This document shows, in pieces, positions 1-64,000 of a stretch of 64,000 bases of DNA (positions are counted from its first letter, which is position 1; every line of letters starts with the position of its first letter). Both the position numbers and the translations under genes were made by a program. The DNA lies in the NCBI GenBank assembly GCA_010093705.1, contig MU006091.1, forward strand, positions 1 through 64,000. The letters are read 5' to 3'. This DNA is from Patellaria atrata CBS 101060. Lineage: Eukaryota. The notes under the pieces are model-generated. The model made no database searches, was not told the DNA's origin, and was given only the letters and a program-made list of their open reading frames with translations.

Positions 1-1876
1 CCCTCGAGCTCGTCTCCATCACTTGCACAGACAGCTCTTCGGCCTCCTTCCACCGTCCCGCAAGGCTTGTTGCTAGCCCTACCATCCCCATACTGCTTAA
101 TGTGTCCTTATGCTCTCTACCAAGCAGTTTTGTCCTAACCTCCATTGACCTCATCGATAGTTTCTCAGCATCGCTCAGACTTCCTTTTTGCCACGCATAC
201 CACGCTGCCCTGTACAACAATAGAGCCCACTGTCTAAGGCATTCCTCAGACTTGGGCGGCTGTGACAGCGCCGACTTAACATGTGGAAAGAGCGCTTGAC
301 ATTTGGCCCAGTTCTTATGTTCCCCTGTCGGAAATTCTATGCAAAGATTGTTGATGTACTGCTGCTTCCACGTCTCTAGTTGGCCCTGCCCTTCCAACCA
401 CTTCCGCGTGGCCAGCTGCACAAGCCTATGCATGTCAAATGTGATTGCATCAGTGGTAAGTGCGATAAACGAGTAGTTCCTCAAAGTAAGAATGTCCTCT
501 TCGAACCCGTCGTCGATGCTGGCTTCCGACTTGCTATCGTCGCTATTACTATTTTCGCCGTCTACGTTAATAGCTCCTACGTCCCCGTGTCCATTTCCCG
601 GCCCACTTTGAGTGCGAATAAGCGCTTCGGGAATCCCCTGCCGGTCAAAGAAACTCATTAAGGATAATAGATTTGCCGCCGACCGCCTTGTATAGAGTAT
701 AAAGTCGAAGGAGATTTGCCATGTTAGAAGAATCGAGTTCTTAGCTTCGTGGTCTCTTCGAAGATGACCTCCCTCGTAGTCTAATAAGCTTGTCTTTTTC
801 CTGTCGCTCTTATGGAACTGGTCTAGATACTGCCGTGTTGAACATCTTGGCGCTCGTTGTCGGATATACGCAGCCGCCTGCACAAGAGCGAGTGGTATGA
901 ATTCGAGCGCTGTCGCTAACTCGGTTATACCGTCGTTATCTATTCCCTCCCCTAGTTTTTTTCGTAGAAGAGTTTGCGCGCCTATATCATTCATCGGCTC
1001 GATAGTTATGATATCGGCGTCCTCCACTACTTCCCGCGCCGCTTTCCTTGTCCAACTAGTGACTAAAACCGCACCGTTCTTGCTCTGGGGTAAATAGGAT
1101 GAGAGGTGCCGTTGACGAGCGCGATCTCTGCCGCTAGCCTGTGTCTTATGGTCATTTCTCGCTTGTAGAGAGAGAAAAACGGCATCGTCGACATTATCGA
1201 GGACCAGCAGCCACTTGCCGCTCTTCTCGCTGCGAAGCCAGTTATAGACAAGCTCGAATATATCTGCTCGTGGGTCTTTCCGACCAGCCAGCTTGACTTG
1301 GTCCGCGATGGCCCGGTAGCCTTGCTCGACGCGGGCCGCATTGCTGGCGTGCACCCAGAATACCCACGTCTCCGGCGATCGATCTGCGGTTCGATAGCAG
1401 TGCTCGATAGCAAGTTGCGACTTCCTATGCCTGCGTTAGGTGCGCGCACTGGGCCGAGTGTTTTCTCCACTTACCCCACGCCGCCAAAGCCGACTAACGC
1501 TATACGAGATGCCGGCGTGGAGCATTTCTTGTATATCTCATCGAGTAGCGTGCCACGATCGACGAAGTCTGGGTCACGGCGAAAGGGGACGTTGCAGGAA
1601 GGGCTCGACGGGGTCTCCGGTCTCTCTGTTAAAGCGGCGGGATGTTAGTAACCTTTCCCTAGAACATAGAGTTACTAGCAACGACTCACCATAATGGATA
1701 TTATAGGTTTCTGTCACGGAGCCTGACTGAAACTTAGCATGAAAAACATATCGCTGCAAATAAGACATACCGATCAACTGTGCATTGCCCGAGATATAAC
1801 CGGCTACAGCGCCACTGTTGCCAGAGATAGGGCCAAACTCGACGCCCATCGGGATTGCTGTCACGTTGCTGGCCAT
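1..1876 (-). CDS. Fungal NLR (short N-terminal motif + NB-ARC + TPR repeats), 3' end beyond window start
   Basis: Spliced model: ATG 1876; introns 1770-1723, 1689-1626 and 1474-1425, all GT..AG with CTAAC/CTAAG branch sites. Product MASNVTAIPMGVEFGPISGNSGAVAGYISGNAQLIGSVTETYNIHYERPETPSSPSCNVPFRRDPDFVDR.. has Walker A GFGGVGKSQLA, Walker B WLLVLDNVDD, IPLALVQAAAYI, FDMHRLVQ and a first TPR (LGREHKDTLSSMGMVG..GRWKEAEEL). Exon 4 appears open to base 1. Confidence 0.92.
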
Positions 1877-2404
1877 TACTGCCGCAGAGGGTTATACATA
1901 CAAGAACCAAACACTATGCTAGCATGTTCAGGCAAGTAAAAAAAACACAGGGTACTTTGAATAAGTCGGCTTAAACATCGTATGACTGCGCTCGAGTGCG
2001 TGGGTAAATTTCCTTATAAGCCCTTCACCGGTCAACCTCTCCTGGCTTAACATCCCACAGCCTTTCTCCGGATTAAGCCCCTACAGGTTCAGCTGTATTT
2101 CAACGTCGTTCTTTGGCTTAAACGAGTGGATATATGCACTCGCGCGGACAATAGGTGCGACGGGGTTGGACAAGCCCCGCACCAAAAAGCTGGTGGTGAA
2201 TCAGAGATGCCGACCTTACACCATAATTTTGTATTTCTATGACTGCGAACGTTCCTGTATCAGCGTGTTAGGTGTGCATGATCAAGAGTATATAACAGGC
2301 CACAGCCGTTCCATCAGCGAGGCTCGTCCATAAACATCGGTTCGGCCTAGTCAAAGTGAGAAATATAAACAATCGCAGTCACCATCTCTCCTGCTTGTTC
2401 TAAC
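1877..2404. promoter_or_regulatory. Probable bidirectional promoter between the NLR and the SesB-like gene
   Basis: 528 bp between divergent ATGs. TATA-like elements near 1892, 2289 and 2364. Clustered GGCTTAA motifs in both orientations. Confidence 0.55.
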
Positions 2405-3659
2405 ATGGCCGAAAGCGTAGGATTTGGGGTACCTCTACACAACCCAAATGATGCCAAGGTCGAGTACGTCTATCCTAGAGTAGCAGCCCATGTCCATTTA
2501 ACTTCTTATTCGGTCTTGCTAACCAAAAGTCAGTATCATATTTGTCCACGGTCTGGGCGGCCATAGGATCAACACGTGGACATTAGATCCGACGAAGAAA
2601 TTCCCAGTAAAGACGTTTTGGCCGGGAGATCTCCTCCCTAAGGCTTGCCCGACGGCCCGGATCCTATCATTTGGCTACGATTCCCGCTTCGTCAAATTCT
2701 TCCCCTTCTCCAAACCGAATTTAGCTCGAGAGGGAACGATCGACGAGTATTCGACCGCCCTCTACCAAAACCTCGCTAGCTTCCGCGAATCAACGAAAAC
2801 GCCCGTAGATCGTCCCATTATCTACGTAGCGCATAGCCTCGGCGGCCTTGTTGTCGCAAATGCAGTATCGCGCCCGCCGGGCGTCAATGAAACGGCGCAG
2901 AAACTCACAGAGAATACCATAGGCATGATCTTCTTGGGTACGCCATTTGCAGGTTCTGACAAGGCATCGTGGGGTGAAATGGCGGCAAAATTTGTAACAT
3001 TGTTTGGCATCCAGACCAAGGACACCGATATCAAAGATCTCAAGGAGCGGTCAGCAAGGTTAATCGACATAAACCTAGACTTTGACACGTTCATCAAAGC
3101 GCGCGACCGTGATCGCAAACACGGGCCCGTGGAAATTGTCTGTTACTACGAAGCAGAACCGACGTATGTTGGGCTCAAGGATATCGGAAAGATTGTAAAT
3201 AAGGAATCGGCCGCGCGGCTTCCAGCCATTGCTGCACTTTCTATCCCGGACAATCACACCGACATGTGCAAGTTTGCCGGCGAATTTTCAAGCGGGTATG
3301 CTAGTGTATCAGGCCAGTTGGAGCAATGGATCACGGCGCTGGATAAGAGGGGAAACGAAGACGAAGAGGATAGGGTGTGCCCTACTTGGTAACTGATTAT
3401 TAGAGGTTAAGCTAACGTTGTGCAACAGGGCTCGACGAGAGTGAGAATTGATGGCATAATGAACAACAAAGGCGTGGTGACAGGGGTTATAAATTCTCTC
3501 CCTGGAGGGACGACCAGCGTCACGGGCTCAGCAGACACGGTAACGTACCCGATTTATATCTTTGAGGCTCGTCGACAGTGCTGATACTCCGTGCAGACAT
3601 ATAACTTTGGTCAACTTCCCGATGAAATGATTGTAAAACTGATGGGAAATATGAAGTAA
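2405..3659 (+). CDS. SesB-like alpha/beta hydrolase (lipase fold) with C-terminal candidate amyloid motif
   Basis: ATG 2405; introns 2464-2533, 3375-3428 and 3540-3596; TAA 3657-3659. Motifs DIIFVHGLGG, FWPGDLLP..ARILSFGYDS, nucleophile elbow VAHSLGG, IFLGTPFAGS and NHTDMCKF. C-terminal tail GSTRVRIDGIMNNKGVVTGVINSLPGGTTSVTGSADTTYNFGQLPDEMIVKLMGNMK. Confidence 0.88.
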
Positions 3660-3760
3660 TGTTGGTGGGTCTGATTAGGGAAGATCTTGTATTCAGCTCT
3701 ACACAATCTTTTCTACTTACCACATGAAGACAAGGGGGCAAGTTTTGAGCAGTCGAGGGG

Positions 3761-5300
3761 TTTTTTTTATTGGGTTTATTAAAAGCGGTAGCCCAATATT
3801 CCCCTTAAATCCGAGGCGGGACAGTTAAACATCTCACCCGAACATCCCATTCACTTGTATGACAGGAGATATTGTAACAATGAGCCGTGAGATAAAAATC
3901 CCCACCTTAGGGTGGTGGGCGTTAAAGTCGCCGAGGAGGAGGGCTTCCCATCCCTGTTCCACGTCTTTGAGGGCTTCTTCGATCTTTGGGCAGGTTTGTA
4001 TACTATTAGCTGAAGGCCCCGGATTGTATACGTTGATTATTCGGAGTTTCGTTCCCTGGAGTTTCAAGTCTAGGGCGGTTATATATGGGCCGTACTGGGT
4101 GCGTTTTGCCTGCGCTAAGGCCGCTTCTCTACTTATTATGAAGCATACTCTCGTTTCTTCATTTACTTCGTACTCTAGTATGTAGTTCTTTGGGCAGTAT
4201 GCCGATTTTGTATGCTTGTTGTACCCCGGCTCCTGGACTGCGACTACGCTATTCTTCGTCGGGTCTAAAGATTCGAAAAAGGATCTGGATCCGTTTCAGT
4301 TGGAGTGGCCGCAATTGTACTGTGTTATTGTTGTGATATTCATAGGGCGGCATCGTCTTGGGTAAATTCCTCGCTGGTGTCTGTTGGCTGCATGCTGATC
4401 GGTGTGTTCGGCTGGGATCCGAATACTAGTATCTCGCTTTCCCCTAGGGATATAGGCGGTGCGGTTGCGTTTAGATTAAGCGCTAGCTGCGATGGGCCGG
4501 ATACTACTTTATAGGTCTTTGGAGGTTTCCCTAGGCCTCTTCTTACTTCCATGTCGTTTAATCCGCTCCCCGCCGTCCTCTTCCTTGGGTTTCTAAGCAG
4601 TATCTGGGATGGAGTAAGGGGGATGAGTTGGGTCGTCCTTTGGGTGCCGAGCGCTCCTAGGGCTTTCCCCCTTCGGATGATGTATGTTTGTTCTGAGAGT
4701 GCGAGTCGCTTGCTCTTAACCTTTTCTAGATGTTGTTAGAATACTTTACATTCGCTGCGCTGCCATGCCTTGTGCCTTTTCCCGCAGTTTGCATATACAA
4801 TCTGTGTTTGGGGGCATGAGTCCGTCTAATGCTGCTAGACACAGTGTCCGCATTGGTCCTGCTTCTTGCATGCGGTTTGGGTGTGGCTCCATTGATAGCA
4901 CTTAAAGCATTATTTCACCCTTACGGCGTTCTTATAGAGGCGCGTGTCGAATAGTTCTAAGTTAATCACGATACCCTATTGGAGTGCTCTGTGCTGGAGC
5001 TCTTGGCTAAGAAAGTTAATAATGAGGGTTCCCCTTTTCTTTTCCCTTACTAGGCCGTCCGGTGCGGTGCTCTTTCGTGCCGGCTGCTTCTCTATGTCGT
5101 ACAACCGCCTAATCTTTGTAATATTCAGGCCGGGTAGGATCCTTTTAGAGCCGTTGCAAATCTTCTGTATGATCTCCGTGTTTTCTGCCCCTTTCCCATT
5201 CGATACTGGGACCGTGAGGGGGACGCTGGGTACATCGATCTGGTAGGCAGTTTGAACTATCTTGCAGCCCTCCCTAGCGGGTCCTCTCATGATCCTATCT
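3761..5300 (-). mobile_element. Degenerate, internally deleted Tad1/I-like non-LTR retrotransposon (LINE)
   Basis: ORF1 zinc knuckles (CFKCYQWSHTQTAC..CGHC..) at ~4760-4915. ORF2 endonuclease start (QYNCGHSN..VAVQEPG..IINVYNPG..LLGDFNAHHP) at ~3905-4330. About 150 bp of 3' region ends in AATAAA and a poly(A) run (T run 3761-3768). Several in-frame stops; no RT domain. The 5' boundary is approximate. Confidence 0.8.
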
Positions 5301-5405
5301 TTTATGCTTTGCGAGGTGACGAACGAGGGCGTATCACTGATGTGTACACGCCGCAGCAAATTGATTAACGTTATGATTCCGAGTTCCCCTTTAGCTTCTA
5401 TAACC

Positions 5406-5838
5406 TTATACACCACGTGCTAGCACAAAATAGTCCCAGTATTCGTAAAAGTCATAACGGTTAACAAGTAGCGGGAGGTACTTAGTCTCCCATTCCGACC
5501 CAATTTTCGAAGTCCAGCGGGCCTTGCAGTACTCCCAATAATCCAGATACCATCCAGATTGATGCTAATCTATGATTGAGATGATCTGAGGGTCCGGATC
5601 ATGGGATATGAGAATGTTGCTCGGATGCAAGTCAGCATGCGTAAATACGATTGGAATTCCATCAGGTAAAAAGGAGCGGTATGGATGGGGTGATCGTTCT
5701 ACTCTAACATGAGCATACGGGACATAAGCAGTAGAAAGCCAGTCGTGAAATTCGGACGTGCTTTTGAAGGGGCCTGCCGATGGAGAACAACTGCTCGTAA
5801 AGATGACGTCTAATAGCGGCTGCCGACCCACATGTCCT
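5406..5838 (-). pseudogene. Aminoglycoside-phosphotransferase/choline-kinase-like (APH) pseudogene, 3' fragment
   Basis: GPFKSTSEFHDWL..IVFTHADLHPSNILIS..IISIID*HQSGWYLDYWEYCKA. The conserved IDW Trp is TAG at 5565-5567. No 5' exons recognised. Confidence 0.75.
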
Positions 5839-6190
5839 ACGTATTGCGTTAGAAAGCGAGATATAGAGTGTATAGGTGATTCATAATAGGTTAAGTCCGA
5901 TATAAAAGGGAAATAGCTGACGAATAGGTCTAAGTAACCGTGTTCCTACCAATAAGAGGTTGTGAGGAGTGCTGTTTGAGTGAGCGCCATGCGCTACTGT
6001 GACTTTCGAAACATCGTGAACTCTTGGCTACACCACAATCATCGCACACAACACCCCCGCCAGAACCATCGAATTTTTATGTTTCTTGATGTAGCTTTAC
6101 AACCAGATTACTGTTAAACTTGAATATTATATCGCTTTGACTGTCTAGCGCAGCTTTCTATGGTGTTGTTCTTTTTTTTTTCACTTATAG

Positions 6191-7246
6191 CTGGTTGTTG
6201 TTGATGCTTCGGTCGCAGTAAAGATTGGTCGGAGGCTTCCAGAGAGCGTAATTCAGCGTATCAAGGCGCGATTTGACGACAACCAGCCCGTTCCGGCCAT
6301 TGCTCTAGCGCTCAATATATCCAAAACAACTATCTACAAATTGAAGTTGAATTTTGATATTTTTGGAGCGCCGTATGCTCCGGCATCTGTGAAAAATGGC
6401 CGCCCAAGGTCCCTTACAGAGCATCGAGAGCCAGTACATAGACTCAGATCTTGTTCCCTACAGTTGACTTATTAGCAGAGACTTTTAGAGTATCTAGATG
6501 ATCAGCCTACAGCGCTTCTTGATGAGATGCAAGTATTCCTTTTCGACGAGTTTGACGTGTTTATCTCAACATCTAGTGTCTATCGAGCGCTACAGAGGGC
6601 TCGTTGGTCTCGAAAAGCAGTAAGAAATCGAGCGTCTGAGAGAAGTCAGCCACTCGGTACAGCTTGGGTTGGAAGATCGAATACCTAGACTACTGAGCAG
6701 TTGGTGTTTCTTGATGAGTCAGCGGCTAATGAGCGTACTGGAGATAGAAAATACGGCTGGTCACCTATCGGAGTAGAATGCGAAATTACTCGCCCTATTA
6801 AGCGATCGGAGAGATGGTCTATCTTACCAGCTTTAACTGTTAACGAATATTTAGAGTATAAGATCTTCCAAGGTAGCTTTACAAGCGAGTTATTCCTCGA
6901 GTTCGTGGCCGACGGAGTGCTTCCATTTTGCTCAGCATACCCAGGCCCACGATCGATTTTGATACTCGATAACGCCTCTATCCACCGATCCGCAGCACTA
7001 CGAGAGCTTTGCGCCCGTTATGGTGTTTTAATTGAGTATCTACCGCCTTATTCGCCAGATTTTAACCCAATTGAGGCGACTTTTCATGACTTAAAGGCAT
7101 GGATTAGGAGGAATCGTAGCCTAATAAGAGAATTCACGGACTTTGAGATGTTTCTTCGCTTTGGAGCTGAGCAAGTTGATAGCCATAACCACGCTCGAAA
7201 GCATTTTAGAAAGGCTGGATATATTGTAGATAACGTAGAAGAGTAA
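6191..7246 (+). pseudogene. Tc1/IS630-family (DDE_3) transposase with premature stop
   Basis: HTH-like N-part (IALALNISKTTIYK..GRPRSLT), then FLDES, ILDNASIH and LPPYSPDFNPIE with 34 residues between the second D and the E. In-frame TAG at 6686-6688. Start codon unresolved; probable intron ~6433-6475. Confidence 0.85.
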
Positions 7247-7268
7247 AGAGAATATCTATCTATTATCT

Positions 7269-8155
7269 TTAGCGCTTAAAGTCAGATATCTTCGCTCTTA
7301 TTCGCACAAGTAACCCTATTTTAAAACCATATTCCTCCCAAATTATTTGGGAGATTCCCTCATCTGGCTTCCCCAGTTTTAACGAATCTAAGCTCCACTG
7401 CTCTTCCACCATCTTAACCTTCGTCTCTTCTAATATATTCACCTGTTGCTGTGTATTAAAACCAGGTTGTAGCTTCAACCACTCAAAGAACTCTGCGAGC
7501 AACTCAACTGGATCTGTGTCTGAACTTATAGGGCTCGAATTGGGAGGAGGGGCGGGGGACAGTTGGGTCTTTTGGGGAGGGAAGAGAGGTACTGGAGGTG
7601 GTGCTTCAGGTGGTGCCATCTGTCGAATTTGAGATACTAACAACACCTGTAGTAGCTGGTTGATCTGACTAGAGGCCCCCGAATCAACAGACGCCTGGGA
7701 AGCTACTGTAGGCGTTGCTGAAGCCTCAGTTTGTTGACGTTTCCGACCAAGGGCTTCTTTCCAAGTAACCATCTGAACTATGATATTCTGCGACAGCACC
7801 TCGACTGATGCAAAACCCTTCTTTATCTCACTATTCCAGCGCCTTAGTATCTCTGCACTACACGGATAGTGGTTGACGACAATGTCAGCAGCAGTTATAG
7901 ATTGCTTATTTTGCCAACAGACATGGCCTTTATTCTTGCAATGGGAGTTTTCGCAAATCCAGCGGTCCGTTATAACGTGAACAAAATTGCCAAACCCATC
8001 AGTTCCTCTAGATCAGGGCCGCTTTCAACTTCAGAAGTCTGAGTATCAGACGCTCTCATCTTCTCGTAGGTAGCTGTCGCCTCAAGCTTGAGAACATGCC
8101 ATTCTCGTGGGTAGGTCTTTTCAACTACTCGCCTTTGTAATCGGTCTAACTCCAT
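7269..8155 (-). pseudogene. Transposon-associated ORF2 with Cys/His motif, frameshifted
   Basis: The frame upstream of ORF 7269-7799 reads ITDRWICENSHCKNKGHVCWQ..NHYPCSAEILRRWNSEIKKG. Frame break near 7995. Pro-rich linker and helical C-terminus. Its stop lies 22 bp from the transposase stop. Confidence 0.55.
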
Positions 8156-8456
8156 AATGAAAAATGTCTCTGTATCTCGAATAGAAGTGGTATTGTTGAA
8201 GTATGGGTCCTTTGGTGGATCTGTTAGCTATCTGTCAGCTGTCAGCTACGGAGTAATATGGAGCACTAAAAGTCTATCTTCAAAAGTTATCTGTTTCGTC
8301 CTCAACCGACTTCACTATCTCAACAGATATCTCAACGACTATTAGCTATATTGAGATTTGGATATGTATTCTCTGTAGCTCTTCAGTATATATAGACGTT
8401 TCTTCAGTAGATATATAGAAGTCAAGCGATTATCTTGATTATTTAGCACCCTCACA

Positions 8457-8664
8457 TCTGACAAGACTAGAAGGGCTTGTGCAGCTTGCCACTATTTACA
8501 ATGCGCTAGGTAAGCATGAAGAATGCGATCGCATCGTTGATGAGGCGCTCAATGAGTTCAAGAAGATTAGCGCGACTAAGCATCCAGTTGCGGCAAAGTT
8601 GAGGGAAGATTGGGAGATGTGGATGGTGACGAGGAAAGGGATCGGCTTCGATGGGGGCGAATGA
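8457..8664 (+). pseudogene. 3' remnant of a TPR-repeat (NLR-like) gene
   Basis: HLTRLEGLVQLATIYNALGKHEECDRIVDEAL..KHPVA resembles kinesin-light-chain-type TPR repeats. No 5' part is present. Confidence 0.4.
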
Positions 8665-9221
8665 ATATTTGGTGCTCCATGTGCTGATGGAGAAATAGAC
8701 GTTGAATCGTCAATTCTCATGCTCCTACGCCGGCCGTTTCATCCAACTAAGCCGTCGTCGATAAGGGAGAGATCATTAATGATTTCTTGATCCTCCGGCG
8801 TAAGGGTTTATTTTTCTAGCTAATATATCTAATATCTAGACGTAAACGTTATCTTAGAGCTATTAGAGAGGTTCCTAGAAAGGTAATCGTATATATTTAG
8901 AATATTTAATTTAGGCTGCTCTGTACCTCTAGTAGGTAAGCTGCTAGTATAGGGTAATGAATAAGATATTTCGTTTAGAGGCTCTTCGTGAAGAGTAGTA
9001 GGATGGCGGAGGTTTCTATATGTTTTTGTATCGAGAGTCGTGGTGTAAAAGTACGTATAGGCTGAGAAAGGAAGTCGTGGAGGATACTAATTCTCTATAG
9101 AGAATTCAAGATCCATATACTGGTACGTTAAAAATCGTACGGATCCTCTAGTCTTTCGTTGGGAAAAATTCATAGGGCTTATATTAATGATACATAATTT
9201 TAAATCTCAAAACGAGCTGGC

Positions 9222-9340
9222 ACATACGACCACAGAATAAGGAAAATAGGGCATCCCGTTCGCTCTGCCATACTCAAGCCTTATATCGGCCTACTAGTAC
9301 TCAGGTGGGTGACCACTGGGGAATCCAGGCTGTTGTATGT
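9222..9340 (+). rRNA. 5S rRNA gene (dispersed copy)
   Basis: 119 nt ACATACGACC..CCCGTTCGCTC..CTAGTACTCAGGTGGGTGACCACTGGGGAATCC..TGTTGTATGT. Terminal helix ACATACGAC/GTTGTATGT; followed by T-runs. Confidence 0.93.
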
Positions 9341-9362
9341 CTTCTTTTTTGAATTTTTTTTT
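9341..9362 (+). terminator. Pol III terminator of the 5S gene
   Basis: T6 and T9 runs directly after the 5S 3' end. Confidence 0.75.
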
Positions 9363-9929
9363 GCACTAGGTTGTGGGAAAGGGACGTGCATCCCGTCAGG
9401 AGGGCATGGAATGGAGCTGTGGTGGAGCTTTCTGCGTCTTGGCGGGAAGGAAGCGGTAAGGTTAAACTGAATGAGGGCCCAAGGGTTCTAAAAGGAAGAG
9501 TAAGATGTGTGCATGTGTTCAAATTAGTTTTCGTGATGAATAATGGGAGGGTAATGGTTTAAGGCCAAATTTTATGTATAAGGTGGTTCGTAGAGAAGGC
9601 TTTTACTATTGTATAGAAGCTATAGATCGATAAATAAAAGGGTGATTGAGCATTAACCATAGTTGAACAATATGATAAATGCCCGAATGTATCACTGTGT
9701 CTACAGCCTATGGCCCAAACATGAAGTAAGCCTACTTATGTGTTGATAGGAGAACGAACTTCCCTAGACGAACGCCTAAAGATGCACCATAAGGTATTCG
9801 ATATGAAAGAAGAACGGTACCAAGAACTCCCGAACGCCAGCCCATGCATATGCTTCCCTTACCCATAAATGCAATATGAATTTGTTACTTGTAGATATGC
9901 GAAAGGAAAAACCGTCCAGACACGATTTC

Positions 9930-10571
9930 TCACAACCTAGCTCTTTCCATAACTTCAGCTGGCTTTGACCTCCAGCTTGTGCCATCACCGGTCACAGCTT
10001 CTGCATTTCTTTCTAAAGTTTCTGCCTCCTCCATAACAGTGAATATGTCCACGCTCGGTTCTCTCCACGCATGCCTTCGACCTGACAACGTCCGACTAGC
10101 TCTCATTCTCTTCTGACCCTTCTGCTCCGCAAGGATTTCTTGTGCTCGCCCTCGAGTCGGCTCATGAGGTGCTGTGACCGTAATGGACGGTACACGAATA
10201 ACAGTTTTGTAGTTTTGTTGATGATGCTTTGGAGCATGATAATGCTGATGAAGTACTCGGTGGTGCTTGGCAACATAACGAGCCCACTTCTTAGAGATAG
10301 ATGCCTTGAACTTTCGGGCTTTGCTCGCGCGGGGCGTCTCATTCAAGATAATGCCTGCGGAGAACTGGAAAGAATCAAATGGATCGTCCTCCTCAGTGAC
10401 AGGGGTTAGGAAGTGCGAGAAGGGATCTTCATCGATGTCTTCCAAGTCTTGTTGCTTAGATTGGGTCAAATGCCGAATGTCTAATAGATGTAGGTTTGGT
10501 GGCCATGAATATGTCCTCTGGTGATGCTTAGGTACGGCAGACTGAGGAGATAGGGTGGCAAAAGACGGCAT
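9930..10571 (-). CDS. Hypothetical protein (213 aa)
   Basis: Intact ATG ORF with good start context (AAAATG). Acidic EDIDEDPFSHFLTP segment and RTLSGRRHAWREPS segment; function not recognised. Confidence 0.65.
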   Translation of the reverse strand: MPSFATLSPQSAVPKHHQRTYSWPPNLHLLDIRHLTQSKQQDLEDIDEDPFSHFLTPVTEEDDPFDSFQFSAGIILNETPRASKARKFKASISKKWARYVAKHHRVLHQHYHAPKHHQQNYKTVIRVPSITVTAPHEPTRGRAQEILAEQKGQKRMRASRTLSGRRHAWREPSVDIFTVMEEAETLERNAEAVTGDGTSWRSKPAEVMERARL

Positions 10572-11909
10572 TTTCGCTCCACAAGTTATCTTGCTCTCGA
10601 CTTATATATGAAAGGAAGGTATCACTGAATTTGATTCATGCTAGGTAACGACGGTATGCCTTAACAAAACCTCTTGTCTTGGGTCCGGCTCGAGGCCGGT
10701 CGACAGGGAAGGCAGAATAGTATAGAAAGTCAATGAAATACGCCAGATCTCAAAGATATAAGAGCTGTGCGGAGTGAAAGATGGGTGGTAGGAAGGGTGT
10801 GCATGCGGCAGTATATATGTGACTTGGGTGTACGCAAACAGAGCCGCGTGGATCATATGTGGGCCCAAGTATATTGAACATGTGAAGGAGGGTATGAATC
10901 ATAAGGTATGATTAAGACATCGGGTGGCTGCCTTATACAGTACAGCCTCGTTAGGCGATGGAAAATGGACATCGATTTCCTCAATAAGACGGTGTAAAAT
11001 ATGACACTTAGAATACTATGAACACGATGAAAATGAACGATAAGAGCAAATGACAATAATAGTGTATAACCTAAAAGTTGGCAGCTGGCTTATTACGGTA
11101 AGAAGTTCTGTAGGAGCATTATGCACGACACCATTTCGGATGTAGACGGCAAAGCTTAACTCAGCAGCGCCTCGTAAAGTGAGTGTACAGTGAGGAATAT
11201 AAGACACGGAAAGAGGCAAAGATTGACGAATGACTCGCAGTTTTAGAAAATGATGGTTGCTGGTAGGCACACCTGATGGATGGAAATGTAGTGAAAATGG
11301 TGTGCTGAGGTCACACGCTGACCACGATTTATGGTACGCCCTTGCAGCCGCGATTGTGCATCAGCAAGATCTCGCACAACCCGTACGACTACTTACCATC
11401 TGCGAACTCACTGCAATGTCGATCTACCGCGTATCTCAAAATGATGTTCTAATGAGATGTACCTTACGATTGTGTAGTAGAGAGTGTCGTGAGCAAAAGT
11501 GGGATGGGAATAGTTCTACCGTTCTACGGGAGCCCAAGTTTCCAGTTCTACAGTCTTTGTCAGGAAAAGAATTTCTCCAGATGTTTGCTTCAGCTTGATT
11601 TCCTAGTTGTTGGATTTCAGAGTTTGCCATGCGTTTCTAGTTTTGTAGTCCTCCGCGCAAAGCCTCTAGAGAGTTCAATCAAGCATAAGATAGATCGCGA
11701 TGATACCGCATATATATCAAAGTGGATGGTGGAAACCAATAACGTGGTTGGACCTATTACGAATCTGATATGCACCTCACTTCTGATCCTTCTGCCATCA
11801 GAAAAGTTGGCTAGCTAGCTGACCGGCTACATCCGACGTGTCAAGCCGAGTCAGCCATGACAAGAAACCAGGTTGCGGGGATATCAGAGCTCCACGCGTT
11901 CGGACTGAC

Positions 11910-11954
11910 CGTAGTCAGCCCTATCGTAGTCAGCCCTATCGTAGTTAGCCCTAT
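11910..11954. repeat. 15-bp tandem repeat x3 (CGTAGTCAGCCCTAT)
   Basis: Three adjacent copies; the third has one mismatch. Confidence 0.9.
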
Positions 11955-13865
11955 TGGAAGCCTCGAAGTCGTCCTGCTTGAATTTATCCCGGTGAATGGC
12001 TGGATATCTGGTCTAAAACACCATCTTGAGGCTCAAAACTACCATCCCTGAATCTAATCTCTCAGCTATACCTATGTCACATATATCCGATCATGTCGAT
12101 TGCTTGTAAGCTGAAAATGCCTTCATATCATTGAAGAAAGACCTATATAGCCCATGACCACTAGTTGTTCCCAAGGCAATACGCATGAACGCCCAACAGT
12201 CTCCAACGGATCAACACCGCAAGATTCTTTAATACCGTTCCTTTTAAGGCCGTTCGCCTTATGTGGAGCTCTATTCTTCTTCGTCGTACTGATCGCTGTT
12301 CTTCTGCCGTTGGTGCAATTTGACCGGGCAGTAGACGGGCATACTACGGCATGAAAATGTCACGGGCTGCATCGCATCACGTACTTGTTTGTTGTTGAAA
12401 TTGGTGGTCATTTCCAGTTCTCGAATGCGTTGAAGTAATCTTTGAGGGTCTATTCGAAGACGGACAATCTATCAAAGTTAATACCAGAGTATGATGTAGG
12501 AGTCACGCAGTAATGAAGCGAGAAAGATGAATGGTACCAATTTTGGCTTCTTTGGAAGGATTAATCTAAGGCGTTTCTTCTGTGGACTTTCGTCGTTGGA
12601 TTTGAGTCCCGAGCCCTATAGAAAGAATGAGTTCAATTTGTCATCGTGATGGGTGCACCTCCGTTTCTGGTGGTGTGATCGTCATCCATGGGGAAAAGTG
12701 ACGCTTTCAAGATTGGAGACATTGCACGTACCCAAGCCCGCTTCCCAAACGATGAAGACATTGATATCCAAATATAGCTAGAAACTGCTGTGTTATTGGC
12801 CGACTCGGCGTAGAAGTAACTTTATTGATGCTTGGCTGATACGGAAAAGAACACGATGAAATTCTTAGTACTCCAGTGCAGAAAGAACTAAGTAGATATA
12901 GGATGCGGAAGTTGGAAGTGGACAAGGAGACAGCTTAGCAAGTGATATGAGCAACACGGGCGTTTGACTATTGTGAAGTGACAACGATTGTTGCCTTATA
13001 AAGTGAAAAGATATGACAATTCTCGGTCTGAAATTGTCCTTTCTGCTCTGCAAGCTGGCACATTCAACGTGCGCCGCTGTTCCTGTGACTTGATGTGGAG
13101 GACTCTGACGTAGTCCCGCTGACGAATGAGGCAGCACTTCATGACCACTCTCTTATCTAATGAATTGCTTGATGGAAGGACAATATACTTGATCTTGATT
13201 GATAGTGTTGGGTAAGTAACCAAGCGGAATCTGTAAACTGTAAGATGGAATTTTGTATCAGAGATGAATATAAATGGACATCTTCGACATATGTCTCTGT
13301 GAACCAATGTTGATTGTATTTCAAGTAAATTGATGGACTCTCAATATCTGTATCCTCAAGGAGTAGAAGTTCTAAAAAGATATATAAGGTACGGATGCTG
13401 TGAATAAGGTGTTCGGGTGAAGTTGGTGTTCCTGACAGCTCGGCAAAACCGCGGGAAAGCACTTTGTAACTCATCAAGCCCTAACCTAACAAACTTGTGA
13501 GATCAATAACCGGGGGCTTTTTGGGAAAATAAAAAGTGCTCCTTTCCAGCACTCCATAAGTGACATTTTCTACCGCGCGACTGCCTAACAATCATTGAAA
13601 GTTTTCGATTCCCCCCCCAAAACTGGCTTAGCGTAACTCTTTCCGCACCACTTTGCCGCCCCGGACAGATCACACCTGCCCTTCCGCTGCCCTTTATTTA
13701 GAGGCCTCAGTTCCCTCCTCCCCCTCGCATTTTCCCTTTTCTCTCTTTTTCCTTATCTTACCAAACGCTACTGCACCACCGCAAAACTATCCATATTTTC
13801 CATCAACAACACTTGTTTCACACCAGTTTATCATCAACTTCAATCCACTTTCTAACTAATTCATC

Positions 13866-14483
<618 letters not shown>

Positions 14484-14995
14484 AGCGTTCAGCCATACCG
14501 CACGATCTTCAGATGCGAGTTTCCGTCGGCCTGGTTGCTGGTTAAAGTTAGTTCATGTATGAGAGGAATTCATTCTAAGGCGGATTTGTAAAGGGGCGTT
14601 GCGGGGGCTGGGTTACGGTTTTCTTCCTTTTACCCTGGTTGCATGGTCGATGTGTCATGAGATGATGGAAAGGAACTATGGTTGATAAACATATATCATT
14701 TCATGACTATTTTGCCTCTTCGGGGCGCCTGATACGGCTTTCCGTGCTCTCGATGTGTGGTTTGCATTCTGTGAACAAAGTATTCCTCAGATTCAATTCA
14801 TTAACGTGTAAACTTGCTTTTTGGGTCATTTCGCACATGCTATCCTATCCCTATGCATCATATCTTTATTCTATTCCTCGCATCTAATGCACAGCACTAC
14901 ACCATCATCTCCTAACGTATCATCTCCCACAATCCAATTACCACATCATACGGCATCATTCTGTCGTAACTAGAGAGCCGGGAAGGTCCCCTCAC

Positions 14996-17836
14996 CTAAT
15001 CATCTTCGGTCAAGTCGCCATACTCCCACATACCCCTTCTCTCTTTCTTCGCTTCTTCCTCCCTCTTCCTTAACCCCGTCAACGCATCCCCAGCGGCCCT
15101 TTCCCATGCCTTCAGCTTTCTCGGCACCATCGCGAGACCCTCGCCCACAACATCCGCATTTACACTCTGATCGAGATTACTGCTCACCTTGGGATCAAAA
15201 AGCGTAATGTACATCACATTCTCGACCGTAGCCTCAACGTTAGCGACAAGCTGTCGTCCTGCTGCCTGTTGGCTAATGAAGTCAACTGCGTCTGCAGCAT
15301 ACTCGGGCGACGTCGGGAGCTGGATGAACGCGAGCTGCGCATCGACGGCTTGAGGACGCAGCGCTGAAGGCAGGAACTGGGACTGCACGAGTGGGCGTAA
15401 ACGGCTCCAAGGTACGGTTTCTGAGTTGCCGTAGTCGACATACAAGACCTCTGCCTTCTTGTTCTCACGGTCGTTACGGCGGACCTTAGCCCGATACCAT
15501 TCGTCATCCTCGCTGAACTTAGCGGCCACGAAGTCTCCCGCCTTAGGCGGTCCTGGTAGTCCGGTATTGTTGGATGGAGTGAGATGGAACTTGCGGAACG
15601 TAGACATGAGCTCTGTCAAGGCTGAGGTACCGGTTCCGACTAATTGAAGCTTCAAACGGCCTCCCTCATCCACGTGTGTGACAACGACGTCACGGTAGTC
15701 CTTGCGTCGCTGTGTTGGTGCTGAGTCCCCGTTCGCAGCACCGTTGGTGTCGGCAGTAGCGAGTGTTTCGCCGTCCTCTTCTGCCTCCGGAGTCCAGTCG
15801 TGCCACATACCCTTGCGGGCTTCCTTTGCTCGCTTCTCTGCTGCAAATAGCTCATTAGCATTGCCAGATTTCTCGGCGGAGTAGGCATGTACGGAAGCGA
15901 GACCCTCTTCCAGAAGTAACTTTGCGAAGTTCTCGCGGTTGACGTAAAGTGTGCCGATAAACGCCCCTATCTTATCAGTATCTTCAACGTCAACCTCAAT
16001 GTCTCGTTGCAGACATCGTTTGTTCGCAAAGTCGTGAGCTTCCTTTCCAAATGGTTCTGACTTCTCGTTCTCGTTCCTCGCTGACTTGGGGGCACGAATT
16101 CCAGATAGGACAAATGTGAGCTTCGCGTTGTCACGGGGAATAAGAACAGTGAAACGGGATCCAGACTTGACGAAATCGACGATGGCAGGGACTTTCTTCT
16201 GCCTAGAAAGCAAAGAGAGTTGTCTCTTTGCTTTTTCCAGGCTCTCGGAGTAATCCACATTTGGCTTGGCCGCTGGTGGTTTCGCACCCCACATGCCCTT
16301 CCCTTCTTCCTGTGCTTGTTGTTCTGCTTGTAACAGATCGTCATAGATTGGGCTTCTATCTGAATCATCCGCTCTGTGCCTGATGACCGAGGCGAACCCG
16401 TTTTCTACAAGCAATAGCCCGACATTCTTGCCGTTGTGGGAAACGGTAGCCATTTCTCGCTCATCGAAGCCCTCCTGTGCGGGTCGTTTACCATCAACCG
16501 TAAACTTGACATGCTTACCGATGAGCTTCTTGCGAAGGAACTCTTTCGCCTCGGGCACCCAGGGAGCTTGTTTCGGATCGGTAGGTTTCGGTTGCCTAAC
16601 GGAACTGAGATTTATCCTTTTCTCCCCTCCTGCCTTGTTGCGCAGGAATATTGTGTCCGCGCTCTGGACTTTGCTTACAACTGCTTCAATTTCGCCTCCT
16701 GCAGATCGAGGGGCGACATGACCTTTAAAAACGCCGACCCGGTTGTCCTTTGCTACTTTCTCGGCCTGTCGCAATGCGCCCATTTCGGATCCGAGCAGAG
16801 TTGAATGATGATCCGTACATCTAGCCAGACCAGCCTTGAGCAGATACGGGGCGATACTTCCATGTGTTGGATGCTTCACACTGCCCACCAGATGCCCTTG
16901 AGGGCTCACACCAAGAATATCGATTGTGGCATTTCGTTGTAAGAGACGTTGCTCCACAAAAGACTGTGCCTCTTCTCCAAATGGTTCTGCAGGTTGCTCT
17001 TTACCGTCTGAGGGGTTTGTACGCTTCGTAGCCGGCGTACGGACTCCAGCAATGAGCAATACGGTTTGGACATGTTTTGTAGGCGTCTGTACAAGACGAA
17101 CGATAAGACGATCGCCGCTGAGCACCTTCTCAACAATAGCTGTATAGAGTGAGCACCGATTCAATCATATCATTCATTCTGAGCACATACCATCCATAGC
17201 TTTACCTTTCACCTCATCCGCAAATACTTTCGCGTCCAGAACCTCGTAGATACACTCGATTCTATCGCTACTCTCTGTCCACAATCCTTTCGAGTCTGCC
17301 TTTGCTCTGGCCTCTGCGGCCTGAAGCTTCTCCAAGAAAGAAACAGCATCCTCGGAGTCGTCCTTCCTTCCGGCATCATCTCTGACCTTGAGCCAACCTT
17401 CAGCAACAGCAACCTCGGGTAATTGCTTGTTACTGCCAGGTAGACTTATGATACCATACTCTCGCTTGGCTCCTGTTGGAATGGTGTAGATGACCCTGAA
17501 CTGGACAACTCGTCCTACTAAGAGACGGCGGAGGAAATCGCGGGATTCGAAGGCGAAGGGCTATATACAGATTAACCGTTAGCGATATTTCACCCATAGA
17601 TAAACGAGATATTCCAATGTCTTGCTTAGCTACTCATATAGCTAACTTATTATGTTGTACCAAGTAATCATACTAGGAACCGGATCCGTACTAACCTCAT
17701 CACCCTCTCGCCGAAGTCGTGGTGCAGAGACATAAGCAAGACTCAATGTTCTCTCTTGTTTTGGATTGTTGAGGTTGTGGAGGATAAGTGTGTCGCCTGA
17801 TAGCACGCTCTTGACCTTTGCTTCCATAAGAGCCAT
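14996..17836 (-). CDS. SND1: Tudor staphylococcal nuclease (SND1/p100)
   Basis: MALMEAKVKSVLSGDTL.., repeated SNase domains (EPFG..A..F..KRLLQR), Tudor (DDEWYRAKVRR..YVDYGNSE) and C-terminal RGMWEYGDLTEDD. Two 5' introns. Confidence 0.95.
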
Positions 17837-18527
17837 GATAAATGTGTGTGATAAATATTTATCTTACTAGAGTGTTTTGATATATATGGTTAGCAGCGTT
17901 TTCTTTCCTAATAATAATGAGATAGAAGCTCTTACGAACGAAATTTGTCAGGGTGTACAGCTAATTAAGGGAGACTTTGAATATCCAGAACCAATTGCGC
18001 CGGTGCTGATGCGAGGATACAAATGAGTTTTGTACACGAGCAGAAGAGTTTTTGGAGTATAGTACCTATAGTGGTGTTAATGCAATGATGTGCGATGGTC
18101 AAAAGTTGTTGAAGTTGCAAAATGTGGGGAAGGTGGCATCACAGGAAGCGAGGATCAAAATGCGGGACCAGATTGCGGTGAATTGAGCCCGGACAGCATC
18201 ACCAACCCAAGGTACGTACAGGACCATCTATCATAAATAGAAATATTAAAGGCACATCGCTCGTAACGTTAGGACATTATTTCATTGACTCTTCCCACTT
18301 CGGACTCCCATGTACTGTACTGTACTCCGTACAAAGTACTGTACCGCAAGCAGGGAGATGCAATAAAATTCACTAATCGTATAGCAATATCTTGTTCTAT
18401 GATTGATTGTAAGCTATCTAACTATCTGTACTAGCTTTTCCGGCCGTGTAGCCTTCATAGGGCGCATTAATCGGTTATAGAGGTCCTGATGATGGGGTTG
18501 TCTGTTAAATTTTTGATCGTTGTCTCT

Positions 18528-19470
18528 TTATGCAGAGATACCGATCACTCCTGATATGGTATCAGCATTCCGAAGAAAATTGGTCGGGAACCCGATAGAC
18601 TTACCGCAGGCCGGGCGAGCACCGGCATTGCCGGTCTTCTTTGATTCTTCATGTCCACCCTTACCAAGGTCGTCGGTACCTGCGTGGATAACGACGGTGC
18701 GCTAGCGCTGTTAGACCAAGCTCTCTCTCTGCTTGATATATCACTTACACCAATGACGCTCTCCGGACCAACCAACTTGATCAGCCTATCTGTCAATGAA
18801 CCCTGGGAATTGCCCTGCCCATCTGTCCTAAAGTTGCCTAAATCACCTACGTGGCGTACCTCGTCAGAGGGAGCACCATGTTCCTTGCCGTGAGGGTTGA
18901 CTGATGTCGCAGGTTAGCTTCGGGGAGTAGTCAGGAACGTATGGGCATAGAGCTTACAATGAGGACCAGCTGATGTGCAACCGTTGGTGTTATCGCCATA
19001 GGCATGGATGTGCCAGCCACGCTCAGCGTTAGCATCATGACCGGAGATGTTCCAAGAGACCGTCGTTGGCGAGGATTCACTCTCCTGCTCGAAGGTGACG
19101 GTACCCTTGACATTGGAGTCACCGCGGACGACTGCGACTGTACCAGCGTCAATGATTTGTTATGGAACATCTAAAATGAAAAATAATTGAATAGGGAAAA
19201 GGGACTGGGTGGGACAAGCTGTCTGAGTGATCGCAGGGGCGTTTTGGGTATTCATGCCATCAAGGTATCAAACATTGGGTACAGAAAGGTCCCAATCGAG
19301 TAACTGTCACTTCTGTATCTGTCGTGACAGGCAAATCCTCTGGCCCAAAGCAATGAAAACATGCTCAAATTGCTCAATCACCCTCAGCATGACCCCACCC
19401 TTGTCCCCATCAAGGTAGCGGCATTATCAGGATAGGACTAGTTGGAAGTAAACTTACCTGCTTTGACCAT
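18528..19470 (-). CDS. SOD1: Cu/Zn superoxide dismutase
   Basis: [81 protein letters not shown]. Multi-intron; first intron ~19457-19139. Confidence 0.96.
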
Positions 19471-19939
19471 TGTGGCGGTTTTTGGTTCTGTTATTTTGGT
19501 TTGATATCCAAATGGATGAATTTCTGACAGTTTGTGAAGCTTTTCGAAGGAAAATCTGAAGGGAGAAGTTCGCAGAGTTTGTATCGGAGAAAGCGGGACC
19601 TTGGGACGGGACTACCTATGTCACAACGATGATGACACCGAGCGGGGTTTTGTCCCTAGCCACCGAGCCAATTGGATCACCGTAAATCCCAATACCTTGC
19701 AAAATCAGACCTACCTCAGGTATTACTAAGCACAAGGCCGGAATTTGAGGTTGCTGCTACGGTACATGTTTTCAATTGCACCAAAAAAGAGGATAGCATA
19801 TAGCAGGGCTTATACATAAAGTCGTTTTGCTATTCCATAAACTAACCGAACCTATATAGGGGTATGAATCTGCTATAATTCGGTACGTACCGGGTCGGGG
19901 ACAAATACACGACTTCACCCCTTTTCACTACGTTTCCGT

Positions 19940-21146
19940 TCATGCCTTCTCAAGCTTCTCCTTAAGGATACCCTTGAGGGTAACAGCATCCGCTGCAAAC
20001 TTGGAGATACCCTCTCGGAGCTTCTCAACAGCCATTTGGTCCTCGTTGAAGTCGAAGCGGAAATCAGCCTCATTGCTAATATAACTCTTCTTCTCAATGT
20101 CCAGTGAGCTTGCACCTGATGCATCGAGCTTCTGGGGAACGCTATCGGTCGAGTTGTAAAGATCCTCAAGGAGGTTGGGCTATTCTCAATCAGTACCTTC
20201 CGCATTCCCGGACGAAGATTAAAAAGGTTTCCTTACAGAGATAGTAAGATAATCGCATCCCGCAAGCTCGGTAATCTCACCAACATTCCTGAACGACGCA
20301 CCCATAACGATGGTCTTGTAACCGTACTTCTTGTAGTAGTTGAAGATACTCTGGACGCTCTTCACGCCAGGGTCTTCATGGGCAGCGTATTCCTTCTTGT
20401 GTGCGGCCTTATACCAATCAAGAATACGACCGACGAAAGGAGAGATCAGGAAGGCATTGGCCTCGGCGGCGGCAATCGCTTGGGGCAGAGAAAACATCAG
20501 GGTGAGGTTGCAGTTTATACCATAGTCCTTTTGGAGCGTCTCCGCGGCTTTGATACCCTCCCAGGTCGAGGCAAGCTTGATAAGGACTCTGCTCTTATCG
20601 ATACCGACCTCTTTGTAAAGCTGGATAATATAAGCATTTGGTCAAGCTGAGCTCCTTAAGTGCAGACATACTTCAATGATATGCAAGGCCTTGTCAATTG
20701 ACTTCTGATAGTCGAAGGAGAAACGGGCATCCACCTCGGTGGAGACCTTTCCGGGAACAATTTCCAAAATCTTCTTGCCGAATTGTACCAAAAGATTATC
20801 TAGAGTCGCGTCGACCTGCTCATCGAGGTCTTTCCCATGAGACTTGCCATATACAACAGCATCGTCAATGAGTTGCGCATAAGCGGGCTTCTTGGAGGCG
20901 GCGAGAATTAGGGAGGGGTTCGTCGTGGCATCTTGGGGCTTGTACTTCGCGATGGTTGCGAAGTCACCAGAGTCGCAGACCACAGTCTATCGAATTTGTT
21001 AAGTCAGTATCAATCCAGCAAAAGCAATTGTCGGAATAATTTGAGTCGATGATAGCGCTTCTCCGGGAGTCCGCGGGGTAATTGCGCAGTGGCGGGAATG
21101 TACTCACTGTACCAGTGGCTTTCAATTGATCCAAGGAGCTCGTCAT
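19940..21146 (-). CDS. TAL1: Transaldolase
   Basis: [59 protein letters not shown]; three introns. Confidence 0.96.
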
Positions 21147-21611
21147 GATGAAGAATTTAGTGGTTTGTAATGTGTAGGAAAGTTAAATTGAATTGTTGAA
21201 GATGAGTATGAGGAAAAAAGGAAAAGGATTAGAGATGAAGGAAGAAGAGGAGTCAGAAGAATGGTTTTAGGGCGTTGGGAAGAAAAAGACCCTTGTGACG
21301 AAGGGTGGGGTGGAATGGACGGATTCGATAGGGCAGCGGTCAAACGCCACCCGACGACGGGCTTTCTTGTCAGCAATTCAATTCAGCATGGATTTTAGGT
21401 TGTTCATCAGCGTTTTGGAACGATCGCCAGAGGAGACGTGAGTACTAGAGAGTAGAGATAGGGACGAAAATCTGCCGTATACTGTTGAAACGCTTTCCTT
21501 TTTTTCTCCGCAAAGTGTGCCATACGGACTGACTCAACGTTGCTCCGCCCTATTCGTCTCCAAGAAGCCGGACTAATTCTTTGTTTGTAACCTGCATATG
21601 CAGCATGGATA

Positions 21612-21783
21612 CAGCACCCGATTTTCTACGGTCGTTAACGCATCCTACAGGCACGGTTCAGTGCAAAGATACAGCCAGTTATTCATTCAGAACGTTCTCT
21701 ATCTTGATACCGGATTGGCTTTAATTCTGAAACGAAGACGTGATTAGACGGGAACGCTAACGACCGTAGAAAATCGAGTGCTG
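21612..21783. mobile_element. MITE (Tc1/mariner-pogo type), 172 bp
   Basis: ~29-bp TIRs CAGCACCCGATTTTCTACGGTCGTTAACG / CGCTAACGACCGTAGAAAATCGAGTGCTG (2 mismatches), flanked by TA at 21610-21611 and 21784-21785. Confidence 0.85.
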
Positions 21784-22546
21784 TATGTCAGTCTAAAACG
21801 CACCAAGTGCTTATAAAAAGCACCCTTTGTTCAAGTTGACAACGGCTAATACCAAACTTTGCTAACATGGAAGAGCTCCGGTGGCCGAACGCGGTTGGAA
21901 GAGGTTCCAGGTTCAGGAAGAAAAGGGTTCGAATATTCGGACACTTCTCCCGTCTTTATTCTTTGCGTAGGTTTTTCCAAAAGCTGCAGAACATGGATGA
22001 CCGGATGACTTTGCATCTCTGTTTGGATTCCGGTAGTTGTTCCCGACACTCTCCTCGAGATATGGATAGAGACCTTTATTTATAGTCTTCCGCTTTTGAA
22101 GGCACCACGGGGTATCCAAAGCATGGCCCTTGAACATAAATCCGGTCACATCTGTAGTATGAATAGTCAATCGAATAACAAAACTAGTTCGAAACATTTA
22201 GTACTATAAAACAAGATGATAGAGCTAAAACGCTCGATGCACGAGACAGAATAGCTGATGTTGACGATCACCTCGTTGTTGTCTTGCGGGATTAGGAAAG
22301 CGCAATACACGTTGGTGTACCAGAAGTCAAGTGTACCTGATACGATGGGGATATAATGGATGTTTGGCTGTAAGGTAGGGAGTACGTGGAAAGTAGGTAG
22401 TGGTAGGGTTCCTTCTAGAGTTCAATCGGAAAGGGTCTAGCTTGACCGAAAAAGAGCCAAGCGAAAAGTCACGATCTCAAGCAAAACCCTTGCATGACGT
22501 AGATCCTCAACTGAAGTTTAATTCTTCGACATCGATAGCCAATTCC

Positions 22547-24381
22547 ATGTCTAAAGCTTCAGGTTATCAATCACTTCTGTAATGATCTGAAATCTGTTTG
22601 GCTATATCACCAGTATAGGACCATCCATGACCGATATCAATCAGAGCGATGAAGACCAACGAGCCGCCGAGGTGCTCGCCAGACATCTGGACCCAGATTA
22701 TACCGCTGATTTCGATCCCACGCCAGACAATGGAGATAAATCACAAATCTCTCAGCCAGGAAACAGCCAAGCAGAGCAGGAGTCATCACTGAAACTCCTG
22801 GGTGGGGATATGCATAGAGATCTTTACAAAATCAAAGGTGGTAGGGCGAGGCTTCAACAACGCTCGGCGACCTTCCACTATCCCGAGAGGAGCAGCGATA
22901 CAGATTTGTCGCAGACGTCAACGACCTTTCAAAATCAGATGGCTCCTGGTGGATTCCGGCGCCAGTTCCTGGAAAGACAGCACCGACGTTTCCATAGCGT
23001 GACGACGCCGGTGACGAAGAATTTCGTTTCATTCCTGGATCTGTATGGTAGTTTCGCCGGCGAGGATCTCGCTGAATCAGAAGATGAGTCCGCGGTTGAA
23101 ACAGAAGATGAAGAGACTGGTATGCCTGGGGAAGAAGCTGGGGAGAGACGACCACTGCTTGGAAGGCGTAAAAGTTCGAAACGAGCGAAGCAACAAGGAG
23201 ACGCATCTCAACTACGGACTTTCTTTACGTTGCTGAAAGCATTCATTGGTACCGGAATTATGTTTTTGCCAAAAGCGTTCAAAAACGGAGGCATTCTTTT
23301 CTCGTCTATCACGTTGGTAGTTGTTTCATTGGTTACATCCTTGTGTTTCTATCTGCTACTTCAGTGCAGAAAACGATACGGCGGCGGTTACGGTGAGCTC
23401 GGAGAAGCTATAGGCGGAAAGACACTACGCTCTTTGATTCTTGTTTCTATTGCGCTTTCTCAGGTTGGATTCGTCTGTGCTGGGATCGTTTTCACGGCCG
23501 AAAATCTTTACTCATTCTTGGACGCCGTCACGAAGAACAGACCTGCTCCTCTATCTACCGCCGAGTTGATCATTGCTCAATGCATTATTCTCATACCGCT
23601 GTCTTTCATCAGAAATATTGCGAAACTAGGTCCCGCCGCGCTTCTAGCAGATGTTTTCATCCTCATTGGTTTAGTCTATATTTATTACTACAACATATTT
23701 GCCATTTCCAAACAAGGTGGCTTCAACCCCACCGTTCACCTCTTCAATCCCAGGGACTTCACATTGACAATCGGATCCGCAATCTTCACCTTCGAGGGCA
23801 TCGGTCTCATCCTCCCCATCCAGTCCTCGATGAAGGAACCGGAGAAGTTCAATCGCCTTCTTTATGCTGTAATGTTCATCATTACGATCATCTTCACTTC
23901 CGTCGGATTTCTCTGCTACGCTGCTTTCGGCGCCGCCACTCGCACGGAGGTGATTTCCAACTTCCCTCAGACCAGCAAGCTTGTCAACGCAGTCCAGTTT
24001 CTGTACTCGCTCGCCGTGCTCGTTGGAACACCCGTCCAACTCTTCCCCGCCGTCCGTATTATGGAGGGTAAGCTGTTCGGGCCGTCATCGGGTAAGAGGG
24101 ATAGCTCGACCAAGTGGAGGAAGAATGCGTTCCGCACGGGAATGGTGGTCCTCAGTGGCGGCATTGCAGCTTTAGGCGCCGGAGATCTGGACAAGTTCGT
24201 AGCGTTAATCGGATCCTTTGCATGTGTGCCGCTAGTTTACATCTACCCGGCATACCTGCATTGGAAAGGGGTGGCTACCGCAAGGTGGGTTGTCATTGGT
24301 GACATCGTGCTCATGGTGGTGGGCGTCATGGCGATGATCTACACGACTTCCGTCACGTTAGTGAGATGGTCTGAGTCGTAG
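22547..24381 (+). CDS. Vacuolar amino acid transporter (AVT3/AVT4-like, Aa_trans family)
   Basis: 584-aa ORF from 22627 with GGFRRQF, FLDLYGSFAGEDL, LLKAFIGTGIMFLPKAFKNGG and FTFEGIGLILPIQSSM, plus many TM segments. A short 5' exon from ATG 22547 is possible but uncertain. Confidence 0.9.
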
Positions 24382-24866
24382 AGGCTTCCTGTAGCCTCCT
24401 GGGCCTCAAAGGACCTCGAAACCAATCGATATTTGAAACTGAAAATTGATGGAGTGGCTGGTCTCCCCTATTGTACATACGTGAGTCTTCAGTTTGTTAC
24501 CCGTTCCACAGGCGCTTCAGAATGCGCTTAGGATGGCATGTATCTAAATATATGGTTAACGAATGCTAAAATAATCCATTAGCATGAACCTCCAGGAACC
24601 TAGGTCATAATTTGATGTAGTGATGGGCAGGTTCTGGAGCAAAAGAATGTCTAACTGCTCCATTCTCATATTACTATTAAGTATACAGTTACTGTTATAA
24701 ACCCCCTGCTAACAACCCAGATGATCATTTAAGACTGCCTAGATTATCCTGCTCGTCCGCAGGCGCTTGAATCCCGAGTAAGTGCATGATATTATTTCTC
24801 CGAAGACCGAATATCCCCATATAAATAGTCAACCCTCCATCTCATCCATATATACATCTTCGCCCC

Positions 24867-26620
24867 CTAGATTCCACTACCCACATACCGACTCCATCCC
24901 CTAACCCTCCCCCCCCAGATCCAGAATAACCACGGAATCGGCAGCAAAACGACCATGACCCCGGCCCACATACTCGTGGCCTTATCCGTGCCCAGCCTCT
25001 CATACAGCTGTACCGTAAATAAGGGGAAGACGCCGCCCATGGTGTACCGTACCATCCCGTTCCCCGCCAGCGCCGACGCCGCCGTCAGCGCATCGTACGT
25101 GTCGGAAAAATACAGAATGACGCACGTGAAGACGCACACGTTGCCCCAGACGATCGGGATCGCGGCGAGGATGGGCACGATCCAGTGGATGTCGTCCCTT
25201 GCGGTCCACGCGAACCAGAAGAGCCCGATGGGCGGGCCGAAGGTGCCGATAAGAGCCGCGTAGAGGCGGTCCTCGGGTGTGAGATAGGTTGTGGATCTAC
25301 GGCGTTTGGGCTGGAACATGGTTTTGTCGCAAAGGATGACGGTCACGGCGCCGAAAGTTGCGCCGACGGCGAGGGAGAGGAATGGTAGACCGGCTTGGGC
25401 GACATCGAAGTCGTAAGTGCGGGTGAAGATGAGGGGGAAGGCGGCGAAGAAGGAATAGACGATGCCGTTGATGACGCCTGTGTACAGGGTGAGGAGACTG
25501 ACGATCGGTTCGCGGATGAGCATCATTATCGGACGGAGGAGAACGACCGTGACTAAGAGTTTGAGGGCTTGAGCAGGTGGAAGCTTCGGCGCAGTAGCGA
25601 GGTTGTGCTTCTTTGCGCGCTTAGCGACGAGGGCTCTGGCGTAGGTTTCCGACATGAAGGTTGCAAAGAGGATGGCAGCTCCGGTAAGACCGGCTGCTTC
25701 CCATTGAGTCCAACGCCACCCTTTCTCTCGCACAGTAATGCCTCCCACTAGCTTGGTAGTTAGAATGCTTTTCAAATGAGTGAGAAACGCAAAAGCATAG
25801 TACTCACAAACTGGACCAAGCGCAGATCCGAGGAAAGGAAACAGAACAAAAACCGCACAGACAGTAGCCCTATAATCGGGCTGAGTCGGCTTGACATGCA
25901 TTGGATACAGATCTTGTGCAGTTCCTGCTGACACTGCCATTGTTGGTGAGCCGAAGAAACCCGCAAAGAATCGACAGATCAGAAGTGTATGGAAGTTTTG
26001 CGCAAAGCCTGCACCCGCCATAAAGGGGATAGAGATGGGAAGAGTGAGGAAGTAGACTGGTCGTCTACCAACGGTCTCGCTGATTGGAGCAGCAAGCATA
26101 GGACCAAATGCTAAACCGAGAACATAAAGCGTAAAGGGGAGGATTGCCAAAGTGGGAGAGACGCCGAATCGGTCTCGGATATCTGTTGATGCTGGAGTGT
26201 ATGTTGATACACCTAAAGAACTAACAAATTGGGTTAAAATGTACTCAATCTCCAAAGTTCTTGTAGAAAAAATGGGCCTTACATGACAAAAGCAATCGCT
26301 GCCGGCGCTAGAAAGTTATAAGCCTTCTTTACGTTGCTCCAATTGTATGGGTTAGCAGGATCATCCTCCCATTCCGGAACTTGTGGACGCTCCTCGAGAG
26401 CAATGCTACGAAACTCTCCCGTAAGATGTGTAAGTGAACTCCACCTGTTTCTCTGAACGGGGAAGTCTTCATCATTTCGGGAGACTACCGAGACCATGCT
26501 CGTATTAAAATGGTTCCCATATTCTGGGATTGGCTGCAGTTCATATTCTGAACCATGTAGCGAGTATGTCGAAAATCCGCCGGTATAGTCAAAACTCCCG
26601 CCGGTATAATCGAAGCTCAT
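24867..26620 (-). CDS. MFS multidrug transporter (DHA1 family)
   Basis: WEDDPANPYNWS..KK, GPMLAAPISETVGRRPVY, RFFAGFFGS, GWRWTQW and PEDRL. Introns near 26280-26222 and ~25807-25751. Confidence 0.9.
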
Positions 26621-27883
26621 CGTTTATTCGGAGTATGAAGAAGAACGGAAAACGGTAAAGCAAAGTGGAAAGATGTACAACTTAAACACATACGACGGCA
26701 ACAATGATGGACATGTGATTCGGAGAACTAAGAACTGCTTCGTACTCTATCACCGTCCAGTGTTGAATGATCAGGTTCAACCGGCCTCGGTATATCCGCA
26801 AACAGTAAACTTATGTCACAAGCGGTTCACGTTAACATGTCGGTCGAACCCCACACTCTATCAAGATATTACCCCATATGCGTTATTCGAAGTCCTCTCT
26901 CCGATCCATCGCTCCTTCCACAGCTAAGACATGGAAAGAACCTTAACCGCTCTTGACAACCGAAACATACTCTACAACTGAAGTTATTGTATATTCGACG
27001 CGGCTGTACATAAGGACGCAATTTACCGTTGAATTCATCTTTAGGAATCGGTTGATACTAGACACACCTGACACTTCGAGTCCTCGTCATCAGCATCTAC
27101 CATACTGTCGTTATTATCCGTCCGCGTATCGGAGCTGCATGCTGCCCTTCTACCACTCGATCACGTTACATATTGTAAAGTCCCTTGACCACGCTCTCTC
27201 TTTGGAATTGAACACCAGAACTCCTGCTGCGCGAGACCCACGGGGCACCATCGGTTGGGATCACGCGAGACAGTAACGACTTGAATTGACACCTTCAGAT
27301 TCTCTCCTCTATAGGGGGCACCGGACTCAGAAGACTGAAAATTGGATTTGAAAAGTTGCCAGATGAGCTGCTTTAGTAAAGAGGAAGACACAAGGCTACC
27401 TTATGTGTAGAATACATAGTAGAGTCGACTTAAGTGATGAGTTTCATGAAATGTAAGTACAACTAGAAAGGTGCCTGATTACTTCAATGATGAATATATA
27501 TTAATGGCTTATGTCACTGATATTCAAAATCACAATGATGAGAAAGGAGAAAGGTTAACACGATTGCAAAGGAACTATAGACTAACCACTTTAGGACTAA
27601 AATGACTCCTTTTCAAGCATCGAACGCAGTTTTCAGCTAAGAAGACAAATATCACAAGTAGAAAATCAATTATCTCGTCTACAGGAACCGAAATTCCAAT
27701 ATTTACATCAAAACCCCACTGTAAACTATAGGAAACTTGCGTTATCAGGTCCAAACACCGCTTCCAAAACAACCAGTTCATTATTCTGCCATCCCTTCAA
27801 CACCACTTTCCACCAATCTGTCCCTCTTAGACCTTGTAATAGCTGTACTCGTCTCAAGACCAATTCTTCCTTCTGTTCGGAGA

Positions 27884-29886
27884 CTAAACTGGACCACCTT
27901 TCTCGGTCCCAGCGAGGATTCCGGCTAGTAGTTGTGCGTGAAGATGGATGCCACAGAGGCCGGGAATTTGCATGTCTATGAGCTCCTGAGCCATTTTCAT
28001 ATCCTCCTCGCTTGGTAAATGTGACTTTTTCGTGTCTTTGGTATTTGTTTCGGTATGCTGCGCCATCTCTGGTGTGGACTCGGAGGAGTTAAAATCCATG
28101 CTAAGGTTTGAGTTCATATTGCGAAGAAGTTCAGCGTCAATTGTATCGTGAGATTCGATGATAGAGTTTGGAGTTGGTGAAAGTGACACCCTTCATCAAT
28201 ACTCTCGTCCGGGTGGTCAAAATCAAAATGCTCGTCAGTAGCGATTTTGACCGAAGGGCCGCCTTTCAACCTCGTATCGTTTCGCCCCAAAGAAGCTAGA
28301 AACAAACTGGGGAAAATATTAGGTATTTGAAAGCTCCCTTTCCGTCCTATAATAGTAGGGTTTTGATACTCAGAGAGTTTAAGCATCCTGGCCTTTAAAT
28401 CCCTCTCAGTGGGGGTAGAGGGACGACTGCTCTCGTCGAACGAACTGCTTCTCTGGCGTTTAGCTCTGAATGAGCAAACGCACCCAGTGCAGTGATTCTC
28501 CTCGTTTTCAGTTGAGGGAACTGGTAAATCGCTGTCGCAGGAATCCGCGCGCCTCCTCTTCAGAAGGTTTTCTGAATCTGGGCTAGGCGTCAGAACTGTC
28601 CCGGCTTCATGTTCGTTATGACTTACCTCGGGATTCTTTGATCCAATACCAGTATAATGGTTTTCGGTGGTCCATTCCCTAATGCTCCCGTTCAAGTGCA
28701 TCGGCATATTAATGTTCGGCTTCACCGTGATATAATTGTTGACAGTCTGTTCACCGGGAACGGAGTCGATGGTGACAGTGATGTTGATTGGCATTTGGAT
28801 GTTCGGACTGACGTTCAAGTTGGTAGTCTGGGTAGTAGTAACGCCGTTATTGCTGTTGCTAGTTGTCGTTATGTTGCTAATCCCCTGAGTAGGGCTTAGA
28901 GGTTGTGTCGGTTGATTTTCCGAGCCCGCGGAGCTGAGAGGTCTGCTGGACGACCTTTCCCCATGCATGTAATCAGGGCTGCATTCGTATCGGCTTTGCG
29001 TATCCGGTGGAGTTGTCACGGTATGTTCCATCCCATTACCATGATTCCAGTACCCCATATCTGTCTGCGAAAGGAATGGAGAATCAAAACTAACACGTCG
29101 ATTCCAGTTCCTGGACATCGGTTGCCTCCTTGGAGAGAGAGGAGAGGGGCGCCAGTGCTCAGGAATTTCCTGTTCGTCATAATACGAACTCGCCCACGGA
29201 GTGAAATTTTTCTTCCGCCGCCGTTCCATTTGCTCTTCTTTCGCCTCCTCCTGGGCCAAGAGGTTGAATTGTCGGATCTGTCGGTTCGCCTCATCCAAAA
29301 AGTATCCTAGGGCATCTATTGCCGCATTCCAGAATGTGCGCGGAGCATGAGCATCCACGAGTTGTCCGATACGACCTACCCAGTCGTTAAACGGGGCAAA
29401 CCATTGTTCTGTTATGTCATCGATCTCCTCCTCGCTTACTTCAATGAGATCGATGAGAAATTCGCCATGATAATCAAGTCTAATCCTCTCAAACGTACTC
29501 GGCGTAACGCCAATTGTTCTCAAATGTCCAATGGTATCCGACATATTGTGGAAGGTTCTGCATACCTTCTCGCATAAGTCTTCTATAATGCGTACCTCAT
29601 TAGGCCCGTACTCGTTTCGCTCATCTTCCTCCTTCCACGTCTCTTCAGGCACCAGCTGACACTCAGTGTTACCACACACCTCAAGACTAAATGTGTGTCC
29701 GATAATATTATCGCTGAATAAATCTTTCCTCTCCGAAGGCGTAAAATAGCACCTTGCAGGTGGCGTATCAACGCCAGGACGTAATCCGCACCGAGATATC
29801 GCTACTGGACATAACATCACGTCTTCGGGATCCGGGCTCATCCTCCAGTGACCGCACCGGTAAAAGATAATAGTGTACTTGCACAT
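27884..29886 (-). CDS. Hypothetical protein with N-terminal MC-x7-RCGH Cys motif
   Basis: 590-aa ORF 28114-29886. A plausible intron 28189-28101 joins it to the frame ending at 27884. Function unknown. Confidence 0.6.
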
Positions 29887-30202
29887 ATTACTGTTGTTAC
29901 TTTTGGGTTGAAAAGATTGAGGAAGTTTTTGGTAAGTGATTTCGCGTTATTGAGTAAGAGAAGAAGACTAAAGACCTAGAGATAAGATTCTTCGAGCACA
30001 CCACCATTATCTGTATTCCGTTAAATGATTGCTCGTTGGCTAAAAATTATGTCTTTGCCAGATTTCTTCGATGTAAAATGTGGGTAGAGACAAGGTATTG
30101 TGTCGTTTGATGTCTGATTCTAACGTCGGACAAAGAACACGCCAATCTTGTTGTCCTAATGGCTAGGAGATGTTTAGGACAAGGTCATCTTCTGATTCTG
30201 CT

Positions 30203-32586
30203 TTACACGAATAGTAAATAGTAACCGACTCGTCTGTATTTGCTTACTCTAAACCTTTCTTATCACGTATTAATTGGATCCCTGTCTCCCTGAGTTTGAA
30301 CTTCTGTATCTTGCCACTTGCGGTCTTGGGATAAGTGTCAACCCAGAAAACATACTTCGGAACTGCATTGCAGAGTTAGAGCAATATAGATGGTAATAGT
30401 AACAATGCAGAATCGCGCTAAGGGAATTCGCTTACCTAACTGATGACTGAGTCTGTCTTTTACCCATCCTCTCACCTCGCTCGTTTTAAGCTCTGACTTC
30501 TTTCTAGGCACAATGAACGCGGCAACAGTTTCGCCATAGCGCTCATCAGGAAGTCCGACGACAGATACTTCATATACGTCTGGATGCGCCAGAAGACAGT
30601 TCTCTACCTCTAGAGGGTGAATATTTTCACCACCCTTGATGATCAGATCTTTAATACGACCCGTGATTTTGATATACCCATCTTCATCTATTATAGCTTC
30701 ATCTCCTGTCTGGAATTGAAAATATCAGCATACCAATAAGAAACGGAGAATCGCCGAGACAGTTTTTATAACTTACGTGCATCCACATTGTCCCTGTGTC
30801 ATCTGGTACCAACACTTCTCTTGTCCTCTTCTCATCTGCCCAATAACCTTTCATTAACAGATAACCGCTCACTGCCAACTCTCCACGTTCTCCAACGTTA
30901 AGAACCCTGTTCCAGTCCGCAGGGTCAACCACTTTAGCGCTAACATGGGGAAGAAGCCTTCCGACGCTATCCAGCCTTTTTTCCAATGGATCATCTGTGG
31001 TTGTCATCGCGCTGACAGGACTCGTTTCCGTCATACCATAGCATATCGTCAGTTCCGTCAGATTGAGCGTTTTGTGCAGCTTTCGCATCAGCTCAGCTGG
31101 GACCGATGAGCCTGCCGCGATACCAGTTCTGAGATATTGAAATCCCTCATAGGAAACAGTACCGGAAGCGAGAAGGTCGAGCTCGGCAATGAACATGGTT
31201 GGAACACCATAGAGAGCTGTCGCCCTGCATTCCTGAACGGCCTTAAGCGTTGCGAGAGCATTGAAAGCCTCGGCAGGAAAGATGATACTTGAGCCATGGG
31301 TTGCTGTCGCCATATAGCCCAGAATGCATCCGAAGCAACTGGAGAATATCAGCTGATATCATCGAGTGGATTTTGTGTATGATTCCATAGGGAGATTGCA
31401 AGTCAAGCACGTACTGAAAGAGAGGGGGTGGACAGCAAACGATATCATCTGGGGTCAAATGCATCCTATCACCAATGCTTTTCCCATTGTTCAAAATAGA
31501 AGTATGCGTCAAGCAACTAGCTTTAGGCATTGATGTGGTTCCAGAGGTAAACTGGATATTTACAATATCGTTGGGGTGAAGTCCCTGATCAGATAGGGCA
31601 CGCTCCGCCGTTCCATTCTCTAGGATATCTTCATATTTTGTAGCGTATCGAACATCACTACGGTCGATTCGCCCATTGGAATTTTCTACAAGAATTACGT
31701 TCTTTAGGGAAGGAACAAGTTCTGATTCCACGCTTTGGCCATTGATGTTGGGTATGAGATGAGTTAAAAGAGTTATATTGGATCTTGGGTCTTTCCGTGG
31801 TAGATTGGTTTCTGTACCTATAATGAGATGCGTAGCGTCGAGATGGCTCAATGCAGATGTCACTTGAATAGGAGTAAAAGCCGGGTTGAGAGGGACCTTG
31901 AGTGGTTAGAGTTTGGGCATACAGAAGACCAAGACACTGTACCAATATAGCACCAAGTTTAAATAACGCATAGGTAGCCTAAACTTGTCAGCGAGTCCCC
32001 AAAATCAAGGAGTAGACTATCGACATCTTACAGTTGCAAATTCAATGTTGTTGCCGAGGGAGACCGCAACACGATCTCCCTTCTTGACACCAATACTAGC
32101 AAGACCTCGCGCTAAACCATTGCTTTGTCTATCCAGTTTGTCATATGTAAGAGTCGTATTCTGATGTCTCGATATAACACTAGGAAAATACTTCAGCTTC
32201 AATCTCCAACCTCGTACAGCACCATAAGGTACAGTACTTACGCAGGACGATCCCCATGTTGCTGAACTATAGATGCAAAGTGTTCGGGTACCGTTACCTT
32301 GAGGAGTGGAGGCTGGATTTTTTGTTAGTCAATCTAATCAACTCGTTGTGCTGTCCGAAGACGGAACCAGTTCTTCTACTGTAGTCGCAAAGCTCTAAGA
32401 AATGCTGCTCTCAACAAGTCCTCTACACGAGTTCTCCGACGCCACATTCACAATTAGACTCACCTCGCTCGGTCCTTCACAGAAAGCTCTGGTTAGAAGC
32501 CCGCGAACGAGTCTTCTTCCGATTTGAGCTGCTACTTGTGATGATAGCGGAATGCCCCTTTTAGCCACCAACGTTCGCAGCATCAT
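30203..32586 (-). CDS. AMP-dependent acyl-CoA synthetase (ACSF2-like), probable mitochondrial presequence
   Basis: [59 protein letters not shown] and [14 protein letters not shown]. Many introns; Arg-rich N-terminus. The 3' end is approximate. Confidence 0.9.
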
Positions 32587-33377
32587 ATGCAAATTCGCAG
32601 TTTGATCATCGCTATGATCAGGACACGTTAGAAATTCTTATGAGAAGTTCTACAAGGCCTAAGGTGGTCATGGTGGACCTCGGAGGGATGAAGTTCGATT
32701 TACGTCTTGACTAACTTCCTGCTTAGGATAAGGGGTGGCGGATGGATGGCGGGGAATGTGCACGCGAGTCGAGAAGTCGAGCCAAGGGCGTAATTATCCA
32801 AGATACTGTATTTATACATATGAATAACGTGTAAGATAGCGTACTGTACAGTGCAGTACAACGTACGGGTACAAAGTACGGAGTAGGCACTTCATCATTT
32901 GAAGATTTTCCGTGGCCTCTATTCTCTTTTATATGTATTGGCTCAGATTATTCTACGTACAGTACAACTACTACTGAGTAAAATGGCTCTACTGGAAGGT
33001 GTTTACATCCACCCCACTCATGAATCTCTCCACAAGATAATATAATGTACTCGTTTATTGATGGATGAAAAATGTTATTCTTCATCGGCTTCCCCTGAAC
33101 TTGTAATATGCTAATACCAACTGGTCTTTCTTATTCTTCGGAGCGGAGACACGATATTCAACACCACAAATGCAAATACCCGCCGCCCATGCGAACAAAT
33201 GAGATGGCCTTTGGGAAAAATGTATCAATGATACACGATAACACAAGTGACAATAACCAAACCGGTCCAACGCAGTTCTATGCAAAGAAACAACACAAAT
33301 GTAAAACAGCAGAAAAGGGCAAGACGGAAAAAATGCGGAGAAAGGAAAGGCAAAGAGATTCGGGTTGGTGAACGGCG

Positions 33378-35254
33378 TTATGCTCTTCCCTTTCCCGCAG
33401 AGAGTGGCGGGTCATGTCCCTCTTTCCCTTCTCCAGCACCGCCGTATGTCTCCCCACCCTTAACGTGATCGTACTGTCCGACTTGCGGTGATTGCACTGG
33501 AACTCCAACACCGTCGTCATATTCCTCGTCGTAATCCTCACCCTCGATTCCTTCATCTACTTGCTCTTCACGTCGCTCTCTATCCCTGACTTCTTTCGCT
33601 TTCTTTCCTTTCTTACCCTTCCTGCCTTTCATTTTAGCCTTTTCTAGTAACCTCCTCTTCTCCGCCTCCCGTTTCCTTGCTTTGCGGTCATTGCGTTCAT
33701 ATCTCCTTATCAACGCTTCTGGCTGAGTACCGAATATAGCTTGATACTCACAAAATTCACATATCCATATGTCCTCTCGGGAAGGGGGATTGTGATAATT
33801 ATTATACTCTTGTTGAAGCCGACGCTGACGGTCTGCGAGAGCATATTCGCGCGAAGGTGTTCGACGACGGCGAGGTTTTGCTGGCAGAGGTGCTCCCTGG
33901 GAATTTGAACCGATTTGAGCAGCCGATTGGGAGCTCATGTTTCCTTGTTGCGTCCCATTCATGTGTGGACTAGTCTGCGTACCATGAGTTGCTACCCGAC
34001 GGTTTGTAGCATGAGGAGCAGTAGGGTTTGTGGTCATTCCAATCGAGTGATCTCCGATTTGACCGGGCCAAACCATCTTAGTTGCAGAGTCGGATTCACA
34101 CGTGAATGTAAACTGGGTTTTTTGTGGCGGTGTCTTTGACGCTTCCTGTTGTAACAGACTAACATTTTCTGACCCAGTGGGCGATGTACCTGCGCTAATA
34201 CCCACCGCCGCATTCGCGATTGCGGTAGAGATAATTCCCTGTTCTGGCGAGGAAACTACAACTCTAGCGTCAGTGGATATCATGTAAGAAACGGAGAGAA
34301 CTAGTCATGCTTTTACTTTGCGATCCACTCCATTCCCACCTGTCACGGCCCTTCCCCGGAACTCCATTATATGCGTTTAGACCGTTGGTGGAAGAACCAA
34401 GGGGACGGCGTTCAGTAACGCCGCGCGCAGCAGGCCTTCCGAAGCGGCCACGCCCTGCTCCTGAAATCCCCGTGCCGGACCCAGGGGCGGATGGCAGACT
34501 ATTCCCCCCTGCATAGTGCGAGGGATCATCTTGTGCCGAATGGTCGCCAGCTTCTGGGGATATACCCATGCTCGCCATTTCTGCTGACAAATTCGTATGG
34601 ATAGCTCCATTGGCCGGTATCTTTCTTTTCTTTTTATTATTAGTATTTTCAAAAGATTCATAACCGTCTGCAGAAGGGGAGGTCGAGGCTGGGGGTACCC
34701 CTTTTGCGCTCCTTTGACTAGCAGTTCCTATTCCGCGGCCTCCGAAGCCTTGGCGAGCAAACTGTATTGGCGAGGACTGGGGCCCGTAGTCTTGGGGATC
34801 TTCTTCTTCTTCACTCTCTAAGTCCGAATGATCAGCGCCGCAATGGCAGGTCTGTGAGTGTTCAGAGTTTGAATGCCGGGTCGGAACAGGTGTCTTTTCG
34901 GTCGACCCGTAGGGAAACGTGAAAAGTGGTTGGACATTAGAGGGTGTAGGAGGGAATGGTATAGTGCTTGCTTGTTCCGGGGAGAGTCTCGATCTAATAC
35001 GACGTTTGGGCATGGGACGAATCGGTCTGTCAGGATACATTGGAGAGGTAGTGTCGGGCGACGAATGCTGTCTTAAAGTTGGAGATGAGTGAGACCACTC
35101 GTAACCTAGCAAACCAACCGTAGAGATCAGTAAATATTTCGGAACGCTAGAGAAGCGACGTAACATATTTAGGGAATCCAATATCTATGGCGGATTGATA
35201 ATATTGCCATGACGAAGGAGCCAAGTTGGACACACCTGCTGTTGCCGCTGCCAT
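33378..35254 (-). CDS. Fungal hypothetical protein (CEFCEY motif, basic C-terminus)
   Basis: Two long ORFs joined by an intron. Motifs YPDRPIRPMPKRRIRSRLS, DGYESFENTNNKKKRKIP and WICEFCEYQAIFG. Start inferred at 35254. Confidence 0.7.
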
Positions 35255-36173
35255 TTTCACCAACGAGCACTTTCTTAGTACATCCAGTCCCCAATATGCT
35301 GGTAGTCACACCTTCAGTAGAAATGAATTGTGAGAGCGGAAGGACGTCGGGTGAATCAAATCTGTAGTGGCCACCGGTACATTAGTGTTGGGTTTTCGGG
35401 TTGGGGATTGAAGTCGGGGATGAGGGGGAAAACGGACTCTTGAACGGTTCTAGTAAGGAAGATGCGACGCTGTACAGAATTACTGGTATTGTTCACAATG
35501 TTGATGGCAACGATGGACAAGAAGTGCAGAAAGGGTACAGCTTCGAAGGTTGTTAAAGATGTTCCTCGGGCTCAAGATTACGAAGCGAGTTGCTCTAGCT
35601 GCGACAAAGCAGTGAGTTGTCACACACCAGAACCAGCGCAATTTAACAACTCACAATCACTGATTTCTATGTGGAAAAAGGTACACATCATTGGATATAT
35701 CTTCATTACATTAGATAGAGACTTATATCATAGAGAACATAAGGCCGCACTGCTATAAAGAATCCCCGCAATGTAGACTGTACGAGTATCCCGCTCAATA
35801 TGTTCCACCGTCGTCTACAGCCATCTCTCACGCTAGCTGAATTAGGATATCAGAACAAAAGGGGAAGATGAGCCGCCACAATAGGAAGATGCCCATATCT
35901 TCAATAATCTTCTTATCATTGCATTACAATGCCACCAGCTGGGACTTCGCATTTGCTACCCGTCCCCTGAAATCCAATGGGACATATTAGAACCGCACCT
36001 TATGCGTATCAGACCGATTTCCGGCTTTCATAAGCCGGATGTGATAATTTGTCCAAACACCAGTACCACCACCCTACTATAGACAAGAATACCAAAATTC
36101 AAGCGTTACATCCTACGTAGTGTTCCAAAGACTTCCATTCATACGATCCTAATCCTTTCCACCAGGCACCTTC

Positions 36174-38193
36174 CTACTTTTCACCGTATTTTCCATACTC
36201 TTGCTGCCATAACACAAGTTGTCTGGTTAATACATCCATCATTTCTAAACTCGACAAAGTCTCAAAATCCTTCTTTTTACTCAGGGCGTGGGTGACATCC
36301 ATCTCGCCGTTAAGTACTGCTATAGTTTTCGACACAGCTGTCGCCGAGACGGTCGTCTTCTCAGCCGCCATATCGACCTGTGTCCTCGAGATGAATTCAA
36401 GCATGTTTGCAGCTTTTTTCTTGAGATCATTCATGCTCGTTCGTTCCAGCTTGTGATTCTTCCCCTTCCCCTTGTTCCCATCGCTTGCATTACCGGTGTC
36501 GGTTCCATTCGCACCTCGGCCAGAGGGCGACAATGACTGATCCTTCTGCATTGTAGGGTGGGGTGAGGGTGCGTTTCCAGTTGAGCCAGGAGGTACGTCT
36601 TTATCACGTGTATACTGGTTACGGCCAACTTTACCCTTCCTCGCCGGTGGACGACCTGATTTCTTGTGCGAATTACTGGCAACGCCAGTGTTTGACGGCG
36701 GATCCGGTACTTCCGGTACAGCTTGCTCAGGTTTCGACTCCTCCACTAGAGGGTTGTCGTCCGGAGAGACCGACTCTGTACGAAAAGAAGTCTGGTTAGT
36801 TCCTGTAAATCCAAGAATCTCAATGTCTGCGCATACCCTCGATACCTCTGCGGTCAACCCTCCCTTTCCTCCTCGCGGCTGCTTCCTGGCGCTCTTTCTC
36901 CTTGTCTCTCAGCTCCTTCTCCCGCTGACTTCTCGCCGCAGCACCTCGTGGTTTCTGTTTAGCTGGTGGTCTGATTTCCTCTTCGTCGCTGGCCAGCGGA
37001 GGAGAAGCCGAGCCTTGATTGGATGGACTTGACGAGCCAGGCCGCAATCTTTTAGTCTCCAATTTGCCCCTGTACGCGATGTACACATTAACACTAATAC
37101 CCAACAATAAGTGTCCTGACGACCTTGACTTACTCGTCACTACCATCGCGACCTCTCTTGCCTTTCCTGTGTCCATTCTCAGTTGCCGTAATATTGTCGC
37201 CCCTACTTTCCTCAATGACTTTCCGTAAGATCTCGTCATCGTTATATGCCGCGCGACTGTTCATTGTAGATCGTCTTTTAGTCGAGGCGTCATTTGCACT
37301 GCGCTCTCTTTCCTTTTCTTTTGTGGGCTTTAAGTCACTGTCTTTGGATGTGGACTTTTTGCGATGGGGTACTCCTGGGTGGAAGGCTTCCCAGACAGGA
37401 AGGTAACGGGAGTGTTTTTGACTGAAAAAGACAAGTGTTAGTAGAATCTCGAATAAGAGTTTGATTAGTAGGATCGTCCGATCTATTGATCGGAAGAGTT
37501 GGGTTCAGATACACAGTCTGGGGGTAGCACTTATTGCCACAAAGCACACAGATCTCTTAACCATGTATATAAATGAGAACCTCAAGTGGTAGGAAGTAAG
37601 GAATAGCCTTTGATATAAACTTACCCTTTGGAATTCGTCATGACCTTGTGTAGCTCTTTCTTGCACTCTTCACAGAAGTACTCGTCTGGAGTAGAGGGTT
37701 CCTCCATAATCCCTACGCACCCACCGTGCTGCCAAACCTTACACGTGTCGCATTGTATAAAAAATCCACCAGGTTCTTCATTTTGAGGGTCGGATTCTGA
37801 AAAGTGGCCGTCCTTCAACTTTACGTCTAAAGGTGGACCTGGGTAGTCTTGGTGCCCACAGATGCAACGAGTGACTTCGTCAACATCTGCAACGTCTTCA
37901 TCAAAGTCATCGTCCAGTTTCGCGTTCTCCTCTTCGTCATTATCTTGACCGCGCGTCCTACGTCGTGTCAGAATAGGTTCAGGCGCTTGACCGTGCGCGC
38001 CGTCATCACCATCCTCGGAAGAAAGCGACCGAGGAGTTACTGATTTTCGGGGCGATGATTGCTTATGATATGACCTTGTACTTCTATCGGCACGATTCGA
38101 TGACGTTGTAGAGGGAGAATTGCTGTGGGGAGGTACAGAGGGTGGAGGCTGGGTAGTGCGGGCTCTCGAGGAGCGTCGTGGTGACAAAGGCAT
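36174..38193 (-). CDS. CTI6: PHD-finger protein, Cti6-like (Rpd3L complex)
   Basis: TRCICG..FIQCDTCKVWQHGGCVGI..YFCEEC PHD finger; RRSTMNSR; C-terminal SMNDLKKKAANMLEFISRTQ..MMDVLTRQLVLWQQEYG. Confidence 0.8.
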
Positions 38194-39395
38194 AACTGAG
38201 CGTCTGATACGCTAATTTCCAGTGTTCTGACGAGAAGTAAAGTCAGTATTATGAACAGAACTAGCGTCAACAAGCATTGTTTTCCTTCCTGTCGTGTGTG
38301 CCCAAAGGAGCGGTAACTGACCTGCGGAGTACGTTGGCTAAAAGCTTCCTTGAGCTTCAGAGTAAATCGTGGTTGTACGTGGATTGACAGAAGCATGGAT
38401 GGAGAAAGTGCGCGAGCATGATCTTATGAGTCTCTGATGTGATTGTGAAAATTCTTCAAGTCGGACAATGGCAGGTGAGAGGATGATGAGTGATTTCAAT
38501 CCGAGTCTATACAAAGTGGGTGAGCCTCTGGCTATTCTGAGCTACGGCGGACCGTTAGAACGCGAATGAGCAAGCGGTCCGAGCGTCACAAGCCGAGGCC
38601 GATTCCGACAACCATCAAAGTATTTAATTAGAAGTGCCGCCGCCATACAAGCGTCTGTTGAGGGTTTTCTCCGAGAGAATGAGATGATGAACATGATGCT
38701 ATATTGTAAAATTGAGGTCTTCAGATTAAAGGTCAGTAAGGTGTTTGTAGAGTAAAAAAAGCTGGTGAGAAAGGAAGAGAAGGCAAGGAAATTTCATGGC
38801 GAGTTGTTGTTCCGGGTTTGTCTCGAAGAAGGCGTGAGCAGGGTGGGATACTGCCAAGACCCAAGAGTACTTCCACCACCCAAACGACCTCTGCCGACCT
38901 TACCTTACTGAGCTTACATCATTCTTCAGGACTTTGCCCTAACTTAATGGAAGCTACTGTATCCATTCTGTCAACAATTAAACAACAATCATAACCTCTT
39001 TCCCCGTCCTGATAACCATCTCTTACTGTTCAATAATCACTCTCCAGGTGATCCCCGACTCATATGAGTCGAACATACAGAAGAACGTACGAAAGGACAC
39101 CCTTCCATCCGCGGGACTTGATAGCCGTAAAAGCGTACAATTACACAAGGAATATGGATCGCTAGTCACCAGTAACCAACTGACTAAAGCTGGCTTTCAG
39201 AAACATCTCACCGACAGAGTAGAGGAAAATCACAAATACGATACAGTTGTCTTCAATGTAACGTTTTAGCGAAGTTTATAGACTGTCACAATCATATTTT
39301 CCATTTCGAACTAAGTATGATTGGCTCATCATTTGTCCTTATCCATTCCAAGATATCAACCTGTAAAATCATAGCACATAGCATTTCAATATTAT

Positions 39396-41120
39396 TTAAT
39401 TGGCGCCAGCTGTGTTCGCCTTCAGATCCTTATGGGTACCCTTCCTCGGCCCACCATTATTCTCCGTGATACTCAATCCCACCTTCGAAGTCATTCCATT
39501 GGCTACCCTGTTGTTCTTGTCCCTTGCCATACCATTGTGGGTGCCATTGAATCGAAGATCGGAAATTCCTGGGTAGCCTTTGATTCCAGTAGCTTTTTCT
39601 AGACGATTGGCAAGGTCGTCGGAAACCTCCCTGAATATGCCAATTTGACGCTTGATGCATTCCTCCTTACGACAGGTGGACATATGCCCCGAGACATTAC
39701 TAATGAATCGCTCTCTGGCACCTTCATCCCAAACCCTCTCCCACAGTGCTCTTGGGGCGTTGAAGTCCTCCGGGCGAATTTCAGAGAGGAAGGTGACGGC
39801 ATTACCAATGAAATGGCCATGCGTGGAGCTTAGATCAACGGTTCGGTTGCGGAAGGAAATAGGTGCAATGGATGAAAGGTAATTTGGTCTAGATCCTTGG
39901 TTGTAAAATGCCATTTGCCCATCGCGCTGGAAGTTGCCAATTCTGTAAGGCGTTCGAGGAGCATTGACGGGAAGCTGCTGGTAGTTGGAACCCACACGAT
40001 GACGGTGAGTGTCGGGATAAGAGAAAAGTCGGCTCTGTAAGACAGGATCGGCCGAAGGTTCGATACCTGGTGGCATATGTGCTGGGTTGAAGCAGGCTTG
40101 CTCAATCTCAGCGAAGTAATTCTTCGCATTTTCGTTCAAATAGAACTCTCCAACTTTTCGTAGAGGAAATTTAGCGTGCGGCCACACGTGGGTCAAATCG
40201 AACACGTTAATCTTCTCGTTCTCCCATAAATCTTCGGCTTCTTGAGGTGTCATGGTCTGAAAATAAACATCCCAGCCCGGATAGTCACCATTCTCGATTG
40301 CGTAGTAGAGATCTTTCTGGGAGTGATCTGGGGACTTGGTCATCGACTCTTCCTGGGTGAGATTCTTAATGCCTTGTTTCGTCTTCATGTGCATCTGAGC
40401 ATACACCCATTCTCCCTTTTTATTGACGAGCTTTAATGTGTGGCCACTGTATCCATTCATGTGTCGATACCCGTCTGGAATACCTCGATCACCCATAAGA
40501 ATCATGACCTGATGGATGGATTCAGGGTTCTGTGAAAGGTAATCCCAGAACATGGTTGAATCATCCGCACCGCTCAGGTGGGTTGCTGGATCACGTTTCT
40601 GTGTGTGGATAAAGTGAGGGAACTTCGCGGGATCTCTCAGGAAGAAGACAGGGGTATTGTTGAAAACCAGATCCCAATTGCCCTCCTCCGTTCTGAACTT
40701 GAGGGCGAAACCGCGAGGGTCACGGGCGCAGTCATGGGATCCAGACTCACCACCAACAGTCGAGAAGCGGGCGGTGATGGGACATTCTTTCCCTGCTTGA
40801 AAGATGTCTGCTAGGCAAAGGTCGTCTAGAGGATCGGTGGTCTTGTAGTATCCATGTGCACCACTGCCCTTAGCATGGACTACACGCTCAGGAATCCGTT
40901 CTCTGTCGAAATGGGAGAGCAAGTCGACCAAGTGGAAGTCTTGCAGGAGAAGAGGGCCATTCTCGCCCACGCGTTGAGATTCGTAAGGGTGGGGGTATGG
41001 AACACCATTGCTAGTGGCGTACAGGGTGTCTTCAGAAGCGGCATTGCGGTCATCTATATAATCGCGATAGATGTCACCATTGCGTTTGCCGTCTGGAGCA
41101 TGAGACAGGTAGGAAGACAT
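39396..41120 (-). CDS. Small-subunit monofunctional heme catalase
   Basis: FDRERIPERVVHAKGSGAHG, RFSTVGGESGS, RDPRGFALKF and RLFSYPDTHRHR. Intronless 574 aa with no C-terminal PTS1. Confidence 0.96.
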   Translation of the reverse strand: MSSYLSHAPDGKRNGDIYRDYIDDRNAASEDTLYATSNGVPYPHPYESQRVGENGPLLLQDFHLVDLLSHFDRERIPERVVHAKGSGAHGYYKTTDPLDDLCLADIFQAGKECPITARFSTVGGESGSHDCARDPRGFALKFRTEEGNWDLVFNNTPVFFLRDPAKFPHFIHTQKRDPATHLSGADDSTMFWDYLSQNPESIHQVMILMGDRGIPDGYRHMNGYSGHTLKLVNKKGEWVYAQMHMKTKQGIKNLTQEESMTKSPDHSQKDLYYAIENGDYPGWDVYFQTMTPQEAEDLWENEKINVFDLTHVWPHAKFPLRKVGEFYLNENAKNYFAEIEQACFNPAHMPPGIEPSADPVLQSRLFSYPDTHRHRVGSNYQQLPVNAPRTPYRIGNFQRDGQMAFYNQGSRPNYLSSIAPISFRNRTVDLSSTHGHFIGNAVTFLSEIRPEDFNAPRALWERVWDEGARERFISNVSGHMSTCRKEECIKRQIGIFREVSDDLANRLEKATGIKGYPGISDLRFNGTHNGMARDKNNRVANGMTSKVGLSITENNGGPRKGTHKDLKANTAGAN

Positions 41121-42467
41121 GTTGCCAGAGATTTTGTCTTTTAATTATTGAATATTGATAAAATAGTGAAAGAAGCTTTGCCAGAAGAGAACAATTCAGT
41201 GCTATTATTGTCTACTCCACTGCGTAACAAGCAATGGAGAGTGAGGAGAAGGTCCGAGTCGGATATTGGGTTTATATTGCTGTAGGAAGGAAGGAGATGC
41301 AGCAGGCGGGGGTTGCTCGATGGAGTTTAGTGAGTGACGAGTGCTTACCTTGGAGGTGGGGAAGTTTGTCTGGTGCGTCGGATGAGCCTGGATGAGTTGT
41401 CTCTCGACTTTCTGCTTATCGAACATCGATATTCTGGATCTGCCCTTCTCGTCCAATCAACAATTCCCATTTGATCAGCAAAAGATACTTTCTATAAGGT
41501 AACTGTCCAACGTCTATCTTGATTCGTCTAACTTTACCAGTGAATGAGTGGTCTTCTGTGTCTACTTACACATCTACTTACACAATCTACCTCAGTCGAG
41601 AGCTCTTTTCTTTCTCTCGCATACGGAATATGCGACGCGATCTCTTCCTGTGAAAACTCTGCGACATTGCCGGACATGAAATCCGACGAGTCCATAGGTA
41701 CTGTACCTTAGGCATAAGGTATTACCGTAGATTCTCACAATGGTACAGTACAGTATTGGATTAGATGATTCGAAAGCTCGTGAGTCCGTTAAGTTCCGTT
41801 GTACAGTACATGCGGCTTATGTGCAGATAACATCTTCTGAACCTACAAAAGTATGATGTGCAGCTCCCGTCGCTGCTCACGAGTTGGTTGCTGACGTAAT
41901 TCGAGTATCAGACAATGCTTCATATAGAGCGGGTAGAACGATGGAGATAAATTGATTGATTCTCTGTTAAAGGTTTACCAGAGGGGGGCAAATAGCGTCG
42001 AAGGTAAAGGTACCTATTTCCAGGGTACAGGGTACAAGGGTAGTTTAGACTCAAGATAGCTTTTGAGACTAAGGTGGTCGGTAATGATTGGGCGCCGGAA
42101 ACGAAACCCGCTCCGCTCCGCTCTTGTAGAACTACATGTAGAACCAGCTTAGCGCCCGCGGCATCATTCCGTAACATAACGTCCAAGGGGTCCCATAGAC
42201 TACGCCTGATAAATTTCGAAAGCATCAACAAGGTCTTTGTTCCATTCAGAAAAGATAGAACTCAAAGACCCAGAGGAAATTTTTTACTTCACTGGCCTAG
42301 ACCTAGGGAGTTACACTATATATCCCAGCTGGAGAGCTACTAGACAGTCATAGAATCCATGACACAAACTACCTAACTGGGCCCTTGAGAAGACTCTCGT
42401 AAAAGCCCATGTTGTTGTTAACATACATCTAGTTCTCTATTTTCAAGCACATACTCACACATAGTGT

Positions 42468-43313
42468 ATGGTAGCCTTAGCAAAAAAAGAACCTCTTTGA
42501 ACAGGGGGAAAGATTTCAAAGAACTTAATGAAGAGGTTTCTAAGTAAGGATCCAGGTCTCTTCCGTTATATCAAACTCCCAAACTGATTGATGTTAGACT
42601 TTTCGCATCCGGCGAATATTCCGACCTCACCGTTATTTGCGAAAATCAGGAATATAAGCTTCATAAGAACATCTTATGTGTTCAATATGACTGGTTTAAG
42701 AAAGCTTGTGATGGAGACTTTAAAGTAAGCATATTCTACGCCCCTTCTTTTAACTAAGCTAAGTCGTCCCAGGAAGGGAAATGCAGTGTAATCAACTTCA
42801 CTGCTGAGGATGTTGACCCAGAGGTCGTCCGAGCTATGTTACAGTATCTTTACACACGAGACTACGACACACCTGCCTTATCTACACCATCCTCCGAATG
42901 GGCAGCTGAACCTTTGGCGATGTTCCACGCGCTTGTTTTCGCAATATGAGAGAAGTATATGATCCCTGGTCTCAAAGAAATAGCAAAACAAAATTTTGAA
43001 TAAACCATTGCAACTTCATGGAGTGAAAACGGATTCGCTTCCGTAGTAGAAGCTATTTACGAAAGCACGCCACCAAATGTTCGGGAACTGCGTTCGATTG
43101 TCACAGACATCGCGATTCAGCATGGCATGGTATTGGGGGGGCAAAACCCGAGTTTTTGGAAATGATGGACTCACGAGAAGCTTTTGGGAAAGACATCTTT
43201 CAACAAATAAGCGGACTTTCCTCATCACTTACCGAGAGACACCCCTAGAAGAAAGCGCCCATAGAGGGGAGGAGAGACTGCATCACTGGAGCCGCCTCTC
43301 AATATTTTGTTGA
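42468..43313 (+). pseudogene. BTB/POZ-domain gene, pseudogene (copy 1)
   Basis: SGEYSDLTVICENQEYKLHKNILC..FKKACDGDFK/E..DVDPEVVRAMLQYLYTRDY. In-frame TGA 42947-42949 and TAA 43001-43003; later frameshift. Confidence 0.8.
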
Positions 43314-44117
43314 AGTTGATGAGAGTAGTTCTGAATAAAGTGACCGCACGACTTAGTAGTAATGTCCTAATTGCATCGAGGTACCATCTCATGGGGGAGA
43401 GAACAATTTGAGCCCTTCGTTTTACGCATTGTGAGCTGCATACAGATAATTGGAATTCTCAAATCCTATATACTCTTATATCTTCAAACTCAGCAGGATA
43501 TGGGAGTAGTATCATATCGAGCTCGAACCTAGGGAGAGAAATAACAGAGAAAGAGAAATGTCCGACTGGATAGCACAATACATTGAAGCACTGGGAACAG
43601 TCCTTACTGGGACAGCATTGAATGCATTACTCTTTCCCTTGAATTCTCCAGATACAGAAAAAGTAGCTAGTTCTACCCAAGGACATAATGGAAAAGTCTT
43701 ACATAATGCAGACTATACTATGACCGGAACATCCCGTCTTCTTAGAGTCTAGATAGGTAGGGAAGATCCTTCCTTATTAGTCAAAAGATTTACAGGGGTG
43801 TAAAAGTTGATGGCGTCGCCAATGGAGTCGAATATGGGCCTAGATTCAATGACGACTATCACCACTAACCTACCTTAGGTATTCTCATTCTTGCAGTTTG
43901 ATTTCCTCCATACCTTCCAGTTTGTTTAGCTTATTCACACGTGCCTTCCTCAATGACGACCTTTCTCCCTCAGAGGAAGGATTCTAACTGAGGTCGGTAA
44001 GGTATTGGTCTGTCTTGCTCCTCACCCCTCATCATCATTTAGGACGCAAACCTAAGGTGCCCTCGAGGATCTCATACTTTCTCTTCCGGAATACCCTTAT
44101 TCGGAACGATTACCATT

Positions 44118-45016
44118 ATGCTCGCAGATTCGGTGCGCTTTTCCAATGGCGTCGCTGAGTAAGTTAATTTCATTACTCAAATAGATAACAATGGCTAACA
44201 CAAAGGAGGCTATTCCTATCTGGTGACTACTCGGATCTCATAGTTATCTGTGAAGAAGACACCTACAAAGTTCACAAGGCTATTCTATGTTCACAGTGTG
44301 ACTTCTTTAAGAACGCGTGCAGTGGTAGATTTCAGGTGCTGTTTACCAAGATAGAACAATGCTCCTCCCTATATGGGACTTTCCGAAAGCATCTTCCTAA
44401 CATCGACTAGGAGTCAGAAACCAACGTCATTGATTTGACGAAGGAAGATGTAGATCCTCGGGCTGTACGCGCTATGCTTCAATACCTTTATACTCGGAAC
44501 TATGACACGCAATGTGCAACTACGGATGTGACAGCGGAACCTATTGAGCCAGCTATGTTCCACGTTCTCGTCTTCGCTGTAGGGGAGAAATATCTACTTC
44601 CGGGTCTTAAAGCGCTGGCCAAAGACAAATTTGAAAACATCGTCTCAAGTACATCCTGGACAGAATACGACTTCCCAGCTGTTGTCACTGCAATATATGA
44701 CACCACGCCAGCTTCTGTTAAAGATCTTCGTACTATCGTCATTAGCATCACGATCAGTCATCGCGCTGATTTGCTCAAGAATCCTGCGTTCTTGGAAATG
44801 ATGGATCGACAGGGTGCATTTGGTAAAGACCTGTTCAAGAGTATGAGAGACTGGCTACCTCCCGCTTCAGCGAGGGCATCAGTATCGACCAACAGTTTAT
44901 ATAACCTGACTTCAAGCTCTCCAATTCAGAACTCATCATCTTATTTCGGGCTAAACTCCAACCAATCTACAGGGCAACGGACACGTCACCAATTTAACAC
45001 TATTGGTACCACGTAG
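44118..45016 (+). CDS. BTB/POZ-domain protein (copy 2)
   Basis: LFLSGDYSDLIVICEEDTYKVHKAILCSQCDFFKNACSGRFQ/ESETNVIDLTKEDVDPRAVRAMLQYLYT; two introns. Confidence 0.88.
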
Positions 45017-45428
45017 GACAAATGAGAGGCAAATAGTAGGTACTAAGGCATGACATGTAGTGTGAGAGACGCAAATAAAACATTGTTCTCCCTCTTCATC
45101 GACGGAGCGGGTCCGAGCGCAAGCGTTATAAATAGGACAGGAGTTTTTAGCTTTGCTTATGGGGGAAAGGTTTCATTTGGCGCTTGTGGCGTAGACAGCA
45201 CTTAAAGATATAAAAAAAAAGTGTATCACTCTCAACAATTGTAAGTTGACTGCTATATCGAACCAAATCAGAAATTTAGACTTAAATCAGTTAACGTGGT
45301 TCTGTAAATGTTCATCTGCTGTGAATCTTTACTTATTATTCATAAAATAAGTCGACGTTCGCTCAGCCTCGTGGTGACGCTGACGCCTCTTCCTTTGATT
45401 CCACATCGGTGCTTCTAAAACTAGAATT

Positions 45429-46230
45429 ATGGCGGAAAGTACAGTTATTCTGCTAAGCAGCATTGCTAGGTGGGTGACACCATCGGAAGATATGCTCTCA
45501 ACACACAATTCACTAACATCAGCCTTGCGAAAGCCTCTTCACCTCCGGGAATTACTCCGACTTTACAGTAATTTGCGGTTCTGAGACGTACAAAGTGCAC
45601 AAAGCTGTCATATGTCCCCAGTCAGAATTCTTCCAAAAGACATTTGAGGGGAACTTCAAGGAATCGGAAAGCAACAGCGTGGATTTGAGTGCTCAGCATC
45701 CACGGATTGTCCAGGCAATGCTTATGTTTTTCTACACTGGCGGTTACTCTCAGACTAAGGGTGAGGAGTCCGAGGAGCTTCATCCAATGATGTTTCATGT
45801 CCTTGTGTACGCTATCGCTGGAATGTACACCGTACCACATCTGAAAGAATTAGCGAAGAAATGGGCAGCCGAAGCGTTCAGACGCTCCTGGTCAGAAGCC
45901 GAGTTCACTAACGTCATCGAAAAGATCTACGACGACAATGTTCTCCCACGCGATAATGAACTGAAGAAGGAGGTATTATGGGTTACACGGAATAATAGAA
46001 AAACACTACTCCAAAATGATCGATTCGTGGAAATGATGCGAGAGATCGGTGACTTTGGGACAGATCTTTTCATACTCGGTCCACCGCCTCCACCGAACCC
46101 GGTGGAAAAGAGACTTCGCTGCCCGCTTTGCAGAGCAGCGCAGCCAACTAATTCTGACGGGCATTACTCTACTTATAACCCAACCTGTCGTGCTTGTGCT
46201 AAGCAAGTGGGTCATTGGAATTGGTCATGA
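45429..46230 (+). CDS. BTB/POZ-domain protein with C-terminal CxxC..CxxC (copy 3)
   Basis: LFTSGNYSDFTVICGSETYKVHKAVICPQSEFF..FKESESNSVDL; one intron; C-terminal CPLC..CRAC. Confidence 0.88.
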
Positions 46231-46265
46231 GTTTGACGCTTGCAGACGCGTTTTGTTCTTCTAAA

Positions 46266-46703
46266 CGGCGTGATTTTTTTTTGTCATTTGCTGAACGTTT
46301 GGCCGAAGCAGAAATTGATATTATTATCTAGAATCTCACTGAAAAATGTCGAAGATTCATGTGCGACATGAATTTGTTTGCATGTGTTGAAAGTTCAGTT
46401 TCTGAAAGAGTTCAGATGTGAATGAAAGTCGCGTTGCCCTAACTCCCAGCACGACCTGAGCTATCTAAAATCTTGACATTATTAAGTCCTGCCTTAAGGC
46501 CGGGATTTCTTTAAAAAGGTCGTGATTTTTTAGGTCATTTACTTAATGGTTGATAGAAGAAGAAGTTGATATTGTTATCTGGAAACTCACTGAAAACTCT
46601 CGAAGATTCGTGTAGGATAGAATTTTTTTTTTTTTTTTTTGAGATATAGCAGAAAGTAAAAGTTCTGAAAAAGGGCAGACGCGAATGAAAAGTCGCGTTA
46701 CCC
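46266..46703. repeat. Diverged direct duplication (~175-185 bp units)
   Basis: 46266-46440 and 46518-46703 share CGTGATTTTTT..GTCATTT..TTGATATT.TTATCT.GAA.CTCACTGAAAA..TCGAAGATTC.TGT..TTCTGAAA..GAATGAAA(A)GTCGCGTT.CCC. Confidence 0.8.
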
Positions 46704-47892
46704 GCCCACGTGCCGCCAGTGTGGACCAACAATACGTATCGATAAGGTATTAGTAATCTCGGTATTTCATCGGTAACTTAGTAGAAGTTCACTTTCTCAA
46801 AGAGCGGCACGTGGCCGGGTGTTTACGGCCCGGGTCGGACCTTTGGTTACCGGATGTGATAGAGATACAATAATAGGGGAGTCGGGTGTCAACTTCTACT
46901 AATACATAATAAAACAAGAGCCAGAGCCTCCTTAGATATATCTTGGGTTCTCATCTGGTCTACAATATTAGCTTGAGAAACTTAAGTACTATGTATGGTA
47001 ATGAATTCTTTATCACGGATACCTAACTCTTCAGAGCTTTCTGAGACCTGAGAGATAGTTTGACACGCTTGATGGACAAGTACAGTATATTGAATGAATA
47101 GCAGCAACTAGTGAAAATATCTGATCAATGCGCTGAGCTACTTTAAGTCGTACTATCTCTCTACACGGGAAATTATGACGCTTTAAATGAAGCAATCCCT
47201 TCGACGGAATTGTCAAGCGAATCACTGCGCGTACGGCCAATGACCGGTGTCTTGCGGATGTGCTTTTTATACTGAAGGAGTCTGTCAAAGAGCTAGTCCC
47301 AGTAACGATCCGAGGGGAATTAAAATTGGACGTTCAATATTGCAGGTTGCAAAGAAACTCCATGTCGGGTTAGGTTGGCGTCGAACTATGATGTCGTAGG
47401 CTTAAGATGTAATTGTGTCTTGTGAAGATGTAAAAAAGGCTTTTTTAGAACGTAAAGGCGCAGGAGACCAATAATCTTTTCGCATTGAAACCAAAAACCT
47501 GGAGTCTGAGGCGGTGTCGATCGTAAGAGGCGCGAACACTCCTAGCCAAGGCCAACAACCATCGTAGCCCATTTCGTCCGACGAACATCCCCAGCTCTTG
47601 AGTCTCCCTCATCTCACTATTATCCCTCTCTGTTCTCCATAATACCTCTCTCGTGTCTTTTCATTTATTTTGAGGGTTTTGCATCTCCTTCTTCTCCTTG
47701 CTGTCTTGCATTATGTCGCTCCCTCCCTAACGGAACGTTTCATCCACCTGGGGCGCACTCCAGCGCATCCGCGTCTCATGACATCAGAAAACTGCCAATT
47801 CCAACCGCGCTGCTGCCCACGATAATATTTCCTTACATTATCAAACCACTAATTACACTCGACCTTTTTTTGAACGATATCATTCAATCATC

Positions 47893-50800
47893 ATGTTTTC
47901 AAGACATCGACATCGGTCGTATTCCAATCCAGTAAGCAAGCATCCTTCCTCACAGTCAAGTCGTACAATTCGTTGTCTATCATGCTAACGGACGCGCCTC
48001 TGTTCCCACAGCCCAAGAATACTACCCCAAACTCTAACGCCGCTCTTGCCGCAAGTCAAGCATTTCTAAAAGACCGCGCTTCTAATGCCTCCCTATCAAA
48101 TGCAGCCGCCACCGCGGCCCTGCGGTCCTTTACTACCTCACCAACCGCCGTTGCTGATATTCAGACAAAACGCATGATAAGACGCGGGTCAACGTCCTCG
48201 CAAGGTTCTGCTGATGCTCGCGGTCAGTCGAACAGAGGTTTAGTGCGTCAAAGTAGCTCTGGATCGATGACTGAGAGGACCTTCCGCTCTCCATCACCCA
48301 ATCGAAAAGGGAGCCCTTCGATAGACCCAAACGCTCCTCCTGTACCCGCCATACCAAAGAATGTGCCTAGTAAGTCTCATCGTCGTACCGCAAGCTTAGA
48401 ACCACCATTCAGAGTTACATCTCCGGGCCCGAAGAAGCAAGGTGGGCGGGGAGTGAGTGTGGACAGGGGCACAATCCAGATGCACGCTGCACGTGTAACC
48501 AATCTGTCTCAAGTACCCGAGGTTGACCGGGAGAATAGCCAGCGATCAATCAATTTCTCGCGCCCTATTTCACCACAGAGTAGCTCTCCATCTCCAGTTA
48601 GTCCTAGACAGAACCAGAAAGGGGGATGGTTTTCTTCTCCAGCGGTGTCCGATCAGCCACCTAGGGCAGGTCCGCCGGGTCCTCCGCAACCTAATGGGGG
48701 TATCTTAGCTGTTGACACGTCAAATTCGGGACAGGAAGTAATAAATGCCGCCGAGAAACCTGTAACGAAAAAGAAGAAGAAGGCTGTAGATGGAATACCC
48801 GGAAGTCACCTGGCCGAGGGCCACCTGGCTGGTAAACCCAGAGGTACAGCTTTGGAGAGTACTACAGGAGCACAATCGCAACGGCCGATGTCGCCGTCGA
48901 AAGATTTAACTCTTCAAGGCTCTAGGCATGCCATCAAACCAGCCCTCAGACCTACAAGTCCGGTGGAACGCCCTCAAAGCCCTGACACTGATCGCCCTCG
49001 AGGATTTCAAACGCGAGCTGCTGGTCTACTTTTCAAACAACCGTCAACAGTGCGCGAAGATCGAGAACGTGAGGAGTTGGAGGACAATATCACGAGTGCG
49101 AACACGAGCCGGAAGATTGATGGCCTGTCGACATCTACCAACTCGGAAGTAACCCACTCAACTCCACTAAAATCGGTATCAGCCCAAGCTCCTAACGGCC
49201 GTCAACCAGACACTCAAGTCGTTACCCCCGCATCAAAAGGTCCTGCTTCTGCACTTCGTCCTTCTACTAGTAAGGGAAGCGTGCGTAGCGAGAGACCCGC
49301 CTCATTGAGTCCAGCTAGAGCAGCACATTTCGCTGAAGCAGTACTAGAGTTACCGGGCGTCATTCACCACCCACCTCCAAGGTCTATTTCCCCTGCAAAA
49401 TCTGCCTTGAAGTACTCACCATCGTCGTCCAGCAGGACAGCATCACCTGTCACTGGTTTCGGAGTAGGACGTGGTCGCCAGGGTTCCATAGATGCGTCTT
49501 CAGATGATGGGACAAGGATAGGACCCAAGAAGAAGAAGAATGTTAGAGTCAGTTTCGATGAGGTGACTACAATGCAAAGTGTTCCCGATGTTCCAGGTTC
49601 TCTTGGTTCCAACCATTCCGCAACTTTGGGAAACGCAGCGGAAGACGACTATGAAAATGAAGGAATGAAACCCAGGCCTGCACTACCATCTTTTGGAAGT
49701 ATACGAGGAAGAAGCACGCGTGAAGAGGAATCTGCTCCAGAGAAAGTGACTGAGACGATACCCTCGTCCATGTCAACATCTGCAAGTACATTGCCTGATC
49801 GGACTGGCGCATCTAACGACCATGCTCTTGCTAGAATTATTACGCAAGATTTTACTGCAAAGCAAGAAGGTCAAACGCAGCAGCATAGCAATGAACCATT
49901 ACCTCCCGAAGTCACTTCCGTTGAGGGCTCAGGCTATGTTTCGGATACAGATAGCGCTTATAGTGATGAAAATGTTGCTGTTCCTGTAGCAAAACCTGCA
50001 ACTGAGCTTGCACCCGTGGAAGCTCAAGAGACCACCTCTCAAGTACTCGCTACTGAGCACAAAGAGCACCAGCTTCCTGGGATAGATGAACATATGGTGC
50101 CTACACTTTCTATACAGCCGCCAACCCCTGCTCCTGAAGAGCGGATTCACGAGCTAACTTTTACGATGCCGGGCGGCTTCCCGGACTTTTCCCCGGAGTG
50201 GGATAAGGAATCTATTTCAGACAAAAATAGTGCTATACGCAAAGGACCAAGTTTGGATACGCCATCAGCCGCGAAATCTACCACCATGGAGACCCCCGTA
50301 GCGCCAAAGTCAACACCATCAATCTCCTTTGGAGCAACGTCAATTCACCAGTATGAACAAGTAAATCAAGACTCCTCTTCCGAAGATGGAGACAGCATAT
50401 ACAGTGACGCGGAAGAAGATTTGTCTCATCTCGATGAGGGAGGTTTTGCTTCGCTCGATGCTATCGTAGAGAGTCCATTGGTTGCACCTGTGCGCCCCTT
50501 TGCTCTCTCGTCTCCTCCGGATAGTCCATCGATAGCTCAGCGGTCACAACGCCTCAATGATACCGATACTTCTCCGGTCGCCTCTAACGAAGATTGGAAT
50601 TTGACAAAGGCATATTGGAATGGATTGAGCGAACAGAAAAGGGAACAAATAGAACGTGAGGCGTCTCCACACTATGAGTCCACCCCAACGAAAAAAATCA
50701 CCGAAACAAAGGCAGTGTCGCCCACCTCTCTTGCGGAGCAACCTACTGTCTTAGCGTCGAAACCCAGGAAGAAGAAACAGCCCCAATCTCGAATTGATAC

Positions 50801-52442
50801 GGAGGAAGTCGTCTCGAACCCTCCTCAACCGGCTCCTGCGAAGACTCGTCAAGCCCAAAAACAACCTCTAAAGTCTAGTATGCGCTCAACCGCAGAGGAA
50901 TCGCGGCCTGAAACGCGCATTAGGAAGTCTATGAGAGGTGCTCCGGATGTTGCTAGATCTAAGGAGCCACCGAGGGGCGAGGCTCACATGCGTCGCTCTA
51001 TGAGGGACGAGGAAGCTTCTCTCTCGCAGAGATCGGACACAACCATGCGCCAGTCAATGAGGAATCACGAAAATGTTCGACGCTCTGTAGGTTCTGCACC
51101 CCAAGGTCTTGCTGCCTCAAGACACGCTATTCAACCTACACCGACGTCTCCAAAGGAACCTAGAGGAGCTTTGCAGAAAAAGAACCTTCCCCCCGCAGCT
51201 GCACTTAAACCATCACTGAAGAACACGGGATCACCAGTAGCCAATAAGAGATCATCAATGCCTCCACTTTCCAGAACATTTTCAAACGATTCATCCGCCT
51301 CGGAAAGTAGTTTCAGGAAGAGACGTAAATCTAGGACTTCAATCGGCGCGGATGGAAGATACGCAATGCGGAGATCAATGAGAGGAGCATCACAACCTTC
51401 GATGTCGATCGATCGGCCGATTTCACCCACACCAACACGGCCAAAGTCGTCTAGATTCAGCGTGCGATCACTATCTCCAATCGGATCTACCACCGGCGGA
51501 GGTGGGATGCGCTCCACAATGCGCGGGTCAATCGACGCAGGACCGACCCTTCGAAATCGTGCACTTCCACCTTCTAAACCGATGTTTGGCGGTTTTGGCA
51601 AAACAAAGGCCAAGTCTGGGCCTTCGAAGTCTTCGGGTGGGTATAGATCACGCTTTGCAGACTCGAGTGATGAAGAGGATGCAAGACCTACTTACAGGAG
51701 CCGTTTCGACGACTCGGATGAGGATGATGATTCCCCTCTCAAACTCACACCTGTAAGGCCTATTCCTCGGCGTCGGGGTGAGGAGGATGGTGATTCTACC
51801 GATCTAGAAGACAGCGATGACGAAACCACTGTTCGTCGAGCAAGGAATATAGAGAAGGCTTCAGCCGTCTCTGGTCTCACGAATGGGAAACCAGCAGGCG
51901 GGGCATTAGCGAGTGGGACCATGCGGACGGATACACAACCTGGAATTAATGACGCTCCTGTCAAGAAAGAAAAGAAGAAGCGCGGTTTCCTGGGTTTTGG
52001 GAAGAAGAAGGGCAAGAAGGAGCCGGGAACTCTCGACATCTCAACTGAATCCGCACGACCAGTGACGCCACAGGGTGAAACTGGCTCGTCGATTACAGCT
52101 GTGAATTCTGCTGGAAAGACCCAGGACTATGGCTCACCCGCATCCCCATCTTCTCCTATTCGCATGCCGAAGCTGCAACGTAGGATTACACCTCAGAACC
52201 AGATGCAACGCATCATGTCGGACACGTGGCCTTTACCCACACCGATTGAGGATGACGGCAGACCCGCGACTAGTGATGGGGCAACGATGTTGGGCAAGGC
52301 TTCACGACCGTCACTGGGGAACCGTAAATCAACGGCGCCGACAGTGATGGGAGACGAGGAAGGCAAACACGTGGCTTATGGGCGAAGCGGGAAGAAGAAG
52401 AAGTTCATGGGATTGAGAAGAGTATTTGGGTTAGATAACTAA
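47893..52442 (+). CDS. Large low-complexity Ser/Pro-rich protein, possibly eisosome Seg1-like
   Basis: Short first exon MFSRHRHRSYSNP (ATG 47893, intron 47932-48011), then a ~1480-codon ORF. N-terminal AALAASQAF..AAATAALR, an RVSF motif, repeated M-R-x-S-M-R units and a polybasic C-terminus KKKKFMGLRRVFG. The gene is well supported; the identity is inferred. Confidence 0.75.
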
Positions 52443-52979
52443 GTTGCCACGAATTGAGTGAAATATATTTGATCGGAGTTTCGAGCTTTGGACAGGGGAA
52501 GGCGGTCGGCAGGAGGTCCAAGTTAGGGAACTACGAGACTGCTGGACCTTATCTTATAATTTTACAACTACTTTATGAGCGTATTTTGCATGTATAAGTA
52601 CTGTCCATTATCATGGAAGACAGAGTTCACATAATAAATAATTAATACTGCTCTTAATATCCTGTTCGTATCAATTAGAAATACCGCAAATTCATTTCAT
52701 GTAACATCATAGACTATAAGACGGCTTCGTCTAGCTAGGACCTCAAATATTGTTATCTTTGAATAGTGAACCGTGGTGTGTGAAAAAAGTATGAGAGGGG
52801 CTATTTTGTGATGTTGATCGGGAGCTAGTTGACCTCATTCGTACTTCGCCAGTTCGCTCCATATATCTACTATTGTACTACAGTATATACCACAGAAAGG
52901 CTATCAATCCGCCGTTTGCCACGATTTCGGATATAAGATATGGAAGTCTATTAGAAACATCTCGTATCAAATATCCACG

Positions 52980-53939
52980 ATGTTCTCTTTCCTCAACCCT
53001 TCCTCACCCTTCGATCCGCCCTCCCGCATCAACCTCTACCTCTCCTCGCCCCTGAAAACCCTGATCCGCCTCTTCCACCTCCTACTCGTCTCCCTCCGCT
53101 CCTCACCCACCCCGTCTAAACACCCCATAAAGGTAGTCTGCATATCGGACACGCACACCCTCACGCAACCGATCCCAGACGGTGACCTCCTCGTTCACGC
53201 CGGCGACCTCACCAACGCCGGCACAACGACAGAGCTACAAACCGCGCTCGACTGGCTCGCCTCGCTCCCGCACGCCCACAAGGTCCTCATCGCCGGCAAC
53301 CACGACACGTACCTCGACCCGCGCTCGCGGGCCACACTGCCCGAGCCCGACCGTGCAGGCCCCCTCGACTGGCACGACTTGCACTACCTCCAGCACGGCG
53401 CCGAGACGCTCACTTTCCCGGACCGCGGGAACAGGAAGCTGAGGGTTTACGGCGCGCCGCAGATTCCGGCGTGCGGGGGGCCGGAGTTCGCGTTCCAGTA
53501 CCCCCGCGGCACGGATGCGTGGTCAGATACGGTTCCCGGGGATGTGGATGTGTTGGTCACGCATACCCCGCCGAAGTGGCATCGGGACCTCCCTACCGGG
53601 CTGGGGTGTGAGTGGTTGCTGAAGGAGGTGTGGCGGGTCAGGCCACGGTTGCATGTTTGTGGGCATGTGCATGTTGCGGCTGGATGGGAGGTGTTGTGGT
53701 GGGATGAGGCGCAGAGGGCTTACGAGAGGGGATGCGAGAGGAAGGATGGGTTTTTTAGGAGCTTTGTAGATTTTTTGGGGGTCGGGGAGTTGGTGAGGGT
53801 GGTGGTTTATGGGGTTAGAGGTGTGGTTTGGGATAGAGTCTGGGGAGGGGAGGGGAAGAGTTGTGTTTTGGTTAATGCGGCGTTGATGTATCAAAATACT
53901 GGACGGTTGGGGAATGAGCCTCAGGTGGTGGAAATTTGA
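52980..53939 (+). CDS. Calcineurin-like metallophosphoesterase (MPPED-like)
   Basis: VVCISDTH, HAGDLT, IAGNHD, LVTHTPP and HVCGHVH motifs. Confidence 0.92.
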   Translation: MFSFLNPSSPFDPPSRINLYLSSPLKTLIRLFHLLLVSLRSSPTPSKHPIKVVCISDTHTLTQPIPDGDLLVHAGDLTNAGTTTELQTALDWLASLPHAHKVLIAGNHDTYLDPRSRATLPEPDRAGPLDWHDLHYLQHGAETLTFPDRGNRKLRVYGAPQIPACGGPEFAFQYPRGTDAWSDTVPGDVDVLVTHTPPKWHRDLPTGLGCEWLLKEVWRVRPRLHVCGHVHVAAGWEVLWWDEAQRAYERGCERKDGFFRSFVDFLGVGELVRVVVYGVRGVVWDRVWGGEGKSCVLVNAALMYQNTGRLGNEPQVVEI

Positions 53940-55224
53940 GGAATGGGAATCATGGTTATGGAATAGAAATGCTCCTGATTATTTTTGGGGGGCTATGTTT
54001 TGAGTTTAACCCAAGGTGAGTTCACTTCCTCCAGTCTATACTGACTTCTCTCTAAATGCAATTAGACTGATAGTAATCGGTTCAATGGACAATTTTGAGA
54101 AACGTGTAGGACATATCCTAGTGTGCCTGTCAATTCTTCTTAAGATTGGAAAGATTTATGAATCTAAGAGTAGGAAGGAGGTCATGCCATTTTCAATCTT
54201 CATCTATGCTCTATTAGGATAGGGGTAAGGATGAAGTTCAGAATATACCGATGAAGGGCATTATTAGCTACCTAACTAGTACTAGCTTGTCGAATGTCAC
54301 CGTTCTTGATATGTATATTATATATACCGGTAAGCAAATACATCTGATTATACCTCTTCTAAGCGGGGCGATAGGCCGTTTAGTCGCTATCAAGCTTCAC
54401 AGGGCTGATGATAACGGTGGCTTCCAACTGAGCAGAAGCGGTCCGGCTAACCCCTCGATCTTGTAAGCAGGGCTAGGTATCAGGGTATACTCCATTGAAG
54501 TACGTACCTTACCTCTGTCTCTTGCGTATCTTCAGAATATCTGTGTCCAGCGCCTAGGTAAGACGCTATCATGCGTGGGATATTCTCAAAGTTAAATAGA
54601 TGTAAGAGACTCAGCTGTGGCCTCTGATTGCATCTTCAGAGAATATGAGAGTAAAGACATAGTGAAGTAACATGGCAATGGCCGCATGATGGCGCAAGGA
54701 GCGGCAGATGTGAGAAATAGTCTGACGTTGGTATTGGATGGGTATGATATGTATAATGCATTGTTGTATTGCTTTCCCAAGTGTATGCCATGCACGTTTC
54801 CCCTCAACTCGCACGTCTCCGGTTTCCTAGCTCTTAAGCTTATCATCATTCGTACCTGTGATGTAAGATGTCATATTTGTGATGAAGAGTGAATGAGTCT
54901 ATACCAAGTTGATATGTATGATCCCTTTGACCATAACTGCGGGGCTTCATCTTCACTCAATTTACAGTACAAGCAAGAACGCAAACAAACACAGCAAACC
55001 CCCACCTCCAAAATCCATTTCAATACCCCACCACCACTTCCATCATCACCGCGCAGAAACTCAAAATACTTCCCTGCCACTCATCTCTTACTGGAATTCC
55101 TATCTATCTCATCCTCACTTTCGTTCCCTTCAACTTCGCGCAAAATCTTTCGTCGCAGCTGTCTAGAACTACCCATTCAACCCAGCAACAGAGATCTGGA
55201 AATCGTCCACAAATATTAGTAAAC

Positions 55225-56016
55225 ATGTCCTGGCAACGTAAGTACTGAGCCGTGAGCCGGCTAATCGCAACCCTCTAGAAGGCTCATGTAACTGAAAATC
55301 TTTACCAATAGAATATGTCGATCAAAGGTACAAATATCCCCTTTCGGTGGTCTAGTTCCACGCGTCAAAGTTCCAGATATTAACATATCATCAGCCTCGT
55401 TGGCTCCGGCAATGTTGACAAGGCCGCCATCTTCAATTCTGAGGGCAACTCTGTCTGGGCTACCTCGCCCGGATTCCAGGTGAGTTGATCCTTATCTCGA
55501 TCGATAATGGGCTTGACATGGGCGAGAATCCATAAAAAAAAAAGCAGGAGTGGAATGATTAATAGGCAAACGCGAACATTAGAAGGAGGATGCTAATATA
55601 CACACCAGGTCTCTCCGAAGGAGATGGAGGAGATCGTAGCCGCGTACAACGACAAGGGCGATGATACCGGCGTGAAGCAAGTTCAGAGCACCGGCCTCCA
55701 TGTCGCCGGCGAGCGTTTCGTCGTATTGAAAGCCGACGAGAGGAGTCTATACGGTAAAAAGGTCAGATTCTTCTACCGAGTTTTTAGTCGCTTCTCTTCA
55801 GCACTTGAGATACTTCCCTTTAATCACCCTGTTACACGAAACTTCCGATCTTTTTATCTTCCGGGTGTTCACACATTGCAGGGCAAGGAAGGCATTGTCA
55901 TCGTCAAGACCACACAAGCCATCCTCGTAACCCATTACCCCGAACACGTCCAACCAGGTTCCGCCGCGAACACTGTCGAGCAGCTCGGAGACTATCTCAT
56001 CAGCGTCGGGTACTAG
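55225..56016 (+). CDS. PFY1: Profilin
   Basis: MSWQQYVDQSLVGSGNVDKAAIF..WATSPGF..GERFVVLKADERSLYGKKGKEGIVIVKTTQAILV..VEQLGDYLISVGY; four introns. Confidence 0.95.
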
Positions 56017-56510
56017 CTTCTACATATAGCGTTGGATTGGCATGGTTCAAGAACTTCAATTCAGATCACGACGTTTAATGAGTTGTACGTTACAGGTTTA
56101 CATTATCTTGCATAGGATGGCTTTCATGATCATATTGCGATTGGGAGGATGGTAACAAAGAGGGTTCAGTATGCTTCATGTCACTAGGATGAACTTGTAG
56201 GTGTATCCTGGAATGAAGCTGAACTGAAGGACTGTTGAATGAATCTGATTCATACGCATGTCTGAATCATACACATACATGCGTCATATCGTGAATATCT
56301 CAGTGTCGGCATAGTCGAAGCCATCAATGGAGATTCAGAAAAAATGACACGTTTATAGGATTATATGGTCCAGAAATGTTAACCAACGCCAGGTATGCTA
56401 TGATATCTCGTCACTGACTCCAATACATCACTGATGACAGAATCCAACGTATCTCATATCTACAAACCCAATTCCAACCCTAACGTCACCCCCTTCTCTT
56501 CTCTTGCACC

Positions 56511-58690
56511 CTAAACGGCAATTTCCTGCAACCTCCCTACAACCTCTCTGTAAAACCCCCTGGCCAATTCCGCCCCTACAGCCTCCTCCCTCTCGTCCTT
56601 CTCCTCATGAATACCAAAAGCCGTCGGGCCCTCCAAGCACGACCAAATGACCTCCCGCACCTTATTCCCGACAAAGCTCTTGACGTGGCCCAAGAACCTG
56701 GCCTCGCCCAGCAAGCGCTGGCGCACCTTGATCGTCACGCTCGGGCGCGCCGAGCCGACGTCCGGGATCTCCAGGATCCGGTCGATGGGCTGCCAGTACG
56801 CGATCTCGAGCAAGATGACACCCAGAGAGTAGATGTCGTACGTCTTGCGGAAGTTGGTCTGCGGGTAATACGGCGTGCCGGAGGTCGGGCTCATCGGCGG
56901 CGACGACGACGACGAAGTCGCGTACAGCCTGTTCCCCTCGGCCGGGTTGTGCGGGCTGTACGGCGCCATGTCCATGGCGCCGGAGCCGTGGACGCGCGGG
57001 TGCCGGTACAGATCGTATGCCGCGTTCTCCGGCGGCTTCTCCGTCATGTCTTCGTTGGCGGCGGGCCGGGAGTAGTCGAAGCCGCCGATGAGCGGGGCCG
57101 CGAAGTCGATGTCGACGTCTGGGTCGCTGCTGTTGCCGCTGTCGGCGAAGAAGAGGATGTTGTGGCTGCGCAAGCCCTTGTGCAGCCAGTTGACGGCGTG
57201 GAGGCGCTCGATGGCCTCGGCGATGCGCCGCATGAGCGCGATGCGGTCCGTCAGTGAGGGCGTCTCGAGCTTGGGGTCGCGCAGGAGCTCGAGTAGGGAG
57301 CTGGGCCGCGTCGAGTGAGGCACCGAGGCCGGCTTTTCGAAAACGAGGCCGAAACGGAAACGGTCATCGCCGGCTGGGTCGGTGTCGCGGAAGAAGCCGA
57401 CGCAGTGGGGCGCTGGGAACATATCTTTGCGGTTGTTCTCTTTGAGGAGGGCGGTGAGGGCCTTCACACGCTCGAGGACCTTGGGGTGCGGCTCGCCGCT
57501 GAAATTGAGGGGTTCGTAGGTGCTCCATTCGATCCAGACGTGTTGTCTCCTTTTGGAACCGGGGGCGTGGTAGATCGCTTCGGTCCGGGTTGTCTCTTGG
57601 AGGCTGTCGTCTGGGTCTGCGTTGTCGAGCAGGTGGATGTCGTTGCGTCTGAGTTCTACCGAATTGTATATCTCTTCCGCTGAGTGTTGAAGCTTGAGGT
57701 TCAAGGCCGTATCCTCCGTCAACGTACATGAGTCGGTCGCTGAAATGAGAGCTTTGAATTGTGCGAGTTGCGCGAGTGTTGGCATTTTGACGGATTTTTC
57801 ATCTTTGATGTCAGTGGAATCGTCCAGATTGCGGGCTTGAAGAAACGCGCGGAGAGGATTTGTAGCATTTCTCCTGGAAGAGGATGCTGCATGGGCTAAA
57901 GCAAGGAGAGCCCCGGCATCAACAATCTGGACGAGGTGGTCTATCTTGCTGTTGAGCTGGATGATTTGATACTCTGTTCGTGTCTGCTTGTCTGCTAGTT
58001 TCTCGAGTTGCTGGTTGTTAAGTAATTCCATCATGAAGTCATTAAGAGCAGAGAGCTTTATGAGCAGAGCCTCGACCTTTTGCTTGTCCCAACTCGCCCA
58101 TTTCAAACGCTTTGGATACTTTCTAGTCGCATCCATCAAGTCCAAAGATCTCATGAAAAGTGTTTCCGACTGCGGAAATCGCTTCTGAAGATTGGTCTCA
58201 CTCCTTGAAAGACCAGAATTTACCGTATCTGGGGACGTCGGTGAGTCTGGTTTAACTGCCGAGTAGGCCGGAGGGTCATCGGCATGAGTATTGCTGACGT
58301 TGTAGACGTCGCTATCGTCCGTCAGGAGCGGCTTTCGTAGCGGCTTATACTTCTCGTCGTATTTGCCAAACCGATTTACGAGCTGCTCCTTCTGATGTAA
58401 CACATCAAGCAATAAGCTCTTGCTCGCGTTGCTGATGAGTAAGTCGTCTTCATTTTCACTGAGGTTCGCAACATGAGCCCAGTCCAGAAGCCTATACTGC
58501 TCCGTCTTCATTCGCACACGTAGGTATTGGAACTCCTTCGGCATGCCACGGGCATCTGATAAAAGCTGGTATCCTGTAGATAGTGAGAATCGTATTACAA
58601 CAAAGCGGAAATCCACTCACCCTTCACACATCCCGAAAATACTTGAAATGTAAGGGAGACAGCTCCCAGGATCATACTAGCTGGATCCAT
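56511..58690 (-). CDS. HeLo (prion-inhibition) domain + protein kinase-like domain protein
   Basis: Hydrophobic N-terminal helix MDPASMILGAVSLTFQVFSGCVKG (intron 58620-58574), LRVRMKTEQYRLLDWA and RLKWASWDKQK..L..LNDFM. Kinase-like C-half with LHAVNWLHKGLRSHNILFF, GFDYSRP, YRHP and DIYSLGVILLEIAYW. Confidence 0.9.
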
Positions 58691-60431
58691 AATTGGGGTA
58701 AGATAATAGAGTATACGAACAGAAATGGCGACACGGGAAGATGCAAATTTCAATCAAAGTTCGACTATAGTACATACCTTTTATCCCATCACAGATGGAA
58801 CGATGAAATATTTGAAGTAGAAGCTCGACGAGGCTTGTGCAAAGTCGCGGTCACATCAAGCGCCAGGGAGGCTGAAACTCAGCCCCCAGTGGAGAAAAAG
58901 CCTTACCTACCATCAGCATTCATTCTAAAATTCTGTTGTCACTGCCAGCTAGTCCGCTCAGCCCTCTCGTAACATATTCTCAAAGGCAATAAATGTCAGA
59001 TACTCTATTCTGCCTTGATGGTTTGGCGTTTCACGGTGAACTGAACTTGCAGAGCTTCGTGGTTATCACTTTGCTTCCATTCCATTTGGTTGCCCCCTAC
59101 CTGAGGTGTGATCTTCTTGCACCGCCACATTGCGCCACTATCGGTACGGCCAACTTCCATTCACATCGGATTACTTGAAGATAGAAATATTAAAGACAAC
59201 ATGAGCCCGTATATTTCAATGTAATGATGTCTATATGACAAAGTCATGCTTCTAGTGTATTGTACTTATATGGGTATATGTATTACTCCTCGCATCCCCG
59301 CACTATAGCGAGATGTGAGATGAGAAAAAATGCCCGACCATTGAATGGTAAGAAAAGAGGAAAAAGCTACATCAAGAGAAAGCACGTTGTTACGTATCCT
59401 GAGACCAATATCTGCTGTTCGAGTTAGGGTGGACCTGGCGATATGCTCAAGACCTAAACTCAAAACTAAAAATGAACAGACGACGGTAAAATGATATTGA
59501 GAAGCAACGAAAATAGGAAATCAAAATATTAGGAAAGTTTTGATATTTTCTAATATTTCCTCTGCAAGCTAACATAGGACGAGTGAGATCTGAGAGCCGT
59601 AGTGGCGGTCGTTGAATCGATCGTGCATCTCGTCCTAGCTAGTTATCGTAAGTCATGAGCCCTAAAAGTACACCATATCGCCTTAATCGGGAAAAGGTAC
59701 CGCCTAATCAGATGAGTAGACTGGAGCATTAAGTGCAGGGTATTTGTACATGGGGGGAAACGGTAAAGAAAGGGGCCAGCCACGGTTGTTGCATCCATCG
59801 AGCATTGAAGATCTTTCTCCGGTTACGTCCATATCGTGAAAATAATCAGCAATCGCCTCTGCTAAACACTGACTGTGTTTGCAACTTTCAGCAGGCGTCT
59901 TTACCAAGAGTTTCGTTATTCCTATACTCCCTTTGCTGTGTAGACCAACTGTGTTAACACTTTGAAAATGATCGCATGAAATCTAAAGTTGTTGTGCTTT
60001 AGCAGCAGTGAATCTCTCCAGAGCAGTTATAAAAGACAGGCTTTAGAGGGTGAAAGATGTGGACCTGAGCCACACACCTGCAGCAGTTTAATAGGACCGA
60101 ACATCAACTGATTCGGAATATTCCACTGCAGGAAATCGATCTTTGAGGTATCAGGGCAAATCATGGGACTATCAAGTTGAAGGTTAGCAAGGATTCCTTA
60201 CTTTATTTTGGGTTGCCATAGTCTCCTGGGCGCTAGTCGTGACCTTGGGACCTTGAGATACGGAAGGGCTAGCCTTGGGACCATGTAGGCTCTTATCGAG
60301 CTGATCCGAAGCTAACGTGAGATGTCCTGCGCAGAGACCTGATGCTGCAACGTTATTGATCGCAAATCAGGGACTGATTAGTATTTACCTGGGAACATTC
60401 GATGCTCTCTTTTCTGTCAGTGCGATAGGTA

Positions 60432-62973
60432 CTAGCGGTTCTGGATGGCGGGGCTAAAGAGATGCTCTTGTCAATTAACTGTATCATCTCAGGGTGTGCA
60501 TGATAAGATGTACTTACCTATCATCGTGAATTTTCTTCAAACGCTTGCGTTGCTCAATGAATGAGCTGTAGTTGCCAGCAAGTATGGAGCCAAGGATACT
60601 CTTGCCTTGGCGTGAAGAGAAGTCGCTGTCGTGAAGCAAGAGCATTCGGTTCCAAAGTCCCTTGAGTGCCTCCGAAAAGCACTTGAAGACTAGAAGTACG
60701 TCTTTGGAGCCTGATGATATGTCGCTTCCTTGCATATTCGGGTTTTCGATAGACAAACGCGTTTCATTATCGTTGAGCCGAGCCTGTGTGCATTAGTAAA
60801 TGACCAACGACATCAATGAACCTTACATACTTTGGGAAGGTATCCTGCTGGGCGCATTGAGATCGCAGTGGTCGCAATGTCAAATTTATTACCATACAGA
60901 TCGAAAAATTCCATTAAAATATCTGCAAGATACTCTGTTTCAGCCATATCTTTACTCTGCACAGCGGGCATGAGCTGCAAGAGACTCGTAACCAAGCAGG
61001 TCACGGTAAATCCTCCGATACCACCGCTGAAAACTTCATTGAGTCCTCGCATGAGCAGGAATTGCTTGACGAGCGGAACAATGATCGGCATAGCAGGATG
61101 CTCAACCTTCCACTCATGGAAAGTACGGTTGGCGGCCGTACCAGTGGTATTCTCAAATGAAACATCGACACGAATTCCAGTCAGTTTATCCACAAATTTG
61201 ACTAACGGAACCCTAGCGTTCGCGACAATCTCCACCTGAGTCGCGAGATTCTGGCTTTCGAGTAGGTGTCTAAACTGGTAATAAAACCCGTTGTTTTTGC
61301 CAAACTCTTTTACGTGCTGATTGAGGTATGATATTGAATTGAAAGCAAGGTCGATGTCTGCAGTTGGCAGATACAGCCCGGCAGCAAACGAACCGAAGGT
61401 TTGAATGCGGCCCTTATACTTAAGCGCTACAACCCTCTCAATACGATCGATGAGGTCATCTCGCACCTTTCGCTCAAACTCCTGGGGTTTTGCGAAATCG
61501 TAGAAATCGAGTATCTCTCGGTGTAACCTAATTCTGATTAGTTTCTTGATCGCCATGCTGAGGAGGAGACACTTGTCTATGGAAGAAGGGTGTGTGTGGG
61601 GATGACTGATCTCTAGAAAATTCTCATGCTTACCATATACCCATCTTTTTCACCTTTGAATGATCCTCAGTACACCATGGCGTTGGAGACGAATCGATAC
61701 GAGGTCGCCACTCCGGCAATACTTCGCCTTTGTTCAACTGAGCACCTTTGCGATTCTTTGGACGAGATGGAGGAGGTAAGGGTTCCTGTGCAGGCCTCTT
61801 TTGACCTCTAATGGCAGTATTGGCATCGGGGGGAGGCCATGCGTTATTTCTCTTTATTGCAGGTGCTCGTGGGGGAATCAGATCAGGTGAGCATGCTTGT
61901 GTAGGAAGACGCTTCAGGTCCGTACTTGCGGTAGCGGGGGTGCTATCTGTCCTATTTATAGGTGTCCAATGACCTTGAGGTGGTAGCATAGACACCGGAC
62001 CTTCCAGAACAGATTTATCCACCGAAATGCTAGACAACTCTTTGACTTCGTGTGACCCTCCCATTTTCTGAAGTAGACCACTTGGATAATCACTAGTGGT
62101 AACGACTTCTTGTGGCTCATCTTCAAAGCTCAAAGATATGAAGTCGAGATCGTCTGCGATAATAGGGTTGGTCGATTCAGCGTTTGCGGTAACTAGTTTA
62201 GCTTTGCGGATAAGCTTGACCACATCTTTCTTTTTGCCCTGTGAATCACCTGTGGGTGGAAGAATCGCATATGGGTCGGGGTTCGACCACCTGGGAACAG
62301 AATCGCCATCATTCGCATTCTGTTTCACCGTCTTTGACTGCTTGTTTGAGGAATCTTCATTCTCACCAGTGACATCATCCTCGTCGGACCCAAGATCCAT
62401 TTCTGCTTCGCTCTCTGACACATCTTCTGGGGCCATAAAGCGTGCGTGCCCGTCAGCCATGCCGTTCATTTGCTCAGGAGTGGTCTCACGATTTGAGTTC
62501 AGAAGGGGACGATGACTGGCAAGCTTGGATTTATTGCCGCGCCAGTTTCTGTTCGCACGATTCGGGTTCTTGGTGCGACGAATTTGTGGTGTTGCTAGAG
62601 ACTCTTGAGGAGGAAAGCGTGGTGCATTCCTATCAGACTGGAAAGTGAAGTCATCTTGGTGATCGTGGCGGTCGGAATGACGCGAGCCGGAATAACGCGA
62701 GTGGGAATAGCGATCATCATATGATCGGTAGCGAACTGGACTTCTTGAACGATATGTGTCACCACGATATGTGTCACCGCGATATCCGTCACCACGATGT
62801 GCGTCCCCGCGATATGCGTCCCTGCGATATCCGTCACCTCCGAAGTGGCGCATGGGTGGAGGCGAACGAGAACGCGAACGTCTCTGGCGCTCACTAAAAT
62901 CCGGAGGTCGAGGTGGCAGAGGATGGGGGTTTCGCGCAAAGTTGTTGCTTTGGTTAGGGCGATAGTGAGACAT
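60432..62973 (-). CDS. Non-canonical poly(A) polymerase Trf4/Cid14 family
   Basis: LHREILDFYDF, FGSFAAGLYLPTADIDL, ARVPLVKFVD, GLNEVFSGGIGGF and LSIENPN..DISSGS. Arg/Ser-rich N-terminus; last exon inferred. Confidence 0.9.
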
Positions 62974-64000
62974 TTTTGTGAGCGAAGTGAAGGTTGTCGC
63001 GTACTGAAAGTAGAAACGAGAAGGGCGCGTTTAACACAATTGATCTGAGAGGAATGCAAAACAATGTATCGTTTCCTAACACAGTGAGGTAGCAGATGAA
63101 GGCAACGAAAACACCCAGTTGGATGGTTTGTTTGTTGTTGAAGAAAAAAAAGAGAAGCAGAAGAAGGGGAGGAAAGAGTTGAACGAAAATTAAAGTTGAG
63201 GCCTCGGCAATGAATAAGCTTTGTGGCCCGTGCTTGAAGTCGAGTAGGTGGACGGGAGACAACTGAGTGGAGCTGGGGCCGCTAGAGTGTGGGAGTGGAG
63301 AGTGAGTAAGGTGCTCTCTATCGTCGAATACAAAGCAAAAGTCACATTAAATAATGAAAAAAGGGGGGAAGATGGGCCCTAAAATTGTATTCCAGTAGCC
63401 TATATCCACTGGTAATTTCGTATTAAGGTGAAAATGTCTCTCATGAGAAAGGAAATACAACAGTTGGCACGTTCAAGTATATCTTTGTAAAATACTGTAC
63501 AACTATACTAATATGGAAAGTTACAGAGCGCTCTTTCATGCGTATGCTCCTTTAGAGGCTGGAATAGACAGTTGATGACCAAGGCTAAGTTTGCTTTTAT
63601 AGTGGTTATGACTTGTAAGAGAGATATTGGAAGATAGGCACATATCCCCATTCCGGCTACCAGACCAGCGCCATCCCGACTCAAGGCCGTAGATGTTGCT
63701 CCAAACGCCCATATAATGCAAAGTTCCAAACACCGCACGGGATTATGAGATCTTATCGTATTCACCCTCGTTTATATCTCAACCCGTCTTTTGCTTCTCG
63801 CGTTCACGCGCCGCATCTCGTTCAGCGGGATTGTACCTATGGACCAATCAGAAAGAGCCAATAACAAGCAATACTCTCCTACTTGAGCAGCTTTTCGATC
63901 AGATCCACATGTGTCATTATCATGCGTCGGCAGCAGTAGCGGTTTAGTTGTAACTCGTCCATAGCATCGCTATTGAGGATCTCAGTTGAGTCTGCAAACG

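Follow-up and report, generated by a model that had tools for sequence, protein, structure and literature searches.

Amyloid relays that lead from an NLR to a cell-death effector form a small, well-defined field. [quoted passage not shown] According to the account of the sigma locus in PMC3321046, the NLR copy of the motif was first overlooked owing to an unnoticed 5′ intron. Five fungal ASM families were listed as of 2025, in a source that calls the Pfam model PF17046 'Ses_B' by the name 'PP (misnamed SesB)' (PMC12261475). Here we describe a gene pair from a 64,000-nucleotide stretch of the Patellaria atrata genome (the window; Table 1), which probably forms an NLR/effector module like that of PNT1 and SBP, made up of two fungal genes.

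The receptor gene encodes an NB-ARC/TPR fungal NLR, with an NB-ARC NOD carrying Walker A/B and C-terminal TPR repeats. Its spliced translation amounts to 571 aa up to the window edge, past which the repeat domain runs on, and contains both GFGGVGKS and LLVLDNVDD; the GGVGKSQLAIE stretch of the P-loop is also present in 120 relatives. Matches to DUF7779 (30.6 bits, cut-off 27), TPR_12 (34.0 bits, cut-off 30.1) and TPR_10 (29.2 bits, cut-off 27.5) were obtained with Pfam, and P0165, a deposited but incomplete model of the receptor gene (100% identity), has PF00931, PF25000, PF13424 and PF13374. NB-ARC, DUF7779 and TPR were the only families found, with the P-loop at about residue 92 and, before a linker, an N-terminal extension of ~46 residues. 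This agrees with the initial annotation, which had described an NLR with no other N-terminal effector domain and a divergent neighbour 528 bp away; the latter distance was confirmed as the stretch that separates the two ATGs.

The neighbouring gene encodes a SesB-like alpha/beta-hydrolase (DUF676/PGAP1/Abhydrolase_6 group), as judged from its nucleophile elbow and a conserved His. On the ORF of exon 2, DUF676 reached 20.0 bits, just below the cut-off of 20.3, and a match of this type passes in homologues such as P0004 (28.8 bits) and P0030 (31.9 bits). H120, G123, G124 and H261 are invariant, and S121 nearly so, across 28 hydrolase homologues. The homologues bear names such as SesB or SesB-related; one protein (P0001) is 100% identical to the window hydrolase, and an orthologue from another family of fungi (P0002) shares 88% identity with it. 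An acidic (charged) linker precedes the C-terminal extension.

Table 1. Features of the receptor/hydrolase pair and its surroundings (positions within the window).
Feature	Position	Strand	Details
NB-ARC/TPR NLR gene	1..1876	-	ATG at 1876; left end beyond window
Receptor exons	1876-1771, 1722-1690, 1625-1475, 1424 to beyond the window's left edge	-	exon 2 is a 33-nt micro-exon
Receptor introns	1770-1723 (48 nt), 1689-1626 (64 nt), 1474-1425 (50 nt)	-	all GT..AG
Walker A (P-loop) G-F-G-G-V-G-K-S	1418..1491	-	coding bases 1491-1475 + 1424-1418; split by intron 3
DUF7779 and first TPR_12/TPR_10 repeats	17..685	-	Pfam; DUF7779 about 685-395, repeats about 217-17
Receptor-side motif copy	1690..1858	-	residues ~7-46; core in exon 1 (1858-1771), tail in exon 2
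Divergent intergenic region between start codons	1877..2404	.	528 bp; presumed shared promoter region
SesB-like alpha/beta-hydrolase gene	2405..3659	+	ATG at 2405; 357 aa
Hydrolase exons	2405-2463, 2534-3374, 3429-3539, 3597-3659	+	
Hydrolase introns	2464-2533 (70 nt), 3375-3428 (54 nt), 3540-3596 (57 nt)	+	all GT..AG
Nucleophile elbow A-H-S-L-G-G	2829..2846	+	putative catalytic Ser codon 2835-2837
Effector-side motif copy	3441..3611	+	residues 305-342; core in exon 3 (3441-3539), tail in exon 4 (3597-3611)
Transposon relics directly downstream of hydrolase	3834-5419; 6191-7246		broken ORFs; DDE_3 transposase with stops

The NLR N-terminal and effector C-terminal extensions are significantly homologous. 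The first 50 residues of the receptor and the last 62 of the hydrolase align with a Smith-Waterman score of 48, which 0 of 5000 composition-preserving shuffles attained (mean 22.7, sd 4.5, maximum 45), and each motif peptide has the partner's motif as its best local match in the whole partner protein. The best receptor match of the window hydrolase is its own neighbour (48 versus at most 38 for others), and the C-termini of three hydrolases from other classes, P0034, P0020 and P0030, give scores of 71, 65 and 62, respectively, with the window receptor motif. A profile HMM made from the C-termini of 28 other hydrolases, without any window sequence, gave 32.7-32.8 bits for the window hydrolase and 15-16 bits for the spliced receptor N-terminus over residues 12-43 (P 4.2e-7 for one sequence). 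Over 2587 six-frame ORFs of the window, this profile ranked the hydrolase and receptor loci 1st and 2nd (E 6e-9 and 0.036); the receptor-locus match is split by the in-frame intron, and the next-ranked ORF has an E of 0.061. The initial annotation had claimed such a motif of ~40 residues in both termini, hidden by introns, and both statements hold: each copy is split, with intron 1 of the receptor and intron 3 of the hydrolase separating core from tail, and removal of three GT..AG introns per gene reproduced the proposed spliced peptides exactly.

The splice junctions were predicted from the sequence and from homologues. All three receptor introns have CTAAC/CTAAG-like branch sites, and the exon 2/exon 3 junction in P0165 matches the one modelled here. 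The annotated C-terminus of P0002 has the same last two junction products as our model, including the exon 3/exon 4 product, and core, tail and an RPETPP linker are contiguous in P0195, P0228 and P0231. An intron at the position of hydrolase intron 3 is widely conserved; in about 30 of 43 short exon-type matches (a rough regex count) the motif ends after G-S/T-x and is followed by Val and unrelated residues, a pattern to be expected from a GTN donor at that point. Intron 1 of the receptor keeps the reading frame and contains no stop, so its retention would insert 16 residues inside the motif. Skipping of exon 2 would also keep the frame, and the paralogue P0166 shows this in its deposited model. 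The locus was found in two sequencing runs only, both genomic, which cover the introns and contain no joints. Both deposited gene models in the P. atrata genome are truncated and miss part of the motif.

The motif is a family, widespread on both kinds of protein, and not a one-off. It occurs on 39 of 120 SesB-like homologues (at least 15 bits) from several Pezizomycotina classes, with none scoring between 8 and 15 bits, and it is C-terminal in all but one of these 39; its carriers belong to at least four classes of Pezizomycotina. Among 121 N-termini of related NB-ARC/TPR receptors, seven carry the motif (at least 9 bits), each time immediately ahead of the conserved RPETPP linker, and the window receptor ranks second on the effector-derived profile with 19.2 bits; PP-type receptor N-termini align at the same profile positions with no more than 7.5 bits. 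A profile search of 1.84 billion proteins returned 48 matches, none longer than 396 aa and none as long as an NLR, and the receptor-side family therefore rests on the seven sequences found by NB-ARC homology. In the co-occurrence check suggested in the initial annotation, the motif recurs on other receptor N-termini and SesB-like C-termini; a motif-bearing receptor adjacent to a motif-bearing hydrolase was seen in this window only. The two carriers from Dendryphion nanum (P0195 and P0024) differ in the longest contig given for each. In 19 metagenomic loci, a hydrolase match and an NB-ARC match occur on the same strand no more than about 1.6 kb apart, and the motif is missing from all 19; it goes with the split architecture. 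Throughout the material examined, the motif is confined to SesB-like lipases and NB-ARC/TPR receptors.

The core of the motif reads N-x-G-V-V-x-G, where PP has G-phi-Q-phi-G, and is followed by a second conserved segment, G-S-x(2-4)-T/Y-x-N/Y. PF17046 (cut-off 23.2 bits) gave no match at E up to 10 in the window pieces and five motif-type receptor N-termini, or at E up to 1 in 16 hydrolase homologues, although HMMER filters may mask very weak matches; as a positive control, it matches the N-terminus of a 78%-identical relative of the receptor (P0167) with 31.2 bits. A pattern scan found no G-x-Q-x-G in either window peptide, and a G-phi-Q-phi-G scan of the last 80 residues found G-V-Q-V-G kept at the core place in one of 120 hydrolase homologues (P0048). 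When 34 motif sequences were compared with 33 PP-type N-termini by hhalign, only 15 core columns aligned (P 0.0016, probability 16%). Identity with PP was rejected, as PF17046 has no match and the central Gln is not conserved. Sigma was rejected likewise, and the sigma-like start proposed at the outset found no support: the sub-motifs GxGxQFN and GGTQNINT (GGTQN) and their threefold repetition are absent from both peptides, and PF17106 has no match in the window pieces or the receptor N-termini. HRAM was discarded because PF11558 gave no match in window pieces, hydrolase homologues or receptor N-termini and the effector, a hydrolase, has the motif only once, and PUASM because the pattern FxGxGxQxxGxGxF is absent from both peptides and the effector is not PNP_UDP.

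The motif is not one of the five families set out in the 2025 listing (PMC12261475), and the 2022 pair table contains no SesB-type pair from a motif-carrying species. Of two further points of the initial annotation, the replacement of the central Gln of a PP-like core by Val is confirmed, and an undescribed family or subfamily fits these results. The motif is best read as a Gln-less, extended (~40-residue) relative of PP with a central Val or Ile. We tentatively consider, at somewhat less than even chances, that it represents a sixth, unnamed fungal ASM family that branched from the PP/RHIM lineage and is centred on Val. Earlier surveys would have missed such a family because the motif is interrupted by conserved introns in both genes and truncated in public models. 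PF17046 is found at the N-terminus of 17 of the 120 closest NB-ARC relatives of the window receptor, including P0167, and the receptor clade is, judged by its sequences, the PP-signalling clade. On that reading, the presence of either a Gln or a Val form among close NB-ARC relatives suggests that the switch sets up a channel that signals independently of canonical PP in the same genome.

Based on these features, we propose that the receptor, which lacks an effector domain of its own, would use its first ~46 residues as a short signalling motif. Ligand sensing by the TPR domain and oligomerisation of NB-ARC would gather the N-terminal motifs into a cross-beta (amyloid-like) fold, which could template the homologous C-terminal motif of the SesB-like lipase/esterase encoded head-to-head with it. 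Templating may then activate or relocate the hydrolase, with cell death or defence as the output. All features of such a module that can be checked in silico are present, namely an effector-less NLR, an adjacent effector with a C-terminal extension, and homology of the two extensions. Together with the recurrence of the motif, they support the earlier proposal of an amyloid-signalling-type pair, in which the amyloid itself is the predicted element.

Against a signalling reading stand the absence of the hallmark Gln of PP/RHIM from the motif core, the transposon relics that adjoin the pair and the decay of this genome's second copy. Of the alternative explanations, coincidental similarity between two low-complexity tails rich in Gly/Asn/Val, through permissive splice-site choice, was rejected and has next to no probability. 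The peptides are indeed short and compositionally biased, and the junctions were picked by eye ahead of any test. However, no shuffle attained the observed score, a profile containing neither peptide found both and ranked their loci at the top of the window ORFs, and the motif is present in homologues on both the receptor and the hydrolase side. Moreover, both cores sit in single exons (1771-1876, which gives 35 aa in frame when translated from 1772-1876, and 3429-3539) and align without splicing. It is unlikely that the peptide serves receptor and hydrolase as a genuine, conserved module for interaction or regulation that is neither amyloid nor prion-like, acting for example by beta-strand augmentation or heterodimer docking, as a signal for targeting to a membrane or organelle, or as a degron present in the two proteins. 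The lack of the central Gln that is given as the signature of PP/RHIM cores (PMC7885112), the failure of the ASM models tried to recognise the motif, and the narrow, low-probability hhalign similarity to PP would all fit such a module, and the amyloid side of the case is drawn from sequence. Against this, the N-terminus of an effector-less NLR and the effector C-terminus after a charged linker are the positions of all fungal ASMs as described in PMC3321046 and PMC9815663, and the length of ~40 aa and the composition of G/N/S/T plus alternating V/I fit fungal ASMs. In the closest NB-ARC relatives, this position is also taken by a bona fide PP motif, and the window-type motif is absent where fusion would make a relay unnecessary.

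We regard it as very unlikely that the pair is a duplicated, transposon-flanked NLR/SesB relic, no longer expressed or functional, in which the motif match reflects ancestry. Such a history would be in keeping with the transposon relics immediately 3′ of the hydrolase and with the state of the second copy, in which the hydrolase (P0052) has no catalytic region and continues as unrelated sequence and the receptor (P0166) has lost the core Gly; no RNA run is listed as containing the locus. However, the reading frames are uninterrupted across all exons of both genes, with six canonical introns, the P-loop and nucleophile elbow are intact, and the 88% identity of the hydrolase to P0002 in another fungal family argues for purifying selection.

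A further motif family, widespread and specific to lipase-type effectors, would enlarge the catalogue for annotating the many NLRs of fungi with 'unannotated short N-termini'. It would provide a natural experiment on the need for the conserved PP/RHIM Gln in templating; a functional motif would mean that an RHIM/PP-type amyloid relay can work without a Gln ladder. It would also help to explain how cross-talk is avoided between pathways that run in parallel in a cell, and bring the poorly understood SesB-like lipase effectors within reach of established Podospora prion assays. Protein-based screens miss such pairs because of conserved motif introns and truncated gene models, and six-frame or exon-aware searches are therefore needed.

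Among known systems, the mammalian RHIM (RIPK1/RIPK3) has a G-phi-X-phi-G core flanked by Asn/Gly, as do the window motif and PP. However, the Gln of its I/V-Q-I/V-G tetrad is Val in the window, and the relationship would be an indirect one, via PP. All-in-one SesB-like/NB-ARC/TPR NLRs combine the same hydrolase and NB-ARC/TPR families, but in those loci the domains are fused, or apparently so, and lack the motif, whereas the window has separate divergent genes linked by it. NWD2/HET-S and other HRAM pairs consist, as described in PMC9815663, of an adjacent NLR and effector with a common terminal motif; unlike the window effector, which is a hydrolase with a single copy, the HRAM effector is a HeLo or HeLo-like protein with two repeats.

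The sigma locus of Nectria haematococca (het-eN/sesA/sesB) resembles the window in that a SesB-type C-terminal motif, likewise of about 40 aa, is common to the N-terminus of the neighbouring NLR, and in that a copy was missed through an intron, here in the public annotation. However, the sigma motif consists of three repeats of the GxGxQFN/GGTQNINT sub-motifs, neither of which the window motif has, and no sesA partner was seen in the window. Compared with the general model and pattern of PP, the motif type of hellp-sbp-pnt1, the window motif has Val/Ile in place of the central Gln, lacks the pseudopalindrome N-x-G-x-Q-x-G-x-N, is about 40 rather than about 20 aa long with an added G-S-x-T...Y segment, and is not matched by PF17046; no HeLo-like third partner carries it in the window, where the motif HMM gave two matches only. 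The core spacing N-x-G-phi-X-phi-G aligns in the two motifs, at the low hhalign probability given above, and the C. globosum system (PNT1 NLR, HeLo-like HELLP, putative lipase SBP) shares with the window both an NB-ARC/TPR receptor with a short N-terminal motif and an adjoining SesB-like putative lipase that bears its motif at the C-terminus.

Two divergently transcribed genes occupy the left end of the window, with start codons 528 bp apart as the initial annotation had placed them. Their closest database proteins are hypothetical proteins deposited for Patellaria atrata CBS 101060 itself (P0001 for the hydrolase and the partial P0165 for the receptor; identity 100%). The minus-strand receptor product, predicted with a sequence-based model, spans 571 aa within the window and comprises a 46-residue N-terminal extension, a Pro-rich linker, a P-loop (GFGGVGKS) interrupted by intron 3, a Walker B motif (LLVLDNVDD), DUF7779 and TPR_12/TPR_10 repeats, with NB-ARC (PF00931) present on P0165. 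The plus-strand gene encodes a 357-aa alpha/beta-hydrolase, whose exon 2 ORF scores 20.0 bits with DUF676, just short of the 20.3-bit cut-off that homologues exceed. Within its nucleophile elbow, A-H-S-L-G-G, Ser is nearly invariant and the His and Gly residues are invariant across 28 homologues, several of which are named SesB or SesB-related in the source databases.

Coordinates of the receptor/hydrolase pair and of other features discussed (window positions unless a locus is named)
Feature	Positions	Strand	Remarks
Receptor start codon	1876	minus
Receptor exons 1-4	1876-1771, 1722-1690, 1625-1475, 1424 to past window edge	minus	introns 48, 64, 50 nt; GT..AG throughout, branch sites CTAAC/CTAAG-like
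Hydrolase start codon	2405	plus
Hydrolase exons 1-4	2405-2463, 2534-3374, 3429-3539, 3597-3659	plus	introns 70, 54, 57 nt
Deposited receptor model cuts motif short	1574-1891	minus	P0165
Deposited hydrolase model cuts motif short	3411-3584	plus	P0001
Post-motif hydrolase tail	3612-3656	plus	D-E/A-x-I/V-x-K-L-M
Transposon relic, broken ORFs	3834-5419	minus	no Pfam match at 1e-5
Transposon relic, DDE_3 transposase	6191-7246	plus	Tc1/mariner-type, E 1.8e-33; stops break frame into three ORFs
HeLo ORF	56514-58616	minus	701 aa; HeLo domain at N-terminus (E 7.4e-28), also DUF7580
Metagenomic pair in L029	828-1013 / 2296-2619	minus / plus	head-to-head SesB-like/NB-ARC

The NLR N-terminus and the hydrolase C-terminus share a motif of about 40 residues, the central claim of the initial annotation. 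When the first 50 residues of the receptor were aligned locally with the last 62 of the hydrolase, the score was 48. Composition-preserving shuffles gave 22.7±4.5 (maximum 45; 0/5000 reached 48), and for each peptide the top match in the whole partner protein was the partner's motif. A profile built from the C-termini of 28 other hydrolases, with the window sequences left out, independently matched both partners: the window hydrolase scored 32.7 bits, and residues 12-43 of the spliced receptor gave 15-16 bits (single-target P 4.2e-7). As had also been proposed, both copies appear to be divided by introns. The receptor core (F-G-P-I-S-G-N-S-G-A-V-A-G-Y-I-S-G) lies in exon 1 and its tail (S-V-T-E-T-Y-N-I-H-Y) in the 33-nt exon 2; the hydrolase core (I-M-N-N-K-G-V-V-T-G-V-I-N-S, on to G-S-A-D-T) lies in exon 3, and its tail opens exon 4 with T-Y-N-F-G. 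The match is independent of the chosen junctions because both cores sit in single exons and align directly. Among the 2587 unspliced six-frame ORFs of the window, the profile ranked the two loci first (E 6e-9) and second (E 0.036). No third gene of the window was accepted as a motif carrier, the third-ranked ORF having an E value of 0.061 and all next-best ORFs 0.06 or worse. About 53 kb from the pair, a further ORF carries a HeLo domain, a pore-forming-type cell-death domain, and its protein does not match the motif profile.

In the deposited models of both genes the motif is cut short: P0001 continues across intron 3 to an intron-encoded end and lacks exon 4, and P0165 begins inside intron 1, leaving out exon 1 and with it the motif core. 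Several comparisons support the junctions as modelled here. The exon 3/exon 4 product is present in the annotated C-terminus of the hydrolase orthologue P0002 (88% identity), and the receptor model agrees with the exon 2/exon 3 junction in P0165 and with the contiguous core, tail and RPETPP linker of the receptors P0195, P0228 and P0231. By a rough count, about 30 of 43 short exon-type matches end the motif after G-S/T-x and continue with Val and unrelated residues, the pattern that a conserved GTN donor at hydrolase intron 3 would give. Counting against the receptor model, intron 1 keeps the reading frame and contains no stop, and omission of exon 2 would also preserve the frame; the deposited protein of the receptor paralogue P0166 shows such an omission. 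No RNA run was listed for the locus; the two runs that contain it are genomic DNA contigs of a single sample, have no splice joints and carry no information on splicing or expression. Beyond the motif, the window hydrolase ends in a short tail that may form an amphipathic helix and is also found on the homologues P0002, P0003, P0004, P0009, P0026, P0041 and P0049.

The motif forms a family among both hydrolases and receptors. Of the 120 SesB-like homologues listed, 39 reach 15 bits or more (28 of them seeds, 11 not), and the range from 8 to 15 bits is empty. The motif is C-terminal in 38 of the 39 carriers, whose source names span Dothideomycetes, Sordariomycetes, Eurotiomycetes and Leotiomycetes. 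Thirty sequences give the consensus I-x-x-G-D-x(5)-I-x-N-N-x-G-V-V-x-G-x(4)-T-x(8)-G-S. Among 121 receptor N-termini (the 120 closest NB-ARC relatives and the window's spliced receptor), the effector-derived profile detected seven at 9 bits or more: the window receptor, P0195, P0228, P0197, P0184, P0231 and the paralogue P0166. In all seven the motif lies at the very N-terminus, directly before the conserved RPETPP linker, and PP-type receptor relatives reach at most 7.5 bits. The window receptor motif aligns with other-class hydrolase C-termini at 71, 65 and 62, above the 48 of its own partner; the best receptor match of the window hydrolase is its own neighbour (48; others 38 or less).

Among at most 7999 candidates taken up in a word-indexed search, the motif profile matched 14 proteins, all of them seed hydrolases apart from P0121. 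A profile search of 1.84 billion representatives returned 48 proteins, all hydrolase-side or single-exon ORFs and none of NLR length. The window receptor copy scores 15-27 bits, far less than a library of this size demands, and receptor copies are too low-scoring for it. Querying ESM Atlas with the motif part of P0002 yielded nothing usable. One of the 48 proteins, the 266-aa SesB-like P0152, bears a full motif copy and an elbow reading R-D-L-G-G instead of H-S-L-G-G; it is likely a catalytically dead effector that retains the signalling tail.

Five fungal amyloid-signalling motif families (HRAM, sigma, PP and PUASM 1-2) are listed in a 2025 paper, which terms PF17046 'PP (misnamed SesB)' (PMC12261475). 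The Pfam PP, sigma and HET-s models (PF17046, PF17106, PF11558) matched neither the window pieces (E up to 10), in keeping with the atypical motif initially proposed, nor 16 hydrolase homologues (E up to 1) or five receptor N-termini with this motif. Neither window peptide contains the patterns given in PMC3321046 and PMC9815663 for PP (FxGx(x)NxGLQLxGxNxGxL, core NxGxQxGxN), sigma (GxGxQFN, GGTQNINT) or PUASM (FxGxGxQxxGxGxF). The earlier reading of the F-G-P-I-S-G start as sigma-like was accordingly rejected, both sigma patterns being missing and PF17106 unmatched.

Profile-profile comparison (hhalign) between 34 sequences of this motif and 33 N-termini of PP type aligned only 15 core columns (P 0.0016, probability 16%), pairing N-x-G-V-V-x-G with N-x-G-L-Q-V-G, so that Val takes the place of the central Gln as first noticed. 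The hydrolase P0048 has G-V-Q-V-G inside an otherwise typical motif copy, and among the 120 closest NB-ARC relatives 17 carry PF17046. The N-terminus of P0167, a receptor relative sharing 78% NB-ARC identity with the window receptor, matches PF17046 at 31.2 bits. On the strength of the core alignment, P0048 and the 17 relatives, we take the motif for a diverged and extended relative of PP with Val or Ile substituted for the central Gln; it is not a member of PP as currently modelled. Nine NB-ARC/TPR relatives (P0168, P0171, P0188, P0233, P0266, P0267, P0272, P0279, P0284) begin with a PP variant, S-F-G-D-x-N-x-G-F-Q-A-G-I-I-N-G. The one member compared with Pfam, P0168, scores 15.8 bits against a PF17046 cut-off of 23.2, indicating that this model also under-detects Gln-containing PP relatives.

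In the 2022 table of NLR/effector motif pairs (PMC9815663, supplement file 7), all 24 PF05057-type effector rows are sigma (NLR28) or PP (NLR07). These rows include no motif-bearing hydrolase of Paraphaeosphaeria sporulosa, Penicillium brasilianum, Pseudogymnoascus, Talaromyces stipitatus, Metarhizium majus or Fusarium euwallaceae, and for Nannizzia gypsea the rows describe another, longer protein. Most of the NLR34 instances, given without sequences, belong to Fusarium NACHT proteins. None of six hexapeptides from the motif core occurred in the 9 of 11 PMC9815663 supplement files searched, and a full-text literature search found no 'PP-like' lipase-associated motif. The claim of novelty therefore extends to the literature searched and does not mean that the motif is absent from print.

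Adjacency of two motif carriers was demonstrated in the window only. A metagenome scan with the hydrolase alignment yielded 80 loci, none with a second adjacent pair bearing this motif; at the sole motif locus, L010, the copy is weak and divergent (E 0.0087) and has no neighbouring NLR, and L001 (54% identity) lacks the motif. At 19 loci, hydrolase and NB-ARC matches lie on the same strand within about 1.6 kb, an all-in-one architecture, and none of these carries the motif (0/19), as expected of a relay element needed only for a separate receptor and effector. One metagenomic head-to-head pair, in L029, has another common motif of about 27 residues (F-G-P-I-x-G-x-x-V-I-A-G … G-G-T-T-N-F) at the receptor N-terminus, with similar sequence at the extreme end of the hydrolase. 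It has no Pfam match, its F-G-P-I-x-G start is similar to that of the window receptor, and similar C-termini occur on the hydrolases P0080, P0090, P0091 and P0114.

Outside the window, the Patellaria atrata genome holds a second, decayed copy of the pair. Its receptor, P0166, is 94% identical, with Asp replacing a conserved Gly of the motif core and a model that omits the micro-exon; its hydrolase, P0052, lacks the catalytic region and continues into unrelated sequence that is probably transposon-derived. Two transposon relics lie directly downstream of the window hydrolase, one a broken transposase and the other a set of broken ORFs that presumably resemble a retroelement endonuclease.

Taken together, sequence comparison identifies the window pair as a real NLR/SesB-lipase pair of known type, with a widespread motif variant missed by standard models. 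The pair hypothesis is directly testable with existing assays and of specialist interest. A predicted complex of the receptor exon 1 and hydrolase exon 3 peptides, each in duplicate, scored 0.02, which counts neither way. In the hellp-sbp-pnt1 system of Chaetomium globosum, an NLR of NB-ARC/TPR type whose N-terminus bears a PP motif governs a HeLo-like protein and the putative lipase SBP, and this control works through amyloid templating (PMC7885112, PMC5485727). By analogy, the TPR domain of the window receptor would bind a ligand and the NB-ARC domain would oligomerise, allowing the N-terminal motifs to fold cooperatively into a cross-beta structure that could template the C-terminal copy of the hydrolase and thereby activate or relocate it. 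For the window pair, the analysis shows the architecture and the motif homology, and the mechanism is inferred from hellp-sbp-pnt1.
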